Positions 1 through 64,000 of a DNA stretch of 64,000 nucleotides are shown piece by piece. The stretch is from assembly GCA_044892525.1 (NCBI GenBank), contig CM097887.1, positions 26,970,001-27,034,000 of the forward strand. The letters are read 5' to 3'. The stretch comes from Schmidtea polychroa (taxonomy: Eukaryota). The notes below the pieces were generated by a model, which saw only the letters and a program-made list of their open reading frames with translations, was not told where the DNA came from and made no database searches. Position numbers and translations under genes: made by a program. How positions within the stretch are numbered: the stretch's first letter is position 1; each line of letters begins with the position of its first letter.

Positions 1-924
1 CAAATGCCAATTGTCAATTATTTTCATGGACGACTGTTTTTGAAAACATTTAATTCCCTGTCATTAACGTATAAAATCCTACAGATTAAGATAGCTGTGA
101 GATTTCGTTACTTTTTATTTTCGTTATATACCTTTGCTTATGGTTTTAACGCCGTAATCGGATATAATTATATGCTAATTACTAATTATTAAAATTACAG
201 AAGTTTATACCCTAAAAAATATGTAAATTTTCAAGGTGATTTTACTACAAACAAATACGAAATTGACTTGGATAAATGTTATGAAGGAATATTTTAAAGC
301 AGATATTAAGGTAAACAAGTTTTCTGAATTATTTAGTTTTATTAAGGTGAAGATGGGTAAGTTGAAGAGGAGGACGGAAAAATTAAATATACGAACGAGC
401 TATGTTAGGAAGTTAGATATTTCAATATTTTAACTGAGAGAATTGACCCGGGATTTATGAACTTGATCATTAAAGAATTTTAATTGTTGAATGATAAGGA
501 AATTCTGATCCCTATAAATGACATGGCAGTAATTATGAACTATTCATTATTAATGAAGTTAGCATCTGAAGAACGGTAACATATAAATCATAGATGTCTA
601 TGGGGAGAATTCGATTCGCTACCCGGTTGAGTTTTTGTATACCCTTAACATAAATTACTCCAGACTTTATTTCAAATTGGGAGTTTCAATAGTATTGCTA
701 CAATATTAAACCTCAAAAACGGGAAACTCTTTATATTTGATATTGTAACTATTAATATTATGCTAATTATAAATAATGTGAAAAATCAAACTTAGTAAAC
801 TATTAAAATATTAATTAAGCACAAGAATATGGCGTATAATACCTACCTTTTTTATAAATACAATTGCAGATTAATCGAATTATATTATATTTAAAAAAGG
901 CTCATGATAAACATTTATTTGTTC

Positions 925-1290
925 TTTGACTGAGACTACGTAAACGACAACTTTCATATTTCAACTTAGAAGAACATATCGGAATTTGAACAGAGTTCAA
1001 AATACTTGATTTAGCAGATTCGAGGTAACAATGTATTCGTTTAGTTGATGCATACCCTGGTGATTTAGAAATGGAATTTGTAGTAAACTTTGGAAATGAT
1101 GTTGTAGATCTGATGACCCATCTGAATAAGCATGCAATGTAATAATATCACCAGCGAGTGTGAAAAATCATTTAAGAGCTACACCGGACAAGACCTGCTG
1201 TAGGCCTTATCATTAATGGCTATCGAATATAAAATTCCTTTCGAAATGGATTGTTGGGGATTTTGTAAAAACGTCTTCAGATTTAATGCT
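925..1290 (+). mobile_element. Decayed hAT transposase C-terminal fragment (ZMYM1-like, dimerization domain)
   Basis: Translation through stops and frameshifts gives LVDAYPGDLEMEFVVNF, then KNHLRATxGQDxLxGL..AIEYKI, resembling the hAT motif KNYLRSTMGQERLNGLALLSIE. Confidence 0.6.
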
Positions 1291-1538
1291 TTTTTTATTT
1301 ATTAATTATAGTTCATGTTTAATACTAATTGGTATCTGTAATTTGAATAAATGCAATGTTATTTTTAAAATTAAACCATTATTTTAATTATATCACAAGA
1401 AACAAATTAACTTTTTTATTTTTCATAAAAAATTGATAAAAGGATCCCATAAAATTTTCATCCTAGGGTCTTAGAGTAGCAATCTTATCTAATCTTCTTT
1501 TTGAGCTAATGGCAACGATCACAACAATTTATGATAAA

Positions 1539-1680
1539 GGGTACTCCTCAACTAAACGAATACATTGTTGTCTCAAATCCGCTAAAACAAGTATTTTGAA
1601 CTCTTCAAATCTGAAAAATTTTTAAATTCAAATATGAAAGTCGTCGGTTACGTAGTTCAGCATCCAAAGAATCAATAATT
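1539..1680 (-). mobile_element. Second, inverted fragment of the same hAT transposase
   Basis: gggtactcctcaactaaacgaatacattg... aligns, with scattered mismatches, to the reverse complement of 925-1057. Confidence 0.65.
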
Positions 1681-2189
1681 ACATTTAATGTTTGCACTTT
1701 ACATTTATCACGAGGCCTTTATTTCAGAATCGTATAGCATTTTAATAATAAAATTGAAATGTTTACAGTGAAAGGGTATTTTTTAAAAATGTAATATTTG
1801 TAACAATTTAAGATAAGCATAATTTAAAATATTCTGGGTGCGTAGCTAGGGTGGAATAATGGACATTACCCCTCCAAATTAAATTATAGATTATCAAATA
1901 TAAATTAGGGATGAAATATTCTAATAAAACCTCTATTTTGGTTTTGTTACGAGAATTGTATGAGAATAAACAGAAAACAATTTCAAATCCAACACAGTAC
2001 AACTATGCTCGTGTTAGCTATTCCTGTACTTTGTCGGTCTTTTCGCCACAAAAAAGTACATAGACGAGTGCCGGTTTAACCGTCCCGATTACATGTATCG
2101 TTGTGTTTGGCTACGTGCGCAACCCCCCCCCTTCTCCTTATTTGCACATTTACTTGTGTTAGTTTCGAGTTAATCGTGCAAAAAATGTA

Positions 2190-2369
2190 CCGTATATACT
2201 CGCATATAAGCAGACCTCCCAAATTTGGTTGATTAAAATGTCAAAAATAGATGACCAGCGTCTAAGCCGACATATTAAAAATAATATTTTGGGTAATATA
2301 TTAATTTATTTCAAATAATGCAATTAACTAAGAACCAAAATTACTCGGCCTATACGCGATTATATACGG
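2190..2369. mobile_element. pogo/Tigger-type MITE, 180 bp
   Basis: Imperfect TIRs CCGTATATACTCGCATATAAGC and CCGTATATAATCGCGTATAGGC (rc), each flanked by TA (2188-89, 2370-71). Confidence 0.85.
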
Positions 2370-2614
2370 TAATAAAAAGTTTAATAATCGTTTGAATATT
2401 TTCACTACAGTAAGCACTATTATTCTTTTATTTTATTCATTTTGTTGATCCATTATTGATTGTAACAAAACTCATGAATATGAATTTAAACTGTGGTACA
2501 AAACATTTGGAGAAATTATAATCAAACCGACTACTGCTAGTTAGGTTCGCTTGTGTCTCATATGGGCACGTTAAGTGGTTAAATTTCATTAATTTCCTTT
2601 TACTTGAATTTTAG

Positions 2615-3752
2615 ACTCGTTAAAACGTTTAATATCCTCCTGACCAAGTGGGAAAATTATAACAAAATCACCAAGTCAAACACCACAAAAATTGACTTCA
2701 ACATTGCACGAAAATTCTTCGCCATAAATGCCATCTATAGGGATGTGACACTCGAAGATAAGAAGAGATCGATAATTCTAACAGAAAATATCATCAAAAA
2801 TACGTGCAAATCCCTCAGCAATATAAACTGGCCCAATGTCCTCACAAATTTCACTGTCCCAGATGAATGGACAAAGAAGCTCAAACCAAATGTCAAATCC
2901 CCAATACTCAGGGAAGAGGATGAAAAACTCATCAATTCAACAGAAGATGTACTCAGAACATATGAATTCGATAACATACGGGATCAAAAAACCACAATAA
3001 AATACTTCAATTTCATGATCAAAAGATCAATTGTTGGAGTACCTAGATCCTTCAACCTCGGCAAACATATAGCAAGTCTGCCAAACAATGAAGCAGCTCA
3101 AGAAGTAGAAGCAGAAGCCAAAAAAGCAGCAAATGTTCCTGATTTGAATGAAAACGAACAAGAAGTGGACATACAAATACCACAAAAAGAAGAGGAAAAA
3201 ATTGAAATCCATGAAAAAGCAAAAAGAGGACCAACCAAAATCCCATCTCCATACTCAACTGATTCAGGAGAAGAAAGAGATAAATCAATCATAATCGGTG
3301 AATCCTACTATGGAGATTCTAGTTATGATTTAGGATCTGAACTAGAAGATAGCGACTATGAAATAGAAGCTAAATATGCAAGATTTGACTACAACACAAA
3401 AGAAAAATCGACTACGAGTGAAAAGAAAATGACAGTCATAAAATACTCTGAAGATGAAAGCTCCACAACAAAAAGAGAAAATGAAAAATTCAGAAAACAA
3501 TTCGAAAAGGCAGTAAAGAAAAAAGAAAATGCGGACAAAAAACGCAAAGAAGAAGAAGCCAAAAAGGCAGCACAAGGAAAAGTATCAAAAAAAACGAATA
3601 GAGGAAGAAACGGAAGCCCAAATTACCGTTATATCTCAAAAAGAAAATGACCGAAAAAGGAAAAAAAACAAAAAGAAATACGGCAAAAAATGAAAAAATA
3701 TAAAGACAAAGAAGCAAAAGAAAAACTTCAAAATTACTGCAAATCTAGTTAA
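2615..3752 (+). CDS. Orphan ORF with acidic middle and Lys-rich tail; TE accessory ORF or terminal exon
   Basis: About 345 open codons with strong A/C strand skew. Preceded by a polypyrimidine-TAG acceptor (ends 2614) that keeps the frame. The Lys-rich text continues in another frame past the stop at 3650 to TAA at 3750-52, suggesting a frameshift. No recognisable domain. Confidence 0.45.
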
Positions 3753-4499
3753 GAGTAAGGGTCTATAAAAGACTTGAATCTTACCTGGTCCTTATATATT
3801 AATTATATAGTTGTTTATTATTTTATGCCAGCGTAGAACAAGGGTCCTGTAGACCTGAATTCTATCCTGTACTCTTACATATTTTAATTGTGTACATTTT
3901 CCATTACTAGTAATTATTGTACTTTCCATGTGACTGTTAACTAATGAAATTGTATGATAAATCATTTAAAAATAAATTCAAATAATTAGGTAAAGTATTT
4001 CCACTGTTTTTATGAATTTTGTCAATTTTTACCTAAAATAGGTCTTGTTCACTTAAATACGAAATTTCACTGATCTTTCTAATTTTAATATGAATTTATT
4101 TATTAAATTAATTATTGTGCTCTTTACAATTTTTATCATAGCATTTTTTAAGTGTCAACCAGACAATGTCCGATATCCAAAATTTAACAAAATGAAAAAA
4201 AATGTATTTTAATTGAAATATTAAAATACATTTTGTAAAGTCACTTTAAAAATTATTGCAATTTACATTAATATTCATATTTCGTGTGATTAGTCAGCAA
4301 TAGAAGCTAAAGAAAGTAAAGATATATTCGTTAAGATCAACTAAATTCCTTATTTGAGTGAAGATGACCTATTTGAGGTGTAAAATTTTCAATAAGAACT
4401 GCAAATATGACTTACCTATTTATTTAAATTTATAACTACTGAAATTATTATTCAGTTTCCCATAAATTACGGTAAATCCCATGAATCCATATTTTGTAA

Positions 4500-5100
4500 C
4501 TTTCACAAAAACCTTTTGAAAACTTTTGACATCTGTTCTACTTTTTCTTTAATTGAAATTTCCCGGAATTACATTATCGTGTTATATGCGGTGTCAGTTG
4601 TATATGTCTGACTCTGTGATCCACATTTTATAGGTCTTCTAGTCAATATCTTTTTAAAAATGTATGAATTTTTTAAGATCTATAACTCAAGCTTGCATCA
4701 TGTTTGAATCATGTCATTAAATATTATAATTTATGGTCCTTTAAATGGCTTGCTTATTTCTATACTTATTTCTAAACAAATAACTTAATTATTTTTGTTA
4801 CATATAATATATTCATGTTTTAAACTAACTGCTTTTTAAATTATTTTAACCTTATATTCTTTTTGTATTGAATAATTTATTTATTTCATGGACATTTTTG
4901 TTACTTTCCTTGATCACCCATAGGATATTAATAGTAATACCAAAAATTGGAATCTTACACCATTGGTAATATTTTATAAAATTGTTTATTGCATGGATCA
5001 ATGTTTACGTATGACTTGTCCAGAATCGTGAGCACATGTGAGAGTGTCCCTATTTTCAATGACAGTATAATTAAAATCAATCATCTAAATATATTTGCTA
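4500..5100 (-). mobile_element. Highly decayed Gypsy integrase-like remnant
   Basis: Fragments AHDSG.., GP and T.AY in the order expected for the zinc-binding and core integrase regions; many stops. Confidence 0.3.
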
Positions 5101-6969
5101 GGTTTAACTCGTTACATGGAGAATTGTCAATGCCTCTCACTAATTACTTTAAATGTTTATGTAAAAGTGTAGAAAATATAAAAATGCATAAATTGACAGA
5201 TATAACTAGCTAATGACGTTGCCACTTAGCATTCATATCATTCAATTGGACTTTTCATTTGACTATTCATTTCACAATATATCATCACTTCTATATTTCT
5301 CTGTTGATTCTTTCTGAAAATATTGAAGGAGCTCATATAATGTTTACAATTATTATTATTATTATTATTAAAAATTGTATTTCTTGTTTAACGTAAAACG
5401 AATGAAATAATTTCAGCATCGACAAATTTTACGTAATTATTGCATCACGTTGCATAATTTGCAATTTTATAAATAAATATTTACCTGATATGCAATAAGT
5501 TATAAAATTTTTATTTATTTCAACTATTTTGATTTATCTTTTTGAATTCCTCATCTATATGGTATAATATTTGCATAAAACAGAGAATATAAATAGTATC
5601 TATTTGTGTAGATTTCCTAGAATTCGTATAGTTGTGTTAATTCTTATTCGAAAAAGTTTTTTCCCAAACTTTTTATGTGTTTCTTTCTTGTAATTATTTC
5701 GTCAGATTTTAAAGATTAAAATTTTATATTTTTGGACAAAGGGGACGGGGTGGATATCTCACGTAGTTCATGTGTATTTAGTAAAATTATTCCCATTGAT
5801 CAGGTTTGTGACTTAAATCATGTAAGTTATTTGATTTAATGGAAAAAAGTTTCATTTAATGACATGACACCTTGAATTCGAGAATTCTACCTACACAGAC
5901 ATTCTTTATATTTCCAATATATCATAAGTAAATGGAGAGGTATTTAAATTGGATCTTTTAGATTGTTAGATAACTTTTAAATAAAACTAAAAACTTAATT
6001 TTAATAAAAGTTTGATTGCCTATTAAAAATGATTATAATAATAGCGATTAATATTTAATAAGAAACCAACATCACATTATCATTATAATTAACTAACATT
6101 AATGTACAGGTCTCCTTCTTTGTACCAATCATGTTTCTTAGTGCTGTATTTTGGTAATAACCTTTTACACGAACTTTTTCCTCTAATTATTGCTACTGAA
6201 GTTAATTTTTTTATCAAATGATAAAGGGTTCCCATTGAAATAACAAATTTCTAAGATATTCAATATTTACACACTAAAATCTGTCAATACTTCAAAAATT
6301 ATGTATATGCATATTTTACTTATTTATAGGCCATTCCGTGGGTTTGCCTTGATTGAGTGCAAATATTTGTACTCCCTTGCATTAAAAATTTAAAGATCGC
6401 GAAGTTCAATAGCACATTACGAATCATTTTATTGAATTTAACATTAAATTAACATATATTAAAATAATGAAACAACAAATTGTAGGAAAATCATTTTTAT
6501 TCATTTCTTACAGCGATGTCTTAGGTTTCTATTACAGAAAGCTCTAATATGATAGAATCTCAATTGTTACATCTTTCATTTTCTATACTTAATATGGATA
6601 AATTCCCTTATATATATATATATATATATATATGAATTTGGTCGTTTTAAAAGAAAGGCAATTAAACTGGGTTTCCAGTTTCAGTTTCAGTCACTCAACT
6701 TGTCTCACTACCCTATAAGGCATTTCATTACGCATAATATGCCCTAGATGGTGGGACTGGGGATTAAACTAGCATCTTGTACAATGATTAGTTCAGTTAT
6801 TTCCTAATTGGAGAATGATACCATTTTTTATACTTAAAACGTAAAACTGATCTTATTTCTTGTATTAATTTATTCAAAATTTCATGAAAAAATCCATAAT
6901 CTCAGAATTTTACTAAAATTGTTTCACATTGTCGATTTTCGATTATATTTTTCATCATTAATTTTATCG

Positions 6970-7010
<41 letters not shown>
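6970..7010. repeat. (TAA)n microsatellite
   Basis: Directly visible. Confidence 0.95.
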
Positions 7011-7859
7011 TTGAATCGAGTATTGAATATTTGTCAAGAGAATTATTTCTGTCACAGACTGTGTATATGATATTGGCATTATCAAGATTCTACCTCTATA
7101 TCTATCAATCTAGTTTAATTACAACTCTTATTTTATGGCTCTAATTTCAAATTTGCCAGTATCATTTTTTCAGTCTAATTTGAAAAAAGTTAATAGCCAA
7201 TTTTGTTTTAGTTTGGTTTTTTTAGTTCAAATATTTGTATTCGCAAGAAAATCTTCTTAAGTGTTTTTCTTTTAAGCTTTCAATTTTTGTCATTATTATC
7301 TTCAATATATTCTTCAACTGAGTCAGGCTTTTGTATTTTCGTAGTTCTGAATGTTTTAATCAATTATTCAATGTTTTATAAAAGTAGAGGTATGAGTCCT
7401 AGATGTCTTTATCAAACTTTAGTCCACTTCTACCTACTCATAAGTTGATTACATGTCCTTGACAATGAAATAATATGATTTGACTTATCCTTTTACAGTT
7501 ATCTATCATTTTAAATCTCGATCAAAAATGATTTTTTAATTACGGTGTGGCTGGAGGACTTTTAGAGTTAAATTCTTCAGATTAACCAAAAACCATAGGA
7601 ACTGTGATTTTGAAACGAGGTCAGCGAAAACATCAACAAATTTATATATATATATATATTCGAAATGTCTTCAGTGCCAATGATCACCAATTGTTTCAGA
7701 TAATGAGCTAGTCCTAAAAATTTAATGATGTCATTAATGCTTCTGTTATTTATACATAATTCACTAGCAAATTATTTTATTCCTCTATTTCGATCATTGG
7801 AACATGCACCGATATCAAGGAATTTAGTTTTTTAAATGTGTAATATTCTGTCAAAAGTT

Positions 7860-8452
7860 GGTTGATGTTCAATTTTGGGGGTGTAATTTTTATTTAAATT
7901 AATTATTAATTGTTGATTTTTTAATAATAAAAAGCAAATAAAATAATGAAATAATTACTAAAATGATCTGAGACTAGTTCAAATAATTTTAAAAAAATGT
8001 TACACGAATTGTGATTTCACCGTAATGAATTCAAAGGCGAATTTATTAATATATAATTCTATGTTATCAACATTGGTCGAATTTGGAATATAAGTTTTTA
8101 ACGATCTACAACATCTTTCAATTGTATTTTTAAAAATAGTTCAATCTTCGATATTCACAAAATTTTGACTATGATTTGCGGTTTTATGGATATATCCGTA
8201 TTGTTCAAGATTGTTATTACCCCTCCATCCATCTGTCATTATAACTGTTCCCGTTTCAATGTTTGAAATTATAAATCCATGCAAAACCTCAGAATTTCAG
8301 AATTGTCAAAACCCTACAAAAATTGGTCCCTCTTTGTCTGGCACCAACTGTCCAAACGGATTTTTTTGAGGTTTAATTAAATAATTATAGGAAATCAGTG
8401 ATTATTAATTAATTTAATTAAAAATTACACCTCCCCAAATTGAACATCAACC
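7860..8452 (-). mobile_element. Merlin (IS1595/ISXO2-like) internal-deletion element
   Basis: About 70-bp imperfect TIRs starting GGTTGATGTTCAATT; 8-bp TSD caaaagtt/caaaaatt (7/8). The internal minus-strand frame reads VWTVGARQRGT...GTVIMTDGWRGNNNLEQYGYIHKTANHSQNFV..NTIERCCRSLK, with one stop. Confidence 0.85.
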
Positions 8453-9147
8453 CAAAAATTTATTCTTTAAACTTACTTTCAATTTGATTTTAATTTAAAA
8501 CAAAATCCCAAATTGTTTTACAAAAATATTTTACCCTGTCAATAGCACAAAATCTTTGTTATAATCAAAAATATTCTTAGAAATATATTATATATATGGT
8601 CACTGGTTTATTATTGAAATAAAAAATATTATAAAATATTTTCTCACGCTCACTGGTTGCTCCATTGTTATCATTTTGATTCTCTACCGACTACTACCAA
8701 ATTTGTAAATTTTAGTTCTCATCAGTAATAATTTTATCAGGAGGGCATCAATTATTGTTTTATTTTCTATTTATTTGCCAGTTATATGAAATTTTTGAAA
8801 CGTAACAAATAAGCCCCTTTCTATTTCATTGTATATTGATTGTTTATTTTATCATAAAATTAGTTGAGTTTAATAAATTCTTTATTTGCATATTATGTGT
8901 TAAAATGCTTCCAAATCTTTGTTTATCAATAATCCGATTGTGGGCGCTAAATCCACAGTCCAGGCTTCTGCCCCAAAACCCTTTGCAAACTAAATTGAGA
9001 GATAATATTTATCATTAAATAGAACGTAAAATGAAATATTTTAAATCGAAATATTCATGGATTATTACTTGTTAGAGGTTGTTATTGTGTAATCGGTAAA
9101 CCCCGCTCCGTCACGAGAATATCTTTAAGTATTGAAATATTATGTCA

Positions 9148-9292
9148 CAAAGTTCCTTAGTTTTGATGATAACTTAGGTAAGTTTCTCCTACCCCAAGCT
9201 CTAGTAACATTTTCGTAGAAATATAGAAAATGTTCGGGACTAGAATTACAATTGTCGAGATTTAAAGGATGATTTCTTTTGAGATAGGGTTA
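9148..9292 (-). mobile_element. Solo terminal fragment of the piggyBac family found at 21.2-22.0 kb
   Basis: Direct match to 21819-21972 (ttccttagttttgatgataacttaggtaagtttctcct...gatgatttcttttgag). Confidence 0.7.
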
Positions 9293-9647
9293 TATATATA
9301 CATATATCCAGGTATATAATTCATATATAACTCAACTTTCCTTAAAATAATGGAAAAGATTAATTTAACTTATTAACTTATTAAAAATCTTTATTTTATT
9401 GGTCACCTTTGACTTTTTTCTTTTGATATTTCATTTATTTTCATTGTGACTAGATCAAAAAATTAATTTCCCTATGTTCAAATTTTTGGCACTACATTTA
9501 TTAAGTATATTGAATTTTTTCCTACCCGCTTTTTTAGGCGAGGCTAAATTTGAGAAATCATATTAATATTAGAATGAATGTAAAGTTAAACAACGTAATA
9601 AATAATTAAAGAACTGTTTTAGGAGTGCTTCAATACATGCTTTTTTA

Positions 9648-9664
9648 TAATAATAATAATAATA

Positions 9665-9702
<38 letters not shown>
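9648..9702. repeat. Head-to-head (TAA)n/(TTA)n microsatellite
   Basis: Directly visible; self-complementary junction. Confidence 0.9.
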
Positions 9703-9704
<2 letters not shown>

Positions 9705-10499
9705 TTGTTTATTATTCCCAAAACAAATCACTGACTTGCATTTCATTGAGAACAAATTTCACGTTTAGTAAATCATTTTTTTGCAATCAAAATTATTGGC
9801 AAGAATAAAAAAATAATTTGTATATTGTTCAACTGAAAAACTATGAATTTTTCACAGCAAATGGAAATCTCACTAAAAGTTATTTGCTTATGCATAATTT
9901 AAAATTCTGATAATAAATCTATCGAAATCATCCTATCTGATGATGGGGAAATTATCTCAGTAATTGCTTCTATACAAATATAGTACATTTGTAATCTTGT
10001 TCAGATATGAGAGGAAAATGTCTTCATAAATATAGCTTTCTGTTTATTTATTGAGTTTTTTTTTAAATGAGTATTATGAGATGATAACTGAAGTAACGAG
10101 AACTAATGATGAGCTTTGAAGCCTGAATTCCTGGTCTAATTAAAATAAAGTTGGTTAATGAAAATTTCTAGAGGGATATGTATAATTTCAGTGTTATACG
10201 AAACTATTTAAATAGAGTTAAAACGTGTTAGTAACCAAAGCGTTAGATCCATAGTTAACTTTGACAATGGTCATCCCGAACCTTTAGCAATTTGATTTTT
10301 GTAAAAATAACCTATTTTTGTAACTTGTTAGTAATTAGTTATATCTTATTATTGAGTTAAGTATATGAATTTGGAATACTTAAAGTTTATACCAAACTCA
10401 ACAGGTACTTTTTTTGCGTTTTGAAGTATAAGTTCAAAAATGATCAATTTAGCGATACCAACGACGTTTGAAATAAAAAATAAAAATAACCATTGACTC

Positions 10500-11960
10500 A
10501 ACTCATGCTTTTTTCTTTGTATTTTTGCAGTTTGGACATGTCTTTATAATAGCAGGTTTTATTATTAAAATGTACCAAGCTGTTGGTAAATATTTTTCAC
10601 TAAAACATTTATCGGCTGACGGATTGTATTGGAAGGATTCCCGTTTTTTTTTCTTTTTAAATCCTATTATATGAGAATATTGCCTTTCGTAATGTCGTTG
10701 ACAGAATCTATCCAATATAATTAAAATAAATGTTATTTTATTTTTCAAATTTTCTTTTTAAAGACATGAGTCATTATTTCGTTTAAAATTTCATAGAAAT
10801 TTAGTGACTATCGGTTAAATTAGATATTAAAAATTAAGCAGTAATTAAGATCAAGGTGGTAAAAAAAGGTCAAAAAGACGGATAAATTGTGCTTTGTAAT
10901 GAATTTTATTAAATTCTGCATATTGAATAGAACATTTTACATAACTTATACAATTGCTAATGTCATTATATAAACAATATAAGCATTTGTATGATTGTTT
11001 AGTAATAGGACGACGACCTCTTTTGTTTTTTAATATTTTTTTTGCTGATCTTCCTGTTACTTATTCAAATATGAAATTTATATTGTTACTTTCCAGCAAT
11101 TTATTTTTATCTAGAAGTGGTTCTGTAACAAAATGTCCAGTTAATGCAATAAAGTATTATGAAACAAGAAATTGAGTGACAATCAGTGTAAATTTATTTG
11201 GTCTTAATGCTGTTATTATGTCTCGAAGCTTTGATCAAATATTAGTAGATTCGTGTGAAACGTTTATCATGCATAATAAATTATAAATCAGTGATTTACA
11301 TCCACTTTATTGTAAATAAAAGACAATCGCACTTTTAGGAATCTCTTTTAAATAGGATAATAAAACATTTATTATCAATATGATTATCAGTGAAATATTT
11401 CAAAAACCTTTATTGTCCCTTAGGTTTGATATGAATGTATTTAATAATAGTTAAATAGGTATAGAGGTAGAGGGAGATAGAACTTCTGTAAAGAAATATT
11501 CGAAATTATTATTGGATATTTTTTTGTAAAATTAAAATTTGTAGAATACAATGTACTTTTAATTTATATAATATTGTCAAATTCGATGTTTTTGACAATT
11601 CAACCTTTATAGAAATTCTTAATATGCTCTTACAACTAGAACCAATTTAATGAATACCTCTTTACCGATCTTTATGGTGTCCAGGGTCTTTTATCATTTC
11701 TTTGAAAATTACTCATTTTAATTAGTAATATATGCGAGATCAGTAAAGGACAAAAATGGGTAGTATTTATGTGTGAATAGTTTATATCCAACATTGTTTT
11801 TATATAATAAATTTATGTATTGTGGAACATTTATTATGATGCATATTGGAGAGACATTGACACGTATTGTTTCTTTACAAATTATCACAATATGGCAGTC
11901 ATTCTTAACATATAAATAAATATTTAGATATGATTCATTTGGATTACCTACCATCAATTC
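10500..11960 (-). mobile_element. Very decayed Merlin-like transposase debris
   Basis: Scattered GY..T..F.D....TN, VNH...HTN and CPNC fragments; many stops. Confidence 0.3.
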
Positions 11961-13293
11961 TCGATTTGCAGCAGTAAGAGCGGCATAAATGTTAAATTTT
12001 GAGTTTTATACTATTGTTTGTGAATAGTGCATATTTATAGTAGGCCTACCTTATTTGTGATGGAATAATAAATAACCAAATTGGGTTTCCCTATTAACTT
12101 TGTTGTTGAAATTTCATTATTCATTATTTAAATATCTTCAATAAAAATCTAATTGAAACTCAGAGCCATAATTTTTGGCTTTATAACTGTTTGCTTGAAG
12201 ATTGACATTTCTGTTCATGATAGTTAAAAAATAAACAATAAATTTCTGGCCTTGAAATTTGAGTTGCTTATTTGTCAATAATGCCCAAGTTTTTCTTGTT
12301 GTATTTTTCCAATGGATTTGCACGTGTATATTTCCACTAAATAATCATTATTCAAGTAATTGAAAACTAAACTGTTCTTTTTGCAATTTCGTGTTAGAAA
12401 ATTAGTTACTGGTGGATTCGAATAGTTTAAAATATTTAAAAACTGTTTATTTTTTGTTGACTTTTTAAACCTAGATATGTTCTAAATACTTTTTATGTGT
12501 GAGGTTTTATATTTTGTTAAAGCAACTGTTAATTAGTTTTGTTACAAGTAAATTGACTTAAGCTCTTCATATTTCATGATCAGAGCCGGATTAAAGATTA
12601 TTTTCCTGGCTACAAATATTAAAAGACACTATTAGAAAATCTAACACAATGCCACTCTAGATATGATTATCTTTTTTTCTGTGTATAAAATGATAGCAGG
12701 AAATATCATTTATTTTTTAAAGTGATCTTAAGCCTTGACAAGGAAAAAGATATCATTGAGATTTAAAAATGTAAACTAATTAAAAAAATATTTATTTAAT
12801 TAAACTAAATATATAATTAATTTCAACTAATTATATATAGGAAGATATAAAAACAATAAAAGGCGCTTTGCATCACCTATTACTTTTCAGTATTTATAAA
12901 ACGATTTGAAATGTGAATCAAAATCTGGATTTTTTGGTATTCTTCATTATATTGATAAGATAAATATTTGTTCAAAATATATAAATTGTACTGAAAAAAT
13001 TTTTTTTGATTTCCTTAGTTATTGTTATATAATCTATAAAAATTGCATAAAACTCGATATATGAGTTAGAAATAGTCAAAGTGTGCGTAAATATAAAGGT
13101 TATGATTATTTTCTCCGAGAAAAACAATCTAAAAAATTCTTGTGATTTTTGTCAAAATTAGCTATAATATGAGTAATGCCCAATCTATAGCTTATTTAGC
13201 CTATGTGACAATTCCCCTAGATCTCCCATTATTAAATGTTTCGTCTAAATTGCATGGTGTATTCATAAAAATTGAATTCTCCCTTGTATTCAG

Positions 13294-15935
13294 ATGCAAG
13301 ATTACCTCAGTCCATTGTACATGCAGTCACCAAGGCTTATTTTGGTGTCCTCATATTGTAGCATTAGCTTTATTCAGAATTAGGAAGCCGGAAGCTGTTC
13401 AGTTCCGAGAACCCATATCAGGTGTTGATTCATCTGTTTTAATCCTTGAGGAACTGTCTCTTTATTATTGAAAATTTTAGAGTCTCTGGTACGAATGGAT
13501 CGTGACCAGTTACAAAAATTCGCTCAATATCTTATCGCCTCTCATCCAAATCAGGTCTTATCGAGTGCCCAAAATTTAGTGGATCAGTTACTCGAGACAA
13601 ATTCCACCATCAATCAGATATATGGTATGTTATATTTCATTAGTATTTATATATATATATATATATATATATTATATTATTTATTATATTAACATTTCAT
13701 TTACACATCAAATTTTTTCTCATTAATAAAAGTTGTTAATTTTCATAAATTTCTTTGAAATTCAATTTCAAATATAAAATTTAGGAAAATGTAATTTGTG
13801 AGTATTTTTTGTTGTGTTAGAAATATTATTAAGCTAAGCCAATAACAAAATCATATTTGGTGATTAAATCGCTAGTGACAGACAGAAAGTAAGTATTGAA
13901 AATCGAGTAGCTGGCAAGAGTTTAACTAATAAAGTAAAGGCTGGGGTGGGGATTTGTAAGCATGTGTTAATTTGCCATTATTATTCCCTGATTCGAATAT
14001 TATTTCACTTGGTTTTGGCCTTTTAAAGCTATATTGATGGCGAATATAAATTACGTTCTCAATTGATAACAATTTTCATGATGATGATGTCATAATAATT
14101 ACCAATTATCATAATTATCACGCATTATTTGTTACGCATAACTTCAATATCCAAAAAAAATGTTTGAGAAATATATTTATCACTTGATCGTGCAATAATT
14201 TGGCGAACAAAAACCGAGTGTAGCTGTCTCTCTCCTTCTATATATCTCTATCTCTCTCTCTCTCTGCCTCTTTCTCCTTGTATATAGAAAGGTTGTGTAG
14301 ATGAGGAGGATGATGATATTTGCAATACTGCAACATGATGTTGTGTCTTTTGATTTCGGTATAATGTGTTGAATTGAATTTTGTACTTGCCAGCCGAATA
14401 TAGCGTTGAGTAGTGTTGATCTTCCTGATNNNNNNNNNNNNNNNNNNNNNNNNNNNNNNNNNNNNNNNNNNNNNNNNNNNNNNNNNNNNNNNNNNNNNNN
14501 NNNNNNNNNNNNNNNNNNNNNNNNNNNNNNNNNNNNNNNNNNNNNNNNNNNNNNNNNNNNNNNNNNNNNNNNNNNNNNNNNNNNNNNNNNNNNNNNNNNN
14601 NNNNNNNNNNNNNNNNNNNNNNNNNNNNNNNNNNNNNNNNNNNNNNNNNNNNNNNNNNNNNNNNNAAAGGTTGGCTGCTTATTTAATTCTTATTTATTTC
14701 TTATTAATTGATTTTTCTAATGGTGTTTAAACTTTAAGTAAATTCATATTTTAAAAATAAATAAAAGCTAATTATTTACAAATAAACAACAACCGAAGGA
14801 TTAAATGATAAACTGATTTCATGTTTATATTATCGTAATTTCTTTTCGTGTTTGATTTTATACATATATAATCTCTGCCTCGGCCGTTCTGTCAGTCAGA
14901 TGACTAAGCTCCAGCTTCCTAAGAATGATAACGCATCGACAAATCTCTTGATTTACAAGTGTTTTTTTGTTTGCTGGAGAAAATAAAATCGGGTTTGTAA
15001 GTAGTTCTTCTCTTTTTTATATTAGTAATAGGTATTTGTATTTCATTTATTTGTGATTAAATAGCTGATGCTTCTTTTGTTAACAGCTTTGCTTAATATC
15101 TATCATTGCTTTCACTGATAATGTGCTTATTATTAGTATTAGTATTATTACGTGTATTAAACTACCCGGGCTTTTCATTCACATTCAACAAAAGTAACAA
15201 AGGCAGACCATTGCAATGAGATAAAAACTAATAAAATTCTATTGGCAATGTTTTAATTTTGCCTTTGTTCTTTCTGTCTCTGTCACTCTCTCTCTCTTCT
15301 CTCTTTCTCTCTGCCTTTCTCACTGCAGTGTAAACTAATCAAATCATCAACTAGCAACTAATAGCCAGCAGTGAACAGCATTACCAAACACAGCTATACT
15401 CATCCACTATATATGTTCTGGTGCAATGAATTTCAGTTGTTTTTTTTAATTATTCCTACGTCAATCTTTGGCTTTGTTTGACAAGATGCCACTGATTTTA
15501 GAGTAGTCTTTGTCTTTTCTCTTCGTCCTTCTATACTGTATCGTGATAATATTTGATGCTTGCTTGATTGTTTCTTTAAAAACAATTTATTTAAATGATA
15601 ATCGTCCTGCAACACTGGACTTGATTAGCATAATTTTATTAATTATTATTGATTATTATTATTTGCCAAATTTATTTATTCTGTCATTTGGCATATCTCC
15701 AACAGCGATGCTCATTTCAATAATCAAGCATTCANNNNNNNNNNNNNNNNNNNNNNNNNNNNNNNNNNNNNNNNNNNNNNNNNNNNNNNNNNNNNNNNNN
15801 NNNNNNNNNNNNNNNNNNNNNNNNNNNNNNNNNNNNNNNNNNNNNNNNNNNNNNNNNNNNNNNNNNNNNNNNNNNNNNNNCAATGATTTTCATTTCAATT
15901 ATTACTACAATTATACTTTTTGAGATTCTTCTTTA

Positions 15936-15990
<55 letters not shown>

Positions 15991-16156
15991 TTATTATTAT
16001 TTTAAACAATTGAATAATAATTTAGGCCTTTTGATGCAAATAATATATTTAGTATAAATGATAAAAAAATTTCATTTATATTAAATATTATTTGCAGAAA
16101 AAAGCTTAAATTATCATTTAATTGTTTAAAATTTAATAATTGCTGCTACCACTTTA

Positions 16157-16189
<33 letters not shown>

Positions 16190-16359
16190 GTTAGTGTTAG
16201 TGTTAGTGTTATTTCAAGTGGCATGAAATGTGGGACTAGCTGTTGTCTATTTGCTGCTGTCTTTAAGTTTATTCTGTGTTATTGCATTGAATCTGATTTT
16301 CTATGGAATTTGTTTACTTTTTCAAGGCAGATGTTGTAATCTATTGAAATTGATCTATA

Positions 16360-16446
<87 letters not shown>

Positions 16447-19400
16447 CTTTTTTAAAAATAATAGTCAATATATCAGATTTGTAATGATTGATTTATTGAT
16501 AATGCGGTGTTATTCGCGTATTATTCGCTTCCCATTCGTCAATTGACTATGTTATATAAAACTAGCATCAATTATTACCAGATAAATTATCGATAAATAT
16601 CATAAATTATTGAATTGAAAATTGAATGAAATATTGTTTTTAGTTTTTTCTAATCATTATATTATCTATATTTTATCATTCACTTTTATGAAACACGTTT
16701 TATCATTAACACTCATGGCATTTTTTATCATTTTAATTTTTCAATCTAAATGAAATTTCATTATAGTTTATGATTTCCATTTCTTAGTTTTATTAGTCTT
16801 ATTATCTTAGTTACTCAATGCTTTAACGGATGTGGTGAAATTATTTTCTGCTGCTTTCATTGATCACATTGAATATACAAATTCGATTGATTAATCTGTG
16901 AATTATTGTCTTTTATTGAATTTTCCCTATGACATTCACATTATTTATTGAAAATATTTAATAGCTCTAATGACAATGTTAATAATAATTATTATTATTT
17001 AAAACAATAAATTGATATTTTAAGCCTTTTGCTGCAAATAATGCATTTAATGAAAAAAAAATCGACTATAAGATAGCCCTTGTCAATATTTATTTTATTG
17101 TTTTAAATAATAAATGCTGCTACCAAGAAATCATCACTTTATACTTTATTATTATTATTATTATTTGTTTGCAACCTTTCACTGATCTCATAGCCTAAAC
17201 TGCTGCAGCTAGATAGTTGAAAATTTGCATAGCTGCAGGCTAAAAAGAATTTTTGTCGATAGCTCGATATAAAGTACACCATCCTGTAAAACTCGCATAT
17301 ATTTTCAAATTTTTTTTTATTTATATTTAGTTTTCTAAAGTATCATATGATGTTTTTAAATATTCAATTCATGCGATTAATAAAACGATGATATCATGTC
17401 TTATTGTTTTCTCATCTTTTTATTAATTTAAATTTCAACTGGTTTTATAAAAACATTTGAAATTACCAATATTTTCAAATTTCATCATTTCCATTGAAGG
17501 TGCTCCAGATCCAACAGCAGGAGCTGGAGTTGCCCAGCCAGAACCTCAATGGCATCTAAATGAAGCTCAAATCCGTGAACAAGTTAATCATCAATTGATC
17601 TCGTTGTCTGTCAGTGAAATTCCCGCCTCTTTATCAGCCATGTGTATTAAGGTTCGAGAAATGTTGCGAGTTCAAGACTCGAATGGAGCACGAATGTTAG
17701 CTCTAATGACAGATCAATGTTTAAAAGATAATCGGTTATCCATTTTCAAAATGCGTCAAGCAGAAATGTGGCCGGCTTATCGAGATTTGTGGGAAGAACT
17801 GTCACAATTATGGATTTGTGTCGTATTATGTCCATGGATTTCTACGGCCGATCGTCAGAAATGGAAACAGAAATTGATTGAATGGAGTCAGCATGACTGT
17901 TGTCCTCCTGAAGATTGGGACTATGGGCATCAATCTCCGGGTCCTTACAGTGTTATCCCAGAACTTGATGATGAATATTTATCACCTATTGATGAGATTC
18001 AGTCTAGAAACAGACAGTCAAACAGTGTTTTCAGATTAGCTTTGATCGCAGCAGATATGTGCTGGGATCTTCCGCATTTACAGGTTGGTAATATTGATTT
18101 ATAAATTTTATTTTTATTATTAATTATTATTTTATTAATATTATTATTTATTATTGAATAAATACATGGCAACAATTTAATTATAAGAATGCGCCACTCA
18201 AACATTCGTTTCACGATATTTCGACAGTTTTCCTGTCATCGGGTAAGATAAAATAACTAGAAATTATAGATTTTGAACAAATTANNNNNNNNNNNNNNNN
18301 NNNNNNNNNNNNNNNNNNNNNNNNNNNNNNNNNNNNNNNNNNNNNNNNNNNNNNNNNNNNNNNNNNNNNNNNNNNNNNNNNNNNNNNNNNNNNNNNNNNN
18401 NNNNNNNNNNNNNNNNNNNNNNNNNNNNNNNNNNNNNNNNNNNNNNNNATATTTTTTATTATTTTATTAATCATTATTATTTATTTTTATTCTCCTTATT
18501 AATTATTATTATTTTATTAATATTATTATTAATTAATTACTTTTTCTGTTACTTCTAGAAAATAAATAAATTGAATATTAAACTATTAATATTTATATGA
18601 TTGTAATTATAAAATGTTTAAATGAAATAGCATAAGCACTTCTGTCAACTTTGATTTCCCAGGAGAATTTCTTTAGACCTCGAATCTAGTCAATTGATAT
18701 CTTGTTGGCTCATTGAAATTCTTTTATCTTTCTATTTTCGATCTCTTGTCCTTCAAAATTATATGAAATTCAGTTGAATTCAATTTCCTTAGTGATATTT
18801 CTTTTGAAATTTTATTGACTGCACTGCTTATGTTCAAATAATTCAATGCTTCTGTATTGCAGTATTTTACATTACGTCAAAGAAAAAATATTAAATGCTT
18901 ACTGTAAAATGCAGCCATGTAGTAAAATAAAGTTTTTTTTGCAATAGACCTTAGAATAAAAAATTTTAGATACATTTAAACAGTATTTGAAAAATATTAC
19001 TTTCTCTTATATTTTGTTCACATGGGAATTGTTATTATAATTGCTTTAAATGTTCGCATTTTACACAAGCACAAATTAGTAATTTTAAAATATAAATAAA
19101 TGGAAATATTAATAAGAAATCAATAATTTTTTGAGCACATTTATTTGAATTATCTTTGTGATAATAAAAAAAATAGAAAGTGAACAATTCTGTCATTAGA
19201 TTATATTTTAATTATTGTTACCTATTTGTAAACTTTGAAATTATCTATCTAAAATTCTTTCGCTATCATTTAAAATTCATCTATAGCAGCAACAAATTGG
19301 TTTTCACTCATTTTTTTATTCATCAAATAATCTGTCACAAATCTCTTCAGCCAAATTCATTCTGATCTCAGCATCGCATTTCATAATACTGTTGTAAGTC

Positions 19401-22400
19401 GTTTCATGAATACAGGCAGATTCCATATACAAGAAAGCTTGTTGAGACATTGATTCAAGACAACGGAATCTTTCATTTTCAATAGTTAAAGTTTCAACAT
19501 ATCATAGACAATTCGTCAACATATCGTTTATTATATTAAATTATATGATGAAATTTTCTTTTCGAAACTTGACATGAAAATTACGAATATTAGTTGTTAA
19601 ATATTGGATATTAATATTACCATTTAGTTGTGATTAATACGATTCTTAGCCTGGAGAAGACTGTTAAACGGTCTAAATATAGCAATGTTATATTTTAATA
19701 TACTTGGCGATTTTCTATAATAATAATAATAAATTGTTTAATATTTTAAAATAATTTATATATACAATAATTTCTCGGATCTCCTCTTAACCGGATAAAA
19801 TAATAATTATTGAGCTGAGAAAGTATCCGCTCAAATTATTCCCATGCCTTATTTGTATTGGATAGCCAATAATATTTTATTCCAGCATCAGGACAATGCC
19901 TATTTTAATTCATGTACAATTTTTTTTTAATTTTCATTACTTTATTTTCTAACAACTTATACTAAATTCCAATTTAGCCGGTATTAAAAATAATTAAATT
20001 ATTTTTATTAGGTTAAATAATAAAAATCACCATTTTTATAGCGCTAATCTTTGAATTATTTGAGGGGTAATAAATAAATTGATTTACTAATACACCTAAA
20101 CCTCGATTGGTGTCGTTCCGATTTGTGTCGTTAAAATTTCAATTTGCATTGTTAAATTTTAATAATTTTTTAAGATGTAAAATTTGCAGGGACCCTAAAT
20201 AAAATTTATTTTGACCAAACAAAAACGATTAATCACGCAACAATGAGCAACAATGTGAGGTCTTTAAGTTTAAAATGAATTAAAGGATTCAAAAAATTAT
20301 CAAATGTAAAAATTATAATTTTTATGAATTTAGAGAACTTTTGTTTTAATTTAATGATTTTTTAAGTTTTTTTATTTAATCTACTGTTTTAATTTATAAT
20401 GAATTAGAGTTTTTGTTGATATTCATCACTTATGATATAAAAACATTTTTATTATTATTATAAGAACTTTTATTTCTTTCAATTTCACCACTGATTATTT
20501 TATCCATTGAATTGAAAAGAGAGTTTGAAGACTATAAATCATATTTTATTAATAAAATTTGGTTTGTTTCATGAAATTTACTACAAGTTACCAATTAATG
20601 AAAAACTGGTATAAACACATACGATAAATTATTTCGATTAGCGTCGTCCTTCTACGGTCCCAATTAACGATGTTTAAGTGTACAAGTATTTTGAACATTT
20701 TAAAAGTAAAGTTTAAATAACAAAAATTTATTTTAGCACATCTATTCCAGGAAAGTGCTAAATATATCAAAACTAAGTAAATAAAATACTTTTTAAACAT
20801 TCTGTTATACGCATGGAATTTTATAATGTTTTATATACCAAAAATAACAAATAGAATATCTACAATAAAATCATAACACACAGATTTTCCTTTTAAAATA
20901 TCCTTAAAAATAACTTATTTATTAAAATATATATATATTTGTTGTACAAAAATTCAAAACATGTCTAATTTCATATGTATCCATATATGCACAAGTATAT
21001 ATGTGACCGCAAATTATTAAAATAACGAAATAGACATCGAATCTAAAGATGAAATAACCAGTTTCATTCTTTAATCGAAATTTACTATGTCTTCAGTGAT
21101 TACATCATATAACCTGGCAATTGGTTGTAAAAAGGAATTTAAGGTCTGCTGCTTTACTGAAGTTGTTTGTAGTAGTCTTAAATGTTGACATCACGCACAT
21201 TTTTTATGGTACGTTCTTCTATAGAATATTCGCGAAAGATCTTTAACCCTTTTGTTACCACATTATTTTTTTGTTCAAAATCGAATTTTATTTTCGAAAA
21301 TGAATTTTATGTATGGTAATCTTTAAACCAATTAATGATACAAAGGGCATCATCACAATCTGAGCACCAATATCTAATATCTTTTCTGGTGTTATATAAA
21401 GAGCAAACAACGCATCTTCGAGCTTGATTGGAATGAGGGATCGCTGAAATAAAATGACGTGCTGTCAAACGTAATGGGAAGGATTTATTTAAAAGATCGA
21501 CCAACACAAAAAATTTTCTGAAACCATTGTTAGTAAATAAAGTTTGATATTTAGTTTGAAGTCAGAAAGCGGAGTTGTGATCATGTGATCATGAATCTTA
21601 TATAAATTGTGAACGCACATATCATGCAAGTGGAAGAATACTTTACAGTATTCAAGAACAGATTTTGGCTTTGTTTGCTCTTGATTAATCCGCATATCCA
21701 TTTTCGCCGTTTTTGCCATTGAGAATTCATGAATGGTAGTAAGCATAAATACTTCTCTTTTGTCCATCTTTTTGAAATAAATTATTCTTTTGGAGCACGA
21801 AGTATGAAATTCTCCTTTTCCTTAGTTTTGATGATAACTTAGGTAAGTTTCTCCTATTCTTTCTAATCGTACCCCAGACTTTAGTATCATTTTCGTAGAA
21901 ATATAGAAAAAGTTCAGAACTAAAATACCTATTGTCGAGGTATAAATGATGATTTCTTTTGAGGTAAGGGTGTATAAGCGTATAAACAATAAATCCGTTT
22001 GTACCTAAATTGTCGATATGGGTATTAATGGTTATATCTTAACGAGTTCGATATAGATAGAAAGAGAAAGACAGAAAGAAATTTAAAAAAAATTGAGGGA
22101 AAATGGAAATTTCATTAAGTTTTAGTTTTGAACTACGTAAATCAGGAATTGGTGTGGCTTTAAAACATTACTGTTATTGTAAAATATGATTTGATATTCG
22201 AGAAGTCAACAAAAAGAATATACTAAGTGGAAAAAATTGAAAAAACAGCTAATTGATAGTTTAATGGCGTTCAAGGGCAAATCTTTTTTACAGTTACACA
22301 TTCGAGTTCATGTAGCGACCCTATAAATGGTTTAATTGAGATATTTAGAACTACAAAGACGAAATGATAATTACGTTAAAAGACTAGCAATATAAAAATT

Positions 22401-25400
22401 ACGCGGAAATATTACCAGATGTGGTATTTATGTTAAATGTTATTTGGAAGACAGCAGAATTTTCACTTTTTTCAAGCAATTCATAAGCAGTGGATGAAAA
22501 AAAGATTGTTATTTAAATGATAAGAGAGAGAGATTGTCTCGGAAATTTAAAAATAAACAGGATAAAGAAATAAATCTGATTACACAAACTTTATTGGAAT
22601 TTTGAGATTGTAAGTAAAATATTAATATCAAAAGAGAATGTTAGAAGAATGGATGGATATTACATAGGTCCTCATGTCATAGACTATGTGCTAAGGAATT
22701 AAAATGTAATGAAATTATTCAAAATGTTTAATGGATTTAAATTTTTAATTGAAAGGAATGTAAGGTGAGATAGTAATATATGATATACCATTTCTATAAT
22801 TCAACCTGCTATTAGAAGATAAATGTATCCACTAACGGATATATGCACGCAAAGATGCAGTCAGAACCACGAAGTAAATGGAAAATATATCCGGTTCTAT
22901 CCACATAAATTAAAATGTCAAAATTAACACGCAATTTTAAGTTGTTATGCTTCGGTGTATTTTTATTTAACCATAAAAAATATCACGTGACTATGACGTA
23001 CAAATTGTCTGATTATAGAAGATTCAACTTGGAAATGGTGTAATAAATCTATTATTTAGCCAGGTCACTTTGATATCAATATGTGGATGTACGGGCATAT
23101 TGGTGTGGGTATAATATAATATCAATAATAATATAATATCAATATAATATCAATAATAACTCCTAAACGAATAATACTCCCTTTCTAAATTGTGTGATTG
23201 GAATCAGTATAAATAAGTGTTTCAATTGTATGTTCGAATTAGGATTTCATTAAATAAATACTACAATTTGGTCCTGGCAACCAGTATGTCATTGTGTAGG
23301 TTTTTTATATAGAGTTAAAAATAATTGAAATTCTGTAACAAATACATTTATTAAAACGGATAAATGTTTAGTGGGCCTTTAATTCATATGTAACATATAT
23401 CAAATTATCATTTTATTCTATTATTCTCTGTTAATCAAATTCCTCATTGACCACAGAATAATATTTTAGTTAAATTTTTTATATTAAATTCTTATTTAAA
23501 ATTATTTCCTTTTGAATAAATGATAATTGTCATGGGTATGGTGTAACATAGAAAACTTTTCTTTCAGTTTATCCTTTAAATTTGCATAGATTATTTTTTA
23601 CATATAAATTATAACTTTCAAGTAATATCGGAAACTTATTATCAAATTATTGAGCTATTTGAAGTGAAAATTATTTTTTTGATTTTAAATATTTTTAAGA
23701 TATTGTTTTTAAAGTGAAAATTTAATTTTCCTGTCACCTATCATTGATTTTTGGAGATTTGGAGATATTTTCTGTTCATTGATTATCTTCCATGTCCGTC
23801 AAATATTTTTGAATAAGTTAATAGTGCTTCAATCAATAATTAATTGAGTTATTATCGATTACATTTTCTCTCATCTACTAAGTGACGCATTTGATAAAGG
23901 CGCAGCAGGGAAATTAATTAAATTTTTAAATATACTCAACTTTTGGAAAGTATGTTGGCAGTCCTTTATAGATAATTGTTCAAACGTTTTCCCTGTAGTC
24001 CCGAAAACACAAGTGGGTCCTAGGTTGATCTTTCAAGATTATGTAATAAATATAGTAGTTCATTTGCATGTCGCATACATATAAGCCAATTCAACGGCTT
24101 ACAATATTCTTGCTCCAGCAATACAATAATCTCTCCAATCTGCCCAGCGATGACATGAGTATCGTCGCATCCAATTGTGACCAAACCGTTAACAGGTATA
24201 TTGTTTTCAGCGAGATACTTAGCTATAATTGATTTGACGCACTCTGCGGAACCTTGGTGCTAAAATTGGGGTGGTATTTTTTCATATTGGAAAAGTGATT
24301 GAGCTTTCTTTCATTAATGTTTTTAAAGAAAATCAACAATTTCACCATAAATAATTTAACATTATTAAGCATTTCATAGACTAGTGATCATTCACTTTGT
24401 AAATTAAGATTTTACTCATATAATATCATTTGAAAAGAAAGTCATTTAACCAAGATACCTGATTTAGTTCTTGAAACTCATTAACTTCCTGTTTCATTAT
24501 CAAAACTGCGATAATATCCTCTGTTGATTTTCATATTCTGTTAAAATCACGTCCTGGGTTAAACCAGTCGCAACTTTCGTTATACAGTTCCATTTTAACT
24601 CTTTTGCTTAAGCGATTTATTTGTTTGAATCAGTTGATTTAACTTGGTCACTTCTCCTTTTCGCTGATAGACTTTGGAAATAATTTGTTCTTTGACTAGT
24701 AATATTTTCATAACCTATCCCTAAATTATTTCTAAAATATAATGCTTTACTTATAACGCAAATTCAGTGTGAATCGTTAAAACATACCCTACAAAGATGC
24801 TTTGGAATAAGAACGGCTACAATATTTACACGTACATCAAAGCATAGAGGCCATAAGGTCGTAAGCATGAACTTTTGAACAGATTCTTGATTTTCAATTA
24901 GCTGATTTAGACTGGCTAAAACATCCACATAACGACTAGCATTTGTAAGCATACTCCACTCCATTATTTATTTATTGCTTTAATTCATGTTTATTAAATA
25001 ATAGCTGGCCAGTTTTTTGTCCAATTTGTTTATTATACTTGATAAAGATTGTATTGAAAATATGTGTATAGTTTTAATTCGTTGATGAAAATGAATAAAT
25101 ATAAAGAAATAGTTTACAGTGTAAAAGTTCGAATCGTTGCCCATGTTGAATTATTTACAAATTTTACTATCTCATAAAATAATTTATTACAAAAGAATTT
25201 CAAATTTAATTTAAATAATTTTTAACTGTTGATTTATATTATAATGAATGGATATTTGTTTATATCTTTTGTGCTTGAAGTTTTGAAAGTTTTTATTTAA
25301 TTATGTTTATTTTATGGCTTCTGAAACTTTAATTTTGATTCTAAAATAAAATTTCTGTCTGCTATCTTTTAATATAATTTATAACTTGTAATCAAAGCAA

Positions 25401-28400
25401 AGAGCATTTGAAATGGACTTCAATTTTGTACAAAGTTAAATATGTAATTTATTTATTTATTATCTTCATTTTAGTCTAATTGAATAATCCACACTGAATA
25501 AATACACACTTGATAAAGGCTGTGCTGAAATATCGTGTACCTTATATATTGTTTTGATATTATTGTCTTACAAATATTATGATGAAAATTATTGAATTAT
25601 TGAATCTTTTTTGTAAATATTTGATTATGATTGATTAATCTTTAATTTAAATTAATTAAAATCATATCGAATTTTCACATTTCAAAATTATAAATTTTCG
25701 ATATATAAATAATTATATTTTAAATTGGGTATGGTTAAACAATTGAGATTAATTAGATTTATTTTTTGTGGTTTTAAAAGTTATTTTCCAATGGAAAATT
25801 GTTTTTATTATATAGATTTATTTTATTGTGTTTTCTCTAATATGATTCGTCGTTGCATGTAAAATTTGCGGTGAAATATTGATCTGCTTATGATATTAGC
25901 CACTTCCATTGATTGGAACTCATTTTCAGCAAGCAAAATAAATCAATGATGAAAAACTCCTTTTCTGGGGCCTAGTTGAATTATCTTAATTGAAAAATGT
26001 TTACATTAGTATGACATTAAAATAGTATTTGTAAACTAGCATTAATATAACATTCCAGTTTCTTTATTGTAAATACCCAAATCAATAAATTCACATATTA
26101 GTTAATAGGTCAATGTTTATACCATCTCCCAGCTCACTTAAAATACAACCCGGAAAAGCACACGTAATAATTCTTCAGATCTAGAAGTATTATTTGTCAT
26201 CTTAAAGACCCATCGACACCGATTATAAAGGCGTTGAGATTATGATAAATAACTTCCATGTGCTAAGACTAAGTAAATTCAAATAAAGGTTTTTATGTTA
26301 TGATTGAGTTTTCGTTATCCATGATTGATAGTGGATTCCATATTTAATATTGACAGAAAATAACATAAAGATTTCTGGCGTAGCGACTTATTAATGATGT
26401 CATCAGAAAGAGGCAAAAATTATGAAATTTATTTGTTATAAAATTACAATGTTACTTTATAATACATTGTTTTCTTTGATACTTTAAATAATGATCGTAA
26501 CAGTTATATTAATGAAATTTTTGTCATTTATAAATGTTTTTTTAATATAATTTTTAACATTTTCAAAAGTTAACCGATAAAATATAAGCTCAGGACTTTT
26601 TCTATATTAAAGTTAGATCCGATTTCAAATAATAACTTAAATAGTATTTCCAGTTCTTGAATAAGAATGAACCTATTATTTTTTACCCCTTAACTATCAA
26701 AGAAACGCACATAAATATATTGTTTATATATTTTTTTATTATTATTATAAGAACTTTTTTCGATTTTCACCTCTTATTTCTTTTCAATTGGAATTTTCAA
26801 AAAGTCTGCCGAAAATTCGTGAATATCAAAAAACATCGATATCTTCACTGATTCATAGTCGATTCTTTTATAAATACTATTTTTATATATTTATACGAGA
26901 AAGCTTTACTTGTTGAACAGAGTCAACTTTTAATCATAATTTTTAGATTTAAGTTTGAACTTGTATATTTTACTGTGTATTACTGCGTATTGACAGCTTT
27001 ATCTGGCATCTGTTGTAAAACTAATTATTAAATTTAACCGCAATCATCGGTTTAAGATCACTGTAGTTATTTTTATAATTTGTTAATTTCCTGGCTCATT
27101 TCTTATCACGATTGGCATAGATAATTCACTGTGATATCTGAATTATCGTCGAATTTATCTTTATTTGCACCCCTGTTGCCACTATTTGAACTCCTAACCC
27201 CAATTAAAGTTCCGTGTGGCATTTCTTTCTTTGTTGCAAATTATAGCTATTCGGTATGTTGGGATTAATCACGAAATCAATTGAATTGGAACTGGGCTGT
27301 TTGGATTCGCTTTTGGTTTAAATTGAGATGGAGTTGAAGTGCAATGTTTTCACTTTATTGAAGGCCGAGTAAGGCTGTGCAATCAACGATCGCAATTTAA
27401 TCTTAAACTTTCTCAGACTGTTAATAACTTTATATTTTTGCTTTTTATTAGTCTTTGCAATTCTTTAATCACGAATTTTGCTTGCCAACCTATTCTTACA
27501 TATTGGTAAATGGTTATCAGTAATATCTAGTTCGTTTTTCGGATTTTTTCATCCTAAAAGACTAAGCTTACTATAAAATATTTACATTTTGGTAGGTTGA
27601 TCGAATGAAAAGTCTTTAAATCAGTTTCATTTACTTCAGCATACACAATCATCACCGAGGAGCTATTGGTATAATATTTTGATTCTTTCTTGGTTAATCT
27701 ATCTTCTTTATATAAATTAATTTTTACCTTCATGAAATAACTACAAGGTGCGTTAATTCCCTGTTAATGTGAGGGTTATACTTATTACGATCCTTTTGCA
27801 GTTATTTATATATCCATTTATTCATTTCAATTTATTTTTAACAATTCTGTTATCATTCTACTATTAGTAACGCTTTCTAAATTTGGCATTTCCCGTATCC
27901 ATAACATATGAAAAAGTTTACCATTGAAATGTTAAACAGATTACCAATCAGGTATCTTTCTATAGTAATATGACCGTTTATTTTAATTGCAATCATATAA
28001 TCATCATACTTTGATTATGTTCTTTTGATATGGATAAAATCACTGGACTAATAATTTAATGTATCAAACGTTTAGCGCCTCAAAATTATATATTCTAATT
28101 GGGATCAGGATTATACATTTGTCATGTATTATTTTCTAAATTTATCAAAGCAGTCACTTCTTTTTTTTTGGTATATTTCCATTTTTTTTCTATTTCACTC
28201 ATAGAATGATTTGATCCAATTATTGAAATATGCTCAATGAAACATGGAAATAATCCCCGGATTTAGGATTCAACATGTTTTAACTTCAAAAGTATTTGTG
28301 TTACTAGTTTTAATAAAACTTACTGTCTCACATCAGTCTGGATTTTGATCAACTACAGATTTAGAGGGAAATGTTTATTAAGTTGTTAGGCTTGGAAAGG

Positions 28401-31212
28401 TTCATTTGTATAAAATATTCTAGAATTTGAGTATTTATACCAAAATATAAGCACGTGCTAAATAACCATTTTAAAACAGGAGATTCTCAATGACAAAGAT
28501 GATGTCAAACATATTTGGCCAGAGCAATTGCCATTATCTTGTCTCAGAGTCCTAGCGTTACGCAGTAATGGTTTACATAATGAAGCTGTCAAGCTTGCCT
28601 TATCAATTTGTCGATATTTAATTGGTCAACGTCCACAAATTACTACGCAATCTCGACCAGTTAAACCTATTGAACCGACTACACCGGCTAACCAGTCTTG
28701 TTGTTGTTGTCTAGATAATTCATCGACAGTAGACTCTAAATCAACTGCAATATCATCATTCAATTGTCTCCTTCAAAAATACTCCAATTGTACTGATATT
28801 ACTGAAAATATTAACGATTCCGAACGACAGACATGTGAGCTTCCTCTCTCAGAATCTTTTTTGAAATCATCAGAAATTTCATCCACGGTTTTAATGTCTT
28901 CCTCCACCGATTCGTTAGTGTCTTCGCCACTTCCAACAAATTATTCAACTATTAAAAATATCACACTAAATTCAAATAAGTCATCTTCTACCTCTACATG
29001 TTTTATGCAGACGTGCTCACCGCTATGGTTGTCCTCATCGAAACCTCCTTTACTTTCATCCAACATGGAATATAGTCTCAATCCATCTCTCTCATCTCAA
29101 CAACTGCCTTTACCCATCACAAATTCTACCGCTCCCATTTTACGATCAGGCTGGTTGGGAATCGTTGGTAATCCGATCAAAATCCTTGTCGAGTGTCTCC
29201 TTGAAGTCAGTAGGGTCGATTCCACATTAAACCAAACACAACAAATTTGTGGCAGCATCAAACCTCCATCTTCTGTTTCATATGATCATGTCAATATCGA
29301 AGCTACAGATTTGCCTGATATATCCTATCTTAATTTAGCATTACGAATCTCGATTTTAGCTCTTTGCCAAGAACGTTGTATGCCTCCAGACAAGCACAAA
29401 CAAGAACGTTGTCTCAATCAAGAAACCCGTTTGCTTGAATTGTTATCCACATTGCCGAAAGTCGATCCTGAATTAAGTCTTATTTTGGTTCAGTGTTTAC
29501 AGGCCGAATTGAATTGCGTTAACAACAGTGCTCTTTCTCCTAATTTACCACCGAATGCTTATCCGATGCATTGTACGGGAAATTTCTTTTTCAAATGGCT
29601 TCTTTCAATCAATCAAGATCTCGCCTATAGTCTCGTTCGTAGAGCAATGCGTTTACCGATTCTTGAAAATCATTCCGATCAACATCCTGAAGATCAATTG
29701 TTATTGCCTCCTCCTCCTTATCGGCGTATTACAGAATCGATTCGTTCTCAATTTCATTTATCTCAAATCCAATCCGTACCAATGCAACCTCCTCCGCTTT
29801 CACAATCGATTCCGAATCCTCCAATAATAACCACATCGATCAATGGAAGATGGCCGGTTTTGAGACGTGTCGAAGCCGCTCAATGTGAACTTGCTCTCAC
29901 AATGGTTCAAGCTGCCCGTGATTCTAGTCAACGATTGGATCAGGTTCTGAAAATATGTGATAGACATATTCACTCATCGACAAGTCTTTTCAAGTTATCT
30001 CAAGAAATCTGTTCCAAATGTTTCATGAATGCGCATTTACGATGTGCGGTTTTCCATTTGGCTCTCAATGTAGCCAGCCGTACTTTGCGTCGATCTCATT
30101 GGCGGCGCCGAGAAATGGTCCAATGGTTGATCAGTTGTGCTGTCCCGGTTGGTACTGTTGGAATTTTTCATTTGGTTTCAAACTGGCGGCATTATATCAC
30201 TCCGAAAGAAGCCGTTCTTCAAGTCGCTTCAACTCTTCTCGGTCCAACGCCGGGCTTGTCTCGAGTCATAGTGGAATCACATTCTCATCATTCATCTAGC
30301 GCACAGATTTCTGTAACTCAAGACGAACGTGTCCGACGGGAAGTGAGAAAAATGGCTTTAGAAGCAGCCTCGAAAGATCCTTTGCACTGTGGAATGCGAG
30401 CGCTGAGTTTATCGGAAAAAGATCCTCAAATGTTTGAAGCCACATATCAGGCGATATACGATGCTGCAGAACGGGGAGCAATCGGCCCAGCGGAACTCTT
30501 TTCTCTCGGCCGATATCTAGAACCCAGAAGCAATCGCAGAAAAGCCTACGCTCTGGCGTTATTCGCAATCAATTATCTTCAACCCGTCGAAGTCCAAGAT
30601 GTTTGCCCGGTTGCAACCGATCACGACATTTCCTGGGCTTGTATGCTTGCTCACAGCCTCGGCACTGAAGCCGTGTCGGAAATGATCAGCCAACTCGTGA
30701 GAAAAGTACGAACACCGCTTTTGTTAGCCGAGATTCTCCATCGATGTCGCCTCTCTCCGATTCTTGCTCATCAGCCATCATCCGATACAAATCGACGCAC
30801 GATAACAACCGCAACAGCAACAACCAACACCAACACAAACACCAACACCACAAACACCACAAACTCAACACCATCATCGGCATCATCGTTCAAAGTCTTC
30901 CTCGGTGTATCAGAACCACCTTTGCAATTGTTATTGAATGCAACCGTTGAAGCGTTCTTCAGTAGCACTCAACTCAGATTGGCCAATATCAGTCCGAGGC
31001 ATTATAATGATTTCTTGGAATTTCTCTGCAAAGCTCGGGATGTCTTCCTGTTAATTGTGCCTGGTGGCATGTGCAAGTTCAAGCAACTCATCGACAGCAT
31101 TCGTCATTCTCATCGTGGAAAAAGAAAGCTGAACAGTTTACTGAAAGAGCGTTTCCTGTTTGACAGTCTACCTATCACGGCTTCAGCAAGGAATAATAAT
31201 GACATGTTGTAA
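13294..31212 (+). CDS. ZSWIM4/5/6-like: ZSWIM4/5/6-family SWIM zinc-finger protein, 5'-partial; exons 13294-13421, 13481-13624, 17500-18083, 28480-31212 (about 1195 codons)
   Basis: All three introns are GT-AG with matching phases (1,1,0). The spliced protein reads [126 protein letters not shown], matching recalled ZSWIM4/5/6 blocks. The SWIM CxC..CxH motif is intact. Confidence 0.92.
14430..14665. other. Assembly gap (N run)
   Basis: Directly visible. Confidence 1.
15735..15880. other. Assembly gap (N run)
   Basis: Directly visible. Confidence 1.
15990..17170 (+). repeat. Two diverged direct copies of a ~200-bp AT-rich block (about 15990-16190 and 16980-17170), with (ATT)n tracts and an (AT)n run at 16358-16442
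   Basis: Shared gccttttg(a/c)tgcaaataat and tgctgctacca..actttata..(tta)n. Confidence 0.7.
18285..18448. other. Assembly gap (N run)
   Basis: Directly visible. Confidence 1.
19230..19960 (-). mobile_element. Decayed, rearranged Penelope-like RT fragments
   Basis: With frameshifts: Y.L...K....LRx[25 protein letters not shown] and ICDRLF..F..YK, which are Penelope RT motifs. Confidence 0.55.
19352..19486 (-). pseudogene. Actin pseudogene fragment (about residues 249-293)
   Basis: Reads [45 protein letters not shown]; 32/45 identical by manual alignment to recalled actin [45 protein letters not shown]. Confidence 0.9.
21247..21975 (-). mobile_element. Internally deleted piggyBac element
   Basis: [20 protein letters not shown] (PGBD4-like) plus a C-terminal Cys-rich domain [33 protein letters not shown] end at about 21243-21252; the other end is degraded. 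Confidence 0.8.
23950..24960 (-). mobile_element. Decayed hAT-like DDE transposase (CxxH type)
   Basis: Frame [68 protein letters not shown] resembles the GCDGT..NTG..LE..RPLQW.ICLLH.NEL family. Confidence 0.6.
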
Positions 31213-31415
31213 TAAAATATATTATAATAAACACTTGTGCATTGAAATTAGTCTCGTTTTTTCTATTTGCTTCCATTTATCACTGCAACAATCATTTTTG
31301 TTATTTGTCTACCACTCTATAAATTTATTTATTTTGAAATGTTATCAGTCCATCTCAGTACAAGTTTTTTTTATTTGCATTCTGTAAATATATCGCATGA
31401 TATTACGATGTTTTT

Positions 31416-31904
31416 NNNNNNNNNNNNNNNNNNNNNNNNNNNNNNNNNNNNNNNNNNNNNNNNNNNNNNNNNNNNNNNNNNNNNNNNNNNNNNNNNNNNN
31501 NNNNNNNNNNNNNNNNNNNNNNNNNNNNNNNNNNNNNNNNNNNNNNNNNNNNNNNNNNNNNNNNNNNNNNNNNNNNNNNNNNNNNNNNNNNNNNNNNNNN
31601 NNNNNNNNNNNNNNNNNNNNNNNNNNNNNNNNNNNNNNNNNNNNNNNNNNNNNNNNNNNNNNNNNNNNNNNNNNNNNNNNNNNNNNNNNNNNNNNNNNNN
31701 NNNNNNNNNNNNNNNNNNNNNNNNNNNNNNNNNNNNNNNNNNNNNNNNNNNNNNNNNNNNNNNNNNNNNNNNNNNNNNNNNNNNNNNNNNNNNNNNNNNN
31801 NNNNNNNNNNNNNNNNNNNNNNNNNNNNNNNNNNNNNNNNNNNNNNNNNNNNNNNNNNNNNNNNNNNNNNNNNNNNNNNNNNNNNNNNNNNNNNNNNNNN
31901 NNNN
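31416..31904. other. Assembly gap (N run)
   Basis: Directly visible. Confidence 1.
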
Positions 31905-33479
31905 ATTTTTTATGAAAATTGTCTGATATTTTTGTTGAATGCCAATAGCAAAATTGTGACCCTATTTGTGTGTGTGTGTGTGTTTTTCGTGCGCATTGAT
32001 TAAAAATTTTTCAGTGCAAGTGTTGAAAATCGCAAAATGATTTTATGTGAACAATTGTCAATAAATTGTAGATAATTCAGTTCCATGTTTTGGAGCATAT
32101 TTTTTGTAATAAAAAATAAAGACTGTGATAAATAAATTAGTCTTAATTTTCCATTGTGTATTAAAGAGTTATTTTTGATATTGATGGTAATGAGAATTTG
32201 TGGAAATGCTTTTGTAATTTCCTAGCGTTTTCGGTGGGGGTTTTTTTCTAATTTTGACCATGAAATTCATATTAAAAGCTAATTGTTTATGAAATTGATA
32301 TCTGCGCGATTGGATGACTTTTATTTTTAAGGGTTTGAAGACGTTTAGACTAATTTGTTTACTGTATTGTTATGAAATATGATGTATTGCCAAATACGAA
32401 ATGTAATCATTTCAATTGTTTCATGATAATATTTAGTATTTTAAAGCTACAATAAAATATATATCCTTTTATAAAAAGGCATTTTTTTCCTTTTTCGTAA
32501 ATTTATGGGTAAGTTCCAAAAATAAAATATAATAGATTCAAAACTTTTTGTTTTAATGAACTTCTTCCACGGTAATAGAAGGTAGTCGGAGCATTGGAAG
32601 TTTCTTTGCAATGCGAAATCGAAATTAAGCAGTTAACTTATGAGATCAGTTTAATGAAAAATAAAAGGTGAGGATATGACAAATGAATTGGTTATATTAA
32701 AGTTTTGACGTAATTCCTTAATAATTTTGCTCACCGCGTCATTTTAAATAAATTCCCTCCATATTGTTCAATTTCAGTTTTTTATAGTTTTATTAATATT
32801 GTTAGGCTTGTCCATAAAATAACAAAATAACAATTATTTGTCTGATTTCAAGACTCCTGTTGTTATTAACAATAAATTATTTTTATTGACCACCACTATT
32901 CCAATTTATTCTCAGATTTCCTGACTTCAATTGCACAGAATGATTAGACGATTTAACAGTTTTAGTTCTTTTTTTTACAACAGTTACAAATGCTCTTCAA
33001 TAAATCTAAATTCATGATTTATTGACTTGACTATTGTTGGGAAAAAATTGACTCTAGACAGGAATAAGTAACGTGACGAAATGTGTCGGAAATATTCAAT
33101 TCCAATATGGCTTTTCTATACATTACATGAAATTAACCGATACAAACTGATTCAAAATCGGGATCACATCACGACACGAAGGGAATTTTCTTTGTTGGAC
33201 TCTGGAACTAAAGCGATTGCATGTCACATCTCCAGCTAAGATGACGCAGCAATTGACCGATTCCAATATTTATCGAAAATCCAGTCGGTGAGGGACACAC
33301 CAAATATCGCAACTGAGACAAGCATGTACACTCAATTACATGCGCTCAGTCAGTATGTAATTCGCTGATACTGGAATTATTTTGAATGCTTAGTAAACTG
33401 CACAAGAAAATGCGAACTTCAAGTCAAGAACCAGACTCCTCATCCAGAGGCATCGATAGAAATATTTTGACGACTACCG

Positions 33480-34436
33480 ATGATAAGAATCCCCACGAAC
33501 AAACCTCAATATGCTCAACCAAAACCAACCGTCAAAATATGGAAGCCGAAAACTTATATATATATAAACCTACCAAGACCCCACTACTCTAGCCCAATTC
33601 CAAAAAAATCAATCACTAACCAAGAAATCTTTAATCGTAAGAAACTTAAAATCAGATATAATATGAGATTTGAAAACCTATTAACAAATACTGACGCAAA
33701 TTACCCAGAAAGCAGCGATACCAATGAATCAACTTATAAAAATTCCGGCTCCAATACCACCAACTTTGAATTAACTACTAATCGAAACAATGAAAGATAC
33801 GCCAAAATCAGTAATATTATAAACTCGATCATCTCAACCTATCCAGACCTATCCGAACCTCTAAAGCCTGAACATTTACACCAAATATCCATGCTTACTA
33901 ACTCAATGAATTCGCCAAACTCCGAACTACCAGCTACTAATATCTCATATGATAATGACGTCCCAAATACTACTGAATCTTATTATGATAAATTCCCAAA
34001 TATTACTGAATCCCATTATGATGACTTCCGAAATTCTAATGAACCATATTATACGAAAGACTCTCCAACTATAGCAGAATCCGTTTATATGAAAGACTGT
34101 CCAATTAATCCAGAATTCTACTATGAATCCTACTTTGATGACTTTCCAACTATTGCAGAATCCGTAAACATGATACCCACACTCTCTGAATCCATAAATA
34201 TACCATCACTCTCCAACCGGAACGACGATAGCCTAATAGACAACCACTGCAGCGAAGATGGTAGTAAACTCCTGCAAAGGTTACTCAATAATATCCAAAC
34301 CGACCCAAAAATGTTCCAAGTCATGCATGAATATATGCAAATAAGGAAAAATGTTAACTGTGAAGAACTAACCAATGATGCACCAAGAAACCTAAATAAG
34401 AAACAAAATAAAAAGAAGAAGAAAAAACGGCATTAA
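33480..34436 (+). CDS. Orphan 318-aa ORF with ~11-aa degenerate repeats and a poly-Lys (NLS-like) C-terminus; probably TE-borne
   Basis: Repeats ESYYDKFPNIT/ESHYDDFRNSN/ESYFDDFPTIA; A/C strand skew; the same frame continues upstream to about 33190 with three stops. Confidence 0.45.
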   Translation: MIRIPTNKPQYAQPKPTVKIWKPKTYIYINLPRPHYSSPIPKKSITNQEIFNRKKLKIRYNMRFENLLTNTDANYPESSDTNESTYKNSGSNTTNFELTTNRNNERYAKISNIINSIISTYPDLSEPLKPEHLHQISMLTNSMNSPNSELPATNISYDNDVPNTTESYYDKFPNITESHYDDFRNSNEPYYTKDSPTIAESVYMKDCPINPEFYYESYFDDFPTIAESVNMIPTLSESINIPSLSNRNDDSLIDNHCSEDGSKLLQRLLNNIQTDPKMFQVMHEYMQIRKNVNCEELTNDAPRNLNKKQNKKKKKKRH

Positions 34437-34674
34437 ACGTATGTCACAACTATCATTGGGTAAATGTAAGGATCCTTGTATGGGTCCTGCTCATTGATAG
34501 TTTCATTTCCTTTACTTTTTAGTGTTCTTATCTATATTATATCTCTTTCCATTATCTTAAACTCTATGAATACTACACTATTAGTATATATAAATTATTA
34601 ACGCTATAAAAATCCAATAAATGGAGTCTTTCTACTCCGAAAACTTCTAGAAAACAAAACAGCATCTAACTTAT

Positions 34675-34952
34675 CAGACAGAGGAACAGCTATACCTGAA
34701 AGCCTCTCCTAATCCAAACCAGCTCGGACTACCTCAATATGTTAGTTCAACATATGCGAAAGCGGATGAATCGGACTACACTTGGATCTAGCCGAATGAT
34801 ATCAGAACTAAACTCGCCAGACAGAGGCTATGACTGCTAAGACGGGAAAGCCTCTCCTAAACAACAGAATCTGCTCGGACTACTAGGCTCTGGCAGATAA
34901 TTAACTCATCAGACAGAGACTGCGATTGTGAAGACAAGAAAGCCTCTCCTAA
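34675..34952 (+). repeat. Three diverged direct repeats CAGACAGAG...GAAAGCCTCTCCTAA, LTR/U3-like
   Basis: Copies start near 34676, 34819 and 34910. Confidence 0.75.
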
Positions 34953-35194
34953 CCTACGAATGAATGTCCGGTGCTGATATGCGGGCCATGGCCGAGCGTG
35001 ATTATGCTTGGCCATGGTTAGCTTCTATTTGCCCGTATGATGCTTACCGGAGAACAACAACCAACGTCCAATTGCGGGAGTTTCCAACTCTAGCAATAAA
35101 AGATTTGAAGTATTAAGAAACAGGAAAAATTAAGTGGCGGAAGTTCCCCCCTTCGGCCTTATGGCCAGTTGGAATTTATTAAAATAAAATTTGA

Positions 35195-35218
35195 TTTTTT
35201 TTTTTTTTTTTTTTTTTT
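35195..35218. repeat. Poly-T(24), a possible retroposition tail on the minus strand
   Basis: Directly visible; no TSD identified. Confidence 0.6.
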
Positions 35219-36701
35219 AATGCAATGGAAGATTATAATGAAATTATAAATTTAATTAAAAATAGGTGTAAGTAATACCAGTAGTATCAGTTGAAAGATA
35301 GGCGAAGAAAAGATTGAAAAGAAAACACAACGGCCTACGACGAAGAAAAGCAGGTCAGGGAAGGCCGAGCCAGCACGGCTTCGGGCTCGTAGAGAAGAGC
35401 GTATTCCCGAAAGCCAGAAATGGTCAATTGTTGCAATGTAAATTAACAAATATCGCCTACAATATTGTGATTTATTTGATAAATACTGGGTTCAAAACAG
35501 TTAATTTTAACTAATAGGTGACAAACGGTGAGGGACCTAAAAATAGTCTGACATAGGCCTTCCATCGGCAGTCCACAAACCTGCTCTAGTACAGGCCGAT
35601 TATAGTGTACAAAGGTACGCTCACTTTTAGCAAGTACCCACCCACTCGATACAGTTCTAACGTTGATCACTCAACGGATATCGAGCCGTACATCATTTTT
35701 GTATTGTCTTACGCTGAAACCAACACGAAAAGGTAAGATATAGATTACCTGTAACCCACCACTATTGTTTTTGGTTTCATTATTTTGACAAAATCAATTT
35801 AATTACTCTACTTTTACCATGATTTCTCCTTTTTGATTTATTAGTTGAATATCAGTTTCTATACATTCTCTACATTGATTTATAACTATTCATCAAAAAG
35901 ATTTTATGGATTTTAAACGCGCCTTATTACGATTTTGTGTAAAACCCGCATAATATATAATCAAACTACTATCCCTTTGATTTCACATGGTTCGTTACAA
36001 AAATAACTTCAATCCCAATTAAGCCTACGAAATTATGCTGGTTATACGGTAAAGGCAAAACGTTACACTTATCAACTTTTCCTACCCAATCTTGTTACTG
36101 CAACCCATAATGTGTTTGTTAGCAACGTTGACACTAGTGAATGGCCGTCAGCAATAAGTGAGTTACATCACTAGGGTTGCTAATACCCTGACGCACATTT
36201 GAGTCTATGGGCTTACTATAGAAAGTAATGTGCCCTAGCTCATGATTTTCCCTTTATTGCCGAAATTTATTACAATACAGTGGTATCACGCAATAACGGT
36301 ACTCTTAAATCTCCGTCCGCGATACTCACCACATTTGGTTTGATTGGGTAATAATTTCTATAATATAAGTTGATGTGCGAATCAATTTCATAATTAATAA
36401 TTTCCTGAAATTTATGTTACTATGGACATTTTGAAAATGGCTGTCGAGTATGACTTTTTTACAAATAAATTTTAAGGCTTGGATTTCGATTTCAAGAAAA
36501 TATGAGATTTTTAATTAAGCTCTTAAATACTATTAATTTTTTAATTGTTTTTATTTCACATTTATTTATAATTAATTTTTTCAGACTTTCGGGAATTTAT
36601 GCCATTAAGATTTGGAATTATATTTCCATTTAAAGTGAGCTAGATCAATTTTAAAAAAAGATTTCTATTACAACATACAAAATGGCATTTACAATTAGAG
36701 A

Positions 36702-37404
36702 AAGTGGTGTGATTCAAAATATTTAATAATCGGTTCGCACCCTCAAAACATTTGGGAGATTGCTTTTCACTTCATCACTGAATTTCACAGTATTATATGA
36801 AGGTACTACTTCTACAGTTTGATCACTGAAGGTGGCAATTCTGCTTCTGCTGTTTGTACAATATTAGTTAAATCGCGGTTTGTTATTGGGGTTATATCTT
36901 CGCCAGATTTCGGCTTCTTTAGAAAAAAATTGGACGAAACTTGTTGTCCAGAGCGCTTAATGATGGCTGGAACAAATACCGAGAATTTACATAAGAACAA
37001 CTAATATAATTTACTTTGATGTAAATTTAACGTTGATTATTTTATTAAATAATATATTTCATTTAACAAATTGTTAATATACTTACAATTTTTATGCAAT
37101 TCGCGTGTTTTTACTATTCACTTGTTTTTACAACACTATTTGTATACTATTTTTAAACAAAATTTGTGACCACAGTAACAAAAATTTTAAAACTAAATTC
37201 AAATCATAAATTGCAAGCATGCCTCTGTAAAATTTTTGAATTTCGTTTGTGATTTTTTAAATTTTTTCTTGGTAATTGTAGGAAGGCAAATTTTTTTGAA
37301 TTTCGTATGTGATTGTTTACTTTGCTTTTCATTTCTTTGTTAATAGCCGGTAGAATAGAAACGGTTTGCGCGAACCGGTGTAAACCGGCTGAATCCCATC
37401 ACTG
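36702..37404. mobile_element. hAT non-autonomous element of the CAGTGGTGGGATTCA type
   Basis: Left end aagtggtgtgattcaaaat..cggttc; right end (rc) cagtgatgggattcagccggtt; TSD degraded. Confidence 0.55.
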
Positions 37405-37409
37405 CATCT

Positions 37410-37930
37410 AGAGAAAGAAAAGTTGTGTTTTATATTAAATGATAAACTAGAAATAATAAAGTTAAGCGACAAAGACCTATCTAATACTTATTTCGAACGT
37501 CAATCAGTAACATATTTCAGATATTCATTAAAGAGCATAAGCTATTAAAAATGTGCTGGAAGGAAAGATGCTGATGTTCAAGACGGTCTCTGGGGCAGTG
37601 TTGTCACCTTTGAAAAATTTTTGACCCTGACATTTCAGTAAAAAAAAAATTTTGGATCACGAAACCCGGACAGTTGGTAACCCTGCTCTGGGGCCAGTGA
37701 CAAGCAGTAGTCCGACATGAAGATCTTTTGTTATAAAAAATTATACAAACGAAGTCAAGGTTCCAAAAATTGGTAATGAAACGGGAACTCCTGCCAACAA
37801 ACGAATTATACAAGCTGCTGAGTGAATTAAATCAGGCCCATCTTGATACACCTGAATGAAAAGATTTGGGTGTTAATAACCCAAGGTCAAGTGCCCTCGT
37901 TTGACCTCGAATTGGCAAAATTGTGAAGGA
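37410..37930 (+). mobile_element. Decayed Gypsy integrase zinc-binding region, host of the 90-bp MITE
   Basis: LLSELNQAHL..*KDL..V*PRI resembles LxELHxAHxG..MKxLAR..WWPxI. Confidence 0.4.
37596..37685. mobile_element. 90-bp hAT MITE
   Basis: TIRs CAGTGTTGTCACCT and CAGGGTTACCAACT (rc); perfect 8-bp TSD CTCTGGGG. Confidence 0.85.
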
Positions 37931-38997
37931 CTTCACAGAACAACCGAATACTGTTATTTAACAATTTTACAATTGATTTCTTCGTGAAGTCTTAGATCTT
38001 TATATAATTTTTCAATTAAAAACCTTACAAGTGACTTAAGTAAATTGAATGTGATTTAGGTATGTTGATTAATTATGAGTTTGACGATGTAAATAGTATC
38101 AGTATAATAAGATTAATTCAGTGAGAATTTAAATGGTATGGTGGCGAGAGAAAACAACCCAGATTCTTTTAGAGTCATTGCAAAATTTATAGTTGTTTTA
38201 GCAATTGTATTAATACGTATCTTGAAAAAGTCTTATTATTAATTAAATATTTGATTTTATTCTTTTGGGAAATTCTAGTACTGGAATAGGTTTGTACACA
38301 CCTTACACAATTGCAATTCGAGAAGGACAGTTGTAAAAAGATAGCAGAACTTTTGAAGCTGTGTCATCGGGAATTAAAAGAATGTGGTTCAAGTTTGCAG
38401 AAATGTAGGAAATCTCGAAAGCAAAGATACTAATTTGGGAGCAGTCAGGGGCAAACTCGGAAACTACTCCAGGATGCCAGAGCTAACTTAAAGAAATTGT
38501 GGTACTCCGAGTTGGAATTGTCGTTTTATTTATATTATTTAGTTCTTCTATTTAACTTTAACTTGCTGATAATGTCATTATACCAACCGCTTTTGTGATT
38601 ATCAACCAAATATTTAAATAATTAATTAATTTGTTATTAAGGATTTATTTTTATTTAACCCGGAGTCTCCATCAAATTTTCATTAATATACTTGTCTTTA
38701 ACTTCACATCACTAACATTATTTTACAACGGGTGCCAAGTGATCGACTAATATGATGTGAGGTTTCTAGATGAATAAGTACGGTGATCTTACTCACAAAC
38801 TCAGCAATTAATTAAATATTTATAATTGCATAACTTGATTTTTTTATAAGTTTATATTTTATAAGAACTTTTTTCAATTTTGACCTCTAATTTCTTTTCG
38901 ATTGACATTGTATTTATTAGAAAATTTTGACTAATAATCAGTAAAGATATTGATGTTTTTTTGATATTTACGAATTTTCAGCGCAGCCTATTTGAAG

Positions 38998-39407
38998 TAA
39001 ACTTTTCGTAAAATCATTGAAAGTGCACCACATATTGCGGAAATGAAATATTTATATTATTTTTAAATTATTAACTAAATATCAATTTTCTTTTAATTCT
39101 TAATTTTTATTTTGCATCAAGGAAAAAACGAATTAATAGTAAATATAAATTTTAAAAATTTAAATAAAATATAAATTTAAATAAATATATAAATTTAAAT
39201 AAAAATATAATTTTCTAATTTTCTAATAAATTTATATTTTTATTTAAATTTTTAAGTTATATTTACTATTAATTCGTTTTTTCCTTGATGCAAAATAAAA
39301 ATTAAGAATTAAAAGAAAATTGATATTTAGTTAATAATTTAAAAATAATATAAATATTTCATTTCCGCAATATGTGATTCACTTTCATTGATTTTACGAA
39401 AAGTTTA
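38998..39407. repeat. Near-perfect foldback: ~180-bp arms, ~45-bp AT spacer
   Basis: 38998-39180 is the reverse complement of 39228-39407 with only a handful of mismatches. Confidence 0.92.
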
Positions 39408-39899
39408 TCCTATTTTCTGTTATTTCCTTAATATTTTATTTTACATTGAGTTACTTGGTGTTGATATAGTAGTTTTAAATTAAATTATTAAAACTTTTAA
39501 TTCATACTCGATGCCTATTTATGTGTTAGTATATTAGTAAAACAAATTATCAATATCTTGCTTAGCTCAATATCAAGTATGGATATTTCTACGAGAATTG
39601 ACATTCAGATAATGTTTTAAACTTTTGTAAAGAAATTTAAAAAAATTTTTATAACATAATTTTTTCATTCAGTGAAAATTTGCAATAAATAACCTGGATT
39701 CAATAAAAAATTATTGAAAATAAGATAAAAAATACCCTAACCATTGAGTGTTGTATCTGAATAGTCATTATCCTTATCATTATAGTCATTATCCTTAGGA
39801 ATGATGTTGATAAATTGTTATCACAGGATCTTTCATACTTATAATAATCTAAATTATGTAAACGTAATTAATTTAAAAATAACAAAGGAAATATTTTAA

Positions 39900-40142
39900 C
39901 CCTTAAATGCATGATGATGTATTTATATATCAGTGTATTTGTCCTTAAATAATTTCTAAACGGTAACTCAAACACAGTATTTTTTGCTTTTATTAGGTGC
40001 TAAAAATATTTATCTTAGTTTCTGAACGCAAGCTGTCACAATATGGCAGTTAACTTTTTCAATTGTCAAAATTTGACAGCTTGGCGCAGCATTTTCGAAT
40101 ACGCACTTTAGCGGTCAAATTAAAAAATCATGCATTTAAGGG
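39900..40142. mobile_element. piggyBac-type MITE, 243 bp
   Basis: Perfect 15-bp TIR CCCTTAAATGCATGA; TTAA TSD at 39896-99 and 40143-46. Confidence 0.9.
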
Positions 40143-40509
40143 TTAAACTTTGAAAGTAAAATATTAGATAACATTTTAATCGTAATTGAACTTTAAAAGA
40201 ATACTTGAAATAATTTATTTAAAAAATATTTAAAATAATATTTAAAATATTTCTAGGCTTACATAACTTATGTTCTATAAAATTTTATTGAGAATACTTT
40301 TAAAAATAATAGTCTAAATTTAAAAAATCAGTGTTGTTTTAAAAAGTAAGTTAATTCTTGTTATACTTAATTATAATAACATAACAATTATAAATTACAT
40401 GCGTAATGTATTTCTAACTTCCATTTAAAAAATTATGTATATATTTATTTAATAAAAATTATTCATAGAAATTTGTTTCTTTAACTTGACTTTATTTTAG
40501 AATTAAATA

Positions 40510-42837
40510 ATGTCAAAAATTGCTATAAATGGTAATGGTGCAACAGTAAAATTAAAGAAAGAACTAGTTTCTGATGATGATGATGTTCCTCTTTCTAAAC
40601 GAGTTAGAAATGAGACCAATGTTAGTGATGATGATGTGCCATTATTCAATAAGTACAATTTTTGATTCAAATTACCATAGCTTATATTTAATATTTCAGT
40701 CGTAAAAGAATATCCAAGGCAGCTGATAGATCATCACAACCAGAAAAAAAGAAAGTTAAGAAAGAAATAAAATCTCCCAAAAACAGTGTATCAGATCTAA
40801 AATCGCCTAAAAAAGAAAAGGCCAAGAAAGAAGAAGAAACGGTTTGGGAATGGTGGAAAGAAGAAAAAAGAGCTGGTGGAGATAAATGGCAATTTCTTGA
40901 ACATGCCGGACCAATGTTTGAGCTAGCATACGAACCATTACCCAGCCATGTTAAGTTTTATTATGATGGCAAACATATGAAATTAAGGCCGGAAACCGAA
41001 GAAATTGCTACATTTTATGCTAAAATGTTTGACCACGATTACACTAAGAACCAAGTTTTCAACAAAAATTTTATGCGTGATTGGGCAGCTGTAATGTCAA
41101 AGGATGAAAAATCTGTGATAAAAGATCTAAGCAAATGCGATTTTAAACCAATGCAAAATTATTTCAAAAAACTAAGTGAAGATAAAAAAGCACTGCCAAA
41201 AGAAGAAAAAGAAAAAATTAAATTGAAAAACGAAGAAATTGTAAACCAATACGGCTACTGCATGATGGATAGTTACAAACAGAAAATAGGCAACTTCAAA
41301 ATCGAGCCACCTGGATTATTCCGTGGTCGAGGGAATCATCCTAAAATGGGTTCTGTAAAGCGTAGAATCATACCGGAAGATGTGATAATAAACTGTTCTA
41401 AAAACTCAAAAATTCCAAAACCACCGGCTGGTCACAAATGGAAAGAAGTTCGTCACGATCCCACCGTAACATGGCTGGCTTGTTGGCAGGAAAACGTGCA
41501 AAACAATTTCAAATACGTCATGTTAAACGCTTCATCGAGATTAAAGGGAGAAAAGGATTGGAAAAAATATGAAACCGCCAGAAAATTGCACGAAAAAATC
41601 GATAAAATCCGAAGAGATTACACTAACGATTTTAGTCATCGGGAAATGCGCATTCGACAGCGAGCTGTGGCCTTGTATTTCATTGACAGACTGGCATTGA
41701 GAGCTGGTAATGAGAAAGGTGAAGATGAAGCTGATACTGTCGGCTGTTGTTCATTGCGGGTCGAGCATATCAGTTTGGAGGTCGACTCGAGCACAGATGA
41801 ATACATTGTCAAATTCGATTTCCTAGGTAAAGATTCGATTAGGTACCAGAATGAAGTTTCTGTTCCGAAAAAGGTCTACAAAAATTTGTTGCGATTTAAA
41901 GAAGGTAAACAAGACGGTGATGATTTGTTTGACAGGTTGAACACGACCACTTTGAATCAATATCTCCGGGAATTGATGCCCGGATTGACAGCGAAAGTCT
42001 TCCGTACTTATAACGCTAGTATCACATTGGAAAGGGAACTTGTAAATAAAAAGATTGTCGCAGATAATGTCTCTAATAAAGTTCTAGCGTATAATTCAGC
42101 CAATCGACAAGTCGCTATACTTTGTAACCATCAACGGGCGGTTCCTAAAACTTTTGAAAAATCAATGGAAAATTTATCAGAAAAGGTAATTAAATTTTAC
42201 ATTTTAAGAAAATAAGCGAATTTTAATAATTTAAATTAGTCTTTGTTATTTGTTTTGATGAATTAATTATGTTAAATTTTATCTCAAAATTTAAATTGAT
42301 TACTTATTGACATTTTTACAATATTTATTTTAATCGCTTATCCAAAATAGATTGATAAGAAAAAGAAAGATTATTCCGAGGTGAAAGATCAAGCTAAAAT
42401 ATTAAAAGGAGAATATTCTAAAACAAAAGATGCTGGAACCAAAGATAGATTTGAGAAACTGAAGAAGAAATTGGAGAAAACAAAGGAAATGTTGAATAAA
42501 ATGATAAATCAACAAACTGATCGAGAAAAGAATAAAGATGTTGCACTTGGAACAAGTAAATTGAACTATCTTGATCCTCGAATTTCGATTGCTTGGTAGG
42601 ATATTTTTATTATCCATATGTTTATTTATTGTCTGGAAATGTTTTTCAAGGTGTCTCAAGAATAATGTCCCACTAAATAAGATCTACAACAAAACTCAGC
42701 TTCAGAAATTCCAATGGGCAGTCGATATGACTACCGAATATTATAAATTCCAGGATCTAAATTCGGACAAATCGACTAATGTTTTGAAGGCATGTGATAG
42801 TAATGATGATGATGACGAGGAGGATGATGATGAATGA
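40510..42837 (+). CDS. TOP1: DNA topoisomerase I (type IB); exons 40510-40652, 40700-42185, 42351-42595, 42651-42837; 686 aa
   Basis: GT-AG introns of 47, 165 and 55 nt keep the frame. Motifs [73 protein letters not shown], and catalytic SKLNY(42567-69)LDPRI. Exon 1 is less certain. Confidence 0.97.
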
Positions 42838-43711
42838 TGTCATTTTTTGAATAGAGTTGTTTGTTTTTTTCGTTTCTATGAAACTCTTTTAAATCTGTAC
42901 TCTAATGAATTGTGGACGCGTCCGAATGTTCTCTGTGTGTGTGTGTGTGAGCAAGTCAGCGTATGTGCGTGCGTCCTTGATTGAATTAGTAAATGTATTT
43001 GATATCATTTCTTTTCTTATCCATTTCTGTGTGCTGATTTCATAATTTCATTGATATCTGACTATGTCGACGACAAAAGGAAGAGGATGATGCTGATTGG
43101 ATAATATGTAGTAATATGTTACTGAAAACAAATATAATTTTGCATGTTAATGTAGTTTCAATTAATGTTATTTATATATGCACTTCATTTCGTGTTGATT
43201 TTGCATATTACAATTATTTTAATAAATTGATGATTTTCAATACTTTTGTTTGTTGGTTACATTTGTGAGTTTCGTTTTTATAAGCTTTATTTTATTTAGA
43301 TTACTAAGATTACATTTGATTGGATTTAATTTAGATTTAATTTGTTTTAATTAAACCAATGAGAGCGTATTTTATGTGCAATTTAACTTTTGTGTAATCA
43401 TAGACCTGTTTAAATTGTTTTCTTATTTATCTCGCGCTAATCATTTGTAATATAGCTATCAGGTTGAACAATAAAATTATCCTCCAATGACACTGAAACT
43501 CATTGGAAAGTAGGTTTAATGGTGCTGATTTCGAATTATCTGAAACAATTTTCTTTATTCGACTAGCCTAACATAATTGTATCACTTCAATCTGTGCACC
43601 TAATTCCGAAATAAAAAAAGTTAAAAATCGATAAAGTTATACACACCAACCGGCAATTGATTATCATCGAATGGCCATTGATTTGAAAATTTAAAAATAA
43701 ATATTAACTTA

Positions 43712-43927
43712 CCGTATTTTAGCGCATATAACGCGCGCGTTATACGCATTTTTACAAACCGTGCACCCCCCATGCGCGGTATCTGTGGGTGCGCGCTTTA
43801 TGATTTATATTTTACACGTGGCGGCTTTGCCAGTGGAAATATTTTTATGATGTGACAGTAACCCTACCATCGGTTTTATTGTTTATTGTAATCAGATACC
43901 GCGCGCGTTATATGCGCTAAAATACGG
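43712..43927. mobile_element. pogo-type MITE nested in the Tc1-like element
   Basis: Perfect ~28-bp TIR CCGTATTTTAGCGCATATAACGCGCGCG; TA TSD. Confidence 0.92.
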
Positions 43928-44063
43928 TACCTATAATAAATGTGTGTGTGTCATAGCCAGATGTGACATTGAATTATCAAGGTGACACTATAGAAAGATA
44001 GAAAAAATCGCTGTTGGAAGAAAAATAAATAAATACATACAAACACGGTTCACAAAATTTCTA

Positions 44064-44854
44064 CACCAAAGCGCATTTAATTATCATAAATGAGACATTC
44101 ATTTAGCTTTGTCAAATAAGCTTTGTTCTGGATTTTAGTTAATTTTAAGATTTTTTGTTAAAATAATGAAACAAGAAGTAAGATATTTATTTATTTATTA
44201 TAATATGCATTAAATATTTCATAGTTTTATTAAAATATCAAGAATTTAGGGAAGAATCTTTAATATTATTATTAATATGATTTTTGAAATTATTATGATC
44301 TGGTTTTCGAAGTTTCTCGTTAACTGCTTGGAATATTGCAGTAAATCATCAATTGAAGGTAAATCTGTCTGGTAAATCCATCAACCGAAGAAACTCTAGT
44401 CCTTACCCCATTTTTAATTTTGCTCAACACTTTCGATGGGGTTCAAAAATGGATTATATGGCAATTTTTCTATTTGAATAGTCAATGAAAATATATTATT
44501 GTAAATGAAATAGTCGATCCTGATGAAGTTTCTGACATATTCTTGTATATTTTTTTATAATTAATTAATTTTAAATGGAAAATGTTTAGCTAATTGAATG
44601 TCCGCATGATAAATCAATGTCCTATAGTGTGTATTTTTTATTATAGAACCGTGTTTGTATGTATTTATTTATTTTCCTTCCAACAGCGATTTTTTCTATC
44701 TTTCTATAGTGTAAGAGCTAATTGAATGTCACCTAGCTAATTCAATGTCCCTTCTGGCTATGAAACACATACATTTATTATAGGTAAGTTAATATTTATA
44801 TTATTAAATATACAAATCAATGGCCATTTGATGATAATCAAATGCCGGTTGGTG
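44064..44854 (-). mobile_element. Second copy of the same Tc1-like family, inserted inverted into the first
   Basis: Both TIRs present; TA TSD at 44062-63 and 44855-56; the host sequence resumes seamlessly after it. Confidence 0.85.
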
Positions 44855-45596
44855 TATAATAAAAAATATACACTATAGGACATTGATTTATTATACGGAC
44901 ATTCAATTAGCAAAAAAATTTCAATTTAAAATTAATTAATTATAAAAATATATACGAGAATATGTCAGAAGCTTCATCAGAATCGACTATTTCATTTCAA
45001 GAAATTCAAAGATGAATGCTCTTCAGTACATGTATGAACAAGAGATTCGGTAGATCACGAGTAAGAAATAGAATTTATAACAATATGCCAACAAATCGAG
45101 ATCCCAATATCCAAAGATGAGCAAATCCATTCACAATAATATCTTCATTGACTAGTCAAATTGAAAAGTTGCCATATAATCCATTTTTGAACCCCATCGA
45201 AAGTGTATAGCAAAATTGAAAATGGGGTAAGGACTAAAGTTTCTTGAGCTGATGGATTTACCAGACAGATTTACCTTCAATGACAGATTTACTGCAATAT
45301 CCCAAGCAGCTAACGAGGAACTTCGAAAACGAGATCATAGTAATTACAAAACTCATATTAAAGTCATATTAATATTCATATTAAAGATTCTTCCCTAAAT
45401 ACTTGAAGAAACTGGATATTTTAGGTGAACTATAAAAATTGTAATGTATATTTTAATAAATAAATAAATATCTTACTTCTTGTTTCATTATTTTAACAAA
45501 AAAACTTAAAATATAACTAAAATCCAAAACAAAGCTCAATTGACATTGCTAAATGAATGTCTCATTTATGATAATCAAATGCGCTTTGGTGTAATA

Positions 45597-46224
45597 CATC
45601 AACTGGTAATTGATAATCATATAATGGCCATTGATTAGGCCTTTTATAATACAAATATTAACTTACCTAAAATAAATGTGTGCGGGTCATAGCCAGATGT
45701 GACATTAAATAGACAGTTACACTAGAAAAAAATCGCTGTCGGAAGATAATTAAATACACACAAAATGGTTCACAAAATTTATATAATCAAAAATACACAA
45801 TAGGAGATTGATTAAGCTTATTGACATTTAATAAGCTCAAAAAATTTTAAAAAATATATAAATAGGATGCTTTTTAGGAATTAATTATTTCCAGCTCAAG
45901 AAATCCATAGAAATTTGTAAATTTCGCATTAAACTTTAGTTAATTTATAAAACTTTTCTATAAAATAACCATAGATGATAAAAAAAGATTATTGGCACAA
46001 TTGAGAGCGATCACGAATTTTACGAAATAGGCAGAAAAAAAAGAAAGAAAACAGTGATTTGTTAAAATAAACTATAAAGACTGATATTTAATAAATATAT
46101 TAAATGAAAGAAAATCAGATTAAATCATTTAAAATAAAAAGTTTTAATATTAATATTAAAACCAAACTCAATTGACATTTTTAATTAAATGTCTTATTAA
46201 TGATAATCAATTGCGCTTTGTCAG
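45597..46224 (+). mobile_element. Third, more diverged copy of the Tc1-like family
   Basis: catcaactggtaattgataatcat.. start, shared gtcatagccagatgtgacatt block, and ..atgataatcaattgcgctttg end. Confidence 0.7.
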
Positions 46225-46323
46225 TACCTAGTTGTTAGTACATTGTAACAGGTATCTGGTTGTTAGTATTTGGTAGGTAGTTGTAGTAAGCTGGTGAGGA
46301 TATATTGTTTGTATCTATTGCTA

Positions 46324-47297
46324 CACCTAACCGCGAAAGTTAACATTGTCTATAATATAAGTTGGTGTGCACACCACCTGAGGTGAGTCACCAATTATAT
46401 GACAATGTTAACTTAATTTCATTTATTCAATTTTCCAAAATTCGTTTAAAGGTAAGTTTTTGAATTAAAGTAATTTTTAGGACTTGAATTTTGATTTTAT
46501 ATAATTATGAGATCATTATTCAAGTTCTTAAATATTACTGTTAGTCAGCATTTATGATATTGATAATATATAACATTGATAATTAAATTTCAGGTGTTTT
46601 TTAGGAATTTTATGGTATTTTATTTGGATTTATTTGGATTTATTTCGTAAAAATGTAAGTTAGATATTTTTATAATTATAAATAAGTAAAGTAATCACTA
46701 AACATTTATTTTTTAAAGACATTTAGTAAAGAATGGATAAAATATTTTTTAAGTTTTTGTAATCTTCTTTCGAATTTTGTCTATTTCTGTAATTCTATGA
46801 AAATATTAATTTGTTAAAATAATTTATTAAAATTTACGATTTGCGATTTTCCTGCAAATTCAAAGATGTCGAAGGATCTTCTTCAATATCTGTAAATCTA
46901 AAGAAATTTTATATTCTAAATTATTTTATAATTAAATCTTACGATGTATTTACTTCTTTTTCCCTAAAGCTCAACGTAGAGCAGTCGGAATCTGATTCAA
47001 AAGTTTTTTTGTACATAATTTTTTAAATAATTTAAAAATATTGATATGTTAATTATATGTTAATCAATCTGAATTTCGCATGAAAAACACTTTACTTAAT
47101 TTTGTATGTATTTTTCATTATGTGTGCTGTGCTTGTATGCTTAATTATTTTCTCTCACTTTTTAGATTCCTATAATAAATATGTTAAATTTCGCGGCATT
47201 AAATTTCTACACACAGGTAAGTTTGTGTGTTCCTATAATATATATTTATTGATTTTTTTTTTAGATTATAGATAATGTTATATTTCGCGGTTAGGTG
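46324..47297. mobile_element. Tc1/mariner-type non-autonomous element
   Basis: ~35-bp TIR CACCTAACCGCGAAA..AACATT.TCTATAAT; TA TSD; sits in a degenerate tagttgt/gtatct simple repeat. Confidence 0.75.
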
Positions 47298-48072
47298 TAG
47301 TTGTTGATATCTAATTGTTAACTGGTTGTTTGTATCTAGTTAATGGGTAGATTGGGTTGTGCGTGGCCAATACCCTTAAGGCCAATACTACAAAGGGGAC
47401 AAAACATCCTGTAGGATAAACTCAGACTATATATATGATAAAACGAATTGACAATAACTTTTTATTGAACAAGCATGCAAATTTACTTTGCAATAATAAG
47501 TCAGTACGGATGCGTTGAGGTTCAATAGGAGCCGAGATAAAAATACACTAGGGAAGTTTTAGAAAAATAAATAATCCATAAATAGTATTTAATAATTACT
47601 TAAAATAGAATTAAATTATAAATAATTACTATAGTTACAATTAAAATATAAATAGTAATTAAAAATTACTATACTTAGAATATAAATAAAACTAGTATTT
47701 AAATAAAAATATGTTGTAAAATAGTAATTAAATAATTACTATTTATAGAATAGGTTAAAAATCTTTAATATAAATACCAATACAAATTTTAGTTTATGGA
47801 CGATAAAAATAGTCAGAATAAAATTAGATAATTAGCTAGACGAGCAAGCTAGACAAACATTTGAGAAACCAAAATTCGACACGCCAATCCGATAAATTTA
47901 TATCGGCAAATAATTTCGATCGACAAATACACTCAAGCTAGTTCTAACATCAACAGATTAAATAAATAACTGGATCTTGTAAGACATATATATCAAAACA
48001 ATAACTACCCAACGTATATGGAATAACAAAATTTACAATCTTTTCTCAACACTTCACAATAATAATCAAAGT

Positions 48073-48478
48073 CAGTGGCGTACCAAGGATTTCTGGGGCC
48101 CTTGTGCAGATTTTGGGACGCACAAAATATTTGTCGAACGAAGTGATCCGACTCGGATTGGATTTGACGTTTTATTAATAAACAAGTCCTCATCACATAA
48201 AAAAAACCAACGTCAAGTAAAGCAAATAATTTAATAGATGAATGGGTGTGACATATGTGGTTTACAACTATATCCAATATAGATTCCTAATAATATTAAA
48301 TGTATAAACCGTTCAAACTGTGGTTACTGTCTTAATAAAAACAAAACAAACGCCAAAGCGATGCTTGGTTTGATGACAATCGGGGAATTTATAATGCCCG
48401 AACGTATAAATTTTACTAATTTTTCGTCCTGGGCCCTTGTGCCGTGCACAACCTGCACAACCTATTGCTACGCCACTG
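48073..48478 (+). mobile_element. hAT MITE, 406 bp, inserted in the LTR-like region
   Basis: TIR CAGTGGCGTA(C/G)C; perfect TSD ATCAAAGT; near-identical to 54136-54806. Confidence 0.95.
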
Positions 48479-49074
48479 ATCAAAGTTACGTTTGACCGAT
48501 TCTCAGCACGGCGTTGATGCTTTAACAAAAGATAATATTCACCTTTTATTTCTTTAGGTTCTTTTGACCGACGTTTTCCTTTTGTTTCTTTGATTTGATC
48601 CTTTTTCACTCTTTATATTCTTATTCTATCTCTTCTTTTTCCCTAATCTGAGATTAGTAATCTCCTAAATACGTTTTTGCCTTTTCCTAAGCTCGATTTC
48701 TTCTTACCCTACCTGAGGCAAAATGCCGATTTGCTCTGATTTTCCTCTTCCTTATATACTCTTAGAAATCGTTATGATAAATGGTTATTGCCGAGCCAAT
48801 CTCTCACTTGTCATTCGCTTCCACATATCTGTTTCAGCTGTCACTCATAATGGTCCAACGAACAAAAATAATTAATAGCCCATTCGGCCCTTTTACATGC
48901 ACTATCTTCTCCTTGCGCTTTTCAAATTAATCATTGTGTCAAGCTAATGGGCCCAAATCTTCCTTCTGTTTACTTTTCTTCTTGTTTATCCAGCTCGGGT
49001 TTCCTTCCTCTCTCGGGTTCTCCATTGGCTCGGGTTTCCCATTAGCTCGGGTTTTCTATTAGCCAATTAATTAA

Positions 49075-49829
49075 TTAATTAACGTTTTCTGTTTTTACAC
49101 ATTTGAATACGTTTATCATTTCACTATATTCATTATCACAATTCACATAAGGTCTGACATCATCTAAAATTTTTAATTTATATCTCAATTCAAGTTCTAA
49201 ATTTAAAATATTATTTAATTTATCAGTAATATCACCTGTATCTCCCTTGATCAATGCTTCATTTAATTCAAATTTAATTCTAACAACATCGTATTTGACA
49301 GGTTTCTTATTGGTAATCATGCTCATTATTTGTATCTCATTTTCAATACCGGGGATCAATCCACAATCTACTAAAAATTCGTCATCCTCCAACATTCGGC
49401 CCATAAATCTAAGTTCTACTGCCCAGACTTCACACTTGTGCATTTTTCTCTTTTTAGCTCGTGCACCTTTTCGTATGCTTCAATTTGATAATCGGATTTG
49501 GTGTTATGTGATGCATTTGCTTTGATGAATATTGGGTCTAACCATTTAATTTTTCGTAGAGATTGGCCAAATTCTTTCATAAAGTTTTCGAATACCTTTC
49601 GCTTTTCCACACTTGCTGCATAAAATTCTGCACAAAGTTTAATAACGATTTTAAGTTTTGTTAAACTCGACGATATTTTCATTAGCTTCATTAATACTTC
49701 TGTCAACTTCTGAGAATTTGTATCAGATTTTGACTTGTTTTCTAGCCTTTGCAATAAGTATTGTATTCTTTTCACTTTGCATATCCGTTTTAACTCTGTT
49801 TCTTGTGACATCATCCAGTTTTGATTCAT
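49075..49829 (-). pseudogene. Frameshifted ORF containing a ubiquitin-like domain (about 49324-49535)
   Basis: Restoring one A in the A5 run (49443-47) joins the two track ORFs into IFIKANASH..YQIEAYEKVHELK..ELRFMGRMLEDDEFLVDCGL..EIQIM. Confidence 0.6.
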
Positions 49830-49961
49830 CTTTCCTCAACTTTCGTCCCGTCATCATGTGAGCATCTGTTTCTTCATCTGATTCAAATTTTGCTATCATT
49901 TATTCAATTTTTGATTCAATTGTTTAACATCTTTCTCGATTTTCTCTCTAAATTTATTTTT

Positions 49962-51210
49962 CTAAACATAAGCAACGTTATTCTTTGACTGGCTTTCATC
50001 CTGAAATCTAATTGTACGTTTCAAAATTGGTTTTTGAAATTTATCAGAATTCCTGGGACAAGATCTTGCAATATGCCCGTAATTTCTGCACAAATGACAT
50101 TGAATTTGCCCATTTAAATTCACATTGTCTCTCTGTGGTGATAGTGACGTTGATGCTGACCTTGACCTAGGAAAAAAATTTCCAGAAACATGTCCTTTTT
50201 TACCACTACGATAACATTGTACCTCATTAAAATTTGACTTCACATTAGGAATTGCTCTCCGAAAATTTGTTCCTCTATCATCTTTACGCCAATCTGGACT
50301 CAATTTCCTGGGTACTCTGTCAGAATTATTTTTAAACCAACACTGGTTTGTATAATGACCAATATTTTTACAAATATCACACTGAATAACTTTAGCTCTC
50401 TCAGTGCCTGGTGAATTTTGGCTTGCTCTGTTCACATTATTATCGTTCCTCCATTTGGTTGATGGGTTTTTCTATCATTGGAATCTATTTCCTGATTCCC
50501 AATTGTCTTGGGTTGGGGTTATTGATCTTTCTCTTTGTACTGGAATTATTGCAAATACCTCAGATTTATTTTTAGAGCTCTTTAGATTCAATTCAATTTT
50601 CATAGCTTTCTAACTAGTTCATCAAAATTGTCATAGTCTACACAACACAATGCCATCTTTTTTTTCTTTATTTTCTTCTGACAAAAATTAGTCTTGAATC
50701 AGCTCCTTCATCTGTTGGGCTAATCCTGGTTGTTTCGCATCTTCTTCAAAGAATTTGCTGGCAAGGGTCGATAAATTATAAGCAAATTCGCTCACTGTTT
50801 CATTTGGATTTTGGACTCTATTATAAAATTTTTCACGCATTAATCTCTTAATATCTTCTCCAATGAGTTTAGCAGCCAATGCATCTTTCAACTTGGCCCA
50901 ATCATCGCCGATTATTTTCCTGTCGATTTGTTGCCAAACCTCTCTAGCTGCTCTTTTAAGATATAAGGGTAATCTTTGAATCCTGATTGCTTGAGACCAT
51001 TCATAAGCCATTGCATACATATAGTAATCACTCATAAAATCAATAAAAATAACTGGATCTCCTCCATATTGCTCTACTGGCAATCTTTGACAACTGGCAA
51101 AATCATTATTTTTTTAACAACTGAAACTCGCAAATCTTCATTACTCATTATAGCTTCTTTGTTATTCTTACTGCGTAAATAATATCGATTCACTTTAATA
51201 AAATATTTTC
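49962..51210 (-). pseudogene. gag: Ty3/Gypsy gag pseudogene: capsid domain plus three CCHC knuckles
   Basis: YYLRS start; capsid pattern QYGGD..LPLYLKRAAREVW..W..LKDAL..RVQNPNETVSEF; knuckles CDICKNIGHYTNQC, CYRSGKKGHVSGNF (decayed) and CHLCRNYGHIARSC; several stops and frameshifts. Confidence 0.88.
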
Positions 51211-51349
51211 TCAAATTGCACAAAATCTAAATTTCAAATTATTACTACAATAAATAATTTACCTTTTCACAATTAACTTTAATAATTTCAATTTATCACA
51301 CTTTATTTTCCACAATTTTTCTTTTCAACAATCTTTTCACCAACTTTTG

Positions 51350-51367
51350 ATCACGTCGGACTTACCA
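51350..51367 (-). promoter_or_regulatory. tRNA-Trp-like primer-binding site
   Basis: TGGTAAGTCCGACGTGAT versus canonical TGGTGACCCCGACGTGAT (15/18), 5 nt after a CCCAACA end and upstream of gag. Confidence 0.7.
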
Positions 51368-51864
51368 AAATATGTTGGGTTATTGATTGAGATAATTAAT
51401 GAATAAACCTTAACAACAGGGACAAAATATTTTGTCTGATCCATGAAATCAAAGTGTAATAATGAATACATTGCCATTACTATTCTTCCTTTTCTTAGAA
51501 TTACCATATCCAGTAAAAAGAGATATATTTTCATTATCACCATTAGAATTTAAAATAGTTTTAATTATTACCTTGTGCGCAAATATATAAAGTTGCTACC
51601 CTCAATTTTGATATGATTAAATACGAGAATCGCGTCTTTAAAAAGCGTACGAAAACATCAGCGGTATCAGCCAAATCTTTTTGATCTCTATTGGTAACTT
51701 TCACTTGAAAGGTTTGTCAATTTTTTCTTCACCACTTTAGATAAATTAAAACATATCTAACGAATAAACGTGAGCTGTGTTCACTTCTCAAGTGGCTGGT
51801 TATAAATAATTCATTCTTAATTTTCTTCCATCTTGTCATAATAAGATTTTTGAACAATGACAAT

Positions 51865-52593
51865 CAGGGGCGGCTCAAGAAATTTGTCTAAGTTGAGCGC
51901 CCTAGGCAAACTTTTATGAAGCGCCTACCCTAAAGAATGTCAACTGAAACATTACGTTTCAATCTATATAACTATATAACCTAACCAAACAAAACTTTGC
52001 CTAACCTAACTTGACCAACCTTGACTAATTTGCAAAGTTTTATGAGGCTAGCTTATATAGTTTAAGGCAACAGTTCTTAAACTGGGGGTCGCGACCCAAA
52101 CTGGAGTCGTTAGATTTTTTCATGGGGTCGCGAAAAATTCCCAAATTTAAAACAACACTAAAATTTCTATCTTTCTAACGTTTTTTTTGAATAGCGATTA
52201 TTTGTCAAAAAAATATAGGTTGTGGGTCGCCAAAAGACGGCATTTAAAATCTGGGGTCGCAATACAGAAAAGTTTAAGAACCGCTGGTTTAAGGGACATG
52301 GTAAAATTTGTATTTTTAAATTCTACAAAAAGAACATTCTTTAATTTTATAATGGTAAGAAATGTATACAAATCCTTATGAGACGTCACCAAATTTGGGC
52401 TAGAATACAGCTAAATTCAATCATTATTTGAAGATAAATTTATTATAAAAAATGTTAAATCACCAAACGCATATTTTAATAAATATTTTTTTTTCTATAT
52501 TCAAGAAATAATTTATAAAAATATTTTTACGCCTTACAAAATTGAGCGCCCTAGGCGGCCGCCTACTTCGCCTATATGGAAGAGCCGTCCCTG
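51865..52593. mobile_element. hAT MITE (CAGGGGCGGCTC type)
   Basis: TIRs CAGGGGCGGCTC and CAGGGACGGCTC (rc); perfect TSD ATGACAAT; subterminal ttgagcgccctaggc repeat. Confidence 0.92.
52068..52286. mobile_element. Charlie-like hAT MITE nested in the previous element
   Basis: TIRs CAACAGTTCTTAAAC and CAGCGGTTCTTAAAC (rc); perfect TSD GTTTAAGG; internal ggggtcgc repeats. Confidence 0.92.
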
Positions 52594-52832
52594 ATGACAA
52601 TGAAGTTTAATAACCTTCAACCACTCGTTCATCATTCATTTTGACTTACCTACACTCCCACAATTTCCACTTGTTTCAACCACTTTTATATTAGCTTTTA
52701 TATTATAACATGATTGATATTATTTAAATGTTTTTTTATATTTCAACTTTAGGTTAGAATTTATTGAAAATCGGTAAATTAATATATTTGTAGAATTGGT
52801 GGAATGAATTGAGGGGGTCCTTATACATCTAA

Positions 52833-53834
52833 ATGAGAAGACCATTCTCTGAATTTTCAATTAAATTGAGGCGGTATTTAGCTTGTAGACAACAAAAGAG
52901 TCTTTTACCTTTTGCAACTTGTGTCGTTGGATTGATATTTGGTCTATTATTTTTTTTTATACTATTGATAAGTTTTATATCATTGGGAATCGGAGTGGGA
53001 ATAAAGTTCATAATGCCCAAGTATGATGTAGTCTCACTGGTTCTGAAAATGCTTGTGAAAGACATGTATCCAAGCAACTTTACCAATCCATCGAACCCAA
53101 ATGGGCATATGGTAAAACAGTTTATGGATATGTTTATGAATATAATTTACTCACTTGGGGATCAGCATTATATGTTGGGTATTTCCTCGATTATTTGTTG
53201 TATAACAATCATTTTCGCAATTCTTTGCCATCTGCAAATCATATTCTTCCTCTTTATTATCGGATTTTTTATTATCGGATGTTTTTTCATAAGCGTTGGA
53301 GCGGGATTCTGGCCATATTTAATTGGAAATCTGAGAGACTTGTTGACTTTTGTCCTTATTGATAAATTCGACTGGGACAAATGTTTGATTTGTGATCCCG
53401 CTAAGTCCAATCAAACGTCAACGGTGCCTTCACCAGATAACATCATTGCGTTCATTGATATAATAATGACTATGTTGAAACTATATTTCAATTGTTGTGG
53501 AGTTGATAGCCCTAATGATTTTGGAGTTAAAGCTCAAAATAATCGAATTCCTTTTTTATGCTGTTTGAATGCAACCACGTATGGTTCAATCCATGGACCG
53601 TTTTCGGAATGTTATATACAAAATGCGGCCTCAGGATGTCTACCTGTTATTATTGAGCAAACCTATCAGTATGGAGATTATTTTCGACTTTTTATTACGC
53701 TCTATGTGTTCTGTGGACTGTTTATTTTATTTTTGGTGTTTATTTCAGTTTTAGAAACTGTTTATTTTTATCTAAACGGATCACATGAAATAGATTTAGA
53801 AATAACGCACAATAATGTTCCGTCCACAAAATAA
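52833..53834 (+). CDS. Divergent single-exon tetraspanin, 333 aa
   Basis: Four hydrophobic segments; large loop with CCG, IPFLCC, C and GC motifs; AT-rich 3' UTR with AATAAA-like signals. Confidence 0.85.
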   Translation: MRRPFSEFSIKLRRYLACRQQKSLLPFATCVVGLIFGLLFFFILLISFISLGIGVGIKFIMPKYDVVSLVLKMLVKDMYPSNFTNPSNPNGHMVKQFMDMFMNIIYSLGDQHYMLGISSIICCITIIFAILCHLQIIFFLFIIGFFIIGCFFISVGAGFWPYLIGNLRDLLTFVLIDKFDWDKCLICDPAKSNQTSTVPSPDNIIAFIDIIMTMLKLYFNCCGVDSPNDFGVKAQNNRIPFLCCLNATTYGSIHGPFSECYIQNAASGCLPVIIEQTYQYGDYFRLFITLYVFCGLFILFLVFISVLETVYFYLNGSHEIDLEITHNNVPSTK

Positions 53835-54135
53835 TAATAAAATAAATTATATATTAATTTGTATGATAATAATGCTTTTGCCTCTATATTTTAACATATA
53901 AAATGTTGGACATGTGGATTAAACCATTATTTAATTAACCAACTTCTATCCATAAAAGTATTATAAGACTGTGGAAATACACCAAAGCGCTTTGAGGAAA
54001 GCCCTAAATGACAAAGAATAAGAGCATCAATAACATGAAAAGACTAATTGTTGGGCAAAACTAATTTGTTGCCTTAATAAACGTGGTCTGTGATCGAAAT
54101 ACGTAAAATTAGCTCGCAGACATAACCCTTAGTGG

Positions 54136-54806
54136 CAGTGGCGTACCAAGGATTTCTGGGGCCCTTGTGCAGATTTTGGGACGCACAAAATATTTGTCGA
54201 ACGAAGTGATCCGAGGAACCAAACCATAGGCAGGCTTGGGGGAAGGTGATTAGCAACTCTCTGAGTAAATTTGCGCATTTTAAAACAGAAATAGTAGCGT
54301 TTCCGGTTGGGTTGAAAGGATATTTTGTTATATAATATCCAACTAATTATACAATTATTGTAAATTGATATACAATAAGCAATATTATTTTTATCCTTTT
54401 TACCGTATAGTAAATATCAACAAAACTCTATGACCTCTGCCATGATGTCGTTATACCGCCATTTTGAATCGAGTAGGCGAGTAAATTGGATTTGACGTTT
54501 TATTAATAAACAAATCCTCATCACATAAAAAAAACCAACGTCAAGTAAAGCAAATAATTTAATAGATGAATGGGTGTGACATATGTGGTTTACAACTATA
54601 TCCAATATAGATTCCTAATAATATTAAATGTATAAACCGTCCAAACTGTGGTTGCTGTCTTAATAAAAACAAAACAAACGCCAAAGCGATGCTTGGTTTG
54701 ATGACAATCGGGGAATTTATAATGCCCGAACGTATAAATTTTACTAATTTTTCGTCCTGGGCCCTTGTGCCGTGCACAACCTGCACAACCTATTGCTACG
54801 CCACTG
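54136..54806 (+). mobile_element. hAT non-autonomous element, 671 bp; longer version of 48073-48478
   Basis: Same TIRs; perfect TSD CTTAGTGG; ~270 extra internal bp. Confidence 0.95.
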
Positions 54807-55189
54807 CTTAGTGGAGTAAAAATCAAAACACCAAATAAACATCATAAAAGAGAGATTACACAACATCAAAATAAAGTAACACGAAAATAAAATAAAATAA
54901 TACAAAAAGTATAACACGAAACAAACACAAACATTACATAAATAAATAACATAAAGTAAACAAAGTTGAATTAATAGCGATAAAAAGAAAATAGAAACTA
55001 GAAATGGAAAGATTTTATCAAAAAATTACATAATAAACAGATCAGAAATAAAAATTATAATAAAAAAAATCAATCATAAAACCATGGTTTTTGAAACTCT
55101 CTATATTTCACTCTCTTGATTTCAACATATTTTAGATATAATTACGTTATCTATTTAATCCGAAGTTAATGAATAGATAAGAATTTATA

Positions 55190-56793
55190 CCGTGTTTTGC
55201 CTAATAAAAGTCATACTCCCAATACAAGCCCATTGTTCGTTTTTTAAAAAATAAATAATTACAAGCCCTACTCCTATTACAAGTCCTATTTTAATTCATA
55301 CACCATTTATACGTTTATTTTTATGTATTATTGTTTTTTATAATGATTTTTAAATGTCATTGATTCAATATTCATTTAGTAGACATTTTTTAACCCATGA
55401 ACGTACAGAAGAGTTCCAGAAAGGCTTATACAATAGATTATAAGCTTAGAATCCTCAGTGAATCCCGTACATCCGGCATGACCCTTGCAAAGTTTTGTGC
55501 AAAAGTAAATCTTGATCTGCGAGTTGTTCGTCGTTGGAAAGCAGAGGAAGAGAATCTCCAATCGCTAAAGAATGCGGGGAGACAGACCAGAGCTCAAGGC
55601 GGAGGAAGAAAATTGGTAATTTCTGACATTGAGGAACACATATTTGACTGGATTATCGAGCGCAGATCTAGAAGTTTAGTCGTAAAGCGTTCTGACATCC
55701 AAGAATATGCACTTAGATTGGCACAAGAAAATTCAAGTAATCCCGAATCGAGTTTCTCCGCCTCTGGGAAGTGGTTGTCTGGCTTTATGAAACGATATGA
55801 CCTCTCATTGAGACGATCAACGACGCTATTCAAACTGTCCGATGATGATATAGTCGAGCGTACTCTGTCTTATAAAGCTTTTATTGATAGCTTGGATATA
55901 TCAAAATATGATCCCGAATTTTGTATTTCAATGGATGAAACGGCCATTTTCTATGGTGAAAGTTCGCAGACAACCATTGAAATGCGAGGAGCTTCATCAA
56001 TAAGAGTTCTATCCACAGGTTATGAAAGTTGCCGGCTAACTTGTATACTGGGTGTACGATTAAATGGAACCAAGATATCTCCCACAGCCATTATTAAGGA
56101 GGAAAAGGATACTGTTATAGTTAGGAATGGTTTGAATATAATGGAGTCGGAGAAAGCATGGTCCACCCAGGACATTCTCAAAAAATGGATTGACATCAAT
56201 TTCCCATTGGTGCTTAGGGGACAAAAAAGAGGTTTGCTAATTTGGTATTCGGCCTCTACGCATCGGGCTACCCAGATGAAGTCATTTTTGCAGACCAGAA
56301 ACATTGATCAAGTAATGATTCCGTCGGGGATGACTGGTTATTTGCAACTTATGGATGTGGCAGTAAATAGTCCGTTTAAATTGGGATTTAGAGATAAAAT
56401 AAACGATTATATTGAGCATAGGATGGTCAAAAATGCAAAGGGAAATGCCATAAAACCGCCTTTGGTTGAAGTAGAGAGTTGGATTCGGCATTCTTGGGGG
56501 AAAATTAATACGAATATTATCAGTAATGGGCTACGCGCATCATATCTATTATACAATCAGAATTTTAGTGAAACTTTAATTTACAATCATGAAATAAAAA
56601 TCAGAGCTGCACTTGATAATTTACGTAATCAGGATATCAGTGCGTCCAGTCAGATTATTGAAGATGATATGGACGACGAAACGGCTATTTTTGAATAAAA
56701 AAACTACTCCCAATACAAGTCTTTTTTGTATTTTTAAACAATTTTACGCAAAAAAATAAATACAAGTCATGACTTTTATTCGGCAAAACACGG
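55190..56793 (+). mobile_element. Full-length pogo/Tigger-type DNA transposon, 1604 bp
   Basis: 25-bp TIR CCGTGTTTTGCC(T/G)AATAAAAGTCAT with 1 mismatch; TA TSD; subterminal actcc(c/t)a(a/t)tacaag repeats. Confidence 0.95.
55397..56698 (+). CDS. pogo-family transposase, 433 aa (HTH + CENP-B HTH + DDE_1), probably catalytically defective
   Basis: RKAYTIDYKL..W; FSASGKWLSGFMKRYDLSLRRST; MDETAI; LLIWYSASTH (Tyr where Asp is expected); TGYLQLMDVAVN.PFK. Confidence 0.93.
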   Translation: MNVQKSSRKAYTIDYKLRILSESRTSGMTLAKFCAKVNLDLRVVRRWKAEEENLQSLKNAGRQTRAQGGGRKLVISDIEEHIFDWIIERRSRSLVVKRSDIQEYALRLAQENSSNPESSFSASGKWLSGFMKRYDLSLRRSTTLFKLSDDDIVERTLSYKAFIDSLDISKYDPEFCISMDETAIFYGESSQTTIEMRGASSIRVLSTGYESCRLTCILGVRLNGTKISPTAIIKEEKDTVIVRNGLNIMESEKAWSTQDILKKWIDINFPLVLRGQKRGLLIWYSASTHRATQMKSFLQTRNIDQVMIPSGMTGYLQLMDVAVNSPFKLGFRDKINDYIEHRMVKNAKGNAIKPPLVEVESWIRHSWGKINTNIISNGLRASYLLYNQNFSETLIYNHEIKIRAALDNLRNQDISASSQIIEDDMDDETAIFE

Positions 56794-56850
56794 TATTGAA
56801 ATAAGGAAATAACACAAAATTTGACACATCAATATTTTTTAAATTAACCC

Positions 56851-56949
56851 ACTTTCCGTGATCGGATTGATCTGATATTTTAACAGCATGCATTTTTCTC
56901 GACAACGATCCTACCTGTCAAATTTCAGCTCAATCCGATCACGGAAAGT
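56851..56949. repeat. 20-bp perfect inverted repeat, ~60-bp spacer; likely internal to a small repeat
   Basis: actttccgtgatcggattga ... tcaatccgatcacggaaagt. Confidence 0.8.
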
Positions 56950-57398
56950 ATCTTAATTTAACACCACAAAATTTGCGTGGCACAATCAATCAATGAAACG
57001 CGAAGTTAATATAGAGAGAGTAATGATAAAAACACTAGAATATTCTATGAAAATACTATAATTCAACATGGCGCCAACATCAACAGCAAATGAAAATAAC
57101 AATAACATTTAGAAAATTAAATCGTCATAAAATAGTAAGAAAATCACTAAAAAATTAAAAAGAAATAGGAATTATATAGTAAAACTTTTAAAAATAGCAT
57201 AGAGTATTTTAGAAAATAGCCATATCCATTATGGCGGCGGATTTAATTAAAATTAAATAAAAAATAAAAATTATAAAATAAAATAAACCATAAATAATAA
57301 AAAATCCCCATAAAAATTTATAAAAATTGAAATCGAAAATTAAATAGAATTAAAATAATTCGAATTTGTCTTAATGCATTAATGCACACACACAAAAA

Positions 57399-57796
57399 TT
57401 AGAACGATCCTAGGACGATCCACACGAAGCCGGATGGCGGCTGTCCTCTCAGGTAACATTGTAACCTGGCGGAGCCATCGGGGTCCTCTAACTTGCCGTC
57501 CAGATTTTCATTTTCTAATCTCTGCATCCGATCTAAGGCTGTCTTGACATCGCTAAGGGCCCTCATCAACGTCAGCTTCGTGTGGTTGACGTAGGCTCCA
57601 CCTTTGGCTTTACCGGGACCACACTCTGGTACGTCCAATCGTGGATGCAGTACCAGATCCACCGCGAGTGTAAACGAGTGAGCTCCTCGTTCCTGTCGAG
57701 ACTCACTCGATCTCCGGCCTTTATCTGAACTGTTTCGGGGGTCGATTCGGTCGACGAGGGACCGGCCTGCTTGTTACTTCGTACTGTACTAGTCAT
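57399..57796 (-). other. GC-rich coding-like fragment of unknown origin (two overlapping ORFs)
   Basis: GC well above flanks (36/60 in line 57421-57480); two ORFs joinable by one frameshift; no motif recognised. Confidence 0.35.
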
Positions 57797-58479
57797 ATCA
57801 ACAGTAACAAAAGAAATGTTAAAGTATTTCCTAACGAACCTTCACCCGCCAATTCGGGGTTTATATTAACCAAAATAAAATTCTAATTCCATCCCCGAAT
57901 TAAAGTTAAACCAGCTAAATGATCTTTCCTTGTACATTTGACGTTTAAATTAACTACACTTATATTAACAGCATACTTTTGAATTCTAACTCTAAAATTT
58001 AACTTAAATAAAAATTTAAATCAACAGCCAATGATTTCATATTTTTAACTTGAAGATTTAAATTAACGAAATTAAATTACGAAATAATTTTTATATTTTA
58101 AGGTTCCCATTTACTTAAAGAAATTAAATTAACGAGATATTTCATAAATGTCCACTTTAATTGGCCGTTGTTTAAACTAGTCGATAAAATCACTTTATTG
58201 ACTAAACATTTGATAATTATTTTAATAAAATTTTCTAAGATCCAAATAAATTCGACTGCGGGGAGGTGAGTTGCCACATGTCGGGGATTATATTCGGTTC
58301 CTAGCAACCCCTAACCCCAGTGGTTGTAAATGGCTTCAACGTCAACCAGAACTGCTGGGTAATTTATTTTTGGAATTTTTAAATTGTTCAATTTTAGAAA
58401 TTGATCCCTCAAAATTCAATTTCAAAAGTGTGTTGAGGTTTTAAAAGTAAATTATTAAATTATATAGTTCAGATTAAAA

Positions 58480-59315
58480 GGAAAACCGAAATTGAATGGC
58501 GGTGAAGCAGAGAAGCAATGGCAAAGAAACATATGAGAAAAACAGAACTATAAAAGGGTACAATCAGACATGAAATGGGAAAATGCGCAAACCTGAGGAA
58601 GTTGAATAAAGTGAAAGTTATCGAAATTGAAGCTGGAAACGTGAGAGGGGTAGATTAGGGGATGGTGAAAACGACAGTGAGCAAGAAATTGATAGAAAGT
58701 GTTTAGAAAGGGTCGTAAAACAGACAAATAAAAAACACAAAATATTAATTAATTAATTAATTGGCTAATGGGAAACCCGAGCAATGAAGAAAACCTGAGC
58801 GCGGCAATTTGGAAGGATAAACAAATGGGGAATTCAGAGAGCAATTATCCAAACAGCTGGATAAACGAGGGTAAACAAAAAAAGGGGAATTAGGAAGAGG
58901 GTCAACAGAAATAGCTAATTAGGGAATGATAACTAAGGAAGTCAAAACCAATTAGGTCAAAAATAGGGCAATTACAACGATTATGGGAGTATATAAGGAA
59001 ACTCCAAATTCACATAATCGGCGATAGCCTTAGGTAGGGAAGAAGAAAACGACATTAGGAGTAGGAGGAATAGAATGAAAGAAGAAAAAGAATTATAGGA
59101 AAGACTGAAGAGTTAGACAAGGAGTGTCAAAAGAGATTGGATCAGAGAGCGGAACTAAATTGTGTGAGAATTGTGGTTAACCCACAGTGTAATTAATTGT
59201 CGAGAGTTGTAAATTTTTATATAACAAATATACGTTGGGAGTTTATGTTTATTGATTTTGGAACACGTGGAGTCAGAGTAACCAACGGTTGATTTTGATA
59301 TCATAAAACCCAACA
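58480..59315 (+). mobile_element. Truncated relative (copy B) of the 47-51 kb element: ORF tail plus LTR-like module
   Basis: taattaattaattggctaat..gaaacccgag, TATATAAGG, tacgttggg, acacgtggagtcagag, ending cccaaca. Confidence 0.75.
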
Positions 59316-60535
59316 AGTGGAATATATTTGCATAGTATATTCAAAGTATTGACGTTTATGCAATGATAGCATTTAGCATGCTAATTTATTTATTAGGAAT
59401 TTCACTACTTCGAATTTTTTATTGTCTACAAGAAAGTTTTGTTCGCCACAATATTTGGTTATATGTTCGTGGATGCAGTTGAAATTAGGTAATGGGTTTT
59501 TCCTGCTGGAGACCAAGGAATGACCCCTTTCCCCAGTTACACATCATCACCAATCGGTAAAACTTTACTAGTTGATATGTTTTTATATTAAAAATAAAGT
59601 CTATGATTTTGTTAACTCTTTCTTTTGAATTTGATTAATTAACTATTTTTGTTGTAAATCATTATGAAATAATTGATGTTTATTATTTTTCTTCTATGGT
59701 AATGAGAGGGTATATATCCTAATTCACGAGGCTGATCCTGGGAAAAGGTCCCTTGCCCTTTCTCGACATGCATGCGTCTACTTCTGAGGGTGACAGGGAA
59801 TTCGAGTAAAGATTTGGTTTGACTTGACCTCCCTAATGTAATATGTGCAAAAAAAATGTTTAAACCTCCGCGAGTTCTCATTTAATTGTTATAAGTTGAG
59901 AGTTACACCACTGTGTTGAATAAAAATAGACCATAAGGTCCTGATGCGAAGGATTAACCATCTTTATAATTTCAGGGGAATAACACCGACAGACGAACGG
60001 TTAGAATTATAACAACTTCAAGCGGTGCGGCAGGAGTGAGAAGTTGCGTGTACCATAGCAGTGGCTATGTTAGGATGAATACGGGAGAGGAGACGTCTGG
60101 TGCGAAAATATCGGTCGAACTTTATTGCTGCATGTTATAAATCTAGAATAAAATTCTAATAGGGATAGTTCATACAATTTTTGAGGATTCAAAGTGTGGT
60201 GGTCTTCTGCACAAAATGGAGTTTTTTTAGGATTTAAAATAATTTTAAATAGATCTTAATCAAGTTCGTTGTATTTATTTGATTCATTTGGAGAAATTTA
60301 TTTGCGCTACAATTTAATTTTCTAACTGAAACAATAAATCGATTGTTGAAAGAATAAAGTTTCTATCTCTATTCGGATTTTGAATTTTAATTTTCATCGT
60401 TATTTACAATTGTTTTATTTCTACATTGAAAGTTTTCAAGAAAACTCTAAATATGCATCGATATTTCAATATAAGCAATTTTATTCTCGTATCTTTACTG
60501 ATGAAAGATACTTTCAGGAAAAATAATCTTTGTTT

Positions 60536-61480
60536 TGTTGGGCTTTACAAATTCAAGTTGGTAATCTCTGACTCCACGTGTCCTTTTAATCAAAACAATA
60601 AACTACCCAACGTATTTTGAATCACAAAAATATATTTCTCTCGACAATAAATAATCATTAACCAAAGTTTTACGAGTTTGACCAATTCTCCGCTCGGTGT
60701 TGATGCTTTGACAAAAGATAATATTCACCTTTTTATTCCCTAGCTTCTTTTGACCAACCAAAAATCTTTTTCTATTTAATTTAATTCCTTTCCACTTTTT
60801 ACGTATCTCCTGATTCTATATTTTCTTTTTCCCTAAACTTCCTAATTCGTCTTTTCCCTTTACCTACCCTCGTTTTCTTCTAACTCCTAGCTGAGGCAAA
60901 ATGCCGATTATTTTGAATTTCGACTTTACCTTTATACTAGAATAACCACTTTGATTAATTGGTAGTTCCTTTAACGCTGTTTGAACCATATCATGATTAA
61001 TTGGCTCCTTTTGCTACTCCTTCGTAATAGGCCTAAACTTTGTTTGTATCCATTAATCATACTGTCATGATAATGGCCTTCCGAGATTCTCATTTTGTTT
61101 ACTTTTCATGTTAATCGAGCTCGGGTTTCCTTCATCTCTCTGGTTCTCCATTGGCTCGGTTTTCTATTATCTCAGGTTTTCTATTAGCCAATTAATTAAT
61201 TAACGATTTTCTGTTTTAAGACATTCGAATGCTTCTTAACTCTTTCTAACTATTTTCTGATAAATTTCTAATCACCATCTTGTTGACCCTTAGCTAATCT
61301 ATATCTGTCCCGTTTTCCGATTCAATTTCGATAAATTTACCATTTATTGTTTTTTCTCGGATTTTTGCTTTCGCAACTGCTTGAGCCATTTCTTGATACT
61401 GCTTCCATCATATTTTTCTTTACTATCAATTCTGTGCATGACCACGATTTTATTTGTTTTTTTCATTCAACTTCAATTTA
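60536..61480 (-). mobile_element. Truncated relative (copy C), tail-to-tail with copy B
   Basis: Direct similarity to 48480-49110 (ctgaggcaaaatgccgat; ctcgggtttcc repeats; ctattagccaattaattaatt); ends cccaaca. Confidence 0.8.
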
Positions 61481-61510
61481 TTTAAATTTATCTTAATTTA
61501 CTGACCTCAG

Positions 61511-61704
61511 CACTTTCATTAAATTGACTCTACTGACGAATTATGTTTTGACTATGATTTTATCTTTTGCTGGATCTATTATTATTAACTTCTTGTACGA
61601 TGATTCTTTGGTATTGATTCTACAGAATCCAGTTGGTTTATTTCATGCCTCAATTATCTGGTATTTAATTTATTACTGTCCTGAAGATATCGTTTATAAA
61701 TTGT
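61511..61704 (+). CDS. TMEM38-like: TRIC/TMEM38-family channel fragment (exon or pseudogene)
   Basis: NYVLTMILSFAGSIIINFL..ASIIWYLIYYCPEDIVYKL resembles TMEM38 MLxxFGxxI..ASAVWYLIFFCPxDLFYK. CAG acceptor at 61508-10; possible GTACAA donor near 61706; no other exons found. Confidence 0.65.
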
Positions 61705-62104
61705 ACAAAAGAAAAATTAACAAAAAGAATTCTCTCTCAATATTAATTTATTTAAAAATACTAAAAACTTAGCTACTACAAAAAAGTCAAATTAATTTTA
61801 TAGTCCCAAATATTGCAATTATTTCAAATCATTAATAATATTGCACAATATTTCAACCCCTGTCTTTAATCGGGAGAGGTTATCTGATCTCGCCACGCTT
61901 ATCCGCATAAAATTTTGATTCGGCAGATTTGTGAATCTAAATTAATAAAAATTAGTATATAATACTGAAAAAGGCTAAAACTAAACACTAACATAAATCC
62001 AGGCAAAAATAAAACACTTTTTTCACTGGCTCGTTTTTGAACTTCCTCCAAGGGAATATTTTTCGGAAGAGAAATCCATATAAAATAACCCCCCTATGGC
62101 AAAG

Positions 62105-62144
<40 letters not shown>

Positions 62145-62929
62145 AGAATTCTAACAACTTACTGGAGATGGAGAAACTTTCACTTCAGCAGGCAGCTTTT
62201 CCTTTAGAATAGTTCGAGCAGTTTCTAATCTTGACTGATTACAGAAAAACGAATTAATAGAAAGTGAGGATTAATATTTAATAATGAAGTAAATATGTAT
62301 GTGTACAATTAATCTCTATCAGTACAAGTTAAACTAATAATACTACCCTCCTAAATTATGAATTAGGAAAGCAATAAAAATAGTGCTTAAAATGTATATT
62401 GGAATCTAATGTTGTCTCCTAACAATACAGAAATAGTATTGTGATTTGATCGAAATTTAAACATTTAAAATATCACGATTTTTATATTTTTCAATTCCTG
62501 AAGCTTGAGTTAAATGGAAAAATAAGGTATCGGCTTTACGGATAAAATGTTTCGTTATTAAGCTTTACCCAACGTGGGTAGTCATTTAAAAACGAATTTA
62601 TAAAAAATTAAATTATTGAAACTATCATATTCAAAAGGATATAAAAGTAGGTAGGTAGTACCCCTCTAAACAGACCATCCAATGTAGCTCATTCTAGAAA
62701 AAATTTTTTCTACTTCTCCAGAGGCTACAATATATTTTTTCAAATTCACACTATAGTGAAGGGGTCTCTTTTGATCAATGGAATTTCTTGTACACAAAAT
62801 CCGGTCTCTCTAAAAAAACTGTCACTAAAAAATCCAAGGTATTTTTAATGTCCCTGTATTTTTTGTATATAGAATTTATGGTCAAATATTTTGATTTAAG
62901 TAAATTAGGGCTATATTTTTAAAATTCGT

Positions 62930-63350
62930 AATAGATATTTAATTTTGTAGAAGCATTTTTGGTCAAATATTTAGAAGAATCGATGGCCACGTGAAATTTC
63001 GGTAATAATTTTAAATTAAGTAAATTAGTGTAATATTTAAAAATTAAGTAATAAATTTTAAATTTTGGTTAGGTATTTTGATTAACACTGAGAAATAGAG
63101 GTAATAATTAAAAATTAAGTAAATATTTTAAAAACAAGTATTAATTTTAAAATTTAGTTAGATATTTAGAAGAATCGTTGGGTATTGAGAAATGAAGGTA
63201 ATAATTTAAAATTAAAGCAAATTATAGTAAATTAAGGCAATATTTTAAGGAAAAGTAATAGGTTTAAACTTATTGGTAAAATATTTAGAAAAACCAAAGG
63301 ATATTGAAACATTTTTAAATTAAAGTAATAATTTAAAATTCTATATTTTC
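62930..63350. repeat. Degenerate AT-rich tandem repeat, ~105-120-bp period
   Basis: Recurrent atatttagaagaatcg and ggtaataatt(t/a)aaaattaa(g/a). Confidence 0.6.
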
Positions 63351-64000
63351 AGAACAGTTTTAATTGTAGTGCCTCTGACTTTTATCAATTTAATAATTGA
63401 ACTTAAAATATATCGTTGGTTTACAAGCAAAATTCACTAAGTACATTTTCCAAGATTTTGATTTTTTGTACTAAATTAAATCATTATAATGCCAACTTTT
63501 TTTATAAGTCGTAAATTGATATTGTTGAGGTTTTTAGGCGGACATTTATTGCACTAAGTCAATCGTGCTATTATAATACAATCAGAAATATCGATTTACT
63601 AAAAACTATGTTTTTTGACTTATTGATTTCTGCTTTTAAACCGACGATATTATTAAATTAAATTAATTAAAATCAAATTAAAATTATTTTTTAAATAATC
63701 TGGACTTTTTTTCAAAAATCAAATTCAATATAAAAAAAACAATGAAACATTCAACTTCCCAATCAATAAATCTTGTCAGAACTAATAAACCAGATATGCC
63801 AGACATTCAAGAAACGGAAGCCTTCGTTTTATTAGCTATGATCTCTCTGATGATGGTCAAGATCTTCAACAATCTCCATACAATCGCCAAATCAAGTGTC
63901 CGTGCTTTCGTTGGTACATTAACTATCGGAGCAGATATATCAATTATTTATTTCAATGTTCCTTTGAATAAAATCTTCATTCAAATTAGTTGTATGTCTC

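Follow-up and report, generated by a model that had tools for sequence, protein, structure and literature searches.

The window (the whole 64-kb stretch of DNA analyzed here) contains, on its minus strand, what is almost certainly a dead 5′ fragment of a compact Burro-lineage gypsy LTR retroelement, ordinary debris of a known lineage. The fragment was mapped against an unbroken natural copy of the same family, to which it is 89.9% identical in DNA over 49112–51386 (pairwise mapping). All element features given below lie on the minus strand. A remnant of the 5′ LTR end (51373–51418) ends in CAACA; matches to the family stop at 51383–51386, at most at 51397, leaving roughly 14 terminal bases that correspond to family LTRs, and the remainder of the ~1-kb LTR is missing. 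The TGTTG at 51418 may be a sign that the LTR has been deleted internally. The primer-binding site (PBS; 51350–51367) claimed in an initial annotation is real, being complementary at 16 of 18 bases to the 3′ end of the genome's tRNA-Trp(CCA) genes; in most young copies, all 18 bases match.

The Gag capsid region (50600–51148) was recognized on the window's own piece (PF03732, E = 1.9e-7) and by mapping to the natural copy, and has indels and a stop inside. The nucleocapsid (50058–50381; PF00098) has CCHC knuckles at 50340–50381, 50175–50216, and 50058–50099. The gag and the three knuckle positions thus agree with the initial annotation, but the second knuckle is decayed here, whereas unbroken copies have all three complete. 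What had been described as ~400 bp of Lys/Glu-rich decayed coding sequence is in part a charged, coiled-coil-like linker (49780–49961) that is found in unbroken copies too; the rest is a conserved four-helix domain (49539–49779; AlphaFold2 model of the natural copy) that belongs with the ubiquitin-like domain (UBL) following it. This domain, UBL1 (49318–49538), has a β-grasp fold according to fold searches and is split by a frameshift near 49444. The first part of the helical domain of a second unit (49112–49290) comes next, and the element then breaks off before UBL2, the Bcl-2-like domain, env, and pol.

Compared with the natural copy, the window copy has four in-frame stops (50690, 50477, 50474, and 49964) as well as six coding indels, including the one within the UBL, and is dead, as had been annotated. 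Contigs from four sequencing runs gave no clear bridge over the UBL frameshift or over the junction at 49112–49114. The single UBL frameshift may be an assembly error at that spot; the copy is dead regardless, because nine other lesions remain. In agreement with the annotated lack of RT, RNase H, and integrase, tblastn revealed no env- or pol-like sequence in the whole 64-kb window. The Ty3/gypsy hallmarks kept by this copy are the PBS, gag, and the LTR tip only.

Junction with a sister-family LTR

All family matches to the window copy end at 49102–49114. The adjoining DNA (47989–49114, minus strand) derives from a sister-family LTR (G/H/V type), of which it covers an inner part through to the 3′ side. 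This piece, a highly abundant repeat, is joined mid-LTR and is 80–82% identical to G/H/V LTRs and 87–90% identical to other copies. The same piece recurs with 96–98% identity over ~155 bp at 39 other sites of 40 scored. The possibility that the window copy belongs to a dedicated short gag–UBL–LTR family draws on the fact that the PBS, gag, UBL, and LTR DNA share one orientation, with no pol between them. We consider this very improbable: the LTR piece comes from another family and begins mid-LTR, a matching 5′ LTR is absent, none of the 19 other closest copies has this LTR piece next to it, and the junction is spanned by the window alone among the 40 sites scored of 1578 candidates.

Since the family matches stop here, the LTR is foreign, and the window alone spans the junction among the sites scored, the "tail, stop, and LTR" of the initial annotation represent a break-off point rather than the end of an element. 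The ~80-residue tail is the start of the second helix + UBL unit, which is cut at 49112 and followed by a few codons of unrelated DNA, and the stop at 49075 falls in that unrelated DNA. The LTR-like sequence is indeed LTR, but not the element's own 3′ LTR.

The sister LTR piece is itself interrupted by a MITE (48073–48478) with terminal inverted repeats and an 8-bp target duplication. A second, near-identical copy (99–100%), likewise with an 8-bp target duplication, lies interrupted at ~54136–54784, and two further decayed sister-family LTR pieces (71–81% identity) occupy 58507–58800 and 60536–61521.

The intact family carries pol

The genome searched comprises 781 Mb, includes four very large contigs, and has 385 candidate sites for UBL DNA. 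Copies that are 93–100% identical over the UBL region include open frames of 2662 and 2828 residues, in which gag and three CCHC knuckles are followed by UBL, a Bcl-2-like domain, a fusion glycoprotein, protease, RT, RNase H, and integrase. The glycoprotein is the env (PF24664, E = 6e-89), encoded in frame between the Bcl-2-like domain and the protease, whereas the Bcl-2-like domain (PF00452) stays below the Pfam cutoff (E = 2e-4 to 1e-2). The initial annotation had placed the UBL "where pol should be" and had proposed a genome search for pol-containing relatives as a test of its pol-less reading. The search found full copies with protease, RT, RNase H, and integrase, and the test thus came out against that reading; the UBL sits between nucleocapsid and Bcl-2/env in elements with ordinary pol.

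Fourteen copies, chosen for long open frames, were fetched: five have pol, six share a common env + pol deletion, two have other deletions, and one is truncated. Where both LTRs were seen, pol-bearing copies span 14.7 to 20.5 kb, with LTRs that are 99.8–99.9% identical; without insertions, the compact element measures 14.7 to 16.4 kb, with LTRs of ~1 kb. Target duplications of 4 bp flank 12 of the 13 elements checked. Full-length copies show the protease–RT–RNase H–integrase order, paired TG…CA LTRs, a PBS, a polypurine tract, and the short target duplication, that is, the hallmarks of Ty3/gypsy elements. Three sister families of 16 to 18 kb have the same domain layout. A tree of RT–RNase H, in which three other gypsy elements were the only outgroups and which carries a long-branch warning, joins the four families to giant elements with 100/100 support. 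Features of the Burro/GYPSM1 lineage are present as well: Gag with three CCHC knuckles opens one long ORF, UBL and then the Bcl-2-like domain precede env, and env is in frame.

Several further observations were made on these elements. The compact family has a second ORF (~510 residues; 3421–4959 of the locus near G000:C2 10.687 Mb) with a weak match to RNase_T exonucleases (E = 3e-5), and in the sister families a second ORF of comparable length shows no clear family. ORF1 extends ~400 residues beyond integrase, with two hydrophobic segments; this part, at 63–92% DNA identity among close copies, is far more variable than the remainder and is what the deleted lineage described below fuses to the env signal segment. 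Genes for tRNA-Trp(CCA), the primer tRNA for these elements, form a tandem array (G000:C4 from ~55.02 Mb; 284-bp period, ~100 units listed), and the tRNA has 933 pattern matches genome-wide.

Relation to giant Burro elements

Burro-1/GYPSM1 and Burro-2 to -4 are reportedly giant gypsy-like planarian LTR retrotransposons, a description attributed to Jurka in 2007 and to Grohme and colleagues in 2018. The same genome contains a 35.8-kb LTR element of this kind (G000:C1:10228971–10264803) with 5.2-kb LTRs, an ORF1 of ~4800 residues that includes a MATH domain, and separate TRAF-like and BIR frames (479 and 392 residues), which matches the Burro-1/GYPSM1 description in PMC6431247 and points to a planarian, probably Schmidtea, as the host. 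Gag is homologous between the compact and giant elements, and env, RT, and integrase are 35%, 57%, and 60% identical, respectively. The TRAF-like frame combines zinc fingers with MATH (E = 8e-27), and BIR frames of ~392 residues recur at most of the 150 sites scored of 309 candidates.

In three of three copies of the giant element, a profile of the helix + UBL unit finds a match between MATH and Bcl-2, at 9.2 to 12.2 bits against 5.0 bits for the best of 200 shuffles; the link is weak in score (blastp E = 1.6e-4). Arkhipova and Yushenova (2019; PMC6431247) place a Ubi2/SUMO-like motif between MATH and Bcl-2, and env between Bcl-2 and protease. Because the unit profile matches at the place of that motif, the headline observation, a UBL in the Burro lineage, had already been published. 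Two further UBL-looking stretches before MATH gained no support from the unit profile; one has weak UBX-type matches (E = 0.005–0.06).

The compact elements resemble Burro elements in having a single polyprotein with retrotrans_gag, three CCHC knuckles, a ubiquitin/SUMO-like domain before the Bcl-2-like domain, env, and then protease, RT, RNase H, and integrase. They differ in being, at 15–17 kb, about half the size and in having two helix + UBL units, a number that differs from that in the giant families, and an amplified env + pol-deleted lineage. Burro-1/GYPSM1 proper (>30 kb, ORF1 of ~4900 residues, MATH and BIR) is not matched by the compact family, in which no MATH match was found in ORF1 and no BIR match in the frames scanned. 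The compact family may already have a curated entry, whether as Burro-2, -3, or -4 or under another name. The literature searched yielded no description of the compact family, the duplicated helix + UBL unit, or the amplified env/pol-less lineage, which Grohme et al. (2018) and Jurka (2007) may cover; these points are likewise absent from the available portions of PMC8532177, PMC11410931, PMC13238120, and PMC10175614.

Structure and divergence of the helix + UBL units

Fold and profile tests were performed with a natural relative (~89% DNA identity) in place of the window's broken frame. The frameshift-split UBL proposed for the window was borne out: the unbroken copy matches PF00240 with 27.4 bits (cutoff 25.4), although the 3′ half of the window's own UBL gave no Pfam match. 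For the two-UBL region, single-sequence prediction reached a pLDDT of 40.5, whereas an alignment of 13 rows gave a usable AlphaFold2 model. Structure searches with this natural copy support the β-grasp fold that had been suggested, the predicted UBL1 superposing on integral UBL structures (Rad23, ubiquilin, parkin, and ISG15) with an RMSD of 1.2 to 1.9 Å.

The retroelement UBL differs from these integral UBLs in its position behind a four-helix domain in a polyprotein and in its basic Ile44 position; nor is it closer to parkin than to the others. The initial label "parkin-like" finds no backing, as parkin is missing from the 44 PDB sequence matches and, by fold, takes ranks 39–40 of 50, with ubiquitin and Rad23 placed higher. 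In 16 of the 18 copies read, and likewise in each of the four families, the Ile44 position of UBL1 is Lys or Arg; in UBL2 it is Thr, Val, Ile, or Met. Gly-Gly is missing from every aligned UBL1 and UBL2 row, in line with the earlier description of an integral domain; the UBLs would therefore be neither conjugated nor cut by host hydrolases. Rad23 and parkin UBLs also lack Gly-Gly. Ubiquitin insertions of pestiviruses (BVDV), found among the BFVD matches, are similar in that a ubiquitin fold lies inside a viral polyprotein. These insertions are near-true ubiquitin and are cut at Gly-Gly by host hydrolases, whereas the retroelement UBL shares ~26% identity with ubiquitin and lacks Gly-Gly.

The four-helix domain has no reliable family match by profile or fold, and the ESM Atlas yielded leads below 0.8 only and none for the helical part. 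A MIF4G/HEAT-like identity found no support. A search for protein homologues with the ~1390-residue frame found nothing among 838 candidates. With the unit alignment, one of 7999 sequences matched, namely P0024 (ENA source), a 452-residue protein with two helix + UBL-like units (E = 2.4e-23 to the unit profile), which probably represents a related element in another organism. A search of 50% clusters gave 22 matches, and the 13 scanned are all generic multi-UBL proteins.

Between families, pN was 0.36 to 0.40 for UBL1, 0.24 to 0.29 for UBL2, 0.14 to 0.16 for capsid, and 0.06 to 0.07 for RT, with pS near saturation. The units thus diverge 2 to 3 times faster than capsid and 4 to 7 times faster than RT, and the Bcl-2-like domain diverges like them. 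From these comparisons, the UBL units appear to be constrained yet fast-diverging between families, although relaxed constraint would also fit the fast divergence. A search with one loose pattern did not establish a regular protease-site motif at the domain borders.

An amplified lineage without env and pol

Six of the 14 fetched copies have an identical deletion junction, the lost segment reaching from just within env to a point past integrase. Five of the six have their own LTR pairs, 97.2–99.9% identical (99.6–99.9% in four of the five), and four of these five have distinct 4-bp target duplications. Genome-wide, a 23-base pattern across the deletion junction was found at ≥53 sites and an env-type pattern at ≥15, with 0 for reversed controls; 53:15 is not a true ratio, as both patterns derive from young copies and miss older env-bearing ones. 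Four of the six deleted copies have open frames of 1316 to 1406 residues that span Gag, the two UBL units, and the Bcl-2-like domain, three of which continue to a terminal hydrophobic segment. The initial proposal of a pol-less family with a Gag/UBL cargo therefore holds for a pol-deleted lineage with an expression-capable frame, but not for the window copy, a one-off truncation. The latter ends ~1.2 kb of element sequence before the deletion junction, and neither its 5′ part nor a tree assigns it to the deleted or the pol-bearing form. In the tree, it is older than the deleted copies fetched (terminal branch 0.049); among 12 older relatives, five have env or pol sequence, one has the deletion form, and six are truncated.

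Plant TR-GAG elements, as described in the available text of PMC8704663, have two LTRs, one gag-first ORF, and no pol, and rely for their movement on an autonomous partner from their own family. The deleted copies elsewhere in the genome, not the window copy, resemble them in these structural features and have their own LTR pairs, target duplications, and a shared pol-less structure at many sites. They differ in belonging to an animal gypsy lineage and in their ~1400-residue ORF, which adds two UBL units, a Bcl-2-like domain, and a membrane-anchored tail. By analogy, the deleted lineage may be co-packaged with, and mobilized in trans by, pol-bearing copies.

The deleted copies are mosaics: copies K and M have 5′ blocks in common with pol-bearing D and L but a junction-proximal block in common with deleted copies A and I. 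Whether the lineage is a pure parasite, with a Gag–UBL–UBL–Bcl-2 frame that is merely young and not selected, is a question on which we lean slightly toward no. In favor of parasitism, four of five LTR pairs at 99.6–99.9% leave little time for decay, the 5′ part is renewed through recombination with pol-bearing copies, and the frames of copy B are already broken. Against this, the deletion leaves the frame open for ~300 codons more, to the terminal hydrophobic segment, and the block next to the junction is specific to the lineage and also occurs in its older copies, which indicates that the lineage is older than its youngest insertions. A bolder suggestion, which we put forward only tentatively, is that this lineage of at least 50 copies is kept for its protein, an anti-death/ubiquitin-decoy helper in planarian stem cells that rides on, and swaps segments with, autonomous elements. 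The helper, in this similarly speculative picture, would consist of Gag, two helix + UBL modules, the Bcl-2-like domain, and the env signal segment fused in frame to the membrane-anchored tail. The lineage also offers a natural experiment on whether retroelement cargo is kept without replication genes.

Proposed mode of action

Taking element identity and mode of action together, we consider the following explanation likely. A single polyprotein comprises Gag, three zinc knuckles, two [four-helix + ubiquitin-like] units, the Bcl-2-like domain, Env, and Pol, with tRNA-Trp priming the element. By analogy with gypsy elements, the element's own protease would release the UBL units, which could then, without being conjugated, serve as adaptors or decoys aimed at host ubiquitin and cell-death signaling. 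This host-facing role, which could go either way, is suggested because of the Bcl-2-like domain here, MATH/TRAF and BIR in the giant relatives, and the fast yet seemingly constrained divergence.

The main rival is that the units form a particle-internal scaffold that binds the element's nucleocapsid or RNP. Tandem, nonconjugated coronavirus UBLs have a scaffold role, and nsp3 Ubl1 binds the N protein, according to the available text of PMC9938351 and PMC8769549; moreover, the units come directly after the nucleocapsid, have lost the Ile44 patch, and are retained with Gag in the deleted lineage. Against a scaffold, the units outpace capsid and RT in divergence, as the Bcl-2-like domain does, and their number differs between compact and giant families. 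Ordinary gypsy elements also assemble without such units, and we regard the scaffold as rather unlikely. The least likely option, which we doubt strongly, is that a parkin/Rad23-type UBL docks Gag or cargo on the proteasome via the Ile44 patch, the kind of proteasome engagement initially envisaged. The basic residue at this position makes the usual binding of UBL1 to proteasome receptors improbable, Rad23 is not told apart from ubiquitin, SUMO, or ISG15 by fold score, and parkin is missing from the sequence matches. Compared with both, the adaptor or decoy role remains our preferred reading. The compact family isolates a minimal accessory kit, two helix + UBL units plus a Bcl-2-like domain, that is conserved across four families with silent sites near saturation, and these small natural domains ease testing of the published, putative idea that Burro elements meddle in host ubiquitination and apoptosis.

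Other features of the window

An uninterrupted single-exon ORF of 333 residues (52833–53834, plus strand), 1.4 kb from the element, is tetraspanin-like, with a PF00335 match (E = 6e-6) below the cutoff. Three long ORFs on the plus strand look, by eye, like an exon of a ZSWIM-type gene (28462–31212), an exon of a type IB topoisomerase (40692–42215), and a pogo/Tigger-like transposase (55394–56698). Nested long inverted repeats at 43640–46220, with arms of up to 223 nucleotides at ~90% identity, are likely foldback or MITE-type DNA elements.
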